From Monocercomonoides exilis PA203 (lineage: Eukaryota; Protista; Preaxostyla), in NCBI GenBank assembly GCA_001643675.2, contig LSRY02000009.1, positions 434,001 to 498,000 on the forward strand: a stretch of DNA of 64,000 nt, given 5' to 3'. The position numbers and the translations under genes are program-made. Under the pieces are notes generated by a model that did not search any database, was not told the DNA's origin, and was given only the letters and a program-made list of their open reading frames with translations. This document shows, one piece after another, positions 1 through 64,000 of this stretch; position 1 is the first letter of the stretch; each line of letters opens with the position of its first letter.

Positions 1-1048
1 TGTTGTCCCGCGCCTCCAGCGACAGCTGCAGGATCGCGTGCGACCGCGACGACACCTCGTTCCGCTCTGTCGACGCCATCTTGCGCCGCGCATTGCCTTC
101 CCTAATCAGCTCCTCCATCTGCCCTAGCTGCGTCACCGTCACCTCTGTCAGCCCAGGAATAAATACCCCTTTTTCCGGATCTTCCCGGATAAACAGCTGC
201 TTCGCCTCGGGACGACGCTGGCTGCTTTTCCCTTTCGGCACATCGGCTCTCTGTGATGGCGAGTCTGAGCTGTTGAAAGGAGATGGGGAAGGGGATCGTG
301 CTTTGCGGGAATAGCTTCCTATTTGCAGAGAAAACGATGCAGGAGTCGGAGATGTGCTCATTGACCGAATGTCCGAGCGCGGCTCCATTTCATCACGAGA
401 AGGTACAAGCAGATCTTTTATGGTTTCGTTGTAAATCTCCAAAAAGGAAAGTGTAAGCTTGAATATTTGCTTGTCACTCCTTTGCTCCATTAGATGAAAA
501 AACAACTCCCCAGTAAATGAATATAATCCTTTCACATCTGAAGGAACAGATGGAAGAAGATGACCCATCATCGTGAATGTTTTTCCAGCGCCTGTCATGC
601 CATAACAAAAGCAGGTCGTGTTAAATCCATCGAATGTTGCTTCAACCAATGGGTAAACAGTCTTTCTGAACACCTATATTTAAAAAATATTTTAGAAAAA
701 ATTTAAATTAAACAGCAATCGCTATTTTGAGTATATTCAAACCTCGAAATTTGTTGTATCTCCATCAAAGGCTTGATCAAATTCATACATTCGTTCTTCA
801 CGTGTTCGTTCAATCTTTGAGTCTATTCCCTCAAATGGATCTTGTAAAAAAACAAGATTGTCCTGAATTCTAAGGATTGAACTTCGACTATAACGACTGT
901 TTATATGTTTTTCATTTTCCAACAGTGGACGGCTTCTCACAACAACTGTGAGATGTGTCTCTTCCGTTTGATCTTGATTGTCTTTATTCAAGTTCAATGT
1001 TGGGTTGTTAATCTCTTTAACTGATATGCTTTCGTCTTTTTCAATCAT
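1..1048 (-). CDS. Kinesin motor protein (kinesin-8/KIF18-19-like), 5' part; continues beyond the left edge
   Basis: ATG at 1048; GTTTGA..AG intron 742-674. Spliced product has VVVRSRP, YEFDQAF, P-loop GFNTTCFCYGMTGAGKTFTM, SFLEIYNETIKDLL, IREDPEKGVFIPGLTE and switch I NEVSSRSHAILQ. The subfamily call is tentative. Confidence 0.93.
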
Positions 1049-1218
1049 AATGCGTGAAAACAGACAAGGAAAAATTTACCCAACTGTCGAGAGATATTAT
1101 TGTGGTTTCATTTTTTTTTCTTTTTTCAAAACTGCATTAAATTTTTGTAGCTTGTGCAATTTATGTATGCATGAAAATGACTAACAACAATAAACAATTG
1201 TGATCAAACCGCAATAGC

Positions 1219-2302
1219 ATGAAAATGGAGTCAAGACCAATTGCAACTAATACTTCGGCTATGACGCTTGGAAACGTTAAAATGCCATTTTGGTATCGTG
1301 CGCTGTCGTTTTTTACTTCGAAAAGAATGAAGTTAATTCTTCGGATTTGCTCAATTGTGGTTCAGTCACTTTTTATCGTGGGAGTTGGATTTTTGAGCAT
1401 ATTTTTGGGAATAACATCGAAAATTTTGAAGGTAAATTATCAATCTGCTGTAACTGCATGTTTAATAAGGTATATTTTTTATTTTTTTCTTCAGTTATTG
1501 TGGATTTTCAAATTAAAAATAAATAAATATCTGAAAGTATATTGGCTGTACTGTTGATATTGTTGGAGCTCAGACTTAAGCCGATTCGCAAAACATTTCC
1601 ATACCTTCTTGTTCCTCAGTATCGGGATGGCTTGATAATATTGTTTGTTTTTGTAATTTTAAAATGAAAAAAATAAATCTGATGTTTTATTTTTGATTTA
1701 TTGCAATCAGAATGTCTTTTCTATCTATGTCTGTGTATGAAGCTTATTCAATTTACTCTTGGATTGGCTATGTTATTGGTGGTGTAATCCTTGCTTTTTC
1801 AATCATTCGTCTGGTAATTGAATCTCTTGATTCGCCAGATCCAAATTTGCAGTATACACTTTATTTGGAGGCAAAGAAAAATATGGAAGAGGCAATGGCA
1901 TCGAATCCGCCAAATGCTGTGCAAAGTTCTTCTTCTTTTATGCAACCATCATCAGCAACTCCTGAAGCACGATCATCAAATGCAAATTCGGAATCATTTT
2001 ATGAAGGAATACCTTCAACCCAAACTTTTGATTCAACTGCAAATCAAACAACTTCGGAACAGGTTCCGCAAACTTCTTCAAACTCACAAACAACTATTGC
2101 ACCTGCTGCATCTACTTATGCCACATCTTCTGTTGAACCGAGCCCAACTGCTAATTCTTCGGCATCAACGGGATATGGAGAATTTGATGTTGAACCAGGA
2201 ACAGAAGCTTCAGGATCTTTAACATCAAACAATTTAACGTCTAATCAGAAGGGAGGAAAGGGACTTTCTGATGCTTATGATGCATTATTTGAAAACGAAT
2301 GA
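1219..2302 (+). CDS. Multi-pass membrane protein, COPI-associated/TVP15-like, with Ser/Thr-rich C-tail (about 315 aa)
   Basis: Exons 1219-1469, 1538-1642 and 1711-2302 join in frame across two 68-nt GT-AG introns. About four hydrophobic segments, and the motif LLILLELRLKPIRKTFPYLLVPQYRDGLII resembles the TVP15 'E....i...f.FL....gRG' pattern. Confidence 0.6.
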
Positions 2303-2868
2303 AAGCAAGTTTCATTGAACAATTTTTCATTTTACTGTAAATTTATGTAAAAAAATTTTTTTTGATTTCTTATGGTAATGTTACCTTATTTGAAATGAAA
2401 ATTCTCTATCTCTTTTGGTTATCTTTATCTGCTTCTGTGAGTTATTGTTTCAACAATTTTATTCAAAAATCTTTTGTTTAATTTTTCATTTTTTATCTCA
2501 TTATTGTGTAAGATATTCCATTTGTGGAAAATATTGTTGAAAATGGAAAAGCGAAAGCAAATTGTTTTCTTTAAATAGAATTAATGGAAAAGATGAAAAT
2601 ATATGTGATAAAGAATTTTTTATTTCTCGAACGAATTCACAACTCCTTTTTTGTAGAATTAATGTTCTTTTTTATCAAATATGGAGAAAAAAAAGACAGA
2701 ATTTTTTTGTGTGAATCTCAATGTTAATGAATTTCCAAAAACAGCAACTGCTCAACAATGCAGCAAAAATTAAAAAATAAATTAATAAATAAAATAATAA
2801 AGAAAAGTTTCGGATTGATGTTCGATAAAATATTTTGTTATTTATATTTATTTTTTATTTTATTTTAT

Positions 2869-3166
<298 letters not shown>

Positions 3167-4058
3167 CGAAAAGTTCCTTCTGTTTAAATATAGGATTTAT
3201 TTTAATATTTAATCTAGGTGGAAGCACTTGCAGAGGAGTAAATTCTCACCAGAGTTCTTTTTTTTTTTTTTTTTTTTTTTTTCAGATAGTTTTAATTTTT
3301 GCCACAGTGTAATTCAACAAAGAAGATCGAAAGCCACAGAACTTATGCTTATTTGTGATTATTCTTTAAATCAAAACTTTTTTCAGAGTACTGATTTAAT
3401 GTTGATTTTGTTTCTTTTGAAAAAAGGTTATCCATTCAAATGTGAAAATAATTCCAAGTTCTTTTAAATCCAATATTTGACTCTGGATAAATATTAAATT
3501 TTTTGAATTATGCTCTGCACAGTGCTCACAAGGATTTTTCTCATCTTTTTAATATCTCATCGTTTTATTTTATGCTCAAGAATGTTTGAATTTTTATTGT
3601 TTGATAGTTGAATGGTTAATTTTAAAACATAAATTTATGAAATATTATGACAATTTTAAAAAATCATTCATTTTCTGTGAACAATTTAGGTTTTAATTGT
3701 TGCAATTTATATTATTTGAATAAATGCAGAAAAGTTGAAATACAACAAACAAATTATTGAATGATATTTTTATTTCTAACACAGGCGTTTGTAACAATTG
3801 TGAAACATGGAATATTTGAATAAATTATTTTGCGTGAATGACAAAAAAACCAATAAATCATTCACACTTTTAAAAAAGTTATTTTTTCAAAAATGTTCAT
3901 TCACACATGCAAGAATTCTGTCCCATATGAGTTCAGGTCTAAATAATTATCAAATGGAATTTCCAAATTTCAGTGAACATTCATAAATAAACAATTCATT
4001 CCGTTTTATTCGATAATTTTCATATGAAAAAATATGATTTCTTAGTAATAGCTCGCAT

Positions 4059-5264
4059 GGGGAAAAATATGCAACTTCAAGATTTTTTTATTGAAAATGA
4101 ATGAACTTTTTTTTGCTTTTTGTGAATAAATAAAAATTTAAATAAAATGGGTTTATTTTTTCTTTGACATATGTTTGAGGTTTCAAAGCATTTTGTTTTA
4201 TTTTGCTGTAATTTCTAAAACATGAAAAATAACACTAATTCGAAACAAAAAAAATAATACATTTTTGAATAATAATAATTCGATTTCGAAAAAGAATAAA
4301 TCAAATTCGAAATGAAATTATTTTTGATTTGATAAAGAAATAACTTGTGTTTCGGCGTTAAAACTATCTTTGTTTTTATCTCATCTTTTCACTTTGTTTT
4401 TCAATATTTCAAAAATGACGCTTTTTAATTAAAAATTCTCTCCTATGAATTTAAAATAATAAAATTGAAGTCAATTCATAAAGAAAATGAATATATTTTC
4501 ATTAAAAAATTGATGTTTTTCTTATTTTCATTAAAGAAACTTGAAAACAAATTGGAAAAAATTCTTGTATTTTGCTATTCGACAAATATGATTGAAAATT
4601 CTCTATTTCCATTTAAGAGTTCAAATGTGTGAATTTTTTTATATTCCAATCATTCGAGAAATATTTTTCGATTGTGAAATAAATATATCAAATAATTTAT
4701 TTGTCAATAGTTGCTTTTAAAAAAAAAACACTTTTCTTTCAGTTATTGTATTTGATTGGTTAAGAATATAACTTGAAATTCTCTGAAATTCATTCTCAAT
4801 ATGGGGGAAAATATGGTCTTTCAAGCTTTTTATGCACAAAGCATGAAAAAATTGCTTCTCTTTTAACTTTATTTCACTTTCTCAAATTTTAAAATAAATT
4901 AGATTTTCATATCAGCAAACAGGCATTGTTGAATTCAAAACGTCAAGTTTTATGACATTCCGAGTTTGTCAAAAAATGGATTCATTATTATTGTTTTTTT
5001 TGTTCTCAAAAATTCAATGAAAAATGCATTATTTTTCAATGAAAATGCCTGAAGTGAAATATTTTCCCCCATATATATTAAAAATTTTTTGTAATAAACG
5101 AATTTCGAAATAGAAAAAACTTTTTTCGAATATGATTTATTTTTTGTATAACCATTATGGAAAAAAATAAATTTTTTAATCTGAAAAAGTTCAAAAAAAA
5201 TAATTCTTGATACAAAAATTTAGAACATTGGTCAAGAAAAGCTTGAAAGTTCGTATTTTCCCAC
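4059..5264. mobile_element. Cluster of four related TIR-like termini (degenerate MITE-like remnants)
   Basis: GGGG(G/A)AAAATATG..TTCAAG occurs forward at 4059 and 4803 and reverse-complemented ending at 5070 and 5264, each abutted by AT. 4799-4814 and 5059-5074 form a perfect 16-bp inverted pair. Confidence 0.6.
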
Positions 5265-5559
5265 ATATCATTAATAAATGAAATGATGAATGCGAATGAT
5301 CAGTTTCATCCTTGTCAAAATCTTCATTTGTTTTGAAAAACAAACATTTTTCTCCAGTCCGAATTTGGCAAGATCGTACAATATTGGAATGGTCAATTTT
5401 CTGTGAAATTAATAGATGAGGAACGTTAATAATATATATCATGTTTTCATTCATCAGAGATGTGCGGAAGTTGACAAAAAAGTCATAAAAAAAATAAAAA
5501 ATCGAAGAAATAATTGGTGAATGAATTCTATAAAATATGAATTTTTTATAAAAAAATGA

Positions 5560-6600
5560 TTATTCAACTTCCATGGGATCAAATTCTGATGCACTTTGGC
5601 AGTCCCCAGCCCCAAGTGAATCTGATTTTTCAAATTCTGTCATTTGAATATTATCATTTTCATCTAATATATCAGATTCTAGCTCTGATTCTGTCGAGTC
5701 ACTTTCTTCTCTTTCAGATTCTTCCAATTCATTTTCTTTTTCATATAAATTGAAGACGATTTCTATTATTAGATCCACAAATATTTTATATATGAGTTTC
5801 TTCTGACCAGCCACATAGATAAATAGTCTCCAATATCCTTTTCTCTGCATCCTGTTCCTGGAAAATTTTCCAATAATTCATCAATACGCCATCAACAGTG
5901 TTTGTTCAGGCATGAGTGATTTTGTTTTTGAATTATCGCTTGTGATAGACTGTATCATGAGCGAAGCCATAATCTTTCAATCTCGCATCAGCCTTCCATT
6001 CATCGGTCATATTCCGAGTTCCTGGAAGAATTATGGCTCGAATTATTGAAATCAATGTCTCAGCCTTTCTATTTGGAACGATTATCAAAAAGCACTTCCC
6101 CGCACCTCCATTTGGTTTCCTTTCCACAGCTCCAAATATCCAAATTTTTCTCTTCTTTTTCCATCGCCCAAACTTTCTGCGCCTCCAAACTGCTTCGTCG
6201 ATCTCCACAATACTTCCCGTCCCTCCTCTGACAGCTTGATTTTTGTTCCAAATAGATGTGCATCTGACTAGAATAACACTCGTCCAATAATGAATTGTAT
6301 TTTCTCTTTTTCCAAGCAGTTCACCAATGTGTGCGGCTGATATACCAATGCAATAATATAAAACAATCATCAAAAATTTTCTCAGTGGTATTCTTGAATT
6401 TTTTTTGAGATGTGTTTTTAAAAACGGACTGTTGTTTACCACATTTTCCACATTTCCAAGACTTGTCATTCTTGCCTCCGGATATGAATATCATTTGGCA
6501 TAATCTTTTTGAAAAATCAGAGATCTTACCGTTATTGTTTTTTATGAAATAAATAATAATATGTCCAAAAACGATTGTGCACCATTTTGATATTTATTAC
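5560..6600 (-). pseudogene. Merlin / IS1595 (ISXO2-like) DDE transposase, disrupted
   Basis: Zn-ribbon WKCGKCGKQQSVFKNT (about 6420-6460, frameshifted), then SRIPLRKFL, GGTGSIVEIDE, IWIFGAVER, VPNRKAETL, ILPGTRNMTDEWK, HDTVYHKR*F...A*TNTVDG and frameshifted FPGTG...DYLSMWLVRR. Two in-frame stops plus frameshifts. The 5' boundary is approximate. Confidence 0.88.
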
Positions 6601-7224
6601 AAGAAAAATACATTTCTCAATTTTTGTTATTTTCCACAAACCAAAATAGCTTTCATAATAATAAATTTTAAAGGGAAATGGTTTATTCATTAACAATTCA
6701 TATTTTCATTGATATATGAAGAAGTCATTGCTTTCATTGTATGTTTTTCGAACATCTTTTCACAACACTATTTTTGGTGATAATGATAATTCATTATGCG
6801 TTAGTAATGAACAACTATAAGCATAATTATTTTCATGATTGAAAAAGGAGCGTGAATCAGAAATGAGTAATAGATTGCGTATAAATTATATTTATCGTGT
6901 ATGTTCTATTATTTATCATTAATATTTTAAGATATTTATTTTTTTAACATTCATTTTTTGACGAATGAAAATAACAAATTAATATTTCTTTTGTATTTTT
7001 TGAATTAACATTTGTCGCGATAAATAAAATTATTAGCTTATGACAATTTTTTTCGATCAAATATTAAAGCTGTTTAAACTGCTTTATGGAAAGAACCAGA
7101 AGAAAGAAATGGAAATTTGCACTTTGCAGAAAATTGAACAAACAACTGTACAGGTCTTGTTCTTCTTGGATAATCATGCGCTTCACTGCTTTTGCGAAAT
7201 GAAATGCAAACTCCAATCAAACCT

Positions 7225-7845
7225 CTCTCTATCCGCTGATTGCGCTATTCTCTGAGTAAATGGTAATCTGAATTGCGCTCTACTTAGACTGCTCGTCAGA
7301 CTCTGACACTTCCTCCATCTTTTCAGCCTCCACCATGGCCACATCTTCCTCTGATGTTTCTGTGAAGAATTAATATTCACAAAATTACCTCCTGCTTCAC
7401 AACGTCCGAGCACGAAGATGATTTCTGGAAGAAGTGCATACGGTAGAAGGCGTCAGAGCTGCTGAATGGTGCAAAGGGGCACGCGACAAAGAAGACGGTG
7501 GAGTTTTCTATCGGGATGATGGCGTGAGAGTGCCTGACGCTGCAGATGCCATTTGGGGAATACGAGGCTGAGGTGGCAGGGCAGAAGATTGTGAATGGAG
7601 AAAGACCTGACCTGAGAAGGTTGAGGGGGAACTCGGACGAGAATGGTGTTCGAGCGAGCCTATCGGGAGCGGCAGGAGAGTGGCCGACGTTGAGAAAGCT
7701 GCGGCGAGAGTTTGACAAGTGCTTTGGGGGAAGGGAAGCGTTGGTGAAGATAACTAATGCAATTAACCTGAAGGACACCGCATTGGATGACAAGCAAAGC
7801 ACAATTGCGAAAGCTACGGAACTCGTTGGGAAGTTCAGAGATTGA
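7225..7845 (+). pseudogene. Truncated, degraded C-terminal TKL-like pseudokinase domain of the receptor family seen at 34052-48283
   Basis: LFSE*MVI*IAL..SSDSDTSS.., CIR*KASELL (cf. IRWLAPEL), FSIGMMA*ECLTLQMPFGEY..KIVNGERP (cf. YSLGMILWEVLSREVPYG). Conserved Trp codons are mutated to stops. Confidence 0.8.
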
Positions 7846-10385
7846 AGAGTGAATAAAATGAAGATGATAATTTTTTCTGCTGAAAAAGCATTTTTGTTTA
7901 AATCAACCTCAATATTTTCATTTATAATTTTGAGTGAATTTCTCTTGACAAAGTTTTGTTTTGAACGTCATCACATTTCTTCTTGTGTCAGACATCGATT
8001 TTTTGGTTTTTGTATGTTGTGCATCTCTTTGCTCATTCTTTTAATCAATAAAGAATGTACTAATTTTTTGAATGGCACTTTAATATTTGAAAATTCAAAT
8101 TTCAAATTCACTTGGTCTCAGTGTTCTTAATAAGCAAGCAATTATTATTTTCGCTAATTTTTTAAAGAAGTGTTTGAATTTTGTTTGTGGAAAAAAATAA
8201 TTAACAAAAGATATGAATGACAAAGTTGATTTAGAGTTGAATCAATAAGAAAAAGTATCATTTTCCAACAGGTGATTTATGTCTTATTTCATTTTCCTCC
8301 ATCCCAATCTGCATTTTTTCCTTCCCACTTTTTCTGCTATATCCTCTTCTTGATTTGCATCCTCTGCACCCGTTTCCAACCAAATCTTCTTCCTTCTCCT
8401 TCACCTCTTAAATTTCATCAAATTTCACTTCAACTTCTTTAATCCCCATCTTCAGCCACCTCATCTTCCTTTGCTCCTTTCAATTCCTTCTTCTTTTCTG
8501 CCTCATTCTCTCCACACGGGAGAATTGTTTCTTTCGCAACAACAACTTCTACTACGTTTGATTTCAATCTCCACTGCTCCATAATTGACGTTTCTCCACT
8601 TATCTTCACCACCGATTTTGCAGCCTGTTTAGGGTTTCTCAGACGCTTTTATGAAAGAAAACGATCAGAAGACACAGGGTTTAATTGCTCTTCCTTTGAA
8701 ATCTCAGCTTTCCCTGAGAAGAAGAAAGGAAGGAAGATGAAAATCATGGATCCATAATTATTTGTTGGTGTGCAATTAAAGAACACGTTGAAATCACAAA
8801 CATTATTAAAAAAATTTAGGTTTGGATTCAATTTGAAAGATAAATTCTTCGGCAAGTTTAAGCATGATAAGATGCTCCACGGTTTTTTTTCCAATATGAT
8901 TTCTTCAGAAGTTTCATTCAGAAAAAATTCGACAATTTTCACAAAAAGAAGACAAAAAATTCAAATAAAGAATTATAACAGTGAAATACGTAGTTGCAGC
9001 AACAAACCAAGATTTGACAAAGCATTTCATTCAGTTAAAGAGAAAATGACCCGAAATATATGTAATTATTTCCTAAAAACAATCAATTTCTCTTCGAATA
9101 AGAAAAAGTTTATCAAAACTTTTCTTTTTTGTATTTCGTTCGTTGCTGATCTTATTTTAATATGAATACTGCGTTATATTGGATAATTGTGTATATTCTT
9201 CTTCGAACAGACCTGACAGAAATAAATTTCTATTGATCTTGGATAAATAACAATACTTTTGAAAGCTTTTTTTCAGAATTGTCATAATTTCAAAAGCAAA
9301 CCATGTGGAAGAATGATTCTCAAGATGGACATCATGTGTGCAGAATAAAAGAAACGGGTCAGAAATTCTTTTTGAAAAATCAGAGTTCGTCTGACATTTG
9401 CTTTTTTTCAAATAATGAATAATATGTCATATTTCAACAACGCTTCATTGCAGTACAAACAATGAAATTGAAACTATACTCACCTTTTGTTTTTTTCGAT
9501 AAACCAGAATAGAATTTTTTATTAAAAAGATGAAAGGAGGTATTTTTAATTTTTACTGCTTTCATCAATCTACAAGGAAATAATGGTTTATTTTGTTAAT
9601 TTCTTATAGATATTCAAATTACATATATTGAAAAATGCATTATGTTCCTGTTTGAATGTTTTCTGTCGCAGTGAACACTTATTTAATAATATTTGTTGCA
9701 AAAATGTAACCAACAAACATTTTTCATATTTGCCAAAAACAGTCATTTGATTCAAGTTTTGATTAGTTTGTTGCATTTTTATTTTGCAGTTTATTTTCAA
9801 AAAGCAGCATTTTATCTTTTATGGTCATTACATATTCGTAGTCATTTGTTTCAACTCGATTGACAAAAACACAGTTTGAAGGCTGGACGCATAAAAGAAG
9901 GTTTAATTCAAAACAAAGAAACTCGTTGTCAATGTTTCTTTATGAAACACATAATAAATAGAAGATGGCAATCTATTGATGTGGAAAAGTTGAATGTGAT
10001 ATTGCACGGAAAAGAAGATGAGAAGAAGTTCATCTGCCACTGTGCGCTGAGCTTGCAGAGGTGTGGAACTCAGAAGATTTGTTTGAATCAGAAAAAATTT
10101 TGTTAGTGTCCTTCTTTTCTTCGCCCAGGCTTTGGTATGCTTATCGCTCGCTGTGATCAGCTAGAATTCCTTGGAATTCTTTTCCGACAGCAATCTTTCG
10201 CTCCTTCGTTGAATTTCAAGCAACACTGCACATTCTCATCATCTTCAAATGCGAAAAGCTCAAACAGCTTTTCTCCGCCATCATTCGGAGGAGAAAAAAA
10301 ATACTCCGTTGGATATTCTACAGGTTTACCCAGGCTTTGCTTTGAAGAAGGGGCTGCTATCGCTCTGAAGGAAGTGGAATGAGTA

Positions 10386-13184
10386 ATGAAATGTTTTAAA
10401 TTGCGCGAGTGGAATATTGGAGGTTACTGGCTAATTACAAGTTGTGTCTGGCATTTGGATGAATATATCATTGCAATGTCTATGGAAACAATGCAGAATG
10501 TCAAAAAAGGTAACGAGGTAGTTTCATTTGCTTTCTTCTTCCTCCTCTTCCTCCTCTTTTTCTTTTTCTTCTTCCTTCTCCAGTCATATTTCTTCTCCAA
10601 CTGCTTCATTCTTATCTATGATATCTTCTTCTTCTTCTTCTTCTTCTTCTCCACCTCATCATCATCACCACCACCATCACCATCATCCTATCCATTTCAC
10701 TCACAATCTCCATATGCAACCCCTTCTTACTCACCCTTCCAGATTCTGTCTCCAAAACATACTAACGCCGGCTTCCACAAAAAGTTTTCACATCATCTTG
10801 CTCCTATAGCTTCTCCTCTCCCCACTCCTCTACGCGCTTCGGCCCATATCCTGATTCCCACGCCAACCGCTTTTTCCATACCGATGTCTCCTCCACTCAC
10901 CATCTCCTCTTGCTTGTCCAGAGCAAAAGAATCCGAAAGACAAAGGTCGCAGCGCCTTCAAGAGCGAACGAAGCTTCAGAAGCAAGAAAAATGTTCGTTG
11001 AGTGGAAGCATTGATTCCATCGGGTTGATGATGCTGAGAGAAGAGGAAGAGTCCGGATCCTGTGATAGTAACAATGAGGAAGAATAGGAAGACGAGGAAT
11101 AAGAGGAAGAAGAGGACAAAAGACTGGCAGAGGACGAGAGAGGAGGGTTCAGTTTGTTTGATGTTTACAACTGAAGCGACAAGACAGACGATGCAGAGAC
11201 AAAGGCAGAAGCAGAAGCGTAATAGAAGGATTTAAAGAAGAAGAGGAGGAAAGAAGAGGTCATTCTGGCGGTTTGTGCGGACGGCGGGTTCACGACGATG
11301 ATGAGCGAGAGAAACCTGATGCAAAACCAGAGGGAGAAGGAGAAGAGATAGATAAGGAGGAAGATAATAATACACCAGATGAAGAAGGATGATGAAGTGT
11401 TTCCTGAAAGCGAGTGGTTGTCGCCATGGTGCGAATTGGGAAACGGAGGAGGAGGAGGAAGAGAGGAAAGAAGAAATAGAGGAAGAGAAGGAGGGAGTGA
11501 TAGATAAATCAGCAAAGGAGGAGGAGATGGAAGCGGAGGAGGAGGAAGAGGAGGAACAGTGGTGAGAGAGAGGAGCGAAGGGAGAGAAGAAAGAGAGAAG
11601 GAGGAACTGCAGTATGAGCAAATGAGTCTGTTGAAGAAAGCGGGGCTGGCGTTTGTAGGGAGGGAAGTGAGTGAGATAGGAATTCTGTTTGATAGCGAGA
11701 TAATCCTCAACTTGGGCAATGAAGCTGGATAAAAGGCAGAAGAAGAAGAGCAAAGTGTAGCAAGAAGGCAGAGAACGCCGAAAAAGCACAGGAGGCAGAG
11801 AGTGAACGACAAAGAAAACGAGCATTTTGCACTGCAGAATCAGTAAAGTGGCTCGAAAGTGCCTGGCTCAGATTCGATTCGCTTGAGTCATTCGACTTCG
11901 GAACATCCGTTTGCATTGTCTGCCTTTTCTGATTCTGTTTCTTCCTCTTCTTCTTCTTCTTCTTCTTCAAAACTTCCAAAATTATCTGACTCTTTCCCTC
12001 TCCAAACAAACCCAAACCATCATCTCAACCAGCCATACAATCACTTCTTTCTGCCTTACTGAAGTCTCTTTGGTTTCACTTCTCCTCATCTTCCAGCTGC
12101 CGCTTTCCCTTCTTTCACAAGCATTCTCCCCGTTCTGGATGTGCCTGTTAATTCTGCGATTCAGTATAGACAAATGAATGATAGTCGATGTTCTGAAAGC
12201 CACAATGCCTGCTTCATCTCTTTGATCTTTGTCGCCACCAACGCCACACACGTTTCCACTTCCACAAAAGTATTTTTTCCCCAATTCATTTCACAACTCG
12301 TTTCACAATGGAGATGATAGCAGAGGAAGAGCAGACTGCTGTGCACACACCATCTGATTTTGGAAAGAAAGTTCAGAATGAAATGATTCATTCTGCTCCT
12401 GGATTGTAAAAGACGCACCATTGTCTTGTGAAGTTTGGAGCGACTGTGGATGCTGCTGCTCTTCCAAGTTGGTGGAAGTGGAATAGTCAATATGTGTATG
12501 GCCTGTGGAGTCATATGCAACAGTTCGCAGTGTAAGACCTTAAGAACCTGAGCGGCTGTCAATGTTGGCTATCTGAACTGCTGGATTGCTGCTTTGTGCT
12601 GAAGATGATATTAACGATTGTTGATGTGTGATGATTTATCGCAGACAAGAAGCCTAATGGATGAAGATTCCAATTTTTCACTGCAAAAAAAGAGAAAAGC
12701 ATTCTACCGTTTTGCCTGTTGGAAAGTCCCTTGTGTGAATAGGATTTGTCACAAATGCATACAGACAAGATAGATGAATTATCAGAAGAAGCTGAAAATG
12801 AAGAAGAAGAAGATGATGATGATGAATGAAAAAGAGAAGGAGAAGGCGAAGGCGAAGCAAAAGAAGAAGAGAGGTTGAAGTTTGAGGATTGAAAGATGAG
12901 AGTGGCAAGGTGGAGAAATTGAGGCAACCATCGGTGGTGAAGTAGAGTGCAGCGAAGGTGCAGTGAAAGAAAGAAAAAGAGAAAGAAAAAGAAAAAGAGA
13001 GGAAAAGAACAATTTGTACAGCAAATTGAGTGAGTATTTGAGTATTTCCCTCACTAGCACTTCCCCATCATCATTTTTTGCAGGATCATCGTCATCAAGA
13101 TCGTGTTTATTAAGGAATATTTCGGTAACGCTTACGTTCACTGGTTTGGTATCATCAATGGGTTCGTCTGCAGAAAGTGTATAG
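10386..13184 (+). pseudogene. Decayed Ser/Glu-rich protein-coding gene of unknown family
   Basis: About 2.8 kb of coding-like composition with poly-Ser and poly-Glu tracts. The + frame reads on past scattered stops, several inside Glu runs (e.g. EEE*EDEE*EEEE), consistent with GAA/GAG->TAA/TAG. No domain recognised. Confidence 0.5.
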
Positions 13185-14156
13185 GTAAAGGAGAGGAAAA
13201 GAAAGTGGAATAGGAAGAAGAAGATGAAAATAAATGCTTTTCGATTAATTGTTTATTAAAAATTTTCTGTGGATTGGAGGTTCCAATAAAACAATGAACA
13301 CAAATTCGCACACAATTAGAAAGGCAATTTCCATGATTGGCACAATTGTTTGAGTATAGAAATATTCCCACATGTATTTTCAAATTTGTAATTCTTAATT
13401 TTATTTCCTTTATTATTTCATTATTTCATATAAAATTCATCATATCACAGTTTTCGCTTAATAATAACAATGTATATTGATTTCATAACAAATAAAGCCA
13501 AAAATGAATTGAAAACAACAAGAAAAGGAATGTTACATTATTCAATTAAAAATTTTCGTGATTGGTTTGTGAAATAAACAACATTCATCGCTTTGTCAAA
13601 CTTTAAAATTTGGCTGATTGCAAAGAATTTTAACGAGATATTAATCCATTCTGCTTTAAGATAAATTAATTTCTATAAACGTTCTCAATGTTTATGAAGT
13701 GCTTATGTTCTATAATCAATCTTTTTAAGATTATTGTTCATATTGATCACTGAAACATTATAAAATTTAAATATGGATAATGTTTGTGATTTGTTCTAAT
13801 GCTATAAATCATTTGAGAATAATGTTATGAAAATGTTGTGTATGATAAGAGACAAAAATTGCCAAAAAATTGAGTATTCGAATTTGTGATCTTTTGTGGG
13901 TTCGAAATTAAAGTTTTCCGACTTTTCAAAAAGATTGTGCCATTTGGCATTTATCGTGTCTGCATTCTGGAGCTTCTCCATCCAACAATTTTTCGAAATA
14001 CCATTGCCATGCACCCATTTCATGAGAAAAAATATCGTTGAGTTTATAAATTGGTGTTTTTATGAACATTCTGTGTGATAAAGACATTTTTTACTTGTTT
14101 GATAAAACTAATAAATTCTTGAAAATGAACTTTTTTCAAATAATAATAATTATATG

Positions 14157-14830
14157 AGTGATTTTTTTTTTTGAAAGCATATTTTTTTCTTTCAGAATTT
14201 TCGGCTCGTAAATTTAACTTTTATATTGGGTGATTATTTTTGAAAACATATTTCTTCAATCAAAAATTTAGGTTCGAAAATTTCCCACAAACATCTCAAA
14301 AAGTGTGCTGAAAAACGAAAAGACTAATAATACACATCAACCTCTTTATTAGTGCTAAAACAATTGTTATTAAAACTGTTGTGATAATTTTTGCATTTGA
14401 ATACAAAATCTCTTCCCAAAGGCTAACAATCTTTGAAAAATAAATACCACGAAAAATATATGATTTCAAAAATAATCACCCACATCAACAAAAGAACACA
14501 AAAAATGAAAAGGTTTATTGAAGACATATTCATTTTTTTTTTTTTATTTTATTTTTATTTTTTTTATTTATTTATTTATTTATTTTTTTTTTTTTTTTTT
14601 GAAAATAAACATTAATATTTTATCCAGTTGAGATAAAACCACAAATAAAATTCAAAATTTCTTCACAGTGACAAACAACCTTTGAAAAATTTGAATCCCG
14701 AAAAAAGTTATGATTTCAAAAAGAATCACCAATATATTGGACCATTTTCCCAAAAAAATTTGGAGATGATAATAACATAATAACAAATATAAAATAGCAT
14801 ATTTTTTATGATATCAAAAAAAAATCACAC
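14157..14830. repeat. Foldback-like array of a ~25-bp motif in both orientations, plus ~80-bp degenerate direct repeats
   Basis: TGGGTGATTATTTTTGAAAACATAT (14227-14251) is a 24/25 inverted match to 14458-14482. Further copies at about 14157 (forward), 14709 and 14808 (reverse); 14400-14480 resembles 14647-14730. Confidence 0.6.
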
Positions 14831-14908
14831 AAATCGTTTAAAACAAAAATAAACAAATTCCAGACGTTCACATATAGTGTCAGTTATTTATCATATCCCC
14901 TTTTTTTT

Positions 14909-15808
14909 ATCGGGACCTAAATTTTCTGACTCTCAAGAGCACTTTAAGAAAAAAATAGATAATAGAAAATTTTTTATATATTATAATATACTAGTTCTGA
15001 AAATATTTTTTCATATTTAAAATTTTGTGAAAAGATCTGGTGTTTTTAGTTTTATTTTTTTAGATCAAAGACTTGCTCATATTTTCACGAGCTTTTTGTT
15101 TTGAGATTTTTAAGTGTTGTTATTGTTTATAAACTTAACTTCTTTATAATTTTGGTTATTTTTCATTGTTAAACACTTCGTTTTTTTAATTTTTTTTCCA
15201 TTTCACGATTTTTTGACAAAATTAGAAACAATAGCAGAGTTTGAAATTGTCATGGTTTTTCGTGTTAAAGAAAAGTTGAAAAAATGATTGTTATGTACGT
15301 TACAAAGATTTTGAAATGAAAGAATGTGATTTGAAGCAGAAAATGCTAAAATACACAAAAACAGGTTTTTTTGAATTCTAATTTCGATCATTTAAAATTC
15401 AAAATTTTCTTTTTCTGATAACCATTATTTGTCGATAATTTACATATTTCGACTTTTTTTAAAACAAAAAATCTCCTTTTTCCAATAAAATCTTCTATTT
15501 ATTGAAATTTTGAGAAATAAAAAAAGTAATAAAAAATCGAAGTGTTTAACAATGAAAAATTACCAAAAGCATTAATAAGTTCAGTTAATTTACAATGATA
15601 TAGCTCAAAACAATCAAAACAAAAAGCTCGTGAAAATATGAGCAAGTCTTTGATCTAAAAAATAAAACAAAAAATTCCAGATCTATTTACAGAAATAAAA
15701 AAAATTAAAAATATTTTCTGGCATAGTATATAAAAATGATTTGAATATATTCTATTATTTATTTTTTTCGAAAAATGCTCCTGTGAGCAACAAAATTTAG
15801 GTCCCGAT
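14909..15808. mobile_element. Non-autonomous DNA transposon with long (~280 bp) terminal inverted repeats (MULE/foldback-like)
   Basis: Ends are ATCGGGACCTAAATTTT (14909) and AAAATTTAGGTCCCGAT (to 15808). Arms of about 14909-15185 and 15533-15808 include a perfect 49-bp inverted match (15056-15104 vs 15614-15662). No internal transposase. Confidence 0.85.
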
Positions 15809-16142
15809 TTATTTTTTGGGTACCGATAAATTTCTGACCCTATTCAGGTCTTGCCCCAAAATTTCCTATTTGATAGGTGCAGTATTGTTATTATTCAAAA
15901 TTCTCAAAACATATAAACCACTGAATATATTAATGATGAAAAAACTCTTTTCACGTGTGAAAGAAATTCTTTTCAAAAATTATAAACATGATAATTATAC
16001 TAATTTGAATTTTTTTTATAATATAAAAGAATTATGAATAACGAAAAAAGACAGTCAAAAGATGAATTGCATAATGAATATTCTTTAACAGTTTTTCATC
16101 CCATTATCAAAAAAGATCTGTTTCAGATCAAAAAAGGAAAAC

Positions 16143-19100
16143 ATGCTTTTTTCGTTGTTGTTCCAAGTATTCATTAATATCGGAAATTGCGAAAGGCATA
16201 AACAAATTGTCAAATCTATTACAACATTTCCACCGTATGGCTCTCAAATAAATCCTAGATATTCTCCATTTTTTCAATATTTTGAAAAGGATAACATTTC
16301 ACACTTTTTTGTTTATGGAGGATCATCATTTGACAACCATTTATTATCCGATGCATTTGTGATAAAGACAAATCCATTGTTTATTTCACGTTTTCACATG
16401 GCAAGCGAAAATGAAAGACCATTAGTCAAGTATTTTGCTCAGTTTAGAGTAAATGAAACATTTTTTATATGGGGAGGATGGAAAGAAACTGGAATTTCAA
16501 ATAAACTTTGGGAATTTGATTTTTCATCACAGAAATGGAAAGAAGTGAATGAAGGAAATAAAACTCCTGAGGCAAGACATTCAATGGCATATGCAACAGA
16601 TGGGAATAAGCTGTATATTTTTGGAGGAATCAGTACATCGGGTCTTCTTAATGATCTATGGGAGTTTGACGTTCAAGCAAAACAGTGGAGAGAACTGAAA
16701 ATTAACTCAGGAGGGATAGGGCCTGAACCCTGCAGTGGCGCAGGAATGTTGGTATCCAATGGATCTGCTATTGTTTTCGGAGGAGATACAGGAAGTAACA
16801 TTACAACAAAATTGAAAATGTTCAGAGCAAAAATCGATAATACTTACCCTGTTTGGGAAGAGGTGAAATTTTCTGAAAAGGATGAGGATGGAAGTGACAT
16901 TCCAGATTCTCGATCCAATTTTGGTTATGCAACATTCCTTAATGAAAGAGAAGCATATATTTACATATTTGGTGGAAGGGTTTCAAACAACATATTCAAT
17001 GAATCAGATTCATTGCTCATTCTTGATTGTAGAAGCGTCATTGGAAGCTACGATAAATATAATACCGTAAGATTCAAAGAAATAAAATTCGATGATGACC
17101 ATCCTTTTCAAAGGACAGATTGTGGATGCGCAGTTGACAAAGAAGGAAATCTTTTTGTTTTCGGGGGAAGAGGACTTGGTTACATTAATGCGGATCTAAT
17201 TAAGGTGAAGAAAGATTTCTTGTCTTTGAATGTTTCAAACAAAAAGGCATATTCCGAAGAAACAGTGGGAAAAAAATCTAAATTTGGAAAGAGAATATTG
17301 AATTCCAACAATGAAACTTCTTTTTCAAACACGGAAGGTGAATACTATTCTTTTCACAAAAAGAATCTGAAATTTCCATCAAATGAATCAGAGGATCCAT
17401 TTGAAACTTTAATTCATGTGTTTGACTATGCACCTACTCCACGAGTGAATTCAATTGTGGGCTACATGAAGGAATCATTTTTTGTATTTGGAGGTCGTGA
17501 TCCTTCGACTGGAGAAATTTTTAACGATTTTTATATAATCTCACTTACAGATGGCGAGTGGAGAAGAGTTGTTCCGAGAGAAAAATCTGAAACACCTCCC
17601 GCAAGAGAACTTGCTTCATATTGTTTTGATAAAGGTCGCCTGCTAATATTTGGAGGATTGGGGCCGAATCCTCAGACAGGAAAAATCGAACCGTCAAATG
17701 AGTTGTGGGAATTTTCTTTTTTCACAGAGACATGGAAACAATTGGGGAAGAATTCAATTCAAAAGCCAACACCTGTTTATGGATCGGCGATAACCATTTT
17801 CGAAAATGTTTTGCTGTTCATTGGAGGAAGAACTGCGTACGGATTGGACTACACTGTTTGTGGTTTTTTCTACTTTCAACAGGATCAATGGGTTACCGCA
17901 ACAATACCAGCCGTTTCATTTCAAAATTCTGTATTTGTTTTGAGAATAAACGATTCAAGCAAAGCAAACAATTCGATCAAGCAATGCGATATTGGTCTCC
18001 ATCAATATTCAATAAACCAGAGTATTTCAGCGGATAAGAGAATAAGTGAAACAATGAATTCAAAAGAAAAAAAATTTTTACGAATCAGAAACGCAAATGT
18101 CAAAAATAGCAATAACATGTCAACTCAAACAGAACTTCTTGTTTTTGTTGGTGGAGTTCAAGGAGCAACACCTTTTCGAGGATATCAATCAATGAATCTA
18201 TCTGATTTTCTGAAAAATAACATTTCAAATCCTTCAATATTTATTGAAAATGAAGATTTTTATAATATCTTTCATTATCAAGATGGAAAATCATTACCTT
18301 TTGATAATAAAGTGTTGATGTTTGGAGGAAGAATAGGAAATAGAGCAATGGACACTTTTAAGATCGTGGAATTTGATGGAGATGGAAATGCTTCTTTGAT
18401 TGAAGACAATGGAACGTTCTTATCAGATGGAAGTCATCTTGATGTTGTTGAAGCAGGCTGCACAGTTTTCAATAAAAGTGTTTATTGCTTTGGTGGAAGG
18501 CAAACAAGCGAAGGAGGAACAATAATGCCAACTGCATTCGACACATTTCGAAAAATAGCAATTAGTGATGAATTTATAACTTGTTCACCAGGCTCATATA
18601 AGAAGAAAGAAGATTGTGACTTTTGCCCTGAAGGAACTTATTCAAATGATTATGGGAGTACAAATTGTACACCTTGCCCTCCTGGAACATACAGTGTTTG
18701 GAGAGGAGCTCAAGGATTTGAATGTCAGATTGTTAAAGCAGGTTGTTTCTCTGATGCACCAGGTCTGAAGCGCCAAAAATACTGTGATAAAGAACAATAC
18801 TGCCCAATTGGTTCTACATCAAACAATAATACACTTCCGACTGCTGATTATTCAAAAACAACTCAACCACAAATTTATAAAATTCCATCACATATGATAT
18901 TATCCTATAACATTATCTGTTACGTAGGACTCACCGTAATTGGTGCAATTCTTGCTTTGATTCTTCTCTGTCTTCCATCAAAGAAATATATGTGGATGCT
19001 TGATGGATATTCGAATAAATATGTAGATTCGCTTGATCCACAAACACATAAGACAACAAAACAGATTAAAAAGACAACATTTGGAGGCTTTGTGTCAATT

Positions 19101-20238
19101 ATTGGCCTTTTTTTCGTTTTTGGTGCATCACTTTCTACTATTTTTGGATATGCAATGTTCGGAATAGAGGAAACAAAAACAACAGCCGATGCATCAATTG
19201 AAGAAAAAGCAAATTTCAAAAATATTTCAAATAAAATGTTTTTGGTCAATATAACACTTATCAACTACTCTGGCAAATGTGTTGATAGTTCAGATAATTC
19301 AAGCAACGTGTCAGGAGAATGTTCTCCAAATCTCGGACTTGGAAAGACAATGTACGATCCCGTCAGTTTGATTTGAATTTTTGATTTAAATGATGTTTTT
19401 TCTTTTATGTATTTTGTAAATTTTTTCAATAGATAGCTATGATTCAAATGGCAATACACAGCTACTATTCAATCCTGTTTGTTCGCAAAGTGAATCCATT
19501 AACACTTTTTATCCCGAAACGAGAGACTGCACAATAAAAATCGATGCAAGCTTCAAATCTTTTGTTGTTGACAATTCATTTGCTCATTTCTTCTCGATGT
19601 TTTCGTCAGAGAGAGAAGCAACCTGCAGGGCAATAAAAGTATATGCCTCTCTTGACTCTGCAATTCCTGAACAAAACAAAACACATCCATTAAAGTTTAC
19701 ACCTTACAATTACAAATCTTCAATAGAAGAAATTGTTGTTGCAGATGAAACGAGTGTTTTTAGTGGTTATCGCTCAACAAATGTGACACTGGAATTGAAA
19801 AATTCGATATATCGAAGAAACATAACTTTCAAAGCTTATGATCAAAAAAATGGACATCTCATCAACCACATTTCCTTTGATAAAGGATCAACAACAAATG
19901 AATACGATTTCTATAACAGTATGGGATTTGGTATGAATATTATTTTGAAGTTAGATAATAATGTTGTAATTACTCAACACTCAATGAAGATTACATGGGT
20001 CATGTTTTTTTCATCTCTTGGAGGAACTTTGGTGTATTTTGGATACTTTGGAAATGTTATGCCTGTATTTGAAATGTTAATCAATGTTAACTGGCCGTGC
20101 GGAAGAAAAGTTCAAAAGAAAGTTACAACTGTTTTTCACGACTCTGCAAATAAAACAAAAAGAAAAGATACAAATAAGGAGTATATGAAAGAGTTGGAGA
20201 CAATGCTTGATGAGCAGCTTTCTTCTAACTTATTGTAG
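16143..20238 (+). CDS. Signal peptide + kelch beta-propellers + GCC2/GCC3-type Cys-rich repeats + three TM segments (about 1342 aa)
   Basis: Many kelch motifs (LYIFGG...NDLWEFD....W), then CSPGSY/CPEGTY/CPPGTY repeats and TM1-TM2. The 67-nt GTTTGA..AG intron 19366-19432 joins in frame to the 19597-20238 ORF, which carries TM3. Confidence 0.88.
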
Positions 20239-21340
20239 GGAAGTACTATTTCTTCGAGCTATTTTTTTTTCCCCAACCTTTTAATGTTCAACTGGCCAAG
20301 GCTTGACGCAAGCTCATGGCCAACAAAAAAATAGAGATAAATGTTGGTTTTTATATTTTGTATTTGCTCTCAATGCTTTTTATTATATGTTTTTTGTTCA
20401 CATATATATCAAAGGATTTTTTTAAATTTTTATTTCATCATTGAATTCTTTGTCTTCCAGTTTTATTTAATATCGGAAATTTCATGCTTATTTTCATTGA
20501 ACAGCATAAATCTTTCACTGTTTTAATAGCTATTTCACATCACAAATCGCTCTTTCTCCATTTTTTATTTCATTATTTTTTCGGGTAGAACAATCGCAAT
20601 CTTCAACACCTGTTTTATGGGAGTATTCTTTTTTATTCAAGGCCCACTCGTTCACAAGACAACAAAAATGGCATTATGAAACTTGAAGGACATCAATGAA
20701 ACCTTAAAATATTCATTTATTTTTATTATTCTGTTCTTTAAGTTAACAGTTTTATAGAGTATAGTTTATATGTCTGAAATAAATGGATTTATAGACAATG
20801 AAGTTTTTAAAAAGGGAAAAAAATAGAAAACGATAAGAGTTACAAACACACTTTTTTATTTATCCTCAAATTTTGTCTCATTTTCGTAATATATGCATTT
20901 ATTCGTTAGATGTCTTTGAAAAAATACTATTTTAACATTCAGAAAAGCCTTATTTCGCGAGAATTAAATATCTGAAAATTTCTGATCAAAGTGATCATAG
21001 GATCAATATTTTTTGTTTTTTAAATTAACTTTCTCAATTTCAAGTTTTTTTGAAATTTTTTCATGCTTTCATAACAAAGGGATTATAATTAACTTATATA
21101 ACTTCTATTTTTTCTTGGAACGATTAAATTGTGAAAAATAACTGATGTGCTTTTAGTTGCAGTATGCCCAAAAATATATAATGCGTTTTATATTTGTGAA
21201 AATAAAATAAAATTGCTCCAAAATACAAATTTCCAAGAAAATATAAATTTCAAAATTATCAACTATATCTTTCATGGCTGATTCTTTTTGATGTCCGATG
21301 TTTCCTCACAAAAAAAAATGATATTACGATTACGTTTTCG

Positions 21341-21390
<50 letters not shown>
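21341..21390. repeat. Poly-A tract (50 nt)
   Basis: Directly visible; intergenic. Confidence 0.95.
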
Positions 21391-21391
<1 letters not shown>

Positions 21392-21861
21392 AGTCTTTTT
21401 GTTGAAGTCAACTCTCATTCTATTCTTTTGCACGTTTTGAAAAAGTTTTCTTTCAATGCTAAAGGCAAAATTTTTCGATGGAATCAATTTCATGATAATG
21501 GGTTAAAAAACCAACTACTCCTCGAAAAAAGACATGATTTCTTAAATAATCACTCACTTATTTCACTCTTTCTCATTTCTTCATCTCTTTGCGTAAATAA
21601 CTTTGGTTTGATATTATTAATGAATTTGTTTGCAGAAAAGAAAAATTGAAAGAAGTTAGCTCGACAGAATCTATTTCAATGATTTTTAAATTCTAAACAA
21701 AATATTGACTCCAAAAATTATGCTCCATGCGAAATTCATTTTAATCAATAAAAATTTGTAAAAAATTGGCATATATTCAAAAATAATTTGCGTTTTGATT
21801 GCACGAACTATTCTTTTTCTAAATATCAATGCTTTTTCATAACCCTTCCATTTCTCTTAAT

Positions 21862-23626
21862 TCAGCCATCGGCAAATGATGATCCACCAATAAATTCTCT
21901 CAGAATCGAATTGATAGGAATATGAGAAGTCTCCAGCGGCTCAAAGCAGCGCACGAAGCTCAGAATGCGCTGGGCTTCGAGATAAACAGGAGAAGAAGGC
22001 AGCAGACGGCGCAGCAGCGGCTCAGCTATCGTCCGAAGCGCGCACATTTCATAATCCAGCGCCGAGTTGAAGATTATGTCTGCGCTGTTTTGAAACGGGA
22101 AAATGTGCTTTTCTTCCCCCGCACGCACAGCGGGCCACCGCAGAATCGTCTCTTCGCCCGACGTCCCTCTGAATTGGTAGTCTCTCACCATCCGCCGTAC
22201 CAGCCGATTATCAGTCGTCGGAACACGGTGCAGCTCATCCAGCGTCAGCTGTGTCAGAGCAGAGATGAAGATCTTGTATTTTTGCTCAGCGGGAATCATC
22301 GGTGTCAGCCGGTCGTTCAGTCCGTGGATGCCTTCCACCACAATGATCGAGTTCGGCTTCAGCTGCACAATTTTTCCTCTTTCCTTTTTGTTGGTCTTAA
22401 AGTTGTACACCGGAATTTGCACTTCTTTCAAGGCAATCAAATCACTCAGCGTTTCATTGATAAGCTTCACATCCAGCGCTTCGAGCGACTCAAAGTCGTA
22501 TTCACCAGAGGCATCCTTGGGGCAGTCTTCGAGCTCGTTGTAGAAGTCGTCCAACGACAAGCAAAACGGATCTTTTCCCAGAACTCGCAGATGTACACAC
22601 AGCTTACGTGCAAATGTGGTTTTACCTGAAGAGGAAGGTCCTGCGATCAGTATCAGCTTGCAATTCTCGTTGCTCGTAGCTGCGGTTGCTATCTCAACCA
22701 TTTTGCGATCATGCAAAGTTTCGCATAGAAGAATGTATTGCCTTATCTTCTGAACAGAATTGTCTAAAACGAGTTTGTTCAAATCCCCGACTGAGCTAAC
22801 ATTAAACGTCCTGCCCCATTTTTTGCTCTCAACAAACGTTGAAAAGATTTTTGGCTGATCAACGAATGGATCAATTATTGAAGGAGTTGATGTGTGAGGA
22901 AAACGAAGTAAAAATCCATTTTCGCTTCCATATTTCAATAATTCATAGCGTGAAAGAAGATTCGTATTTGGAAGAAGAATGCCATGACAAAGTGATACAA
23001 ATTGGTTACAGGAAGAAACAGATATCATTGCTGTGTTTTTTTGGGTTACAAAAGAAAGAGAACGGGACATATTTTTTGATGTGAAATACAAAATCGCATC
23101 CTTCCATGTAATTTGAGTTTTAATGATGGGGAATGAGGAAGAAATAATACTCTTCATTTCATCATCTATTTTGTTGAGAGATTCGATGGATAACGGTGAC
23201 TCGTCTTGAGATTTTGCTTCAAAGAAATATGCAGCTCCTAAAGAATGGCCTATCTCAAGTCGTCTATTTGGTTCAACTTTTTGAAATGCCATTTCCAAAA
23301 CAAATGCCAAAGTCTTCCGATAAATATCACTTCCTAAAGGTGTATCTAAATGGACAGGCAAAATACTTCTTACGTTTGTATTAACTTTAAAATTCATCTC
23401 TGAAAAAAATATATATTTAACCAAAGCAAAAGAAAATATGCAACAAACGTTTTAATTCAGAATTAATATAGCAAGCAACAATTGGCGTTTTCGAAGCGGG
23501 GAATTTTTCTGCGGAAATAATTGAGCTTACATGAATTCCTGATGGAAAACTATGAACAGAATTATCTGGGAAATGCACAAATATTGTATCTTCGCGAATA
23601 GGATCGCTTTCTTGCTCTATTTGCAT
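21862..23626 (-). CDS. Uridine/nucleoside kinase (PRK/Udk family) fused to N-terminal TGS + ThrRS/AlaRS-like domain (about 571 aa)
   Basis: Exon 23626-23449, 49-nt GTTTGT intron 23448-23400, exon 23399-21862. Walker A ILIAGPSSSGKTT, LSLDDFY, YDFESLEALD, IVVEGIHGLN, TTDNRLVRRMVRDYQFRG, GEEKHIFPFQ; N-terminal YRKTLAFVL..IGHSLG is ThrRS-N-like. Confidence 0.92.
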
Positions 23627-23899
23627 TTAATTATTTCTCAACAACAAAAAGATTTGATTTCCAGAATAAATCAAAAATGTGATGGTTTCAGATCTTCAAA
23701 AATTTTCATTTCAATTGAATAATTGAATAATATCGGACACTGCAACAAAAGAATAACAATGATAATTGAATAAAATCTATAGATTTTAAACAACACATTT
23801 TTAACAAATTGAAAAAAAAAATTAAAGCTTTAAGATGGTGTTATTTCAAATTCAACAGATGAAATAGAAAAAAAAATTATTGAAATGATTTCTAATTGT

Positions 23900-26800
23900 T
23901 CACTTTTTCTTTGGTGTTGCAACAACAATTGTAACTCCTGAGCGGGTTTTCGATTGAGGCGATGTTGCTAATCTGGTTGCTTGCTTTGGAGAAGTTGCAG
24001 AAGTTCTAAAACTTCTAAAGGAAGAGGCAGGTGAAGTCGAAGAAGCAGAAGGAGAAGATGAAGAATATGCCGCTGACAGGATCCGAAAATGAGGTGACGC
24101 CGAGCCATGTAGCAAATGCGGCGGTGAATATACAGAATATTTCATTGGATCGCGCTGCACTTCAGCTGCTGCTTTTAACAGAGCTGCTTTCTCATCCTGT
24201 TTAGTGATGAAACGGGGAATCCAAACATCTGCTGGCTCCAAAGAGAATGAAGAAGAATTTGCCTCCGCTGGGATTCGAACCTGCGTACAGGCAGGGATCC
24301 TTCTGCAGAGTTCAAACAGAGCACGTCTCCCGTCTTCTCTGCAGTCGGGTGAGGCATCAGTGACACCACGCAAGATACACTGGAGGAGAAGAGGGAAATC
24401 TTTCCATTTGAAGAGATCGAGTGAAGAAGGAGAAGAAGAAGAATTAGAGGAAGAGGAGGAAGAAACAGAAGAAGAAGAAGTAGTAGTAGTAGAAGAAGAA
24501 GAAGATGCAATCAACATCTTCGGAACCGGCAGATGTGCCAGCCCAAACGCAGTGAATCTGATTACTCTCAGCCTTACAGCTGCTGCTTTGTGTGTCTGAA
24601 ACACCCACAATTTGCACAAGCACCTCAGCAAAAACGAGCAACTTGTCAAATTCGAGTCGCCATACACAGCAGCCAGCACAGAATCCACGCCGTTCTCGAT
24701 AAACCTACTTGATTCAAGCACTTTCTTGAAGACAATCTTCAGCAGTGGCTCTATTTCACTCTCAATGAATGGGTGCAGGAGAAGGCAGATTTCAGCGGTG
24801 GCTGCCAGCGCGCCGCGGGACAAAGTGGAGCGGAGGGACTCGACGAGAGAGGAAGAAAGGGAGAGGAGCTGTTTGGTGCAGGAATGGAGGGTTTCTGAGT
24901 CATATTCTGGTGAAATGGAGTAAGAGGGAGAAGAGGAAGAGGAAGAGGAGGATGAAAAAGGAGAATTAGAATCATTGGTTATATTGGTAATATTGTCATT
25001 ATCGTTATCATTACAAACAGAAATAAAAGAAGAATTAGTATCGATGTATTTATCAGTCTCATCTCCTTTTCCTTCTCCTCTTCCTCCTCCTTCTCCACAT
25101 TCTTTTTTCATTGTTTTCCCTTCTGTTTTTTTGTGGCTTAATTTTCTTGCAATGGCTAAGCAAAGAGAAAGAGACATAAATTGATCCATCCATTGTTCAG
25201 ATTGACTTAACTGTGCTGCTGTCAAAAGCATGTCAAATGGAGAAGAAGAAGAAGAAAGAGAAAGAGAAGAAGAAGAAGAAGAGGAAAGAGAAGAAAGAGA
25301 AGTGATTGGAGGGAATTCGATAGAGGCATCGATGGGGAATTTGGAGTGGGAGGGAGAAGGAGAAGGGGGAGAAGGGGGAGAAGAAGAAGAAGAAAGGGAA
25401 GAAGAAGAAGAGGAGGAAGAAGAAGAAGATGAAGAAGAAAGAGGAGGAAAAGAAGTAGATTGATAAGGTGACAGAGGAGGAGTTGAAAGAGAAAGAGATT
25501 GAGGAGTGAAAGAAGGAGAGGTCATTGGAGAAGAGGATGAGGAGGAAGAAGAAGAAGAGGAGGAGGAGGAAAAAGAAGAAACAGAAGAAAATGAGTCATT
25601 TGAAGATAAAGTATCAGAAAGTCCCCTGTTGAATGTGAAAGAATGAGAAGTGGAGGCGACTGTTGGGCTGATTGGAGTGGTGATGGTGCTTTTTTGAGGG
25701 AAAGAAGAAGAAGAAGAAGAAGAAGAAGAACTGCCCATTGGATGATTAGAGAAGGAGAGCTCAAAAGAAGAGGAAGAGGAAGAGGAAGAAGAAGAAGAAG
25801 AAGAAGAAGAAGAAGAAGATGATGATGATGAAGTTGATGATAAATCCAAAGGTATTTCTTTAAAGTCAGAAGAATTTGTGTCTCTCTTAGCCAATTCTTC
25901 ATTTGCATTCAGAAGTTGCCTCGTTCGTGTGCTTTTCTTGGCAAATGGAGCAGGAGATTTACGAGGAGAGGAAACAAGAGAAGAAGGAGAAGGAGAAGGA
26001 GAAGAAGAAGAAGAAGAAATAGAATTATTATTAACATTGTTAACAATGTTGTTGTTGCTTTTCATCTGCTTCTGAGGAGTTCCCATTGAAATCTGCACTT
26101 GCTTTGGTTTGCGTGCGAATGGAGCAGCTGAATGGGAATCTACAACTGATGAGGTTCTTTTGGAAGGGGAAGAAGAAGAAGAAGAAGAAGAGGAAGCAGA
26201 AGCAGAGGAAGACAAACGGTCGAGTGATGTTGGGATCTTTGATTTAGTACGAGGGGTTGTTGGAGAAGAAGAGGAAGAAGAAGAAGAAGGAGAACGAGAA
26301 GATGATGAGGAAAGAGAAGAAGAAGAAGAAGAAGACGATGAATCTATTGTCTTTTTTAGAACTTCTGTGTGCAAAGTATCAGACAAACATTGTTTTATTC
26401 CATTGTCATCATTGTCATTATTATTGTTGTTGTTTTTATTATTATTCGATTGATTCAAAGAAGAAATATCTGAAGAAGCAGTTGAAGAAGCAGAATCAAC
26501 AGAATCAACAGAATCAATAGAAATCACAGAATTAACAGCTTTTGATGAATTGTATTGAGAACGGGGCAATGAAACTGACAGGAGTGAAAGCTGATTGTCA
26601 TTTGAGGAAGTTTTGGTTGTGTGGTTGTTGAATGAAGAGGAAGAGGAAGAGGAAAGAGAAGAAGAAGAGAAGGAAGAAGAGGAAGAAGAGGAAGGAGAAG
26701 AAGAAGAGGAAGAAGAGGAAGAAAGAGGTTGCATTGTTGTTCCCATTGATTGCACAGATGTTGATGTGGCTTTTAGCGTTTCATCATAATCTGCATTGTT

Positions 26801-28130
26801 GTTCATTGGCAAAAGAGAAGAATTAAAAGAAGAAGAAGAAGAAGAGGAGGAGGAGGGAGATGAAGAGGAAGAGGAGGAGGAAGAAGAAGATTTTGAATCT
26901 GTCTGAGACAAAGATGGACGAGCAATTGTTGCATTTAGTGAAGGTGTGAAAGATGATCTGCTTGAGATTGTAGTTGAAAAGGAAGCAGATGCTGAGGATG
27001 AGGAGGAAAAATCAGATAAGATAACGCAACATCACAGAAATAAATGAATAAATGAATGAAAAATTTAATAAATAAACAAATAAACAGAATGCTACAAAAA
27101 TAAAGATTGTAAAGATAAGCAATACCTGTTTTTTGTACTTCTTCTTTTCCTTCTTTACGAAACCCTTCTTCTTTTTCTTTTTCTTTTTCTTCTTCTTCTT
27201 TGAACTCTTCTCCAAACATTCTTTTCATCCTCTCCTTCTCAATCTCTTTCATCTCTTCCACATCTTTCTCCAGTTGCTGTGGAATCTTACCCCCAAACTC
27301 CATCACAAAACACACTTCTTCTATTGTTTCTCCTCCTTCTTTTCCTTCTCTTTCTCCTTCTCTTTCTCCTTCTCTTTCTCTCCCACTCATCCTATTCTTA
27401 TCAGGACTCATATCCACAGCCACAACCACTGCCAGCTCCTTTTCCTTCGCCACAAACACATTTGTCGCCACAAATCGTGTGTTGCAATGGAATTTGAACA
27501 GATCTTCACTTTCATTCGCAACAGACACCACAAAATCACCATCAATAGCAAGAAATAGGCTTTTATCAGAAGCAATAATAGAAGAGAATGAGAGAGAAGA
27601 AGAAGAAGGAGGAAGAGAAGAAGAACTCGAAGAAATATTTTCTTCTCTTTTCACAGGGATGACTGAATCATAAAGTTGAGTGCCCAGTTGAGAGATGCAG
27701 ATGTGCAGTGAGTGGCTGCTGGTAATCAGAGAAAGAAGAGGAGATTGTGTGTGTTGGGAGATGATTGTGGTGGATGAGGGTGTTTTGTTTGTTTGAGGAG
27801 AAGAAGAAGAAGAAGAAGAAGAAGAAGAAGAGGTAGAGGAGGAGGAGGAAGAGGAAGAAGAAGAAGATGATGATAATGATGATATTAGTGAAGAAATACT
27901 GATTGATGTGAGCTTCAATGTTTGTGTGAATGGGAAGGTTGTTGGGAAATGGAGGGAACGCTCAAAATTGGACAAGTACAGTCGAAGAGATGGAAGAAGC
28001 TGAATAACAATTATAATAAAGATTAAAAGATGTTTATGAAAAATATAGAAATTTTGAAATGGTAATAAAATTTAAAGATAATAGATTTGCAATAAAAAAT
28101 TAGCAACAAAATTAAAAAAAAATTCTCTTC

Positions 28131-28166
<36 letters not shown>

Positions 28167-28997
28167 CACAAACCGGATCACTTTCACTTTGATCAGAATG
28201 AATTTTGCTTGGATTAACGTAAAACTTATGCAGCTTCATGTATTTCTCGGCCAGCGCTTCTTCATTCAGAAACAACAATGCAGCACTTACCATCATTGCT
28301 CCGACAGACTTCGAAAGTTTGAGTCACCATCATTCAAATATTGAAAGAAAGCAAAATTAGTTCGGCTCATTCAATAAATGAAAAAAAAAAACCTGCCCGC
28401 AATCTCCAAGAATGGCCATCATATTCTGCTCGTCTGCAGATAACCATTGCTCCTAAAATGAAGAAGAAAAATTATCATTTTAATACAAAATTGAATTTAC
28501 AAACACAATCAAAGCAAAAGGCTCCAATTTCATTAAAATTGAGATGCCCATTTGCATAAACAGGAAAATATGAACATTCTGCTTTCAAAGAACTGTATTC
28601 ATCTTTTGCATCTGCTTCACAAGAACTTTTTATTAAAAATTTCAATAAAACTTTGGAAAAACAAAATATCACAAACAGTGAGTAAAAGTGCAGTCTTTCA
28701 GCTTTGAATGCAGAGAAATAATTATTAATATCTCTAACATGTTTTTTAATATTTTGTGTTGCAGAAATTGTTGGAAAATGAACAAAGAAGATTCTGCATA
28801 ACGAAACAGAATAATAAAACGCTTCAAAAGAATTTTCGAAAAGAAAACCTTGGCTTAACTTCTAAAATTTTCCAAAAAAGCAAAATATAAAATGAATTAA
28901 TCACTGGATTTGACAAACTAGTGAAAGAAACGTTTTGACGAATTCTTTCGTTCACAAAACCAAATATATCCCCAATTTTTGGTTGACTTATTGTCAT
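23900..28997 (-). CDS. PTEN-like pseudophosphatase + tensin-type C2 + Ser-rich linker + CLASP/crescerin-type TOG domain (about 1496 aa, 8 exons)
   Basis: Exons 28997-28919, 28861-28849, 28793-28677, 28625-28505, 28452-28393, 28308-28174, 27999-27126 and 26991-23900; all junctions GT-AG and in frame. The N-terminus aligns by eye to PTEN (FCFDCEQWLSADEQNMMAI, AMMVSAALL, PSLRLYLSNF, IDGDFVV, LFKFHCNTRFV). The C-terminus has TOG/HEAT motifs (EQWMDQ, VESLRSTLSRGAL, SRFIE, HKAAAVR, GVTDASPDCREDGR). Confidence 0.8.
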
Positions 28998-29211
28998 TCG
29001 AAATTGTTAAGAATATGAGTTGAGTTATAATTTAAATTTGCTTGAAATTGTTATTCAAAAATTAATAACGTTTTTATGAATCTTTATGATGAAATAAATA
29101 TTGATCCAGTCCCCAATTTGAATTTATTTTGTTTTTATTAAATAAAACGTTATTCACGGTAGAAACGAAGTGCATCGTTATATTAAAATAAAGAGAGCTT
29201 AACATAGAATT
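28998..29211. promoter_or_regulatory. Putative bidirectional promoter region (214 bp) between divergent genes
   Basis: Inferred from head-to-head ATGs at 28997 (-) and 29212 (+); AT-rich, no specific motif identified. Confidence 0.45.
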
Positions 29212-31684
29212 ATGCAAGTGAGGCCAAAAGTTCAGGCAGTTCCAAAGCAGTTATATCGTAGTTAGTTGAGTGTTTTTATTTTAGTTGCAATACAAATTCA
29301 TTTATAATTGTTTTTTAAAATTTATGTTAGTAATTCCTCGCACAACTTTACCAACTTCACGCTCAAGATTACCTATGAATCGAACTATATCGCTCACTCC
29401 TCGACAGCTGTTTGAGCCAGTTGACAAGAATGATGGACAAGTTTTCATTCCTCATTATCGCTTAGCAAGTACGTATCCAACCATTTCATCGAGAAACAGA
29501 ATGACAAATAGCTCATCACATACAGAATCAAAGATACCCAATAAATCAACTTTTAGAGATGAAAAACAGCAAAGTCAATCTCAAAGATTTAGTATTGAAA
29601 GAAAAAAGTTATCTGTGGATTCCATAAATCATCATTTGTCTTATACAGGAATTCATGAGCGCAAGGAACTGAATGGTCAATATTCTCGTTCGAAAATGGG
29701 CATTATAAAGCCGAAAGCTCGAATACCAATTCTTTCAACCGATACTACATTTTCACCAAAGCAATCTCCAAGCCAATCACCCCGCAATTCACCTGGTCTT
29801 CGAGATAACAGTTTGAGTGCATTACAAGTCCATCGAATTGACAAACAGCAGTCTGCATCTTTAACTCAACTAATTAAGCCAAAGCAAGAAAACAAAGCCA
29901 AAGATATTGTCGAATCACAAAGTGTTATTTCAAAGCAAACTATCGAAAATGAATTGAAAGCGTGTGCCGACTCTTCTCGTTTGTTGATGAAGGATCTGTT
30001 AGATGGTTTAGACAATTCGATCTCAGCTATTGATCTTCTGAAACAACTCAGAGAGAAAGAGAACATAAAAAAAGAAGAAGAAAATGAAAAGAGCAACGAA
30101 AGAACTTCGGCCTTTACTGTATTTGCTATTCACGAAGAAAAAAGAAAAAGTGAAGAAACAATTGAAGAAGGAAATAAGGAGAGCGAAACAAAATTGAATA
30201 AAACTGAAATTGAAAAAGATGATGAAAAAAAGAAAGAAAAAGAAGAAAAAGAAAAAGAAAAAGAAGAAATGAACGAAAAAGAGGAAGCAGAATTTGTGTC
30301 TATGCTTGATGCATTGACGTTTGAAACGCAGAAGCTGTTTTCGCGTGTTGAAGAGCTTGAGATCGCAAAAACAGCAAATGATGAAAAAATAATGAAAATG
30401 AGGCAAAAAATTGTTGAGAGGCAAAATGAGATTTCTGAAGAGACAAAGGCAATTGACAACATAATGGCACAATTGGATGTATGTGCTTGTGATTTGATTC
30501 TTCTTTTTCTTCTTATTTTATTTTATTATTATTATTATTTTATTTATTCTTCAACTTTTCTCAACGAATAATGACAAATTCTTCTTCTTCTTCTTCTTCT
30601 TCTTCTATTTTCTTTCTTTCTTTCTTTCTTTCTTTCCATTTTTATTATATTTAACTTTCATATTTTTGCTTTGTCTCATTCTCCATTCAGTCACTTCCGC
30701 TGATTCTGCAGCAGCTCCAGATGAATGTCAAAGGAATGCTCGATGCACAAGCAGCACTTTCACTTAGCCAACAAACTGAACTGCCGATAGACATAGGACA
30801 AACTTCTAACAATTCTCAGAGGAATACTTCAAGTCAAGTTGAGTGCGAGAAGTTATCAGTTTCGCCAAAGTCATCATCATCATCATCATCTTCTTCTTCT
30901 TCTTCTTCCACTTCTTCTGCTGCTTCGACTTCTTCTTTATCATCGTCACTATCTTCATCTTCCTCCTCTTCCTCCTCCTCTTCTTCTTTGAAATCTTCTT
31001 CTTCTTCTTCTTCTTCTCAATTGCAATCTACTCAACCAATAACACATCAATCTTCTCTTCGTTCTTCGCAAAGAGCTTCTACAAAATCGATTGGCAGTCA
31101 AATAGAAGCAGCTGAAAGAGAAGCAAAAGGAACAAAAGGAATGAAAGAAAGCAGCAAAACACCAAAAATAAAGATTACTATTGTTCCGTCATCAAAAGAT
31201 ATTCAAAATAAGAAGAAGAAGAAGAAGAAAAAGAAGAAAAAGAAAATGAATGAAGCATCAGAAAGTTTATTGGAATCGACTTTGTCTTCATTACAATCTG
31301 ATGAGTTGTCTGTGGAATCATCTCAATTTTCAACTCCTCCAAACACAAACAATGTGAATATCTCTTCTTCTTCTTCTTCTTCTTCTTCTTCTTCTTCTTC
31401 TTCTTCTTCTTCTTCTTCTTCTTCTTCTTCTTCTTCTTCTTCTTCTTCTTCTTCTTCTTCTTCTTCTTCTCCTAATTCTTCTTCTTCCAAATCAACACCT
31501 TCTTCTTCCTTCTCTTCATCATCATCTTCTTCCTCAACTTTTTCTTCTTCTTTGAGTAATTCGATGAATTCGTTTAATTCATCTGACTCATCCACCCTCA
31601 GCACACCCCACAATCTTCATTCAATTTCTCCTCCATTCAAATCACACAGCACTTCACTCCAGAATATTTCATCAACTTCTTCTT

Positions 31685-31741
<57 letters not shown>

Positions 31742-33288
31742 CTTCTTCTTCTCTTTCTCTTCCAAATGAAGAATTCTATCAACAATCAGAAACAGAAAAG
31801 ACTAAAAATCAATCAGGAAAGGAAGGAAAGGAAAGAAAACAGTCAAAGGGGGAAAGTTCAACTGCAATGGAACGGGCAGATTCTGCAGCAGGCTCAGCAG
31901 AAATCGCTGTTGAGGAGACAGATCTGCTGGAAACACACCAGAAGCAGCTGAATTTATCGGTTCTTTCACAGAAAAGCGTGGAAGAAGAAGAAGAAGAAGA
32001 AGAAGAAGAAGAAAAGAAAGACAGAACTGACATTGATTCCAAAGAGAAAATTGAACCAGTTGTTGGAATGAGCGTTGAAATCCAGCCAATTATTGAAGAA
32101 AAACCAAGTTTTGCAATGATAGATAATCTTCCTTTGCATTCATTTCAGCAAGTTCAGTTAGAAAAAGGTTCTTCTTCTTCTGAAGAACAACAATCACCTC
32201 TTCTTTCTTCGTCACTTGCAAACAATAACAATGAATCATCTTATTTCTTATCCAAAACACATTTCACTTCCACAGCAGCATCTTCTCTGTGTGACTTGTC
32301 TCTTTCTCCTTCTCCTTCTCCTTCTTCTTCCAATCTCGTTTGTGAATCTTCTGATTGTGACATTAGTTCTATTGATGCCTTGTCCTCTCCTATGATTGCG
32401 TTATCTTCATCATATTTTTCATCATCATCATCATCATCATCTTCTTCTTCTTCTTCCAATCTTTCCAATTCTTTTGAACAAAGCTCCCTCTGCTCTCAAA
32501 CAGATCTTCCTCTTTCGTCTTCTTTTTCCCCAATCAAACCAAAACTGCTTACAACTTCTTTCTCTGAGCTGCTGAAGCTCCAAGCAATGAGCCATTCATC
32601 AACTGCTGCAGAAGTATCAGCCGTTTCATCCCCTTCCATTTCTCCTCTTTCTCCTCCCTCTTCACTTTCTTCTCTTCCTTCTCTTCCTCTTCATTCCAAC
32701 CAATCTCATCCTTCTCCATCTCCTCTTTCGATATCAAACTCTTCTTCTTCTTCTTCTTCTTCTTCTTCTTCTTCTTCTTCTTCTCTTTCTCCTCCTCCTC
32801 CTCAACAACAACAACAACAACAACAGAACTCTCTCAGAGCCAGCCAGCGCTTGGCACATGTTCCACCTCCTCTGCAGCTTCCGTCTTCTCCTCGGTGTGT
32901 TGGACTCAGCGACCTGGAAATTGACTCATGGCGGTTCGAAGGCATCTCTCCAAAGGAAAATGAATGCGATGAATATGATGACAGAGATGAATGTTATGGA
33001 GATGAATGCAATGATGGAGATGAATATGATGATATATATGATTATAATGAATTGAGACGAAATACCATTGGAAAACGTGGGAGAACTGGGATTGCTTTAG
33101 AAGAAGATGCAGAGAAAGGAGAAAGTGCTGGATGCAGCAGATGGATGAAGAATAAAGAGAAGAAAGAGAACAGAACTGAAGGAATATCAGAAGAAGAAGA
33201 AGAAGAAGAAGAAGAAGAAGAAGAAGAAGAAGAAGAAGAGAACTATGAGAATAAAGATGAGCTGAATGAATTTATGATATTTGAATAG
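29212..33288 (+). CDS. Coiled-coil, Ser/Glu-rich low-complexity protein of unknown function (about 1264 aa)
   Basis: ATG 29212; introns 29261 (or 29258)-29330 and 30479-30690 join the 29285 and 30721 ORFs in frame. Heptad-like segments at about 29950-30750; the rest looks disordered. Confidence 0.75.
31363..31470 (+). repeat. (TCT)36 coding microsatellite (poly-Ser)
   Basis: Uninterrupted TCT run inside the CDS; the longest of many in the window. Confidence 0.95.
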
Positions 33289-34051
33289 ACAAATAGATTG
33301 AGTTCTTTTCAGATGCATTTGTCTTTCTATGAAAATTACATTATTATTTCATAGTTATATCATTATTTTTCATTATTTTTCATTATTTGTGTTTTAGCTT
33401 ATTTTCGTTTGTTTGTTAAATGCGTGCATTTTAAATATTTATTTCTTAATTTTAATTATATTTCTTTTTCAAACCTTACATATATTTGTTATTTTGAGTT
33501 GTCAATGCAGATTGCCAACGTAACAACAGAACCAGAAAACGTTTCCATGAAAATCCAGTTGAACGGTATTCTCTTTCAATTTAAATAAAGAAAAGAAAAA
33601 CAATAAAATCAGGATTTATAAAGCTTTATTCAAAAACAAAACAACGAAAAGTTGATTGAAATTTTACTCGCAAAGTCTTCTTGATTCTCTATGTGCATTA
33701 CAGAAAAGAAAGCGAAGAAGGAAGATAAAAATAAAGGAGATTATTTTTCGTTTTGATTGCATTGAGAAGAAGGAATGACCAGCAATGTTACTGCTTCCAT
33801 AAAAAACAATGAAAAAAAACAGTTCTCCCTCCAAGCCAAAAAACTGGCAATAGAAAAGAAAGAGAAATTGACAAAATAAATAAAAAATGGGAAAAATAAC
33901 TCATCTTGAACGTCTTGGACATACATATACATTTTATGTGATATTTTGTAATTTTTATTAACAAATAATTTTCAATCTTATTCCCATAAATAATTAAAAT
34001 CATTGTTCTGGGAATTTTTTTTCCGTTTCTAACTTATCGTAAATATTACTT

Positions 34052-37000
34052 ATGTTACATTTTTGCATAAGTTTTATCTATTTTTTGTTTGCCTTTGAAA
34101 GTTGCTTATGCGAATTTACCACTCTCACTGCGACTTTCTATTCCCAGGCATTATTATTTAGCGTTGATAATTCAACCTTGAGATTACATAAGCTGTCATT
34201 TTTAACGAAGAAAAATGAAAGTATTGCATTCTTCAAGAAAAATACATTTGCGGAGCTTGTTAATTGCTTTCTTGCTCCTTCTTCATTGGAAGTTAACAGT
34301 CCATTTTTAACTCTTGACGGAACCTCACATTTCTACAATTTTACAATCTTAACAACGCAAACTCAAACTGTTTGCACGCCTATTTTAAGTGAGCTTTGCT
34401 CAAATTCTGAAAAAAAATCTTTCGCTGGAAGTTCAGCGTCATTTTTAAATTCAAAATTTTCTTCGTTAACAATTGCATCTCCATGCTCCTTACTTTCATG
34501 CTATGCAGTTAATTCGGTTAGTATATTTCATTGCGTATTTAGGAATATTAGTTCTTCTACGAATCATTATGTAAATGAAGATTCTTCTCGCTTTGTTTCA
34601 ATGAGCAGTTGCATTTTTTCTGCTGTTGAAAATCCATTTTATCATACAATTATTGATTCCCGATTTTCGGAACAGTTAAGAGTTTCCAATTCATCTTTCG
34701 AACGATGTACTGTACTTTATCAAAACCGCACGTACTTGTCAGGAGGAACAAAGTCATTTCGGGATATCACCTTTTCATTTGACGGAGGCAGCAATCAAGG
34801 TGGAGCACTTTGTGCAAAAGGTAGTTCTGATGTTACAATTAGTAATTGTTCGTTCGATAAGTGCAAAGTTACCGGAGACCAAAATAATACTGGAAGAGGA
34901 GGTGCTTTATTTTGCGAAAATGGAAAATGTGTCGTTTCTGAATCAAATTTTACTAATTGCACAGGGAGCTATGCAGATGGAGCTGTTTCTTTTTGGTTTG
35001 GAACAAAGCGCATTCTGCATAAATGTCGAATTGTTGAATGTAGCGGACCACAGCACTTTGGAGGAATGAATTTCGAACAAGCACCTGAAAACGAGTCTCA
35101 GATTTCAGAATGTGAATATTCAAAATGCTCGTGCAGCATCGATGGTGATTCTTGCAAAGGATGCGGAGGCGCCTTGGGAATTGTTAATCCACCTCCACAT
35201 CTATTCATAACTGGCACCACATTCCAAAACAACAAGGCTGTGAGACACGGAGGTGCAATCATGTGCTTTTTGGCTTTATCAGGTTCTTCATTTCGATGTC
35301 GTTTTCTGTTTTTCAGTAACAATTCAGGACGGAGTCAAGGAGGAAGTGATATTTACACAGATAATAATTTTGCTGGAAAGTTGGATTCTACTCAATTTGA
35401 AACATGCTATTCGTTTTCTGCTTCTCCTCGCTTTGTTTACTGTGACAGCAGTGGAAAATATGATACTGATGCTAACAAACCTAATTGGCTGCCAACTCCG
35501 AGTTTTCCAGACCTTTATGTGAAGAATGGAGGGCATGACACAAATGATTGCGGTAATTCCACAAGTAGCAAGGAATGTCTCACATTAAAATTTTCAATAA
35601 CGCGCTGGACGCCAATATTCAACCAGAAGATTATTGTGAATGGAGGAACTTACACTGAGACCTCACTGGACATCTCAGACAGAGTGATAGTAGCAGACTC
35701 CCAAACGTCAATTCCAAAGATTGTCTCAAAAATTAGCTCAGGAACATTTTGTACAATCACAAACGGATCATTTTCCGCTTCAAATTTAATTTTTGTGCAT
35801 AACTCGTCAACTTCTTCAAATGCGATATTGTTTTCGATAAGCGAAGCAGATGGAGTGCTGAAGCTGATCAAGAGCACAGTGACAGCCGAAAGCGGACAAG
35901 GCACTTCCTTTTCTAAGTCGCTTTTTGTGATTGACGATGGACATTTAATCCTCGACCAGACAACCATCACAGCAATTAAAACATCGAAACCTGTTTTGTC
36001 TCTTATTTCTCCGAGGGAATTTACTACAACGCAGACAACGTTTTCTCAAATCAGTCGAACAAACGGGAATGGCAGCATCATCGAAGTCACGCTGGAGACA
36101 GGGAAAACTCTGTCATTGGTTAACTTTTCTCTTACTGAATGCAGCTGCAGCGAAGGAAATGGAGGAGGAATGTGGGTTTATATGAAAGCTGGCTCATCTT
36201 TCAGCCTGGGAAATGCCACTGGTGCGTCTGTTTCTGGCAGAGAGTCCAATGCGAATGAGGTCATGGGCTTCACATCGTGTGCAGCGAACAGCGGATCGCA
36301 GCCGAAATATGGTTGCGGTGGAGGAGTGTTTCTGTATCTGGAGAATGGAGCGACAGACTTTATATTCAAAGATGTGTCGTTCAGTTCATGCACTGCAGAA
36401 AGTGGGACAGATATTTTTATTAATGCGAATGATCTGTCGACAGTTATCAGCACCGCCACGATTGGGCATGGGCCGGAGTTGACGAATCTGACTGCGCTGA
36501 ATGGGTATGAGAGGGGGACGATCAACGAGGAGTATGCGATTCCGCTTGTGGTGTATCTGTGGAGCAACTTTTCTGCGCCTGCGAAAGTGGGGCCGAACGG
36601 GCACGACTTTTCGAGGTGTGGGTTTTCTGAGGCGTCGTGCAAGACAGTGGCGAAGGCGAAGAGCCTGAGGTTCCCGTCTGTGGACTGCAGTGTGGAGCTG
36701 ATGCCTTCGTTTGAGTTTAGTGAGACACTGGCGCTGTCAGGCAACAAATGGAGCATTGGGTGTGCATTGGCTGGGACAGTGATTTCAGTTACGAGCGATG
36801 CCGCAAGAACACAGGCATATCTGGTTGAGGCGTCGGTTGAGACGACATTCACGAACATAACGTTTGCACTTCCGGGCACTTTGGGAGGGAGTGTGAGCCA
36901 TTTTGTGTCTGTTGCATCAGGCACGACGACATTTGCGAGCTGTGGGATTTCGATGCAGAGCGGGGTGAGTTCGCTTGGGTTCACTCCGATTTGTGTTTCA

Positions 37001-40000
37001 GCGGGGAAGCTGGTTGTTCGCGGGATGAGTGTGTCGAGTGTTGATTTTGGTTCGAGCTCTTTGCTGGTTGACGAAGGGAGCACCCTTGGGACAGAGGTGG
37101 ATGGGCTGACGCTGACAGATGTGGCTTCGACGACGTCTGTTCTTGATCTTCAGGGGAGTTATTCTGTTGTTCTGAAGAATGTTGAGCAGTCGTATCCGAG
37201 TGGAGGAGGCAGCACGGTTTTGCTGCCTGGGACGATCACAGGGAAGATTGAGATGTACAGCAGCGCGATAAGCGGGATGGAGAGGACAACAGAGAAAGGA
37301 GGAGGTGTTGAGTGCGTTCTGTCGAGCGGAGCAGATATGGGCATCTACGGGTGCAAGATGAGCAACTGCAAGGTGACAGGGGGAAGCGGGGGAGGGATGT
37401 ATATCCAGATGAGCAGTGGTGCGAAGTTTAGCATTGGGAATGGGAGTGCGTCGAGTGCAGCAGGGCAGTCGAATGCAGCAGGAGAAAGGAGTGTTCAGTT
37501 TGTTTCGTGCTCGGCCGTGAAGAAGGCAGACAACACGCTTGGGCTTGGAGGAGGAGTGTTTCTGTATCTGGAGAATGGAGCGACAGACTTTATATTCAAA
37601 GATGTGTCGTTCAGTTCATGCACTGCAGAAAGTGGGACAGATATTTTTATTAATGCGAATGATCTGTCGACAGTTATCAGCACCGCCACGATTGGGCATG
37701 GGCCGGAGTTGACGAATCTGACTGCGCTGAATGGGTATGAGAGGGGGACGATCAACGAGGAGTATGCGATTCCGCTTGTGGTGTATCTGTGGAGCAACTT
37801 TTCTGCGCCTGCGAAAGTGGGGCCGAACGGGCACGACTTTTCGAGGTGTGGGTTTTCTGAGGCGTCGTGCAAGACAGTGGCGAAGGCGAAGAGCCTGAGG
37901 TTCCCGTCTGTGGACTGCAGTGTGGAGCTGATGCCTTCGTTTGAGTTTAGTGAGACACTGGCGCTGTCAGGCAACAAATGGAGCATTGGGTGTGCATTGG
38001 CTGGGACAGTGATTTCAGTTACGAGCGATGCCGCAAGAACACAGGCATATCTGGTTGAGGCGTCGGTTGAGACGACATTCACGAACATAACGTTTGCACT
38101 TCCGGGCACTTTGGGAGGGAGTGTGAGCCATTTTGTGTCTGTTGCATCAGGCACGACGACATTTGCGAGCTGTGGGATTTCGATGCAGAGCGGGGTGAGT
38201 TCGCTTGGGTTCACTCCGATTTGTGTTTCAGCGGGGAAGCTGGTTGTTCGCGGGATGAGTGTGTCGAGTGTTGATTTTGGTTCGAGCTCTTTGCTGGTTG
38301 ACGAAGGGAGCACCCTTGGGACAGAGGTGGATGGGCTGACGCTGACAGATGTGGCTTCGACGACGTCTGTTCTTGATCTTCAGGGGAGTTATTCTGTTGT
38401 TCTGAAGAATGTTGAGCAGTCGTATCCGAGTGGAGGAGGCAGCACGGTTTTGCTGCCTGGGACGATCACAGGGAAGATTGAGATGTACAGCAGCGCGATA
38501 AGCGGGATGGAGAGGACAACAGAGAAAGGAGGAGGTGTTGAGTGCGTTCTGTCGAGCGGAGCAGATATGGGCATCTACGGGTGCAAGATGAGCAACTGCA
38601 AGGTGACAGGGGGAAGCGGGGGAGGGATGTATATCCAGATGAGCAGTGGTGCGAAGTTTAGCATTGGGAATGGGAGTGCGTCGAGTGCAGCAGGGCAGTC
38701 GAATGCAGCAGGAGAAAGGAGTGTTCAGTTTGTTTCGTGCTCGGCCGTGAAGAAGGCAGACAACACGCTTGGGCTTGGAGGAGGAGTGTTTCTGTATCTG
38801 GAGAATGGAGCGACAGACTTTATATTCAAAGATGTGTCGTTCAGTTCATGCACTGCAGAAAGTGGGACAGATATTTTTATTAATGCGAATGATCTGTCGA
38901 CAGTTATCAGCACCGCCACGATTGGGCATGGGCCGGAGTTGACGAATCTGACTGCGCTGAATGGGTATGAGAGGGGGACGATCAACGAGGAGTATGCGAT
39001 TCCGCTTGTGGTGTATCTGTGGAGCAACTTTTCTGCGCCTGCGAAAGTGGGGCCGAACGGGCACGACTTTTCGAGGTGTGGGTTTTCTGAGGCGTCGTGC
39101 AAGACAGTGGCGAAGGCGAAGAGCCTGAGGTTCCCGTCTGTGGACTGCAGTGTGGAGCTGATGCCTTCGTTTGAGTTTAGTGAGACACTGGCGCTGTCAG
39201 GCAACAAATGGAGCATTGGGTGTGCATTGGCTGGGACAGTGATTTCAGTTACGAGCGATGCCGCAAGAACACAGGCATATCTGGTTGAGGCGTCGGTTGA
39301 GACGACATTCACGAACATAACGTTTGCACTTCCGGGCACTTTGGGAGGGAGTGTGAGCCATTTTGTGTCTGTTGCATCAGGCACGACGACATTTGCGAGC
39401 TGTGGGATTTCGATGCAGAGCGGGGTGAGTTCGCTTGGGTTCACTCCGATTTGTGTTTCAGCGGGGAAGCTGGTTGTTCGCGGGATGAGTGTGTCGAGTG
39501 TTGATTTTGGTTCGAGCTCTTTGCTGGTTGACGAAGGGAGCACCCTTGGGACAGAGGTGGATGGGCTGACGCTGACAGATGTGGCTTCGACGACGTCTGT
39601 TCTTGATCTTCAGGGGAGTTATTCTGTTGTTCTGAAGAATGTTGAGCAGTCGTATCCGAGTGGAGGAGGCAGCACGGTTTTGCTGCCTGGGACGATCACA
39701 GGGAAGATTGAGATGTACAGCAGCGCGATAAGCGGGATGGAGAGGACAACAGAGAAAGGAGGAGGTGTTGAGTGCGTTCTGTCGAGCGGAGCAGATATGG
39801 GCATCTACGGGTGCAAGATGAGCAACTGCAAGGTGACAGGGGGAAGCGGGGGAGGGATGTATATCCAGATGAGCAGTGGTGCGAAGTTTAGCATTGGGAA
39901 TGGGAGTGCGTCGAGTGCAGCAGGGCAGTCGAATGCAGCAGGAGAAAGGAGTGTTCAGTTTGTTTCGTGCTCGGCCGTGAAGAAGGCAGACAACACGCTT

Positions 40001-43000
40001 GGGCTTGGAGGAGGAGTGTTTCTGTATCTGGAGAATGGAGCGACAGACTTTATATTCAAAGATGTGTCGTTCAGTTCATGCACTGCAGAAAGTGGGACAG
40101 ATATTTTTATTAATGCGAATGATCTGTCGACAGTTATCAGCACCGCCACGATTGGGCATGGGCCGGAGTTGACGAATCTGACTGCGCTGAATGGGTATGA
40201 GAGGGGGACGATCAACGAGGAGTATGCGATTCCGCTTGTGGTGTATCTGTGGAGCAACTTTTCTGCGCCTGCGAAAGTGGGGCCGAACGGGCACGACTTT
40301 TCGAGGTGTGGGTTTTCTGAGGCGTCGTGCAAGACAGTGGCGAAGGCGAAGAGCCTGAGGTTCCCGTCTGTGGACTGCAGTGTGGAGCTGATGCCTTCGT
40401 TTGAGTTTAGTGAGACACTGGCGCTGTCAGGCAACAAATGGAGCATTGGGTGTGCATTGGCTGGGACAGTGATTTCAGTTACGAGCGATGCCGCAAGAAC
40501 ACAGGCATATCTGGTTGAGGCGTCGGTTGAGACGACATTCACGAACATAACGTTTGCACTTCCGGGCACTTTGGGAGGGAGTGTGAGCCATTTTGTGTCT
40601 GTTGCATCAGGCACGACGACATTTGCGAGCTGTGGGATTTCGATGCAGAGCGGGGTGAGTTCGCTTGGGTTCACTCCGATTTGTGTTTCAGCGGGGAAGC
40701 TGGTTGTTCGCGGGATGAGTGTGTCGAGTGTTGATTTTGGTTCGAGCTCTTTGCTGGTTGACGAAGGGAGCACCCTTGGGACAGAGGTGGATGGGCTGAC
40801 GCTGACAGATGTGGCTTCGACGACGTCTGTTCTTGATCTTCAGGGGAGTTATTCTGTTGTTCTGAAGAATGTTGAGCAGTCGTATCCGAGTGGAGGAGGC
40901 AGCACGGTTTTGCTGCCTGGGACGATCACAGGGAAGATTGAGATGTACAGCAGCGCGATAAGCGGGATGGAGAGGACAACAGAGAAAGGAGGAGGTGTTG
41001 AGTGCGTTCTGTCGAGCGGAGCAGATATGGGCATCTACGGGTGCAAGATGAGCAACTGCAAGGTGACAGGGGGAAGCGGGGGAGGGATGTATATCCAGAT
41101 GAGCAGTGGTGCGAAGTTTAGCATTGGGAATGGGAGTGCGTCGAGTGCAGCAGGGCAGTCGAATGCAGCAGGAGAAAGGAGTGTTCAGTTTGTTTCGTGC
41201 TCGGCCGTGAAGAAGGCAGACAACACGCTTGGGCTTGGAGGAGGAGTGTTTCTGTATCTGGAGAATGGAGCGACAGACTTTATATTCAAAGATGTGTCGT
41301 TCAGTTCATGCACTGCAGAAAGTGGAAAGAACATATTTGTCAGTGCAGATAGCCTTTCTGCTGTTATTAAAAATGAAACTATTGCATTTGGACCTGATCT
41401 TTCCAACAGTGATGAACTTCGTGGATATGACAGGTCATCTTTGGGAGATACATTTGCGATTCCTTTGCCGATTTACCTGAAGCCATTTGCAAGTCCTGCT
41501 TGTGTTGGTGGCTTTTACAAAGCAGATATCAATCAGTGTGGATTTCCTTCGCTGCCATGCTCAACAATTAACTTTGCAGCAACTACTTACTTTTCATCAA
41601 CCAAAGTGGAGATCTTGCTTGTTTCTCCATTCAGTTTCAATGCAGAACTGAAGATGGAAACGAATGAATGGGACATCTCAACAACAGCACAAGGTACAGT
41701 GTTTGAAGTCAGTTTAACTTTGCCAACTGCGCAAACAGGATTTATTGAGTCGTCCATTTTATCGACAATAACCAACATCACATTTTCTGTTCCTCAGACG
41801 CTCACAAACAAAGATACGCTTTTGCTTTGTTCTTCAAATACTTTGAATGTTATTAACTGCGGATTAACAGCCTCAACTGGTGTAACCTCGATTCAATATT
41901 CATTTGTCAAAGTTGCATCAGGCAGTTTACTCCTCAAGAATTTTGATGCTTCATCTTTATCTTTCACCGCTGTTTCTTTCATTTCTGCATCTTCTGGGTC
42001 TCAGGCTTCTGTGAATATGGACAACTCCTCATTCGAAGACATCACTTTGAGCAATGGCTGCATCGTGGCTGCAGACGAGACATCGATATTGACAATTGTT
42101 GGGAGCAATTTCACTCGAGTCACACGCTCGCAAGGCGATGGTGGTTGTGTTGCTGTGAAAAGCATTACTGGAGTTGCAAATTCCAAAGCAACGATAAACA
42201 ACTGTGAGTTTGAAGACATCAACCTTTCAGAAAACCAGAAGAACGGAGGGTCTGTTTACCTGCAGCTCAGCACGCCCACACTTTTTGAAGTTAATAACAC
42301 GTGCTTCACTTCGAGCAAAGTGCAGTGGGAAAGTCCAAGCGGAGAAGGCAGAGGAGGAGCGGTATATTTATCACTTGTCGACTCAGCTGCCGGCTATACG
42401 TTCTATTCAAATGTTACGTTTGCTTCAAATAAGGCGAAGTATGGTCCTGATTTGTTTGTTTATTCGACAAATCTGAATGAAAGTGTTAAAATCGAAAAAT
42501 TGAACTTTTTCAATCCTATCAATGACGCATCGCTTTTGGCAGGCGAAGACAGCTCCACAAACGGAAATGTTGTTCTTCTGAAATACTATCTGATTCCCAG
42601 AGAATCTGTGATTTCTGTCTCTTCTGCAAATGGGGTGGATGTCGCAGTGTGCGGATTTGTTGCGTATCCGTGTGGCAGTTTGAGCTATGCATTTGCATTG
42701 GGTACAGGCGATGTTACCTTGTCTGTTATTCAATCGTCTAAGATCTCCCAAGAGCTTTCTTTGTCCGGGCGTTCGTACACAATCAATGGAGACACTGCTG
42801 GAACCTCAGCATTGGACATCGTGAACAACGGAACAGGAACGGGATCCTTTGTAACTTGTGCTTCGGCTGTACTGTTTTCTCACATTGAATGCAAAATTCC
42901 ACCACAGCTGGGGTCGCATGCCTCGCTGTTTGGAGTGGGAGGCAGCACATTGACGCTTTCGTCGTGTGCAATCACAAAATCAAGCTCAGATAACTTGCAA

Positions 43001-46000
43001 TACACGTTGTTCAATGTAATTCAAGGAGACTTAATCATCAATGAACTTCATACAACTTCTTTGACATGTACGAAGCCGATGCTCGTTGTGAATGGGACAA
43101 ATTCTGCTGCTGCCATCACTGATTATTCATTCACCTCTGCGTCTGTCACAACTGCTGCTGATGCTCTTTTTGTAATCTGCAACGAAGCCAGTCTTTCATT
43201 GACAAGCTCTGATATTACAAATACCGCTCAGTCAAAGCCAATAATCTCTTCAGCAGCTAATTGCGGATTGAATGTGGACAGGTGCAAAGTTTCTTCTCTG
43301 CAACTAACTGGAAATTCAGCGTTTCATCTGACAAAGCCCAAAGAGTTTTCTATCATAAACAGTAATTTCACAACAGTAAGTGCATCAACTGCAGATGGAA
43401 GCTGTATTTCAATTTCTGACGATTCAGATACAAGCATTGGAACAGTTACTATTTCTATGTGCAATTTTACTGATTGCAAAGTTACAGGCAATGGAAATGG
43501 AGGAGCAATCGCATCCAGTTTGAAAAGTGGGCTGAATTGGAATGTTTCTGGTTGCATATTTGACGATTGCCATGCTCCAAGTGGAATATCCGATGAAGGG
43601 AAAGGAGGAGCAGTATTTATCACACTTTCTGTTGCTTCATCTAATTTCGTAATTGAAACGCCTTCTTTCGGAACAAACTCTGCAAAATTGGGTTTGAATC
43701 TCTTTGTGATATCACCTTCTTTAAGGGACAGCGTCAAAGAAACTACTCTTCCGTTCTTAAAACCAGCCACTGAATCAACCAATCGAAATTCAGATAGAAT
43801 TTATCGAGCTCAATTCAGTGTTTCAACAGCAACAGCAGAAGCTGCCTCTTTTGATTCGGCTTGCGGATTTGATGCAGCCAATCAAGTGGATTCAATCCCG
43901 CTTGTGCTGTTTTTCCGTGCTGCCCCAACAACATTCTCTGTTAACGGAACAGGAATTGACAATTCGGTCTGCGGTTATACTGATTATCAGTGCAAAACCA
44001 TCAACTTTGCATGCGGAAGACAAACTGCACTCGAAAAAGAAGTAAAAACAGACACAAATGCAATGAGCTTTTCTGAGGAGCTTGTGTTATCAGACGCCAA
44101 ATATAACATTTATGGTCTTGATGCAAACACCACACTGACTGTTGCTTCTGCTGGCACTGGAACAGATGGGCTGGTTACGTCGAGCGCCGAAGCTACGCTG
44201 TCGCATCTCATATTTATGCTTCCTTCTCTTCTTGGGACACACGCAACGTTCATTTCTGTTACTTCTCCAGCAGATCCGTCTTCTGCCACTGGAATCGAGT
44301 ACAGCTTCAAAATGTCGTCGATTGCCTTTGCGATTCAAACAGCAGCGAATTTGAACTACAACATCATCAAAGCAACATACGGCCAGCTTAAAATGACAGA
44401 TTGCGATGTCTCTGTATCTGACTACAAGAAATCCCTTTTTGTGTTTTCATCTTCGGTTTCATCTGTTTCTATTGAAGCAACAAACTTCAAAGGCTTTTCT
44501 GGGACAAGTGAGCCTGCATTTACATGTCTAGCACCACCAACTACAAGCAATGTTTATACAACAATTACTCTGAATAATACCATGTTCAAAGAATTGAACC
44601 AAGCCATTGATCATCCAGCATCAATTGTGAAAGACACCTTTGCCGCATGGAACACGACAATCACAAACGCAACTTTTCAGTCGTGCATTGCACAATCGTC
44701 GTTGCGTGGAGGAGGATTGAGGCTGTGCTTGTCGATGGAAGGTGAACTCGAAGTGTCAAACAGCATGTTCACCAACTGCATAGCATCATCTGAAGGAAGA
44801 GGTGGAGGGTTGTATCTGGATTGCGTTGATCCAGCTGATCCGTCGCCAAACCCGATTCCAGAGCTTCCGTTCAGGATGAATTCGATCAGATTTAATAACA
44901 ACGATGCGAAAGTTGGGAAAGACATGTTTATCAACTGCCACGACATCGACATACAGATCGACGAAACGCTGTTCAGTTTGGACTTTGACCAGCCGTCTCT
45001 TCAGACAAACATCGCCATCAATGCAAACGACACCTCTGACAAAGACAGAGATCTGATCCCTCTCATCACATTCTACAAGGACGAGTTCATCTTCTTGTCC
45101 GCTGTCAATGGCAATGACTCGAGGCAGTGCGGGGCAAATGCCCGCCCTTGCACAAGCATCAACATCGGTGTGTCCCATCTGGACACTGGATTGGTTCGGG
45201 TGGTGTTCATTAAGGATACAACATTGATAAAGAGCGAAACAAAAATCACAGATGCCACTGTAAAGCCGTATGCAACTAGCCAAGCAATTATCGAACTGAA
45301 CGCAAGTCTTACCGTTTCAAATCCTGATGCATCTATTTTGACGCTGGTTAACGAAATCGTCATGAATAATGTGGACTTTAACTTTTCTGAGTCATTTTCG
45401 TCTCAGCACAAAGCTGTGCTGTATCTTCAAAGCGGTTCCCTTGATGCAAAGGATATTTCGTTCTCTTCTATGGCAGAGCTGAGCATTAGCCCATCATTGT
45501 TTTATGTTGCTGCAGGAGAGTTTAAGCTGGCTAATTGTACGATTTCTTCGGTGAATTGCATTTCTCCGATGTTTTTCTTCTCTTCTTCAGCTGTTGATGT
45601 TGATATCTCTAACGTTAATTGTACAAACTCTATTCTTTCTTCCTCTTTCATTGTAGCTGATGATTGTCAGTTCAATGCTCTTAACATCATTTGCTCCTCA
45701 ATAAAAGCCTCACCATCGACCAACTTTGATCTCATATCCATTAAAGTATCTGATAAGAACACCTCCATTGAAAAGTTAGAATTGCATGATATTACACTGA
45801 ATTTGGGCGAAGCTATTGATATTTCTTTGGCTTCATCTTTCTCCTCGTTGTATGCAACAGACACTGCAGTTATTGAACTAACCTCTGCTGTGTTCGATCA
45901 AATCACACGAGCTGATGAAGGCCCCTCTGCAATTAATGTTGTTCTGCCTGGTCTCCCTTCAACAATCACCGTTGAGAACTACACATTCACGAACTGCGCC

Positions 46001-48283
46001 TCGCCCTCTCATCAAGGCAGCGTTGTGTTTGTGGACAATGTTCAGAGCCTGAAAATGAGAGACTGCCATCTCTTAGGCACAAGCAATACTCAGAGTGTTG
46101 CTGCCTCTGATGCTGCTGCTGCTGGGAACGACGCTGTATTCTCAGAGGAGATCTGCCGTTGGAACGGGTCTCTATTTCATCTGATATCGACAGACATGCT
46201 GATGCAGCTTTCGACTGTTGCTGGTTCACCAAAGGGAGGATTATCTCTACACGGTGCAACAGCCTCATTAACAAAGTGCGAGTTCAGAGACAACAACCCA
46301 CAGATTGCGAACTACGATTCAGTGAGGCGCAACATCTTCTGTGAGAATGCAGGGAAAGTGAACATCACTGCCTTGAAGGGAGGCGACGGGCAGCTGCCAA
46401 ACTCGTCGCTCTGGATCTCCTCTGAAGAGTGCACATTGGCAGGGATCATTCCAGACAGAGCATCTCCTCTGTTCATTCCGACACTCAGCTCAGTGGACAA
46501 CACGACCGATGGGGACAATTTGCGACTGACGTTCAAAGGAAACCTGCTTCTGCCTTGCAATCTGTCGTTTAAAATAGTTCAGTCTCAGGTCAGTCAGACA
46601 GATCAGGCAAACCAGACAAATCAGGCAGAACAGACTGATCAGACCACAGAATACAACTTCAGCGAGTACGTCAATGAAAACGAGGTGGTTGGGTTTATTC
46701 CAGCATCAGTGGTATCTTCTGCACCTGACAACAGCATCATCAGCGTTTCTGTGCAATTCCCAGGCCTCTCAGCTGAGACAAAAACAACAGAGCTGCTCGT
46801 TCTGAAGAACAACACGAAGGTTATTGTCACTCCGAACAACACAGATGACCCGAACCACCAGGTGCAAAGTGGGAACGAGGAGACATTCTCAATCTGGATC
46901 ATCCTGTTCATCATCATCGCCATTGTGTGTCTGATCGTGGTTTCGCTGCTGTTCGTGCAATACTTCTACCAGAAGCGAAAGATCCAAAAGCTGAAGAACA
47001 GCCAGCAGGTACCTGACTCCTTGTTCCAGAAGTCTGGCGACTCTTCCATCGAGCTTGTTGACATGGACGTGTCGAAGCAGTCCAGCGATTCTGACGATGG
47101 CATCTGCCGACCAGAATCAGGTAGAGTCTACCCGCTCGGAGGCAGCGACCGCAGAACTTCTTCAAGAGACAGGCTTCTGCCTGCAAGCCCTTCAGACGAT
47201 TTCCCTTCCAGCGAGAAGCTGAGCGGGAGCTATTTGGTTGACGTGAACGACGATCATCAGCGTGGCTTTTCAGGGAACCCCAGCGACCTCAAATCGGAAG
47301 TGGTTGTCGTTCCTGCTGTCACTGGTGTCGGGGACAGGCCGGTGGAGTCGTCTGCTTCTCTGACTCATCTCGTGGAAGGAGTGTGCTGTGAGTCACCGTA
47401 TGAGACGTTCATTGTGGACAGCAGGGACTCCCTCTATGCCTTCCTGCACGAAGAAGGAGGTATCCACAAGGAGGACTATCCGATGGGCACGCAGTCTGAG
47501 GTGGAGGTGTCTGCAGCACGCATCCTGTTCTGGATCATCAGCGGGTGCCAGCAGATGATAGAGCGCGGGAGCCGCTTTGATGTGCTGACCAACCTGTCCT
47601 CGCGGTGTGTGCTGTTCTATGACAATCACGCCATTGTGCTTGCCCTTCCGCCCGAATTCAATCCGTCTGAGGACTCCAGCAGCACCGCAGGCAGCTCCAT
47701 CAGCAGCGAGAGCAGCATTAGCAAGCCGCTGCGTCTGGAGAAGCGGGCGACGCGGCACAAGATCAAAGCGAAGGAGCAGCAGGAGAACATCCGGTGGCTG
47801 GCGCCGGAGCTGGTGAACAAGGAGATCAACGTGGCGAACGAGGCGTCGGTGGCGTATTCTTTGGGGATGATTCTGTGGGAGGTGCTGTCAAGAGAAGTTC
47901 CGTACGGGGCAGCTGATCTGCCGTCGGTGGTGTGGAAGATCTCATCAGGTGAGTACCCAGACATGGCAAAAGTGGCACCTCCTTCGTTTGTGGCTGTTAT
48001 CCAGGCGTGTCTTTCGCACAACCCGAGCGAGCGGCCTTCTCTGATGGAGATCAAGAAGGCGATGATATCGCACTTTCCAGACAATGCATTCTCCTCAGTC
48101 AGCTCCGCAATGCTGGATCTGGGTTCAATTGATTCGTCGCTGTCTTCGTTGAGCGAGCGAAGTGAAATTGGGGAAGAAGAGGTTGGAGTGAGGGGATACG
48201 ATGACGAAGAGCCCATGGCATCTGATTCGTCGGAATCGGAGCAGACGATCGATGAAGAGGACGAAAGCAGTGAAATTGAGTGA
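34052..48283 (+). CDS. Giant single-pass surface receptor: polymorphic-membrane-protein-like beta-helix ectodomain + TM + TKL-like pseudokinase (4743 aa)
   Basis: Intronless ORF with a signal peptide, many GGA(L/I/V) and FxxC/FxxN repeats, and nine G.D...CG.....C.(T/S) modules. TM FSIWIILFIIIAIVCLIVVSLLFV at about 46885-46960. Kinase C-lobe motifs IRWLAPE, YSLGMILWE and RPSL are present, but HRD and DFG are not. Confidence 0.92.
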   Translation: MLHFCISFIYFLFAFESCLCEFTTLTATFYSQALLFSVDNSTLRLHKLSFLTKKNESIAFFKKNTFAELVNCFLAPSSLEVNSPFLTLDGTSHFYNFTILTTQTQTVCTPILSELCSNSEKKSFAGSSASFLNSKFSSLTIASPCSLLSCYAVNSVSIFHCVFRNISSSTNHYVNEDSSRFVSMSSCIFSAVENPFYHTIIDSRFSEQLRVSNSSFERCTVLYQNRTYLSGGTKSFRDITFSFDGGSNQGGALCAKGSSDVTISNCSFDKCKVTGDQNNTGRGGALFCENGKCVVSESNFTNCTGSYADGAVSFWFGTKRILHKCRIVECSGPQHFGGMNFEQAPENESQISECEYSKCSCSIDGDSCKGCGGALGIVNPPPHLFITGTTFQNNKAVRHGGAIMCFLALSGSSFRCRFLFFSNNSGRSQGGSDIYTDNNFAGKLDSTQFETCYSFSASPRFVYCDSSGKYDTDANKPNWLPTPSFPDLYVKNGGHDTNDCGNSTSSKECLTLKFSITRWTPIFNQKIIVNGGTYTETSLDISDRVIVADSQTSIPKIVSKISSGTFCTITNGSFSASNLIFVHNSSTSSNAILFSISEADGVLKLIKSTVTAESGQGTSFSKSLFVIDDGHLILDQTTITAIKTSKPVLSLISPREFTTTQTTFSQISRTNGNGSIIEVTLETGKTLSLVNFSLTECSCSEGNGGGMWVYMKAGSSFSLGNATGASVSGRESNANEVMGFTSCAANSGSQPKYGCGGGVFLYLENGATDFIFKDVSFSSCTAESGTDIFINANDLSTVISTATIGHGPELTNLTALNGYERGTINEEYAIPLVVYLWSNFSAPAKVGPNGHDFSRCGFSEASCKTVAKAKSLRFPSVDCSVELMPSFEFSETLALSGNKWSIGCALAGTVISVTSDAARTQAYLVEASVETTFTNITFALPGTLGGSVSHFVSVASGTTTFASCGISMQSGVSSLGFTPICVSAGKLVVRGMSVSSVDFGSSSLLVDEGSTLGTEVDGLTLTDVASTTSVLDLQGSYSVVLKNVEQSYPSGGGSTVLLPGTITGKIEMYSSAISGMERTTEKGGGVECVLSSGADMGIYGCKMSNCKVTGGSGGGMYIQMSSGAKFSIGNGSASSAAGQSNAAGERSVQFVSCSAVKKADNTLGLGGGVFLYLENGATDFIFKDVSFSSCTAESGTDIFINANDLSTVISTATIGHGPELTNLTALNGYERGTINEEYAIPLVVYLWSNFSAPAKVGPNGHDFSRCGFSEASCKTVAKAKSLRFPSVDCSVELMPSFEFSETLALSGNKWSIGCALAGTVISVTSDAARTQAYLVEASVETTFTNITFALPGTLGGSVSHFVSVASGTTTFASCGISMQSGVSSLGFTPICVSAGKLVVRGMSVSSVDFGSSSLLVDEGSTLGTEVDGLTLTDVASTTSVLDLQGSYSVVLKNVEQSYPSGGGSTVLLPGTITGKIEMYSSAISGMERTTEKGGGVECVLSSGADMGIYGCKMSNCKVTGGSGGGMYIQMSSGAKFSIGNGSASSAAGQSNAAGERSVQFVSCSAVKKADNTLGLGGGVFLYLENGATDFIFKDVSFSSCTAESGTDIFINANDLSTVISTATIGHGPELTNLTALNGYERGTINEEYAIPLVVYLWSNFSAPAKVGPNGHDFSRCGFSEASCKTVAKAKSLRFPSVDCSVELMPSFEFSETLALSGNKWSIGCALAGTVISVTSDAARTQAYLVEASVETTFTNITFALPGTLGGSVSHFVSVASGTTTFASCGISMQSGVSSLGFTPICVSAGKLVVRGMSVSSVDFGSSSLLVDEGSTLGTEVDGLTLTDVASTTSVLDLQGSYSVVLKNVEQSYPSGGGSTVLLPGTITGKIEMYSSAISGMERTTEKGGGVECVLSSGADMGIYGCKMSNCKVTGGSGGGMYIQMSSGAKFSIGNGSASSAAGQSNAAGERSVQFVSCSAVKKADNTLGLGGGVFLYLENGATDFIFKDVSFSSCTAESGTDIFINANDLSTVISTATIGHGPELTNLTALNGYERGTINEEYAIPLVVYLWSNFSAPAKVGPNGHDFSRCGFSEASCKTVAKAKSLRFPSVDCSVELMPSFEFSETLALSGNKWSIGCALAGTVISVTSDAARTQAYLVEASVETTFTNITFALPGTLGGSVSHFVSVASGTTTFASCGISMQSGVSSLGFTPICVSAGKLVVRGMSVSSVDFGSSSLLVDEGSTLGTEVDGLTLTDVASTTSVLDLQGSYSVVLKNVEQSYPSGGGSTVLLPGTITGKIEMYSSAISGMERTTEKGGGVECVLSSGADMGIYGCKMSNCKVTGGSGGGMYIQMSSGAKFSIGNGSASSAAGQSNAAGERSVQFVSCSAVKKADNTLGLGGGVFLYLENGATDFIFKDVSFSSCTAESGKNIFVSADSLSAVIKNETIAFGPDLSNSDELRGYDRSSLGDTFAIPLPIYLKPFASPACVGGFYKADINQCGFPSLPCSTINFAATTYFSSTKVEILLVSPFSFNAELKMETNEWDISTTAQGTVFEVSLTLPTAQTGFIESSILSTITNITFSVPQTLTNKDTLLLCSSNTLNVINCGLTASTGVTSIQYSFVKVASGSLLLKNFDASSLSFTAVSFISASSGSQASVNMDNSSFEDITLSNGCIVAADETSILTIVGSNFTRVTRSQGDGGCVAVKSITGVANSKATINNCEFEDINLSENQKNGGSVYLQLSTPTLFEVNNTCFTSSKVQWESPSGEGRGGAVYLSLVDSAAGYTFYSNVTFASNKAKYGPDLFVYSTNLNESVKIEKLNFFNPINDASLLAGEDSSTNGNVVLLKYYLIPRESVISVSSANGVDVAVCGFVAYPCGSLSYAFALGTGDVTLSVIQSSKISQELSLSGRSYTINGDTAGTSALDIVNNGTGTGSFVTCASAVLFSHIECKIPPQLGSHASLFGVGGSTLTLSSCAITKSSSDNLQYTLFNVIQGDLIINELHTTSLTCTKPMLVVNGTNSAAAITDYSFTSASVTTAADALFVICNEASLSLTSSDITNTAQSKPIISSAANCGLNVDRCKVSSLQLTGNSAFHLTKPKEFSIINSNFTTVSASTADGSCISISDDSDTSIGTVTISMCNFTDCKVTGNGNGGAIASSLKSGLNWNVSGCIFDDCHAPSGISDEGKGGAVFITLSVASSNFVIETPSFGTNSAKLGLNLFVISPSLRDSVKETTLPFLKPATESTNRNSDRIYRAQFSVSTATAEAASFDSACGFDAANQVDSIPLVLFFRAAPTTFSVNGTGIDNSVCGYTDYQCKTINFACGRQTALEKEVKTDTNAMSFSEELVLSDAKYNIYGLDANTTLTVASAGTGTDGLVTSSAEATLSHLIFMLPSLLGTHATFISVTSPADPSSATGIEYSFKMSSIAFAIQTAANLNYNIIKATYGQLKMTDCDVSVSDYKKSLFVFSSSVSSVSIEATNFKGFSGTSEPAFTCLAPPTTSNVYTTITLNNTMFKELNQAIDHPASIVKDTFAAWNTTITNATFQSCIAQSSLRGGGLRLCLSMEGELEVSNSMFTNCIASSEGRGGGLYLDCVDPADPSPNPIPELPFRMNSIRFNNNDAKVGKDMFINCHDIDIQIDETLFSLDFDQPSLQTNIAINANDTSDKDRDLIPLITFYKDEFIFLSAVNGNDSRQCGANARPCTSINIGVSHLDTGLVRVVFIKDTTLIKSETKITDATVKPYATSQAIIELNASLTVSNPDASILTLVNEIVMNNVDFNFSESFSSQHKAVLYLQSGSLDAKDISFSSMAELSISPSLFYVAAGEFKLANCTISSVNCISPMFFFSSSAVDVDISNVNCTNSILSSSFIVADDCQFNALNIICSSIKASPSTNFDLISIKVSDKNTSIEKLELHDITLNLGEAIDISLASSFSSLYATDTAVIELTSAVFDQITRADEGPSAINVVLPGLPSTITVENYTFTNCASPSHQGSVVFVDNVQSLKMRDCHLLGTSNTQSVAASDAAAAGNDAVFSEEICRWNGSLFHLISTDMLMQLSTVAGSPKGGLSLHGATASLTKCEFRDNNPQIANYDSVRRNIFCENAGKVNITALKGGDGQLPNSSLWISSEECTLAGIIPDRASPLFIPTLSSVDNTTDGDNLRLTFKGNLLLPCNLSFKIVQSQVSQTDQANQTNQAEQTDQTTEYNFSEYVNENEVVGFIPASVVSSAPDNSIISVSVQFPGLSAETKTTELLVLKNNTKVIVTPNNTDDPNHQVQSGNEETFSIWIILFIIIAIVCLIVVSLLFVQYFYQKRKIQKLKNSQQVPDSLFQKSGDSSIELVDMDVSKQSSDSDDGICRPESGRVYPLGGSDRRTSSRDRLLPASPSDDFPSSEKLSGSYLVDVNDDHQRGFSGNPSDLKSEVVVVPAVTGVGDRPVESSASLTHLVEGVCCESPYETFIVDSRDSLYAFLHEEGGIHKEDYPMGTQSEVEVSAARILFWIISGCQQMIERGSRFDVLTNLSSRCVLFYDNHAIVLALPPEFNPSEDSSSTAGSSISSESSISKPLRLEKRATRHKIKAKEQQENIRWLAPELVNKEINVANEASVAYSLGMILWEVLSREVPYGAADLPSVVWKISSGEYPDMAKVAPPSFVAVIQACLSHNPSERPSLMEIKKAMISHFPDNAFSSVSSAMLDLGSIDSSLSSLSERSEIGEEEVGVRGYDDEEPMASDSSESEQTIDEEDESSEIE
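36320..41325 (+). repeat. Coding tandem repeat: 1230-bp (410-aa) unit x ~4.07, apparently identical copies
   Basis: Units start at 36320, 37550, 38780, 40010 and 41240 (partial, to 41325). No differences seen by eye, and the antisense ORFs recur identically at 1230-bp spacing. Confidence 0.97.
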
Positions 48284-49979
48284 GAATCGTTCAAATGTAA
48301 TTATTTTTTCTATGTCTGTACTGTAAGTAACCTATAGTATCATATATGTAATTTTTCTTGTATTTTATTGCTCTGATATTTTTTTGTTTCTTTTTAGTTT
48401 TTACAATAGTTTTATTTCGTTTTATTTCGTTTTATTTTTTTTCAATTTGTTATATTATTTTGATTTTGTATGTGTGTTTTCATTGATTAGCTTATTTTAT
48501 TTAAAATTTTTAATTTTTTTATCGTTGGTAAAAATGCCTTCTGTAAATAGTTAGCACCGCCATAGGCTTATTGTGTGTATAACTTTACTCTTTTCTTGGC
48601 ATCTTTATTTAATAAGTATTATTCGAAGCATTTCACAGATAAGTATGTTTATTTCCTGTTGTAAAATTTTTTGATTTTTATTAAATTTCTTGTTTTTTTA
48701 ATTTCAATTTGATTGTTGTTTTAACAATCAAGTTTGTGAAATATTCATTTGTGTTCATTAATTTGTTTTATTTGTGCAATTTCCATTGAAAACGTGATTT
48801 TTCTGTCTAGATTTCGAAAAGCTGTTAAAAATGAAACATTTTTAAAACTGATGCAAAAAAAGAAAAATAATATTTGATGAAATTTTAAGAACCTGTTTTT
48901 CGAACTTATTTTAAAAAAAAAGGTGGTCCTGTTGGTGCAGAAAAGGACAATGTAAGGTTTAAACGAAGAAAAGCTTCTGAGAAACATTTGATAAATGAGC
49001 AATGAACAAGAAAGCGATTATCAGCGTTGCATTTTCAATTTCTCTTTACACTGTTTTGTTTTTCATGCTGCAAAAATATTCTTTATCATTCTTCGTTTTC
49101 GTTTTCTTTGCAAATATTTTCCATCCAAAATCTTCTCTTCTGGACATTTTCTCCAATGGTTCATTAATTGCTCCCAAGGTCATGGACATTTTCTATTTCG
49201 ACAGCTTCTCTCTCTTCATCCAAAGGAAAGGAATCAAATTCATCGTTTTCAAGTGATAATTCATCGCCCAAGGAAAGAAGCAACTGCTAACTTTATTCTC
49301 TTCACTCTTAACGATTCAGCATTTTCTCGATGAATAGTTGGATGACAGTGGTCTTTCAGCCAGATCATATTTTCAAAGCAAACTTCTTTGATTCAGCATG
49401 ATCCGTTAACTGCACAAATGCAATGTTGAACGTGGAATGAAGCTTGTGAAGAAAAAAGAGTGAATTCGGAGAAATACAGCTTTTGTGGAGAAATATTTTG
49501 GTTTTTGCAAAAGATTCGCTCATCTTCCGCTTATTCCTTTATTTTGCTGAGTCATGATGACAAGCTGGATGGCGTTGAAACATAAATGGCACAACTCAAA
49601 AGCAGTGCAACTGCATTGAAAGAAGCACCAAACATGGGTAATCCCATCTTCAAAAGTTTAATATGATTCAAATAGGATCTATTCAAGATATCCTTATTGC
49701 GAAAAGGACATTCGCTCAAACAATCTGAAACACATCTCACGGTGTGAGTTCAAATTCGCAAAGAAATATTCTCTCTCGGTAAAGGTCTTCTATTGGCAGA
49801 GCCAGATTAATGATCGCTGCTGGAATTGTTGGACTTGTTCTTCAAGTTTGGAGAAGTGTCTCTCGAATGAGAGGAAATAAATGTTCTTTTATTCCTTTGA
49901 ATTTTCAGGACGATTCATCTTAGCTGATTGAATAAGTCAAATTTTTGTCTTCGATTGTGAAACCGAATATAACGCTGAG

Positions 49980-50800
49980 AAGAGGTTTTTGAGGAAAATG
50001 AAGAAGAAAGCGGAAAAATGAATAATTGAAGGAGTGAAAAAGCTATGCAAATGTTCCAATAATGTTTGAATGAGAGCTTTCTCGATCGTACAGCATAAGG
50101 GCAATCTCCAAACAGGAAAAGAGAGTGCTGTGTGAATATCATGCAACCACAAAACAGATGAAATGCAACTTTCTTCATTCATCAGACGGTTGATGGATAT
50201 ATCCTGTTTGATGATGAGTTTTAGTTATGTTAATGTTGTGTTTGAGAGCTGGAGAGGCGAGGAGACTATTGCAATGAACTTTCTGAAGCAAGATCTGATT
50301 GGTAATAAGGAAGCTCCTATTTAGGCAAAAAGAGTGAGGATTTTCTGTTTGTGTTGCCGATAATAAAAGATTTGTTGAATGTTAAGTCTTTTGATTTCAT
50401 TCTGTTTGAATGTGAAGTTAAAAAAGAGATTGCTCCAAATTCCAAGAGAAATATGATATTATGGTGCTTTTCTTTTTAAATGAAGACAAGCTGTCTGTAT
50501 TGAACTTTGGTTTAACATGGAAGCAGAAACAGTTAAACAAGTGTGAATTGGGCCGATGAATGATGGGAAGGAGGATGCTCAGGAGATACGTATGAAAATG
50601 CATCCATGGATGGATCGAAACATTTTTTTTCGTTGAACAATGCGACAGCCTTCAAGATAGCTTGCGAATATCGGTTTCAGGAGGATCAGAAGGAGGAAGA
50701 AGAGATTTGAAAGATGATGTGTTTCATGAAGGCATGGAAAAGAAGGAAATGAATATCGTCAATCCATCTTTGCAAACGAAGATGTTTGGAAGATTGTATA
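49980..50800 (+). mobile_element. Possible heavily decayed DIRS-like retrotransposon pol relic
   Basis: Faint motifs in the expected order: KKKAEK*II (cf. RT KKxGKWRLI), EGVKKL (cf. FKMEG), TSEARSDW (cf. RNase H TDAS..GW), MHPWMD..FSLNNA and IVNPS (cf. MT-like IDLFA..N / NPP). Many stops and frameshifts. Confidence 0.28.
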
Positions 50801-51974
50801 TGAAATGAAGAAAACAGTATCCGCTTCGCTTTCACAACTGCCTCAATAGATACTCTTGCTATCGCTCCAAAACTTCAGTGTTTCAATAGCGACTTACAAT
50901 AGAATCCAGCCAAATTTTTTGTGCAAAAGTGGCGTGTTCAGTTTCGTTGAAGAAGAATGCATATGAGAATGGATGAAGATGAAGAATTCTGTTTGGATAG
51001 GAAAGAGAGTCATCTTCTGGTTAATTAACAAGTCATTTCAATGCAGTTGATTGAATGAAAAAATTGCGGAAAGAGAAATGCATACGAATGAATTCTGCTG
51101 TCAAACATTCGTTCACAAATGTGTTACTTGTGATGCTTCACCTCGACTCAACATTTGAAAACAGATTTTCGATTTCTTGATATCAAAAACGATTTCTTTT
51201 TCACAAGTAAAAATTACTTCTTCATTTGTCAATTACATTTGCATGAGTTCCAAATCTCATTTTAATCTTTTCTTATCAATGTTTCAATTCTACACGCTGA
51301 TCACATTTTGTGAACACATTTTCTTCATCTTCCTCCTCTTCCTCCGTCCTTTTCAATTTTCTTTTAATCATCTGTATTTTCAATTATCCACTCAATCTCA
51401 TTTCCATTAATCATATTCTCTTTATTCAGGCTCTTCTTTCTCTTTCTCTTTCTCTTTCATTTTTCAATCAATCCTTTTCTTCTTTTTCCAATCCACTTCT
51501 CATTTTTTCCCGTTTCTTTCTTTTGTAAATTCCCTTCTTCTTCATTTATCTTTAATCTCTGATGCTGAGGCTAAAAAATGAAGAAATCGTTTCAAATAAA
51601 GCAGATGATGGTCAAGCTGCGGTTGTGTGATGTGATGTTGTTGTTTTGAAAAGAGGAAGAAGATGATTATATACAAATGAATTGAATAAAATGATTGAAA
51701 GTCGAGAATTGTGAAGAGAAATGTCTTCAAACAGCAAAAGAGAAGCAAGAAGAAATACTCTTCTTTTTCCATTTTGAAATATCATCTGGCGAATAAAAAC
51801 CTCTGACTCCTTTTCACATTTTGCAAAGCCCTCTCCATCTCAAAAATTAAAAATACAAATCATATGATAATCCCATTTTCTGTTTCACTCTTTCCTCATT
51901 TTCCATTTTTTTGTTCACTTTTTTCACTCAACTCGTCTTTCTTCCAAAAATAATTCTTCGTCTAAATCCAATAC

Positions 51975-52450
51975 CATAAATTCTTGCAACTTCTTCTCCT
52001 TCAGCATATACGTTTTGCCCATCCTTCACTTTCCTTTTCTGTCAATTCAATATTTTTCTTCTTCTCTCATTAAATTAATCAGTTTCTCGTTCTTTTAACA
52101 GTTAAAACAATGAAATTATCCAACATAAACTTTAAATGATGGCAGACCTTCATAATATATTTGAAAGCTTTTTTCATTATTTTGTAAAATTGGCCAAGCT
52201 TGTTTTCCTCCAACAGAAAATAATTATTCCTCCAATTTTTAACATCTTTGCAAGATAATTCGCCAAATGTCCTTTCCAACAGCCTTTTCACCCTCAAAGG
52301 AGTCGATTTCTGACTCTTCGATGAAAAGAAAGACTTTAATAATCTTTTCGATTCAATCATTTTTCACCGAAAGATTAAGCAGAATCAAATGCTCCTCCAA
52401 TATGTTAATCATATGCACGTTGACTCAACACTCACAGTCCGACTTTTTCT
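51975..52450 (-). pseudogene. Degraded cyclophilin (PPIase)-like sequence
   Basis: One frame reads EKVGL*VL...SFGEK*...DY*SLSFHRRVRNRLL*G* (cf. GRIVF...TGEKG...YKGSSFHRVIKNFMLQGG). Other frames give NNYFLLEENKLG (cf. DENFILKHDKPG) and KVKDGQNV (cf. KVKEGMNV). Confidence 0.5.
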
Positions 52451-52997
52451 GTTCTGAAAAGCGAAGACAACTCATTTGAAAAAAATGTCAAATTCACGAG
52501 TCTGAAAAAGATAGCGGATGTAAATATCTTCAAATTGAATAGAAATAAAAAAAGATACAACTAATTACAAACAAACATTTCGCATTTTTGTTGTTGTGTC
52601 TACTTTTGCCTCAAAATACAAAATGATTTAAATAATATCCATTTATCAATAATGTTTAATTCTTTGATTTTTCAAATATAGACAAAAAAGATAGCTTATT
52701 TTGTTGAAAATATTTTTTCTTCAATCCTCCTTTTTTTAATAAGAATTTTTATTCTTTAAAAAAGGTTTGATCAAAAAATCTATTTAAGCAAATCGAATTG
52801 GATAAAGTGTCAGTTTTCTATTTTTTCGTTTGCAAAAGATATTTGCAGGAAATAGGATGGTCTGGATGCGGTTGTTTTCAAGGCTGTTTTGAGTTTTTGT
52901 TTTTCGTTGGTTTCTTCCATCCTGCAAATTCGAATTCAAATAAATTGGCAATTTGGTGCTTCATTCTGAATGTGACACTTTTCAAAAATTGCAGGAT

Positions 52998-54419
52998 ATG
53001 CAGCTCACAGAAAAATTCACTGGCATGCAATTGTTGAAACAACAGACTTCATATTTTATTGCATTTTTTTTTTTCATTCAAGAATTATTTGAAGGACTTG
53101 AAGACTGCGATGAAATTGAACAGAAACAGAAAATCGAAGAAATGAATGAACAAATGGAAGAAATGAATAAAGATAAATTTGAGTCTGTATTTTCAGAAGA
53201 ATTGTTCAACAAAATTCACCAAATGATTGAAGAAGAGAAACTTTCGATGCGAAATGCAATTTTGTTGCTGAAACATGTTGGATATTGCAATGTTCTGAAA
53301 AGCATTTGGATTTGTAGTTTTAAAGAATCTCCGTTGAACAAAATATTTGAGAAGATGATTATTGAAGAAGAAAAGAAAAAAGAAGAAAAGGACGAAAAGC
53401 ATTTAGCTGATCTTTATGAATGCTTCATATCTTTGAGCTTCGATTTCCCACAAGGATTAATTTTAATGTGTGTATCTTGTCTTCTGAAAGTTGCATTGAA
53501 GAAAGAAGAAGATGAGGAAACACAAAAAGAAGTGGAAATGGCTCTTTTGGCATTGAGTTGCATTTACTCACATTATGTTTAAACATTTTTATTTTATTTT
53601 GAACGTTTTTGAATTTCTTTTTTTCTTTCTTTCTTTCTTTCTTTTTCTGATTAGGAAATTGAACAAAAACAGTATTTGAATGAAATCAAAGAAATAATCC
53701 AGTATCATCAGGAACATCACAATCTGACACGGCTTGCCTATCTGTATGCTTGGGAGTTTTTGATTTTTAGATTGGACACTGACAAAAGCCTGAATGAAGT
53801 GATTGTGAATGAGCTGTATTTTGGAAGAGAAGCAAGAAGAGAACTGAAAGAACTGTCAAAATGTGTGGATTGGAAGAGAAAAGAAGAAAGAAGAGGAGAA
53901 AAAGAAGGGAAAGAAGAATATATTTTAATTGAAGGGCTTCAATGTTTGGAGCATTTTTTTCTCTTTTGCCAATCGAGGATAGATGAATCTGTCGAACTTA
54001 TCAGCAGCATTACTCAGATCTATCGAGCAGCAACAGATAATAGGGAAGACATTGGTGTGAAATGCCTTTATTTGCTTATAAGAACAGCTGATAATGAATC
54101 TATGGAGGTTGAAGATATGTTGAAAGGGGGAGCTGTTGATGCTGTTTTGGAAGGGCTTCAGAGGCACACGTTTAAGGGCAAAATGGCATATGAAAGCTTG
54201 GTATTTTTAATGCATTTTTCAAGGAAATTGAAAGAAAAGGAGTCTGACACGGCTGAAGAAGACAAAAGAAAGAAGATTAAAATGGAGATATTCGAAAAGA
54301 TGGAGGAAGAAGGATACGAAGATTGCATTGAGAGTTTTCATAAAAAATTGTATTTTCTTAACAGTAGGTTTTATTTTGAAATATCATTGAACGTTTCTGA
54401 TTATTTTGTGAATGCTTGA
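52998..54419 (+). CDS. Lineage-specific Glu/Lys-rich all-helical (ARM-like) protein, probably from a multicopy family (about 427 aa)
   Basis: ATG 52998; probable GC-AG intron 53023-53082; GTTTAA..AG intron 53577-53654 joins the two ORFs in frame. EKFT|ELF..LEDC..EQKQKIEEMN and ETQKEVEMALLALS resemble an expanded oxymonad family (recalled, not searched). Confidence 0.78.
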
Positions 54420-54980
54420 GGAAATGGGGCTCTTTTCATTTTGTTTCTCTGAATTTATATTTTTTCTTTCTTTCTTTCTTCTTCTTCTTTTTTTCGTTAT
54501 GAAATCGAAGGCTGTCCATTTTTCTAAGCACGAACATGTTTTTTATCTTGAATTGGAAGGGAAAATTCAAATGAAGTGTGATTGAGAAATGGTCCATCGG
54601 CACTGACTGGTGGAAGCACATCTTTTTCTATCACTCGCATGGACTTATTGAAAAATGAATGATTGTATCGAATAAAAATGGATAAGTACTTCTTTAAAAA
54701 AACCAGAATTATCGAAAAAATAAATAAATAAAATACTTGTTATAATATAAAAGTTTTGAAAAAATGAATTAATATCAATAATTCTTCGAATCATTACAAT
54801 TTCAATTTTTATATAGGATTAAAAACCACTCAAGATTTTTGACAAACTTATTTATTTTCAGATTTGAAAAAAAATTAAAAAAAGGTATCTAAAAACGAGA
54901 AGTTCTTTTTCTTTTTCGAAAATAACGATACATCACTCATCGTTTTAATTTCATTTGTTTTTATTTATTTTTCTTTATTT

Positions 54981-56989
54981 TTATTTGAAGAAAGACAGTA
55001 GCCCTGTCTTTTTCTGTGTCGATCCCGGGAAGTTCGCATGTGTCAGCGCCAAGTCAAACAGGATGGGCTTCGACGGAGCAACCTCTGGCTGCACCGAGAA
55101 CTGGAGGGACAGATGCTTCGGGACAGTCAGAGGAGTCGACGTCAAGCTGAGCTGGCGGATACGCTGGGCAGAGAGCTGCGGGTAGAACGAGAGCGGATAT
55201 TGCTCAAGGGGAACACGCACCATCAGGTCGTGGAGTGTCTGCGAAGCTGAGCTGCTTCCTGGTGTTGCTTGCTTTTTCGCTGCTGCTGACAATCCTTTGG
55301 ACTCCAACCGCTCAGCCAGTGCTGCCAGCTCAGACAGCTCTCGCGCATTGAACTCGGTGGAGACTATGGCATACTCTTGCTGGATGCGCGTGGAGGCATC
55401 AGAAGCACGCACAAACTGCAGGGAACGCTGCAGAAACTCAGAGGGGTCGAAGAGAATGGAAGAAGAGGAAGAGGAAGAGGAAGATGATGATGATGATTTG
55501 TTGTCTTTTGATGAGGTATTTGAAGGATTTTCAGCATTCCACAGCTTCGACGCCTCGTCCAGAAGACGCCGACTGCGCTGCAAAAGAGAATGTGACCGAA
55601 TGTAAATGGAGGCTGAGGAAGAAAACAGAGAAAAGTGGAAAATTAAAATAAGAAAGAAGGAAAGAAGGAAAGAAAGAGATAGATAGAGAAATAAAATGAA
55701 AAGGATATGAAAATAAAGAAATAAAAGACTCAAAAAAGCAAAAAAGCATAAAAAAAAGAAAAGAAAAGAAAAGAAAAGAAAAGAAAAGAAAAGAAAAGAA
55801 AAGAAAAGAAAAGAAAGAAAGAAAGATTTTCTTAAACATTTCAAAAAAAAGAAAGATAAATATTTAGTAAATTTTTCACAAACTTTTGCTTTTCTCTTTC
55901 TTCTTGTCATCTTTACTCTCACCCTTTCCTTCTCCCTTTTTCCCTTCTCCCTTCTCCTTCTCCTTCTCCTTCTTCTGCATCATCTGGGGGAGTATCTGAT
56001 GAGTCATATGCATCTTCGCCAAATAGCAGCATCTGACTGCTCTGAAATACATCGCCATGATCTGTGGCAACGAAGACACCAGCGATTTATCAGGAATCAA
56101 TTGAAGAGAAGAAGAAGAAGAGGAAGAAGATCCAACAGAAGAAGCACGTTTCGCAAACACATTCGCGTTGAACTCTGTCACATCAGCCAAAGCTCCTGTG
56201 GCTTCAGAGACAGATTCGCAGTGCGCAATGAACTGCCTCAGAAGCGAAGACGAAGGAGTAAAAGAGAATTTCAAGCAGACAAGCTCTTCGGCTTCACGCT
56301 GCAGTGGAGGCAGCGTCTTCCTCTCACTCTCAGACATCACAACTGTCTTCCATTTGTCTGAAGCAGAAGAAGAGGAAGAAGAAGATGATGATGACGAAGA
56401 AGAAGAAGAAGGTACAGAAGAAGAAGAAGCCACCGCTTCTCCAGCGTTCTCAGCCTCCTTTGCAGCCGCCAATGACAGTCTGACTGTAGCAGCGCGTGCT
56501 TCAGCGAGCTTCGCACTTGACTGAGTCAGCACACCATACATCCTCATCACATCTGCTATTTTGATGTCTCTCGTCGCTTTCTCCATTCGCACTCTGCTCT
56601 GATTGCTGCTGTTGGAACCTGCTCCTCCACTGCCTCCTCCTCCTCTTTTGGAACCAGAGGAAGACGATTGGGAATCTTTGCCTTTCTTTTTCGACTTGTC
56701 TGAAGAAGAAGCTGATGCTGAAGCAGAAGCAGAAGAAGAAGAAGAGCCACTTTTCTCCTTTATGACCTTTTTGTATGTGATTTTGTGTTTGATGCCTGAG
56801 AACAGCTCAGCCAGAGCCGGGAACATGAGAGGGGGTCTGTTCTCTTTGTCAGTCACAGTCACTGCATATGTCTCAGCCACAATCAGATTGTGCAGAAAAG
56901 ACGCCTCCTGCTGCTGCACACGGAGGAAGTCCTAATGGGATAGGAGGGGGGGGGGATGAGATATGAAAATAAATAATATAATTTATCAA

Positions 56990-57060
<71 letters not shown>

Positions 57061-57222
57061 AAAGAAAAGAAGAAAAGAAAAGATAATATAATGTGATATA
57101 ATGATTTGAAATGTTGTTGTTTATTGGTCAATTTATTGGACAATAAATGAAGGTTTATAAGGATATTTTGTGTCAATGTTAATAATCAGATACAAAATAC
57201 ATTCAATACAAATAAATAAAAG

Positions 57223-57292
<70 letters not shown>

Positions 57293-58797
57293 TATATTTT
57301 TCATTAAGTACAAATAAATAAACCATCCACACCTTCAGAATCGCAAATTCAATAGAGTTGCTCTTCATTCTCGACTTCGAGTAAACGCGATGCAATGTTG
57401 TGAGTGCAATGTTAACTGCCTTCTCACACTTGTCAAATGCCCTCGTTGCCTGCACAAACGGGTCCACTGCCACAGACGTCGAGGAAGAAAGCGAAGAGGA
57501 AGGAAGAGTCGAAGAAGAGGAGGAAGTTGACAAGGAAGAAGAAGAAGAAGAAGTGCCTGAACGAGAGGGTGACATTGAGGAAGAAGGCGATGCAGATGAT
57601 GGTGAATGCATCAGATGGCGCGTTTTGCTATCACTTCTCTCGCTCTTCCTGCCCGTCCTCACAGCATCCCCATCCTCCCCATCCTCCTCCTCCTCCTTTG
57701 CTCCTTCTTTGCCTCCCTCACTTCCCGAACTGCCTTCTCCTTCATCATAGTGCTTCGGGCTTTTTCCGGTGATTCGTTCATCGATGTTTGCTTTTCTTCC
57801 GCCGAATGTGCGCAGAACAGTTTCTATTTCAGCCACTGTAGTCAACACTCTCTGCATCGTCTTCCGCACCTGATCGTTCTTCAGAGGCACCACTTGCCCT
57901 GCCCACTCAATCTCCTCCAAATGCCTGACCTGCTTCTTGCGCTTCTCGTCTGCCACTGCCTGCACTTCTCGGCTGTACTCATCGTACTCATCAGGATCAA
58001 CTTCATATTTCAAGAAGTCAGCCAGCGTTGGCAATGTTCGCGATAACTCAGAAAACTTCACTTTCGCTTGCTGTTGCAAGAAACGATGGCAATTTCTGTT
58101 TTAAAAAAATAATCAATATTTTTATTTGAAAGGGGAAAAAATCAACAAAAAAATCACGTACTGAAGTCTTGGTTCGATATCAGACAGTAATCTAGCGATA
58201 TAATCTCTGTGTGAATGGTTTCCAATATCTTGAAATGCAACGATGTAGGCTCTTGTACGAAGAAATGATGACAATGCCTCTTCCCAATTGTTCGTTTTAA
58301 TATAATAATTTCCGGATATCCATCCATAATAAGCTTTTGCTTCAACTAAAGTCTCTTTGTCAGCACAACTCTCGCATAAGGTTAATAATTCATGAGCATG
58401 CTGTTGTGCTTTCTTATAATGCTTCATTGCGTGCATTGTTTTGCGTGAATCATTTTCTGTATTTTCTTTCGTTAGTTGTTCAGCGCTTGCCCATGATCGC
58501 TCACATAAAAGCAGCACAATTTCGATAAATCGAGCGTCTTTCACCACTTCGGGTGTAACTTCCTTCTTAACAAATTTTCCCTTTCCATTTGTTAAGCGAA
58601 CTTGTTTCCTTAAGTGATGCAATCTTGCAGAGCAAGAATCCCTAATATAATGATTTAAAAAAACAACATGCAAAAATGCTTCTTCACAGTGAAACAAACC
58701 AATATGTCTTGTAATCTTTTAACGCTCTAATGCTTGCTCTATCCTGGTGCGATTGAATCACAGGAAAGATATCAAGATGGATGTGATTTTCAGACAT
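54981..58797 (-). CDS. SRP68: Signal recognition particle subunit SRP68 (about 1009 aa, with low-complexity insertions)
   Basis: Exons 58797-58700, 58641-58162, 58095-57324, 56931-55884 and 55612-54981 join in frame. DYKTYW..CSARLHHLRK, LLLCERSWA, LVEAKAY, IEPRLQNC, IEWAG and C-terminal PSKPILFDLALTHANFP...GLLSFF match SRP68 hallmarks. Confidence 0.92.
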
Positions 58798-58980
58798 GTC
58801 GATTAAATGCTTAAGGTTTGGATCATTTTTCATCTGTTCATCAGTTAATAAATCTCAAAGAACAAATGATTATTTAAATTTTTTTCATGTATTTTGAAAC
58901 TTTTTATATGATAACCATTCTTTTATTATTTCATTTCTGCTTTTTTTGAAGTATTAAAAACTTCAAACGTTTTTCTTTTC
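58798..58980. promoter_or_regulatory. Putative bidirectional promoter region (183 bp) between SRP68 and the beta-helix gene
   Basis: Inferred from head-to-head ATGs at 58797 (-) and 58981 (+). Confidence 0.45.
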
Positions 58981-61900
58981 ATGGAAATATGCCTTTTGCT
59001 ATTGATACAATTTATTGTCTTTACGCTTTGTGAAGAACATGAAAATACTAAATCAAACAATTGCTTTGAAAATGAATTTTTCACGGTTTGTGGCTGTTGT
59101 TGAAAATAAACCACTGTTAATTAATATATAAAAACAATTTTTGCTTTTTAACAATGTTATAGTTTTCCAGAAATTCCACCTTGCTGAAGAGTTTGTTAAA
59201 TATCAAAAATTCAACTTTTGAAGTTGATTGCATTATGATGGAAAGCTTCAGTTCTTCTGCTATTTTGATTGCACAAGTGAATAGCACTGTAAAAGTCTGT
59301 TCATCAGTTTTGCATCAAGGCTGTAAAGCGAACCAGTCTCCAATTCAAAGTTTAGGAGGGTACTTGTTTTTTATTAACTTCTCACTTCAAGCAACACTTC
59401 CTAAAAAGATTGTACCGTCACTTATAAACTCTCCGTTTTTGTTTGCTCCTTCTTCAAATTCTTTATATTCTTTTGGAAATATTGAAGTTATTTCAACGAA
59501 ATTATCATCGTTGATTCTTTCAAATGCTCCATTATTTCAATCTCATTTGATCGCTTCTTTATTGGTAAAGCATTCATCTTTCCAAAATTTCACTTCATCT
59601 CGAAAGAACATTTGCTCCATTTCACGACGGACATCACATTTCTATTCCTGCTTTCACTCTTCGTTATTTTCTTCATCTGATAATGTCTATTACGGAGGAA
59701 TTGTTACTTCCATCAACACTCCATTTCATTCACTCACTTCATTTAACAACACTTTTCATCATTGCTCGAGAAGCAGCAATGAAAATAAGGAGGAAATAGG
59801 CACTGAACTTTCGCCAATATCAATAACAGTACGCCAAATTCCATCAGCCGGAAACCACAAATTTGAATGGTGCGAATTCAAAGAAATGTCTTCTGACATA
59901 GCACCAGGAGCTGCAATGTCAGCAACCACAACAAACGATGATATCACAATCACGTCCTGTTCGTTCCAGCAGTGCCAAACAAAAGATGTGGGTGGTGCTT
60001 TGGATCTGCGGAATCTGGACTCTACCGAAATAACAGAAACCTTATTTGAGCAATGCAGTTCTGCTGGTGGCGGAGGGATTTATTTCTATGCAGCTGCATT
60101 GACAGAAAGATGCATACTTACAAGCAATAACTTTACATCATGCAACGTGGCAGAAGGAGGAGGAACTGCTGTTTTATTTGACATTTCTCTCTTTTCATCG
60201 CGCGGAGAATTCATAGTCAGTGAATGCCAGCTGAGTCAGAACGCAGGCGATGACGCATACGGTTCTTTATGCTTCAGTGAGCTTCCAACAGCAAGACCTG
60301 CGCAGTTTTCTGTGAGGAACACGAAATTCGACCAAAATCAGCTGACCTCCACCGAAGGAGCAAAAGGCGGAGCAGGCATTTTTGTGGGTGTAATGCAAAG
60401 TTGGATGAGCAGCGAGCCGATTTTCCTTCAATGTGTGTTTGATGGAAATGTCGCAGCAAATGGGAAAGGGAACGATGCGATGTTTGAATCAGGCCCCATC
60501 CCAGCAGCACCTCCGTTCAGCGACTGCTACTCAACCACACAACGCAATCGCATCTGGATCAACGGGACATCCGAAATCGATGAGTTCAACGACTGGCTGC
60601 CGCTGCAGGCGATGATAGTGGGCAACGACGGGGCAGATGAGACTAACTGCGGAAGCTCAGAAGCTAATGCATGTCTGACAATTGAGCATGCAATGGAAAA
60701 TCTTGAGACTGTTTATGAGGGAAGAATCCGCCTTCTGGCATCGACATTCAAGCCGGCACGAAAATTAGAAGTGGACACAGATGATTTAAGCATAAAGGGA
60801 AGCGGCATTGCGCAAAGTATTATATCTTCAGAGCTTATAACTGCAGGTTCATTGTTTTCTGTATCAGCCAGGTTGTTAGATTTGAGCTCTCTTGACATCT
60901 TGCTCAGTTCTAAAGAAGACATCTTCATTTTCCAGATGACAGACGAAGCTGGCTCTCTTATGCTGAAGAAAGTGTCGCTGTATTCGAGCACCACCACGCT
61001 TGTTGGGTATTCGGTTCCTGCAATGCAGATGAAGGGAACAGTCACCATGCAATCCTGCACTGTTAATTCATTCACTTTTAATGATTCGTCTCTTTTCTCT
61101 GTAGAATCGCCTGTTGTTGTTAACATTGCAAATACCACATTCAGTGCTGTTGTGCGAGTGATCGGGAGCGGGTCTGTGTTTGCTCATACGCTTTCTGCAG
61201 GAGACAAGCTGACCATCGAAAACTGCACATTCAAAGACTGCAAAGCTGAAAGTGCTGGAGGCGCTGTTTGGTTCCAAAATGCAGGAGGTGAAATTGCATT
61301 CACAGATCTTTCAATTGTGAATTGCAATGTCACTGGAGCTGATAGCAAAGGAGGAGGGATATTTATCGAAGTCAGCGAAAGTGGTACACTTAAAATCAAC
61401 AACTTGGAAGTCACAAACTGCAACTCAGCAGAAGGCAGTGGTGGCGGGCTGCATATTTCTGTTAATGAAAGCGGCACATGCTCAATTGAGACTGCTGTTA
61501 TTGATACTTGTACTGGTAAGACAGAAGGCGGAGGAGCGAAGATTGCGCTGGGTGGAGATTCCTCTGCAACGATTCGGAAAATGCAGATAAAAAACTGCAA
61601 AGTGTCTGAACGGAGCAGCATCGGTGGAGGAATAGCAATCGCATTAAATGATACCAGCAAATGCGAAATAAATGCTTCTTTGACATCGTGCTCGTCTCCA
61701 CAAGGAAGCAGTGGAGGAATAAGTGCTTCCATCAACAATGAGGCCGAGCTGTGTTTGAGCGGGTGCCAGATGAGCTCATGTGTTGCAGGCGCGGTTGGAG
61801 GAGGAATTTCAGTCGAAGTGGCGCAGAATGGGCTGCTTGTTGTGAATGAATCGAGCTTCAAGATGTGCACTGCCTCTCTTTCTGAAGGGAAAGGAGGCGG

Positions 61901-64000
61901 AATCAATTTGGATGTGACTGCGCAAACAGCAAGTTGCAATGCTTTTGACAGTTTTGTAGCGAATTCAGATGCAATGCCAAAGTTGTTGGAAATAACGCTT
62001 TCGGGAAACAAAGCAAAACACGGGCGGGAGCTGTTCATTCGATGCAACGTATTCGACCGTCAGTTATCTCCGAAGTTGATTTCACTCAATATAGAACCTC
62101 AGTCCATCGGCGACAACAGTGTTGCTGGTGTTGAACTGGATGTATCAGCAGACGAAAGCCTCATCCGCAACTTCCTCAACCGGGTGCGCTATGTTCTGGG
62201 CGAAGTGGCATTTGCGGATATGTCTGGGGAAGACGAGCGGTTGGAGTGCCAATACGAACAGACACCGTGTTTGAGTGTGAACGGGGCTTCAGACCATCTT
62301 TCGGTGTCTGCAATGCAGTGGAGCATCAGCATCATCAGCACATCCAGCATCACTGGACAGCTTTCTCTGGTATCTACAGAGCTGAAGCCAATGAGCAGCG
62401 ATGCAGATGCTTCAGTGATCGTTCTGTTTGGATCTGCCATTCATTCGACATCAGAAGGAAGAGAAGTAGTCAAATGTGGGAATGGAACGCTGATTCAATC
62501 AGTCAACTTTGAGATTGACTATCGCTTTGAGACAGACAAAGAATGCATTTTTGGGCAGGACGATGGCAGTTCGACTGTTAAAAACTGTGCTTTTTATTTC
62601 AGTTTGGGCAATGCGAAGACGATAAATGCATCTTTTTTGCATGTCGGTGCAGGGACATTCACGATGGACAACACGTCGTTCAAGTCTTTTATGCTGAGTC
62701 GCACGTTTTTTGAAGTCAATGTGAGTGCGTTTTTGAACTTGAGCAGAGCAACCATCGAGAAATTTGCGTTGGGAAACGGATCGCTTCTGGTTGGAGAGGA
62801 AGGAGCGACCGTTGTTCTTCAGAATTCTGTGTTCAATGACATAACAGCGTCTTCTCATCTTCTGTCGCTAACTTCTCCTTCGTCGCTTGTGTGTGATTCT
62901 CTTACCGTGACTTATGTCAGATCGGATGGATCTGCATTGCATGTTCGTTTTGACAGCCCTGAGACAAATTCTGCAATTTCTTCTTCTTCTTCAACAGAAC
63001 AGCACAACAGCAGTCCAATTGTCTTGAATTACTGTAATTTTGAACGCATCACTTCAACCGATCAGTCATCTCCCATTATTTTGTTAGACAGATCTTCCAT
63101 TCCAATCAACATTTCGCAATTGACCTGCAAAGATTGCTCAACAAACAGAACAGAAGGTGCAATTCTTCTGTTTTCTGGCTGTGAACGCATTTCCATAAGC
63201 AAAGCAGATTTAACAGGAAAAAGAGCATGCAGCAATGAAATGGAGAATGGTGATTTTATTAGAAATCCAACTTTATACAAGAATTTTTATCAAAATACTT
63301 CTCATCTCTCAAAACAGCTTCAGCAACAACAACAAGAACAGCAAGATTCTTTGTGTTCTTGGAGCGGCTCTCTCTTGCATTTTGCCAATTCTGTTGTCTT
63401 TGCCGATTCTCTGAGCATCTTTTCATCGTCCCTTGGCGCACTGTCTATACAAAGTTCATCTGTCACGCTGTCACATTATTCCTTCTACAATAACTCCGTC
63501 TGCTCAGCCAAATATTACTCGGCCCAGAGAAACATCCATTGCGTGGGAGATTCCAGCACTGCAGAGAGCAAAGGCTATCTCTCCATCACCAGCCTGGGGA
63601 GCGGGATAAGTACACTCAACACTTCACTGTGGATCGCCAACGAAGGATGCGAGCTGGCAGACATGCCGCAGAGAGTGCTCAATCCGCTGTTTGTTCCTCG
63701 ATTGTCTGAAGCAATTTATGAGGTAAGCTCATCTGTCTCAGCTGTGTCTAATGAATTATCGAGGATGTTGGGTGAGAATGTGCGGGAAATGCAGTACGCA
63801 TTGAAGGGGCTGGATCTGTTTCCGTGCAGCGAGCTGAGTTTGTGCATTGTTCCGGAGGGAAATGAGAACAACTCGATTGCTCTGCCGATAAAAGAGAATG
63901 ATTTCGTCAATGAAACCCAAATACAAATGAATATTTCGGAGGATGTTTTTAATCCAACAAAGTTTAATACGACGTTTGTTGCACTCAGAATGACAACTTC
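58981..64000 (+). CDS. Second polymorphic-membrane-protein-like beta-helix surface protein (paralog of 34052-48283), 3'-truncated by the window edge
   Basis: Exon 58981-59085 encodes the signal peptide MEICLLLLIQFIVFTLC; GTTTGT intron 59086-59162; the frame appears open to 64000 (absent from the ORF track, presumably because there is no stop). Contains GGAL/GGAV/GGGI repeats and GADETNCG...CLTI. Its block CSWSGSLL/QRNIHC/SLWI/PLFVP/LFPC matches CRWNGSLF/RRNIFC/SLWI/PLFIP/LLPC of the giant gene. Confidence 0.88.

Follow-up and report, generated by a model that had tools for sequence, protein, structure and literature searches.

A putative eight-exon gene of Monocercomonoides exilis combining a degenerate PTEN-type phosphatase/C2 half with a TOG domain

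Gene model and organization of the locus

The minus strand of M. exilis PA203 contig LSRY02000009.1 carries, at nt 28997 to 23900 of the window (the whole 64,000-nt stretch analysed, contig positions 434,001 to 498,000), a PTEN-type half followed closely by a TOG half, which raises the question of whether the two are parts of one spliced gene or belong to two neighbouring genes. A sequence-only reading of the locus had proposed eight in-frame exons encoding a product of ~1496 aa; the exon lengths recovered from the sequence totalled 1,496 codons, the joined frame being 4,491 nt with the stop, all seven introns were GT..AG, and the intron at the junction lay at 27125-26992, as that reading had placed it. 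We give a probability of roughly 0.6 to the reading that the region is a single gene of eight exons encoding a chimeric protein of 1,496 aa, the mode of action proposed below included. In such a protein, residues 1 to about 410 would form a dead PTEN-type phosphatase plus C2 domain, followed by a linker of about 640 aa and then by the TOG domain and tail. The predicted features are as follows.

28919..28997, minus strand: exon 1 (28997-28919), ATG and PTEN-like N-terminus, MTISQPKIGDIFGFVNERIRQNVSFT plus 1 base
28849..28861, minus strand: exon 2, a 13-nt micro-exon, (K)VKPR
28677..28793, minus strand: exon 3, (R)IFFVHFP...HFYS(L), initial portion of the phosphatase fold
28505..28625, minus strand: exon 4, SCEAD...YFPVYANGHL...FCFDC, WPD-like loop without Asp and His
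28393..28452, minus strand: exon 5, EQWLSADEQNMMAILGDCGQ, first half of a degenerate P-loop; counterpart in paralogues, DQYMKQDPKNVCVIHCKAGK
28174..28308, minus strand: exon 6, SVGAMMVSAALLF..., second half of the predicted dead P-loop and the next helix; counterpart, GRTGLMICCLLLY...
27126..27999, minus strand: exon 7, PSLRLY motif, PTEN-type C2 (about 27942-27280) with a poly-Ser insert, E/K-rich helix
26992..27125, minus strand: intron 7, 134 nt, predicted to join the PTEN-type half to the TOG half
23900..26991, minus strand: exon 8, Ser-rich linker, then the TOG domain, the basic tail and the stop codon
25244..27279, minus strand: disordered linker, about 640 aa, split by intron 7, Ser content 42% over the analysed part
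26231..26242, minus strand: SKIP, an SxIP-like candidate EB-binding motif from a regex scan, inside TPRTKSKIPTSLDR
24071..25243, minus strand: TOG domain built of six HEAT-like repeats, interrupted by two low-complexity inserts
23903..24070, minus strand: basic Ser/Thr/Pro-rich C-terminal tail, by composition
23841..23846, minus strand: candidate poly(A) signal AAATAA, 54 nt past the final stop

With exon 2 spliced in, Met1 was separated from the conserved FP by 38 residues, the same distance as in human PTEN and within 1 residue of that in the PTEN-like paralogue on contig 11, and the 3' boundary of the micro-exon (KPR|I) was the counterpart of TPR|I in that paralogue. Intron 1 (57 nt) contained no in-frame stop, so its retention would merely add 19 residues.

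PTEN-type phosphatase region

The sequence-only reading had matched the N-terminus to PTEN motif by motif, and this resemblance was above chance. Global alignment with the contig-11 gene, evaluated with 5,000 shuffles per alignment, matched each exon from 3 to 6 with its counterpart (p = 0.009 for exon 3, <0.0002 for exon 4, 0.0002 for exon 5 and 0.0014 for exon 6), and z values summed over these exons were 9.1 for contig 11, 6.7 for contig 20 and 7.4 for contig 8. Exon 3 was equal in length and boundaries to the RIIAMGYP...RVYNL exons of contigs 11 and 20; exon 4 aligned end to end with the CEPD...YPFADHNCPP...FCLDC exons of contigs 11, 8 and 20 (p < 0.0002 each); exon 6 gave p = 0.0012 to 0.0038 against its counterpart exons. 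A collinear chain score of 127 was above that of 100 out of 100 shuffles. The phosphatase domain is spread across six exons. Three intron positions, with their phases, were common to this gene and the PTEN-like genes of contigs 11 and 20. The exon 3 donor had the same position and phase as in the paralogues (CT|GTTTGT vs TT|GTTTGC), the exon 4 donor followed GAT TGT in the phase of the paralogues, and the intron within the P-loop interrupted GQ|SV here at the position and phase at which it interrupts GK|GR there. Exon lengths were the same (40, 40 and 20 aa), as were the C2 motif F.F..NT.FV.TN and, following the C2 domain, a VEEWE-like helix. As judged from these alignments, the N-terminal half is a diverged member of a multi-exon family of PTEN-like paralogues in the same genome, the others of which have tails without a TOG domain.

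The catalytic loop HCKAGKGR(TG) of the paralogues was replaced by LGDCGQSV(GA), and the WPD-like loop PFADHNCPP by FPVYANGHL; loss of the former implies a dead phosphatase, and the domain is thus predicted to be a pseudophosphatase from which every catalytic residue is gone. HCKAGKGRTG and PFADH were kept in the PTEN-like genes of contigs 11, 20 and 8 and in the canonical PTEN of contig 14, all of which were Pfam-positive, whereas the present gene had neither property; in the contig-8 counterpart exon HCKAGKGRTG was intact and Pfam phosphatase families matched, PTP-SAK above its cut-off. None of the exons of the present gene matched Pfam Tc-R-P, PTP-SAK or DSPc at E <= 10, a six-frame genome scan with PF22785 returned nothing at the locus, and a self-built canonical-PTEN HMM reached just 4.8 bits on exon 5 and 4.2-6.2 bits on exon 7.

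PTEN-type C2 domain

Exon 7 was not matched by Pfam PF10409, and the genome scan with this profile gave 14 matches, all at other loci. The sequence-only reading had expected profile matches to both halves; the expectation held for CLASP_N (28.4 bits, cut-off 27), and the Pfam phosphatase and PTEN_C2 profiles detected nothing. A PTEN-type C2 domain directly after the phosphatase domain was nevertheless supported by other comparisons. In the ESM Atlas the ten best named clusters for exon 7 were all PTEN_C2, the best at 0.91 with 187/256 features in common. Both C2 pieces were also aligned by Smith-Waterman with exons that do match PF10409: those of contigs 11 and 8 gave p <= 0.0008, reaching p < 0.0002, and against the C2 exon of contig 20 the first piece gave p < 0.0002 and the second p = 0.017.

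The basic CBR3 loop of PTEN has the sequence KMLKKDK. By eye, the acidic stretch VANESEDL occupied its position, and the basic motif of c-alpha-2 was degenerate (ELAVVVAVDMSPDKNRM vs ELDKAISDKKNKH in the paralogues). Membrane or lipid binding by this C2 domain therefore lacked positive support from the two loops.

TOG region and its relatives

A CLASP_N-type TOG in the C-terminal half was supported by motif, profile and fold. The CLASP_N/crescerin TOG motifs named in the sequence-only reading were all present (SEQW, SLRS, SRFI, THKAAAVRLRV and DASPDCR), and Pfam CLASP_N matched exon 8 above its cut-off (E 1.5e-6); the sequence relatives P0002-P0004 scored 54-65 bits with the same profile. A paddle of six HEAT-like repeats, for which about 220-250 residues are expected, was recognizable, the TOG fold was predicted with confidence, and family-invariant residues were retained, with L137, R138, S139, K174 and R302 invariant in TOG alignment A1. 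Tubulin is contacted in TOG domains by a first-loop Trp and by basic loop residues, and such residues were present here. The Trp of SEQW in the first loop equals that of all paralogues and of P0002, an equivalence set by eye, the stretch being misaligned by MAFFT in the row of this protein. Identity to solved TOG domains was 11-17%.

Within the 1,029 residues of exon 8 there was a single CLASP_N stretch and no further TOG in the protein. Identification as CLASP proper was rejected, there being no multi-TOG array: CLASP, crescerin/TOGARAM and XMAP215 have arrays of two to five TOG domains, in contrast to one here, and neither CLIP-ID, coiled coil nor any other hallmark of these proteins was present.

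The closest relatives formed a Preaxostyla single-TOG family comprising M. exilis paralogues on contig 58 (1,338 aa) and contig 12 (968 aa) and the Blattamonas nauphoetae homologue P0001 (726 aa, with an Mre11-like upstream neighbour). Across the TOG domain they shared 38-44% identity with the protein described here, together with an FPID/SIDP lead-in and the insertions separating HEAT repeats. A basic motif was also common to the disordered sequence ahead of the TOG, where the linker block SSPRKSPAPFAKKSTRTRQLL was homologous to SPYLPQRF..RRR in the N-termini of the stand-alone paralogues. These relatives are single-exon, stand-alone genes with their own ATG, unlike the predicted eight-exon gene, and contig 58 and P0001 have a C-terminal HEAT block that it lacks. 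In the tree the TOG grouped with that of P0001 (96/96), both being on long branches. From these comparisons, the TOG half is a paralogue of this family, the other members of which stand alone.

Splicing of the two halves

On the evidence of intron 7 and its surroundings, the two halves are quite probably spliced into one protein. Intron 7 had a GC content of 0.25, a CAG|GTATTG donor, a CTGAT branch-like site and a pyrimidine tract, and the first AG was used as acceptor; introns of M. exilis average 119 nt and 27.6% GC (PMC8767320). The donor phase was compatible with the frame of exon 8, which remained open for 1,029 codons from the acceptor.

The principal alternative is that two adjacent genes are expressed separately, one for a dead PTEN-C2 protein ending at 26935 or via another short terminal exon, the other for a TOG protein starting at 26806, with the in-frame splice a coincidence. 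This is unlikely, though it has several points in its favour: the donor phase would fit the frame by chance in 1 case of 3, every known relative of the TOG half is a separate gene with an ATG of its own, the product from 26806 would be 968 aa, exactly the length of the contig-12 paralogue, and earlier gene models of this genome contained documented false fusions (PMC8767320). The space that separate genes would leave between them is small, however. The gap from the alternative stop at 26935 to the first in-frame ATG at 26806 is just 129 nt, with a GC content of about 0.41, compared with means for M. exilis of 312 nt for 3' UTRs, 62 nt for 5' UTRs and 1,855 nt for intergenic regions (PMC8767320), and neither AAUAAA nor AAAUAA, the poly(A) motifs as defined for M. 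exilis (PMC8767320), occurred on the minus strand from 28634 to 26440. An unspliced PTEN-type protein would end with 63 Phe/Ile/Leu-rich residues translated from AT-rich DNA. Upstream of the ATG at 26806 the frame is open for 75 codons, whereas the TOG paralogues meet a stop at once, in AT-rich DNA (GC 0.21-0.28) immediately before their ATG; here, the 185 nt past the acceptor contained no ATG (first 61 codons), had a GC content of 0.41 and encoded in-frame poly-Ser.

A partial duplicate on contig 39 bears on the same choice. Intron 7 was 78% identical between the copies, with indels not of 3n length, as against 90-91% in the sequence flanking it. Exon 7, the ATG-less stretch and the exon sequence that follows were 86-91% identical, the sole indel in the ATG-less stretch being of 45 nt. 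Intron 7 thus decays as an intron in the duplicate and its 3' flank does not, which argues against separate genes. In favour of them, the ATG-less stretch showed 2 synonymous and 11 non-synonymous differences (dN/dS about 2 on 13 differences), so purifying selection was not seen there at the protein level.

It is improbable that the locus is merely a chimera produced recently by the segmental duplications common in this genome, transcribed but with no selected function and with both halves decaying copies. Such an origin would agree with the loss of catalytic residues and Pfam detectability in the PTEN half, the large low-complexity expansions, the incomplete copies of both halves at other loci (contig 39, where stops occur, and contigs 1 and 32) and the lack of any orthologue with PTEN+TOG architecture in all that was searched. 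Against it stand 1,496 codons open over eight exons with intact introns, dN/dS against the contig-39 copy of about 0.45 in exon 7 and 0.66 at the start of exon 8, the conserved and confidently predicted TOG domain, and RNA runs, in which 32-44% of the words sampled from the locus were present.

Comparison with known PTEN-C2 proteins and proposed function

PTEN-C2 modules have repeatedly been recruited as targeting heads. In tensin and auxilin/GAK, a PTEN phosphatase-plus-C2 pair without CX5R chemistry serves as a targeting or adaptor module in a larger protein; class II formins of plants and moss have an N-terminal inactive PTEN phosphatase/C2 module, a flexible region and a C-terminal module acting on a cytoskeletal polymer. 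The single spliced protein predicted here would resemble the former in the dead pair inside a larger protein, although their partners are SH2/PTB, J domain or kinase and these animal families include no TOG. Its likeness to class II formins would extend to the flexible link and the cytoskeletal effector at the C-terminus, but their effector is FH1-FH2 for actin as against a TOG predicted to act on tubulin, the basic loops of the PTEN module look degenerate here, and the fusions do not share common descent.

The sequence-only reading had known of no described PTEN+TOG architecture, and none was found in the literature searched, which likewise yielded no record of a PTEN-like protein or a TOG protein from Monocercomonoides. 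The gene is probably a new, lineage-specific combination of known modules, and it appears to be confined to one species. Its likely origin is a copy of a TOG gene that landed just downstream of a PTEN-like gene and became linked to it by the 134-nt intron in the M. exilis lineage.

A role as membrane-to-microtubule linker, a microtubule counterpart of class II formins, was proposed in the sequence-only reading and may be envisaged. The TOG, whose first-loop Trp is conserved, would together with the basic tail bind tubulin or the lattice of microtubules; the dead PTEN-C2 would act as a localisation or adaptor module for a membrane or protein partner, and the long flexible linker would allow both ends to work at a distance. 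Rather unlikely is the more specific proposal that the spliced protein is a dedicated tether or regulator, with the PTEN-C2 head on a lipid or protein of the cortex, pelta or axostyle and the TOG-plus-basic tail holding or stabilising microtubules there; it would then be the microtubule equivalent of a class II formin and the first known protein to combine PTEN and TOG. If true, the TOG effector would represent a new, independent recruitment of PTEN-C2, on the microtubule side, and would offer a handle on the unusually elaborate microtubular skeleton of oxymonads (axostyle, preaxostyle and pelta); its value is limited because the gene seems restricted to one species, the join is a predicted one and the head gives no positive sign of lipid binding.

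Linker and C-terminal tail

With the domain limits used here the disordered linker was longer than the ~550 aa given in the sequence-only reading; its positions 25357-25453 were left out of later searches. The SKIP motif is a lead at most, since about two chance SxIP matches are expected for such a composition. The tail agreed with the earlier description as basic and S/T/P-rich: the final 75 residues comprised 10 K/R, 0 D/E and 36 S/T/P.

Gene structure and exon organization

Every splice site proposed for the studied gene was located, reproducing the eight in-frame exons and the ~1496-aa product of the sequence-only reading, with E1 to E8 totaling 4,491 nt (1,496 codons plus a stop). E1 to E7 encode a PTEN-like half, and E8 a Ser-rich linker, a TOG domain and a basic tail.

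Exons of the studied gene in window positions, each with splice sites located on the strand read
28997-28919, minus strand, exon E1
28861-28849, minus strand, exon E2
28793-28677, minus strand, exon E3
28625-28505, minus strand, exon E4
28452-28393, minus strand, exon E5
28308-28174, minus strand, exon E6
27999-27126, minus strand, exon E7
26991-23900, minus strand, exon E8

All seven introns were of the GT..AG type, 51-174 nt long and with a GC content of 0.14-0.29, compared with 0.27-0.50 in the exons; genome means for M. exilis introns are 119 nt and 27.6% GC (PMC8767320). Inclusion of the 13-nt micro-exon E2 placed 38 residues between Met1 and the FP motif, and its boundary, KPR|I, equaled TPR|I in the PTEN-like paralogue on contig 11; E2 is thus supported. 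Comparisons were run exon by exon, with E8 searched as two pieces (23903-25354 and 25454-26989) separated within the Ser-rich linker.

Among the donors (window 28174-28918), four of the seven were GTTTGT and two more GTTTT, while GTTTG(T/C) and GTATGT were observed in the PTEN-like paralogues. The Streblomastix consensus, GTATGT (PMC1501061), differs from the GTTTGT/GTTTT donors of the studied gene. A run of ~39 A was located inside intron 6 (window 28125-28163, minus strand). The downstream neighbor (window 21862-23626, minus strand) was a gene of the uridine kinase/phosphoribulokinase family (Pfam PRK, 76 bits), the short upstream exon of which begins 274 nt past the stop of the studied gene.

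PTEN-like half

The Pfam match to the PTEN phosphatase and C2 domains that had been expected was not obtained with E1 to E7 searched as single exons. Six-frame genome scans with PTEN_C2 (PF10409) and Tc-R-P (PF22785) matched other loci and not this one, an HMM of canonical PTEN scored no higher than background on the individual exons, phmmer with E4, E6 and E7 against PDB sequences returned nothing meaningful, and a homologous-protein search with E7 region 70-215 gave no match. In pairwise alignment to the single-exon canonical PTEN on M. exilis contig 14, significance was reached by E5 and the beginning of E7 alone.

The PTEN/C2-like character of the N-terminus was borne out by alignment to the paralogues on contigs 11, 20 and 8, the phosphatase exons of which have the same sizes and limits as E3 to E6, in the order RIIAMGYP...RVYNL, CEPD...FCLDC, ...VIHCKAGK and GRTGLMICC.... 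Global alignment of E3, E4, E5 and E6 to their contig-11 counterparts gave p = 0.009, <0.0002, 0.0002 and 0.0014, respectively, and summing z over the four exons yielded 9.1, 6.7 and 7.4 with contigs 11, 20 and 8, respectively. Codon position and phase were shared with the paralogues at three donors, those following YNL/YSL and FC.DC and the one within the P-loop. For E7, its start (PSLRLY...) and the second C2 half (LFKFHCNTRFVATN...KEL) aligned with the exons on contigs 11 and 8 that match PF10409 (p <= 0.0008) and with contig 20 (p < 0.0002 and 0.017, respectively), and in the ESM Atlas PTEN_C2 clusters made up all ten best named matches (0.91, 187/256 features). These alignments indicate that the PTEN-like half is real and strongly diverged. 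With LGDCGQSVGA in place of the catalytic loop HCKAGKGRTG and FPVYA in place of PFADH, the active site is gone and the head is a pseudophosphatase.

The multi-exon PTEN-like family of M. exilis (contigs 11, 20 and 8) possesses an intact HCKAGKGRTG, a PTEN_C2 domain and long tails (300-460 aa) in which no known domain occurs. The phosphatase domain of the canonical PTEN on contig 14 lies within one exon, and further PTEN_C2 loci were found on contigs 25, 15, 29 and 35.

C-terminal TOG domain

The assignment of the C-terminus to a TOG domain of the CLASP_N/crescerin type is solid, as the sequence-only reading had it. Pfam CLASP_N scored 28.4 bits in E8 against a curated cut-off of 27, and the first-loop Trp, LRS, K..F, HK..VR and DA...R positions were retained. 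AlphaFold run from an eight-sequence alignment gave a repeat core with pLDDT of 80-96 (a single-sequence run, with pLDDT 42, was of no use), for which the top Foldseek matches were crescerin TOG2, Msps TOG2, Alp14 and CLASP TOGs; language-model features gave 0.94 to CLASP_N / XMAP215_CLASP_TOG clusters. With the TOG region as query, a full HMMER search against 1.84 billion representative proteins returned four matches only, with no self match to the studied protein among them: P0001, encoded on a contig of Blattamonas nauphoetae (JARBJD), with 37% identity (E 1.4e-35), and three others with strong CLASP_N matches. The C-terminal 75 residues contained 10 K/R and no D/E. A homologous-protein search with E8 region 600-960 gave no match because poly-Ser words swamped the candidate list.

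One gene or two

Splicing of E7 to E8 through intron 7 (27125-26992), yielding a single fusion protein, is favored by the sequence evidence with a probability of about two in three, the alternative being two adjacent genes. Intron 7 was 134 nt long with a GC content of 0.25; its donor read CAG|GTATTG, a branch-like CTGAT was located 22 nt from the acceptor, a pyrimidine tract was present, the first AG was used, and the intron phase agreed with the 1,029-codon frame of E8; GTAT donors were also present in paralogues. The first 61 codons of E8 had no ATG, a GC content of 0.41 and in-frame poly-Ser; in the TOG paralogues on contigs 58 and 12, a stop directly precedes the ATG and the 200 nt upstream have a GC content of 0.21-0.28. 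Two genes would leave just 129 nt between the stop (26935) and the ATG (26806), and mean UTRs in M. exilis are 312 nt (3') and 62 nt (5') (PMC8767320). Neither of the poly(A) motifs of this organism, AAUAAA and AAAUAA (PMC8767320), was found between 28634 and 26440 on the minus strand, and an AAATAA was located 54 nt past the final stop.

A partial duplicate on contig 39 (852913-854600) corresponded to window 27879-26273, that is, part of E7, intron 7 and the start of E8. Identity was 78-91%, the E7 part contained stop codons, and this pseudogene fragment was used as a natural divergence test of the junction. No processed, intron-less copy revealing the splice was found; since the contig-39 copy retains the intron, it is a DNA duplicate. 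Its intron was 78% identical, with indels not in multiples of three, between flanks of 86-91%, and the sole indel in the ATG-less stretch was one of 45 nt, as would fit a single gene. However, substitutions in the ATG-less stretch were neutral-like (2 synonymous, 11 non-synonymous), and dN/dS of only 0.45 for E7 and 0.66 for the start of E8 indicated moderate constraint.

Also in favor of two genes, the TOG homologues on contig 58 (1,338 aa) and contig 12 (968 aa) and P0001 of Blattamonas all stand alone, translation from the ATG at 26806 would give 968 aa, and earlier M. exilis gene models contained documented false fusions (PMC8767320). At the RNA level, 32-44% of the sampled words of the locus were present in four runs, and a search of JGI metagenome contigs for transcript contigs with an exact 32-nt E8 pattern returned nothing.

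Origin and novelty of the architecture

In the TOG tree, the window copy grouped with P0001 (96/96). This placement is unsure because both branches are long and P0001 shares with contig 58 a C-terminal HEAT block that the window copy does not have. The linker keeps a basic SP.P(F/Y)...R.R block, located ~130 residues into the stand-alone paralogues, which suggests that the disordered N-terminus of such paralogues was incorporated and expanded into the linker. The reading frames of the TOG genes on contigs 58 and 12 contained no PTEN exon on their upstream side, and six-frame genome scans with E7, E6, PF10409 and PF22785 gave no match at these two loci. The gene upstream of P0001 (L009 6661-9688), which starts MNEIAGFPPEDTLRILIATDQHLG and the stored record of which carries no Pfam family, looks like Mre11.

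No other protein combining the PTEN and TOG halves was detected in the scan of representative proteins, and no paper in the searched literature mentioned PTEN or PTEN-like proteins together with a TOG domain, in agreement with the earlier statement that no such architecture had been described. The proposed architecture, built from two known modules, is new and apparently species-specific.

Possible function

The earlier interpretation as a candidate membrane-to-microtubule linker held in part: its two modules, a PTEN-type pseudophosphatase/C2 and a CLASP_N-type TOG, were supported by alignments, profile match and fold. In XMAP215 and CLASP, the unit that binds tubulin and the lattice usually has this make-up, a TOG domain with the Trp and then a basic Ser/Thr/Pro tail, and by analogy this part would bind tubulin or the lattice. 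A SKIP motif in a basic context of the linker could be a candidate EB1-binding SxIP, with about two such matches expected by chance. In tensin, auxilin/GAK and class II formins the PTEN-type head is a targeting module, and the dead PTEN-C2 head may likewise serve in targeting. By eye, the CBR3-equivalent stretch of the C2 was acidic and the basic c-alpha-2 motif, which is conserved in the PTEN-like paralogues, was degenerate; for these reasons a protein partner appears as likely as lipid for the head.

Repeats and fragment copies

The poly-Ser stretch in the TOG insert (window 24400-24510) had well over a hundred genomic matches with 75-89% identity on many contigs; TCT/TCC serine repeats occur genome-wide in M. 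exilis and swamp word-based protein searches. Copies of ~600 bp of TOG coding sequence were located on contig 32 (348994-349597) and contig 1 (937216-937806), 74% identical and with a stop in one. They are embedded in a longer repeat with common flanking frames (MLDKFAADN... and MHNEDDSI...) and look like gene fragments on a repeated element.
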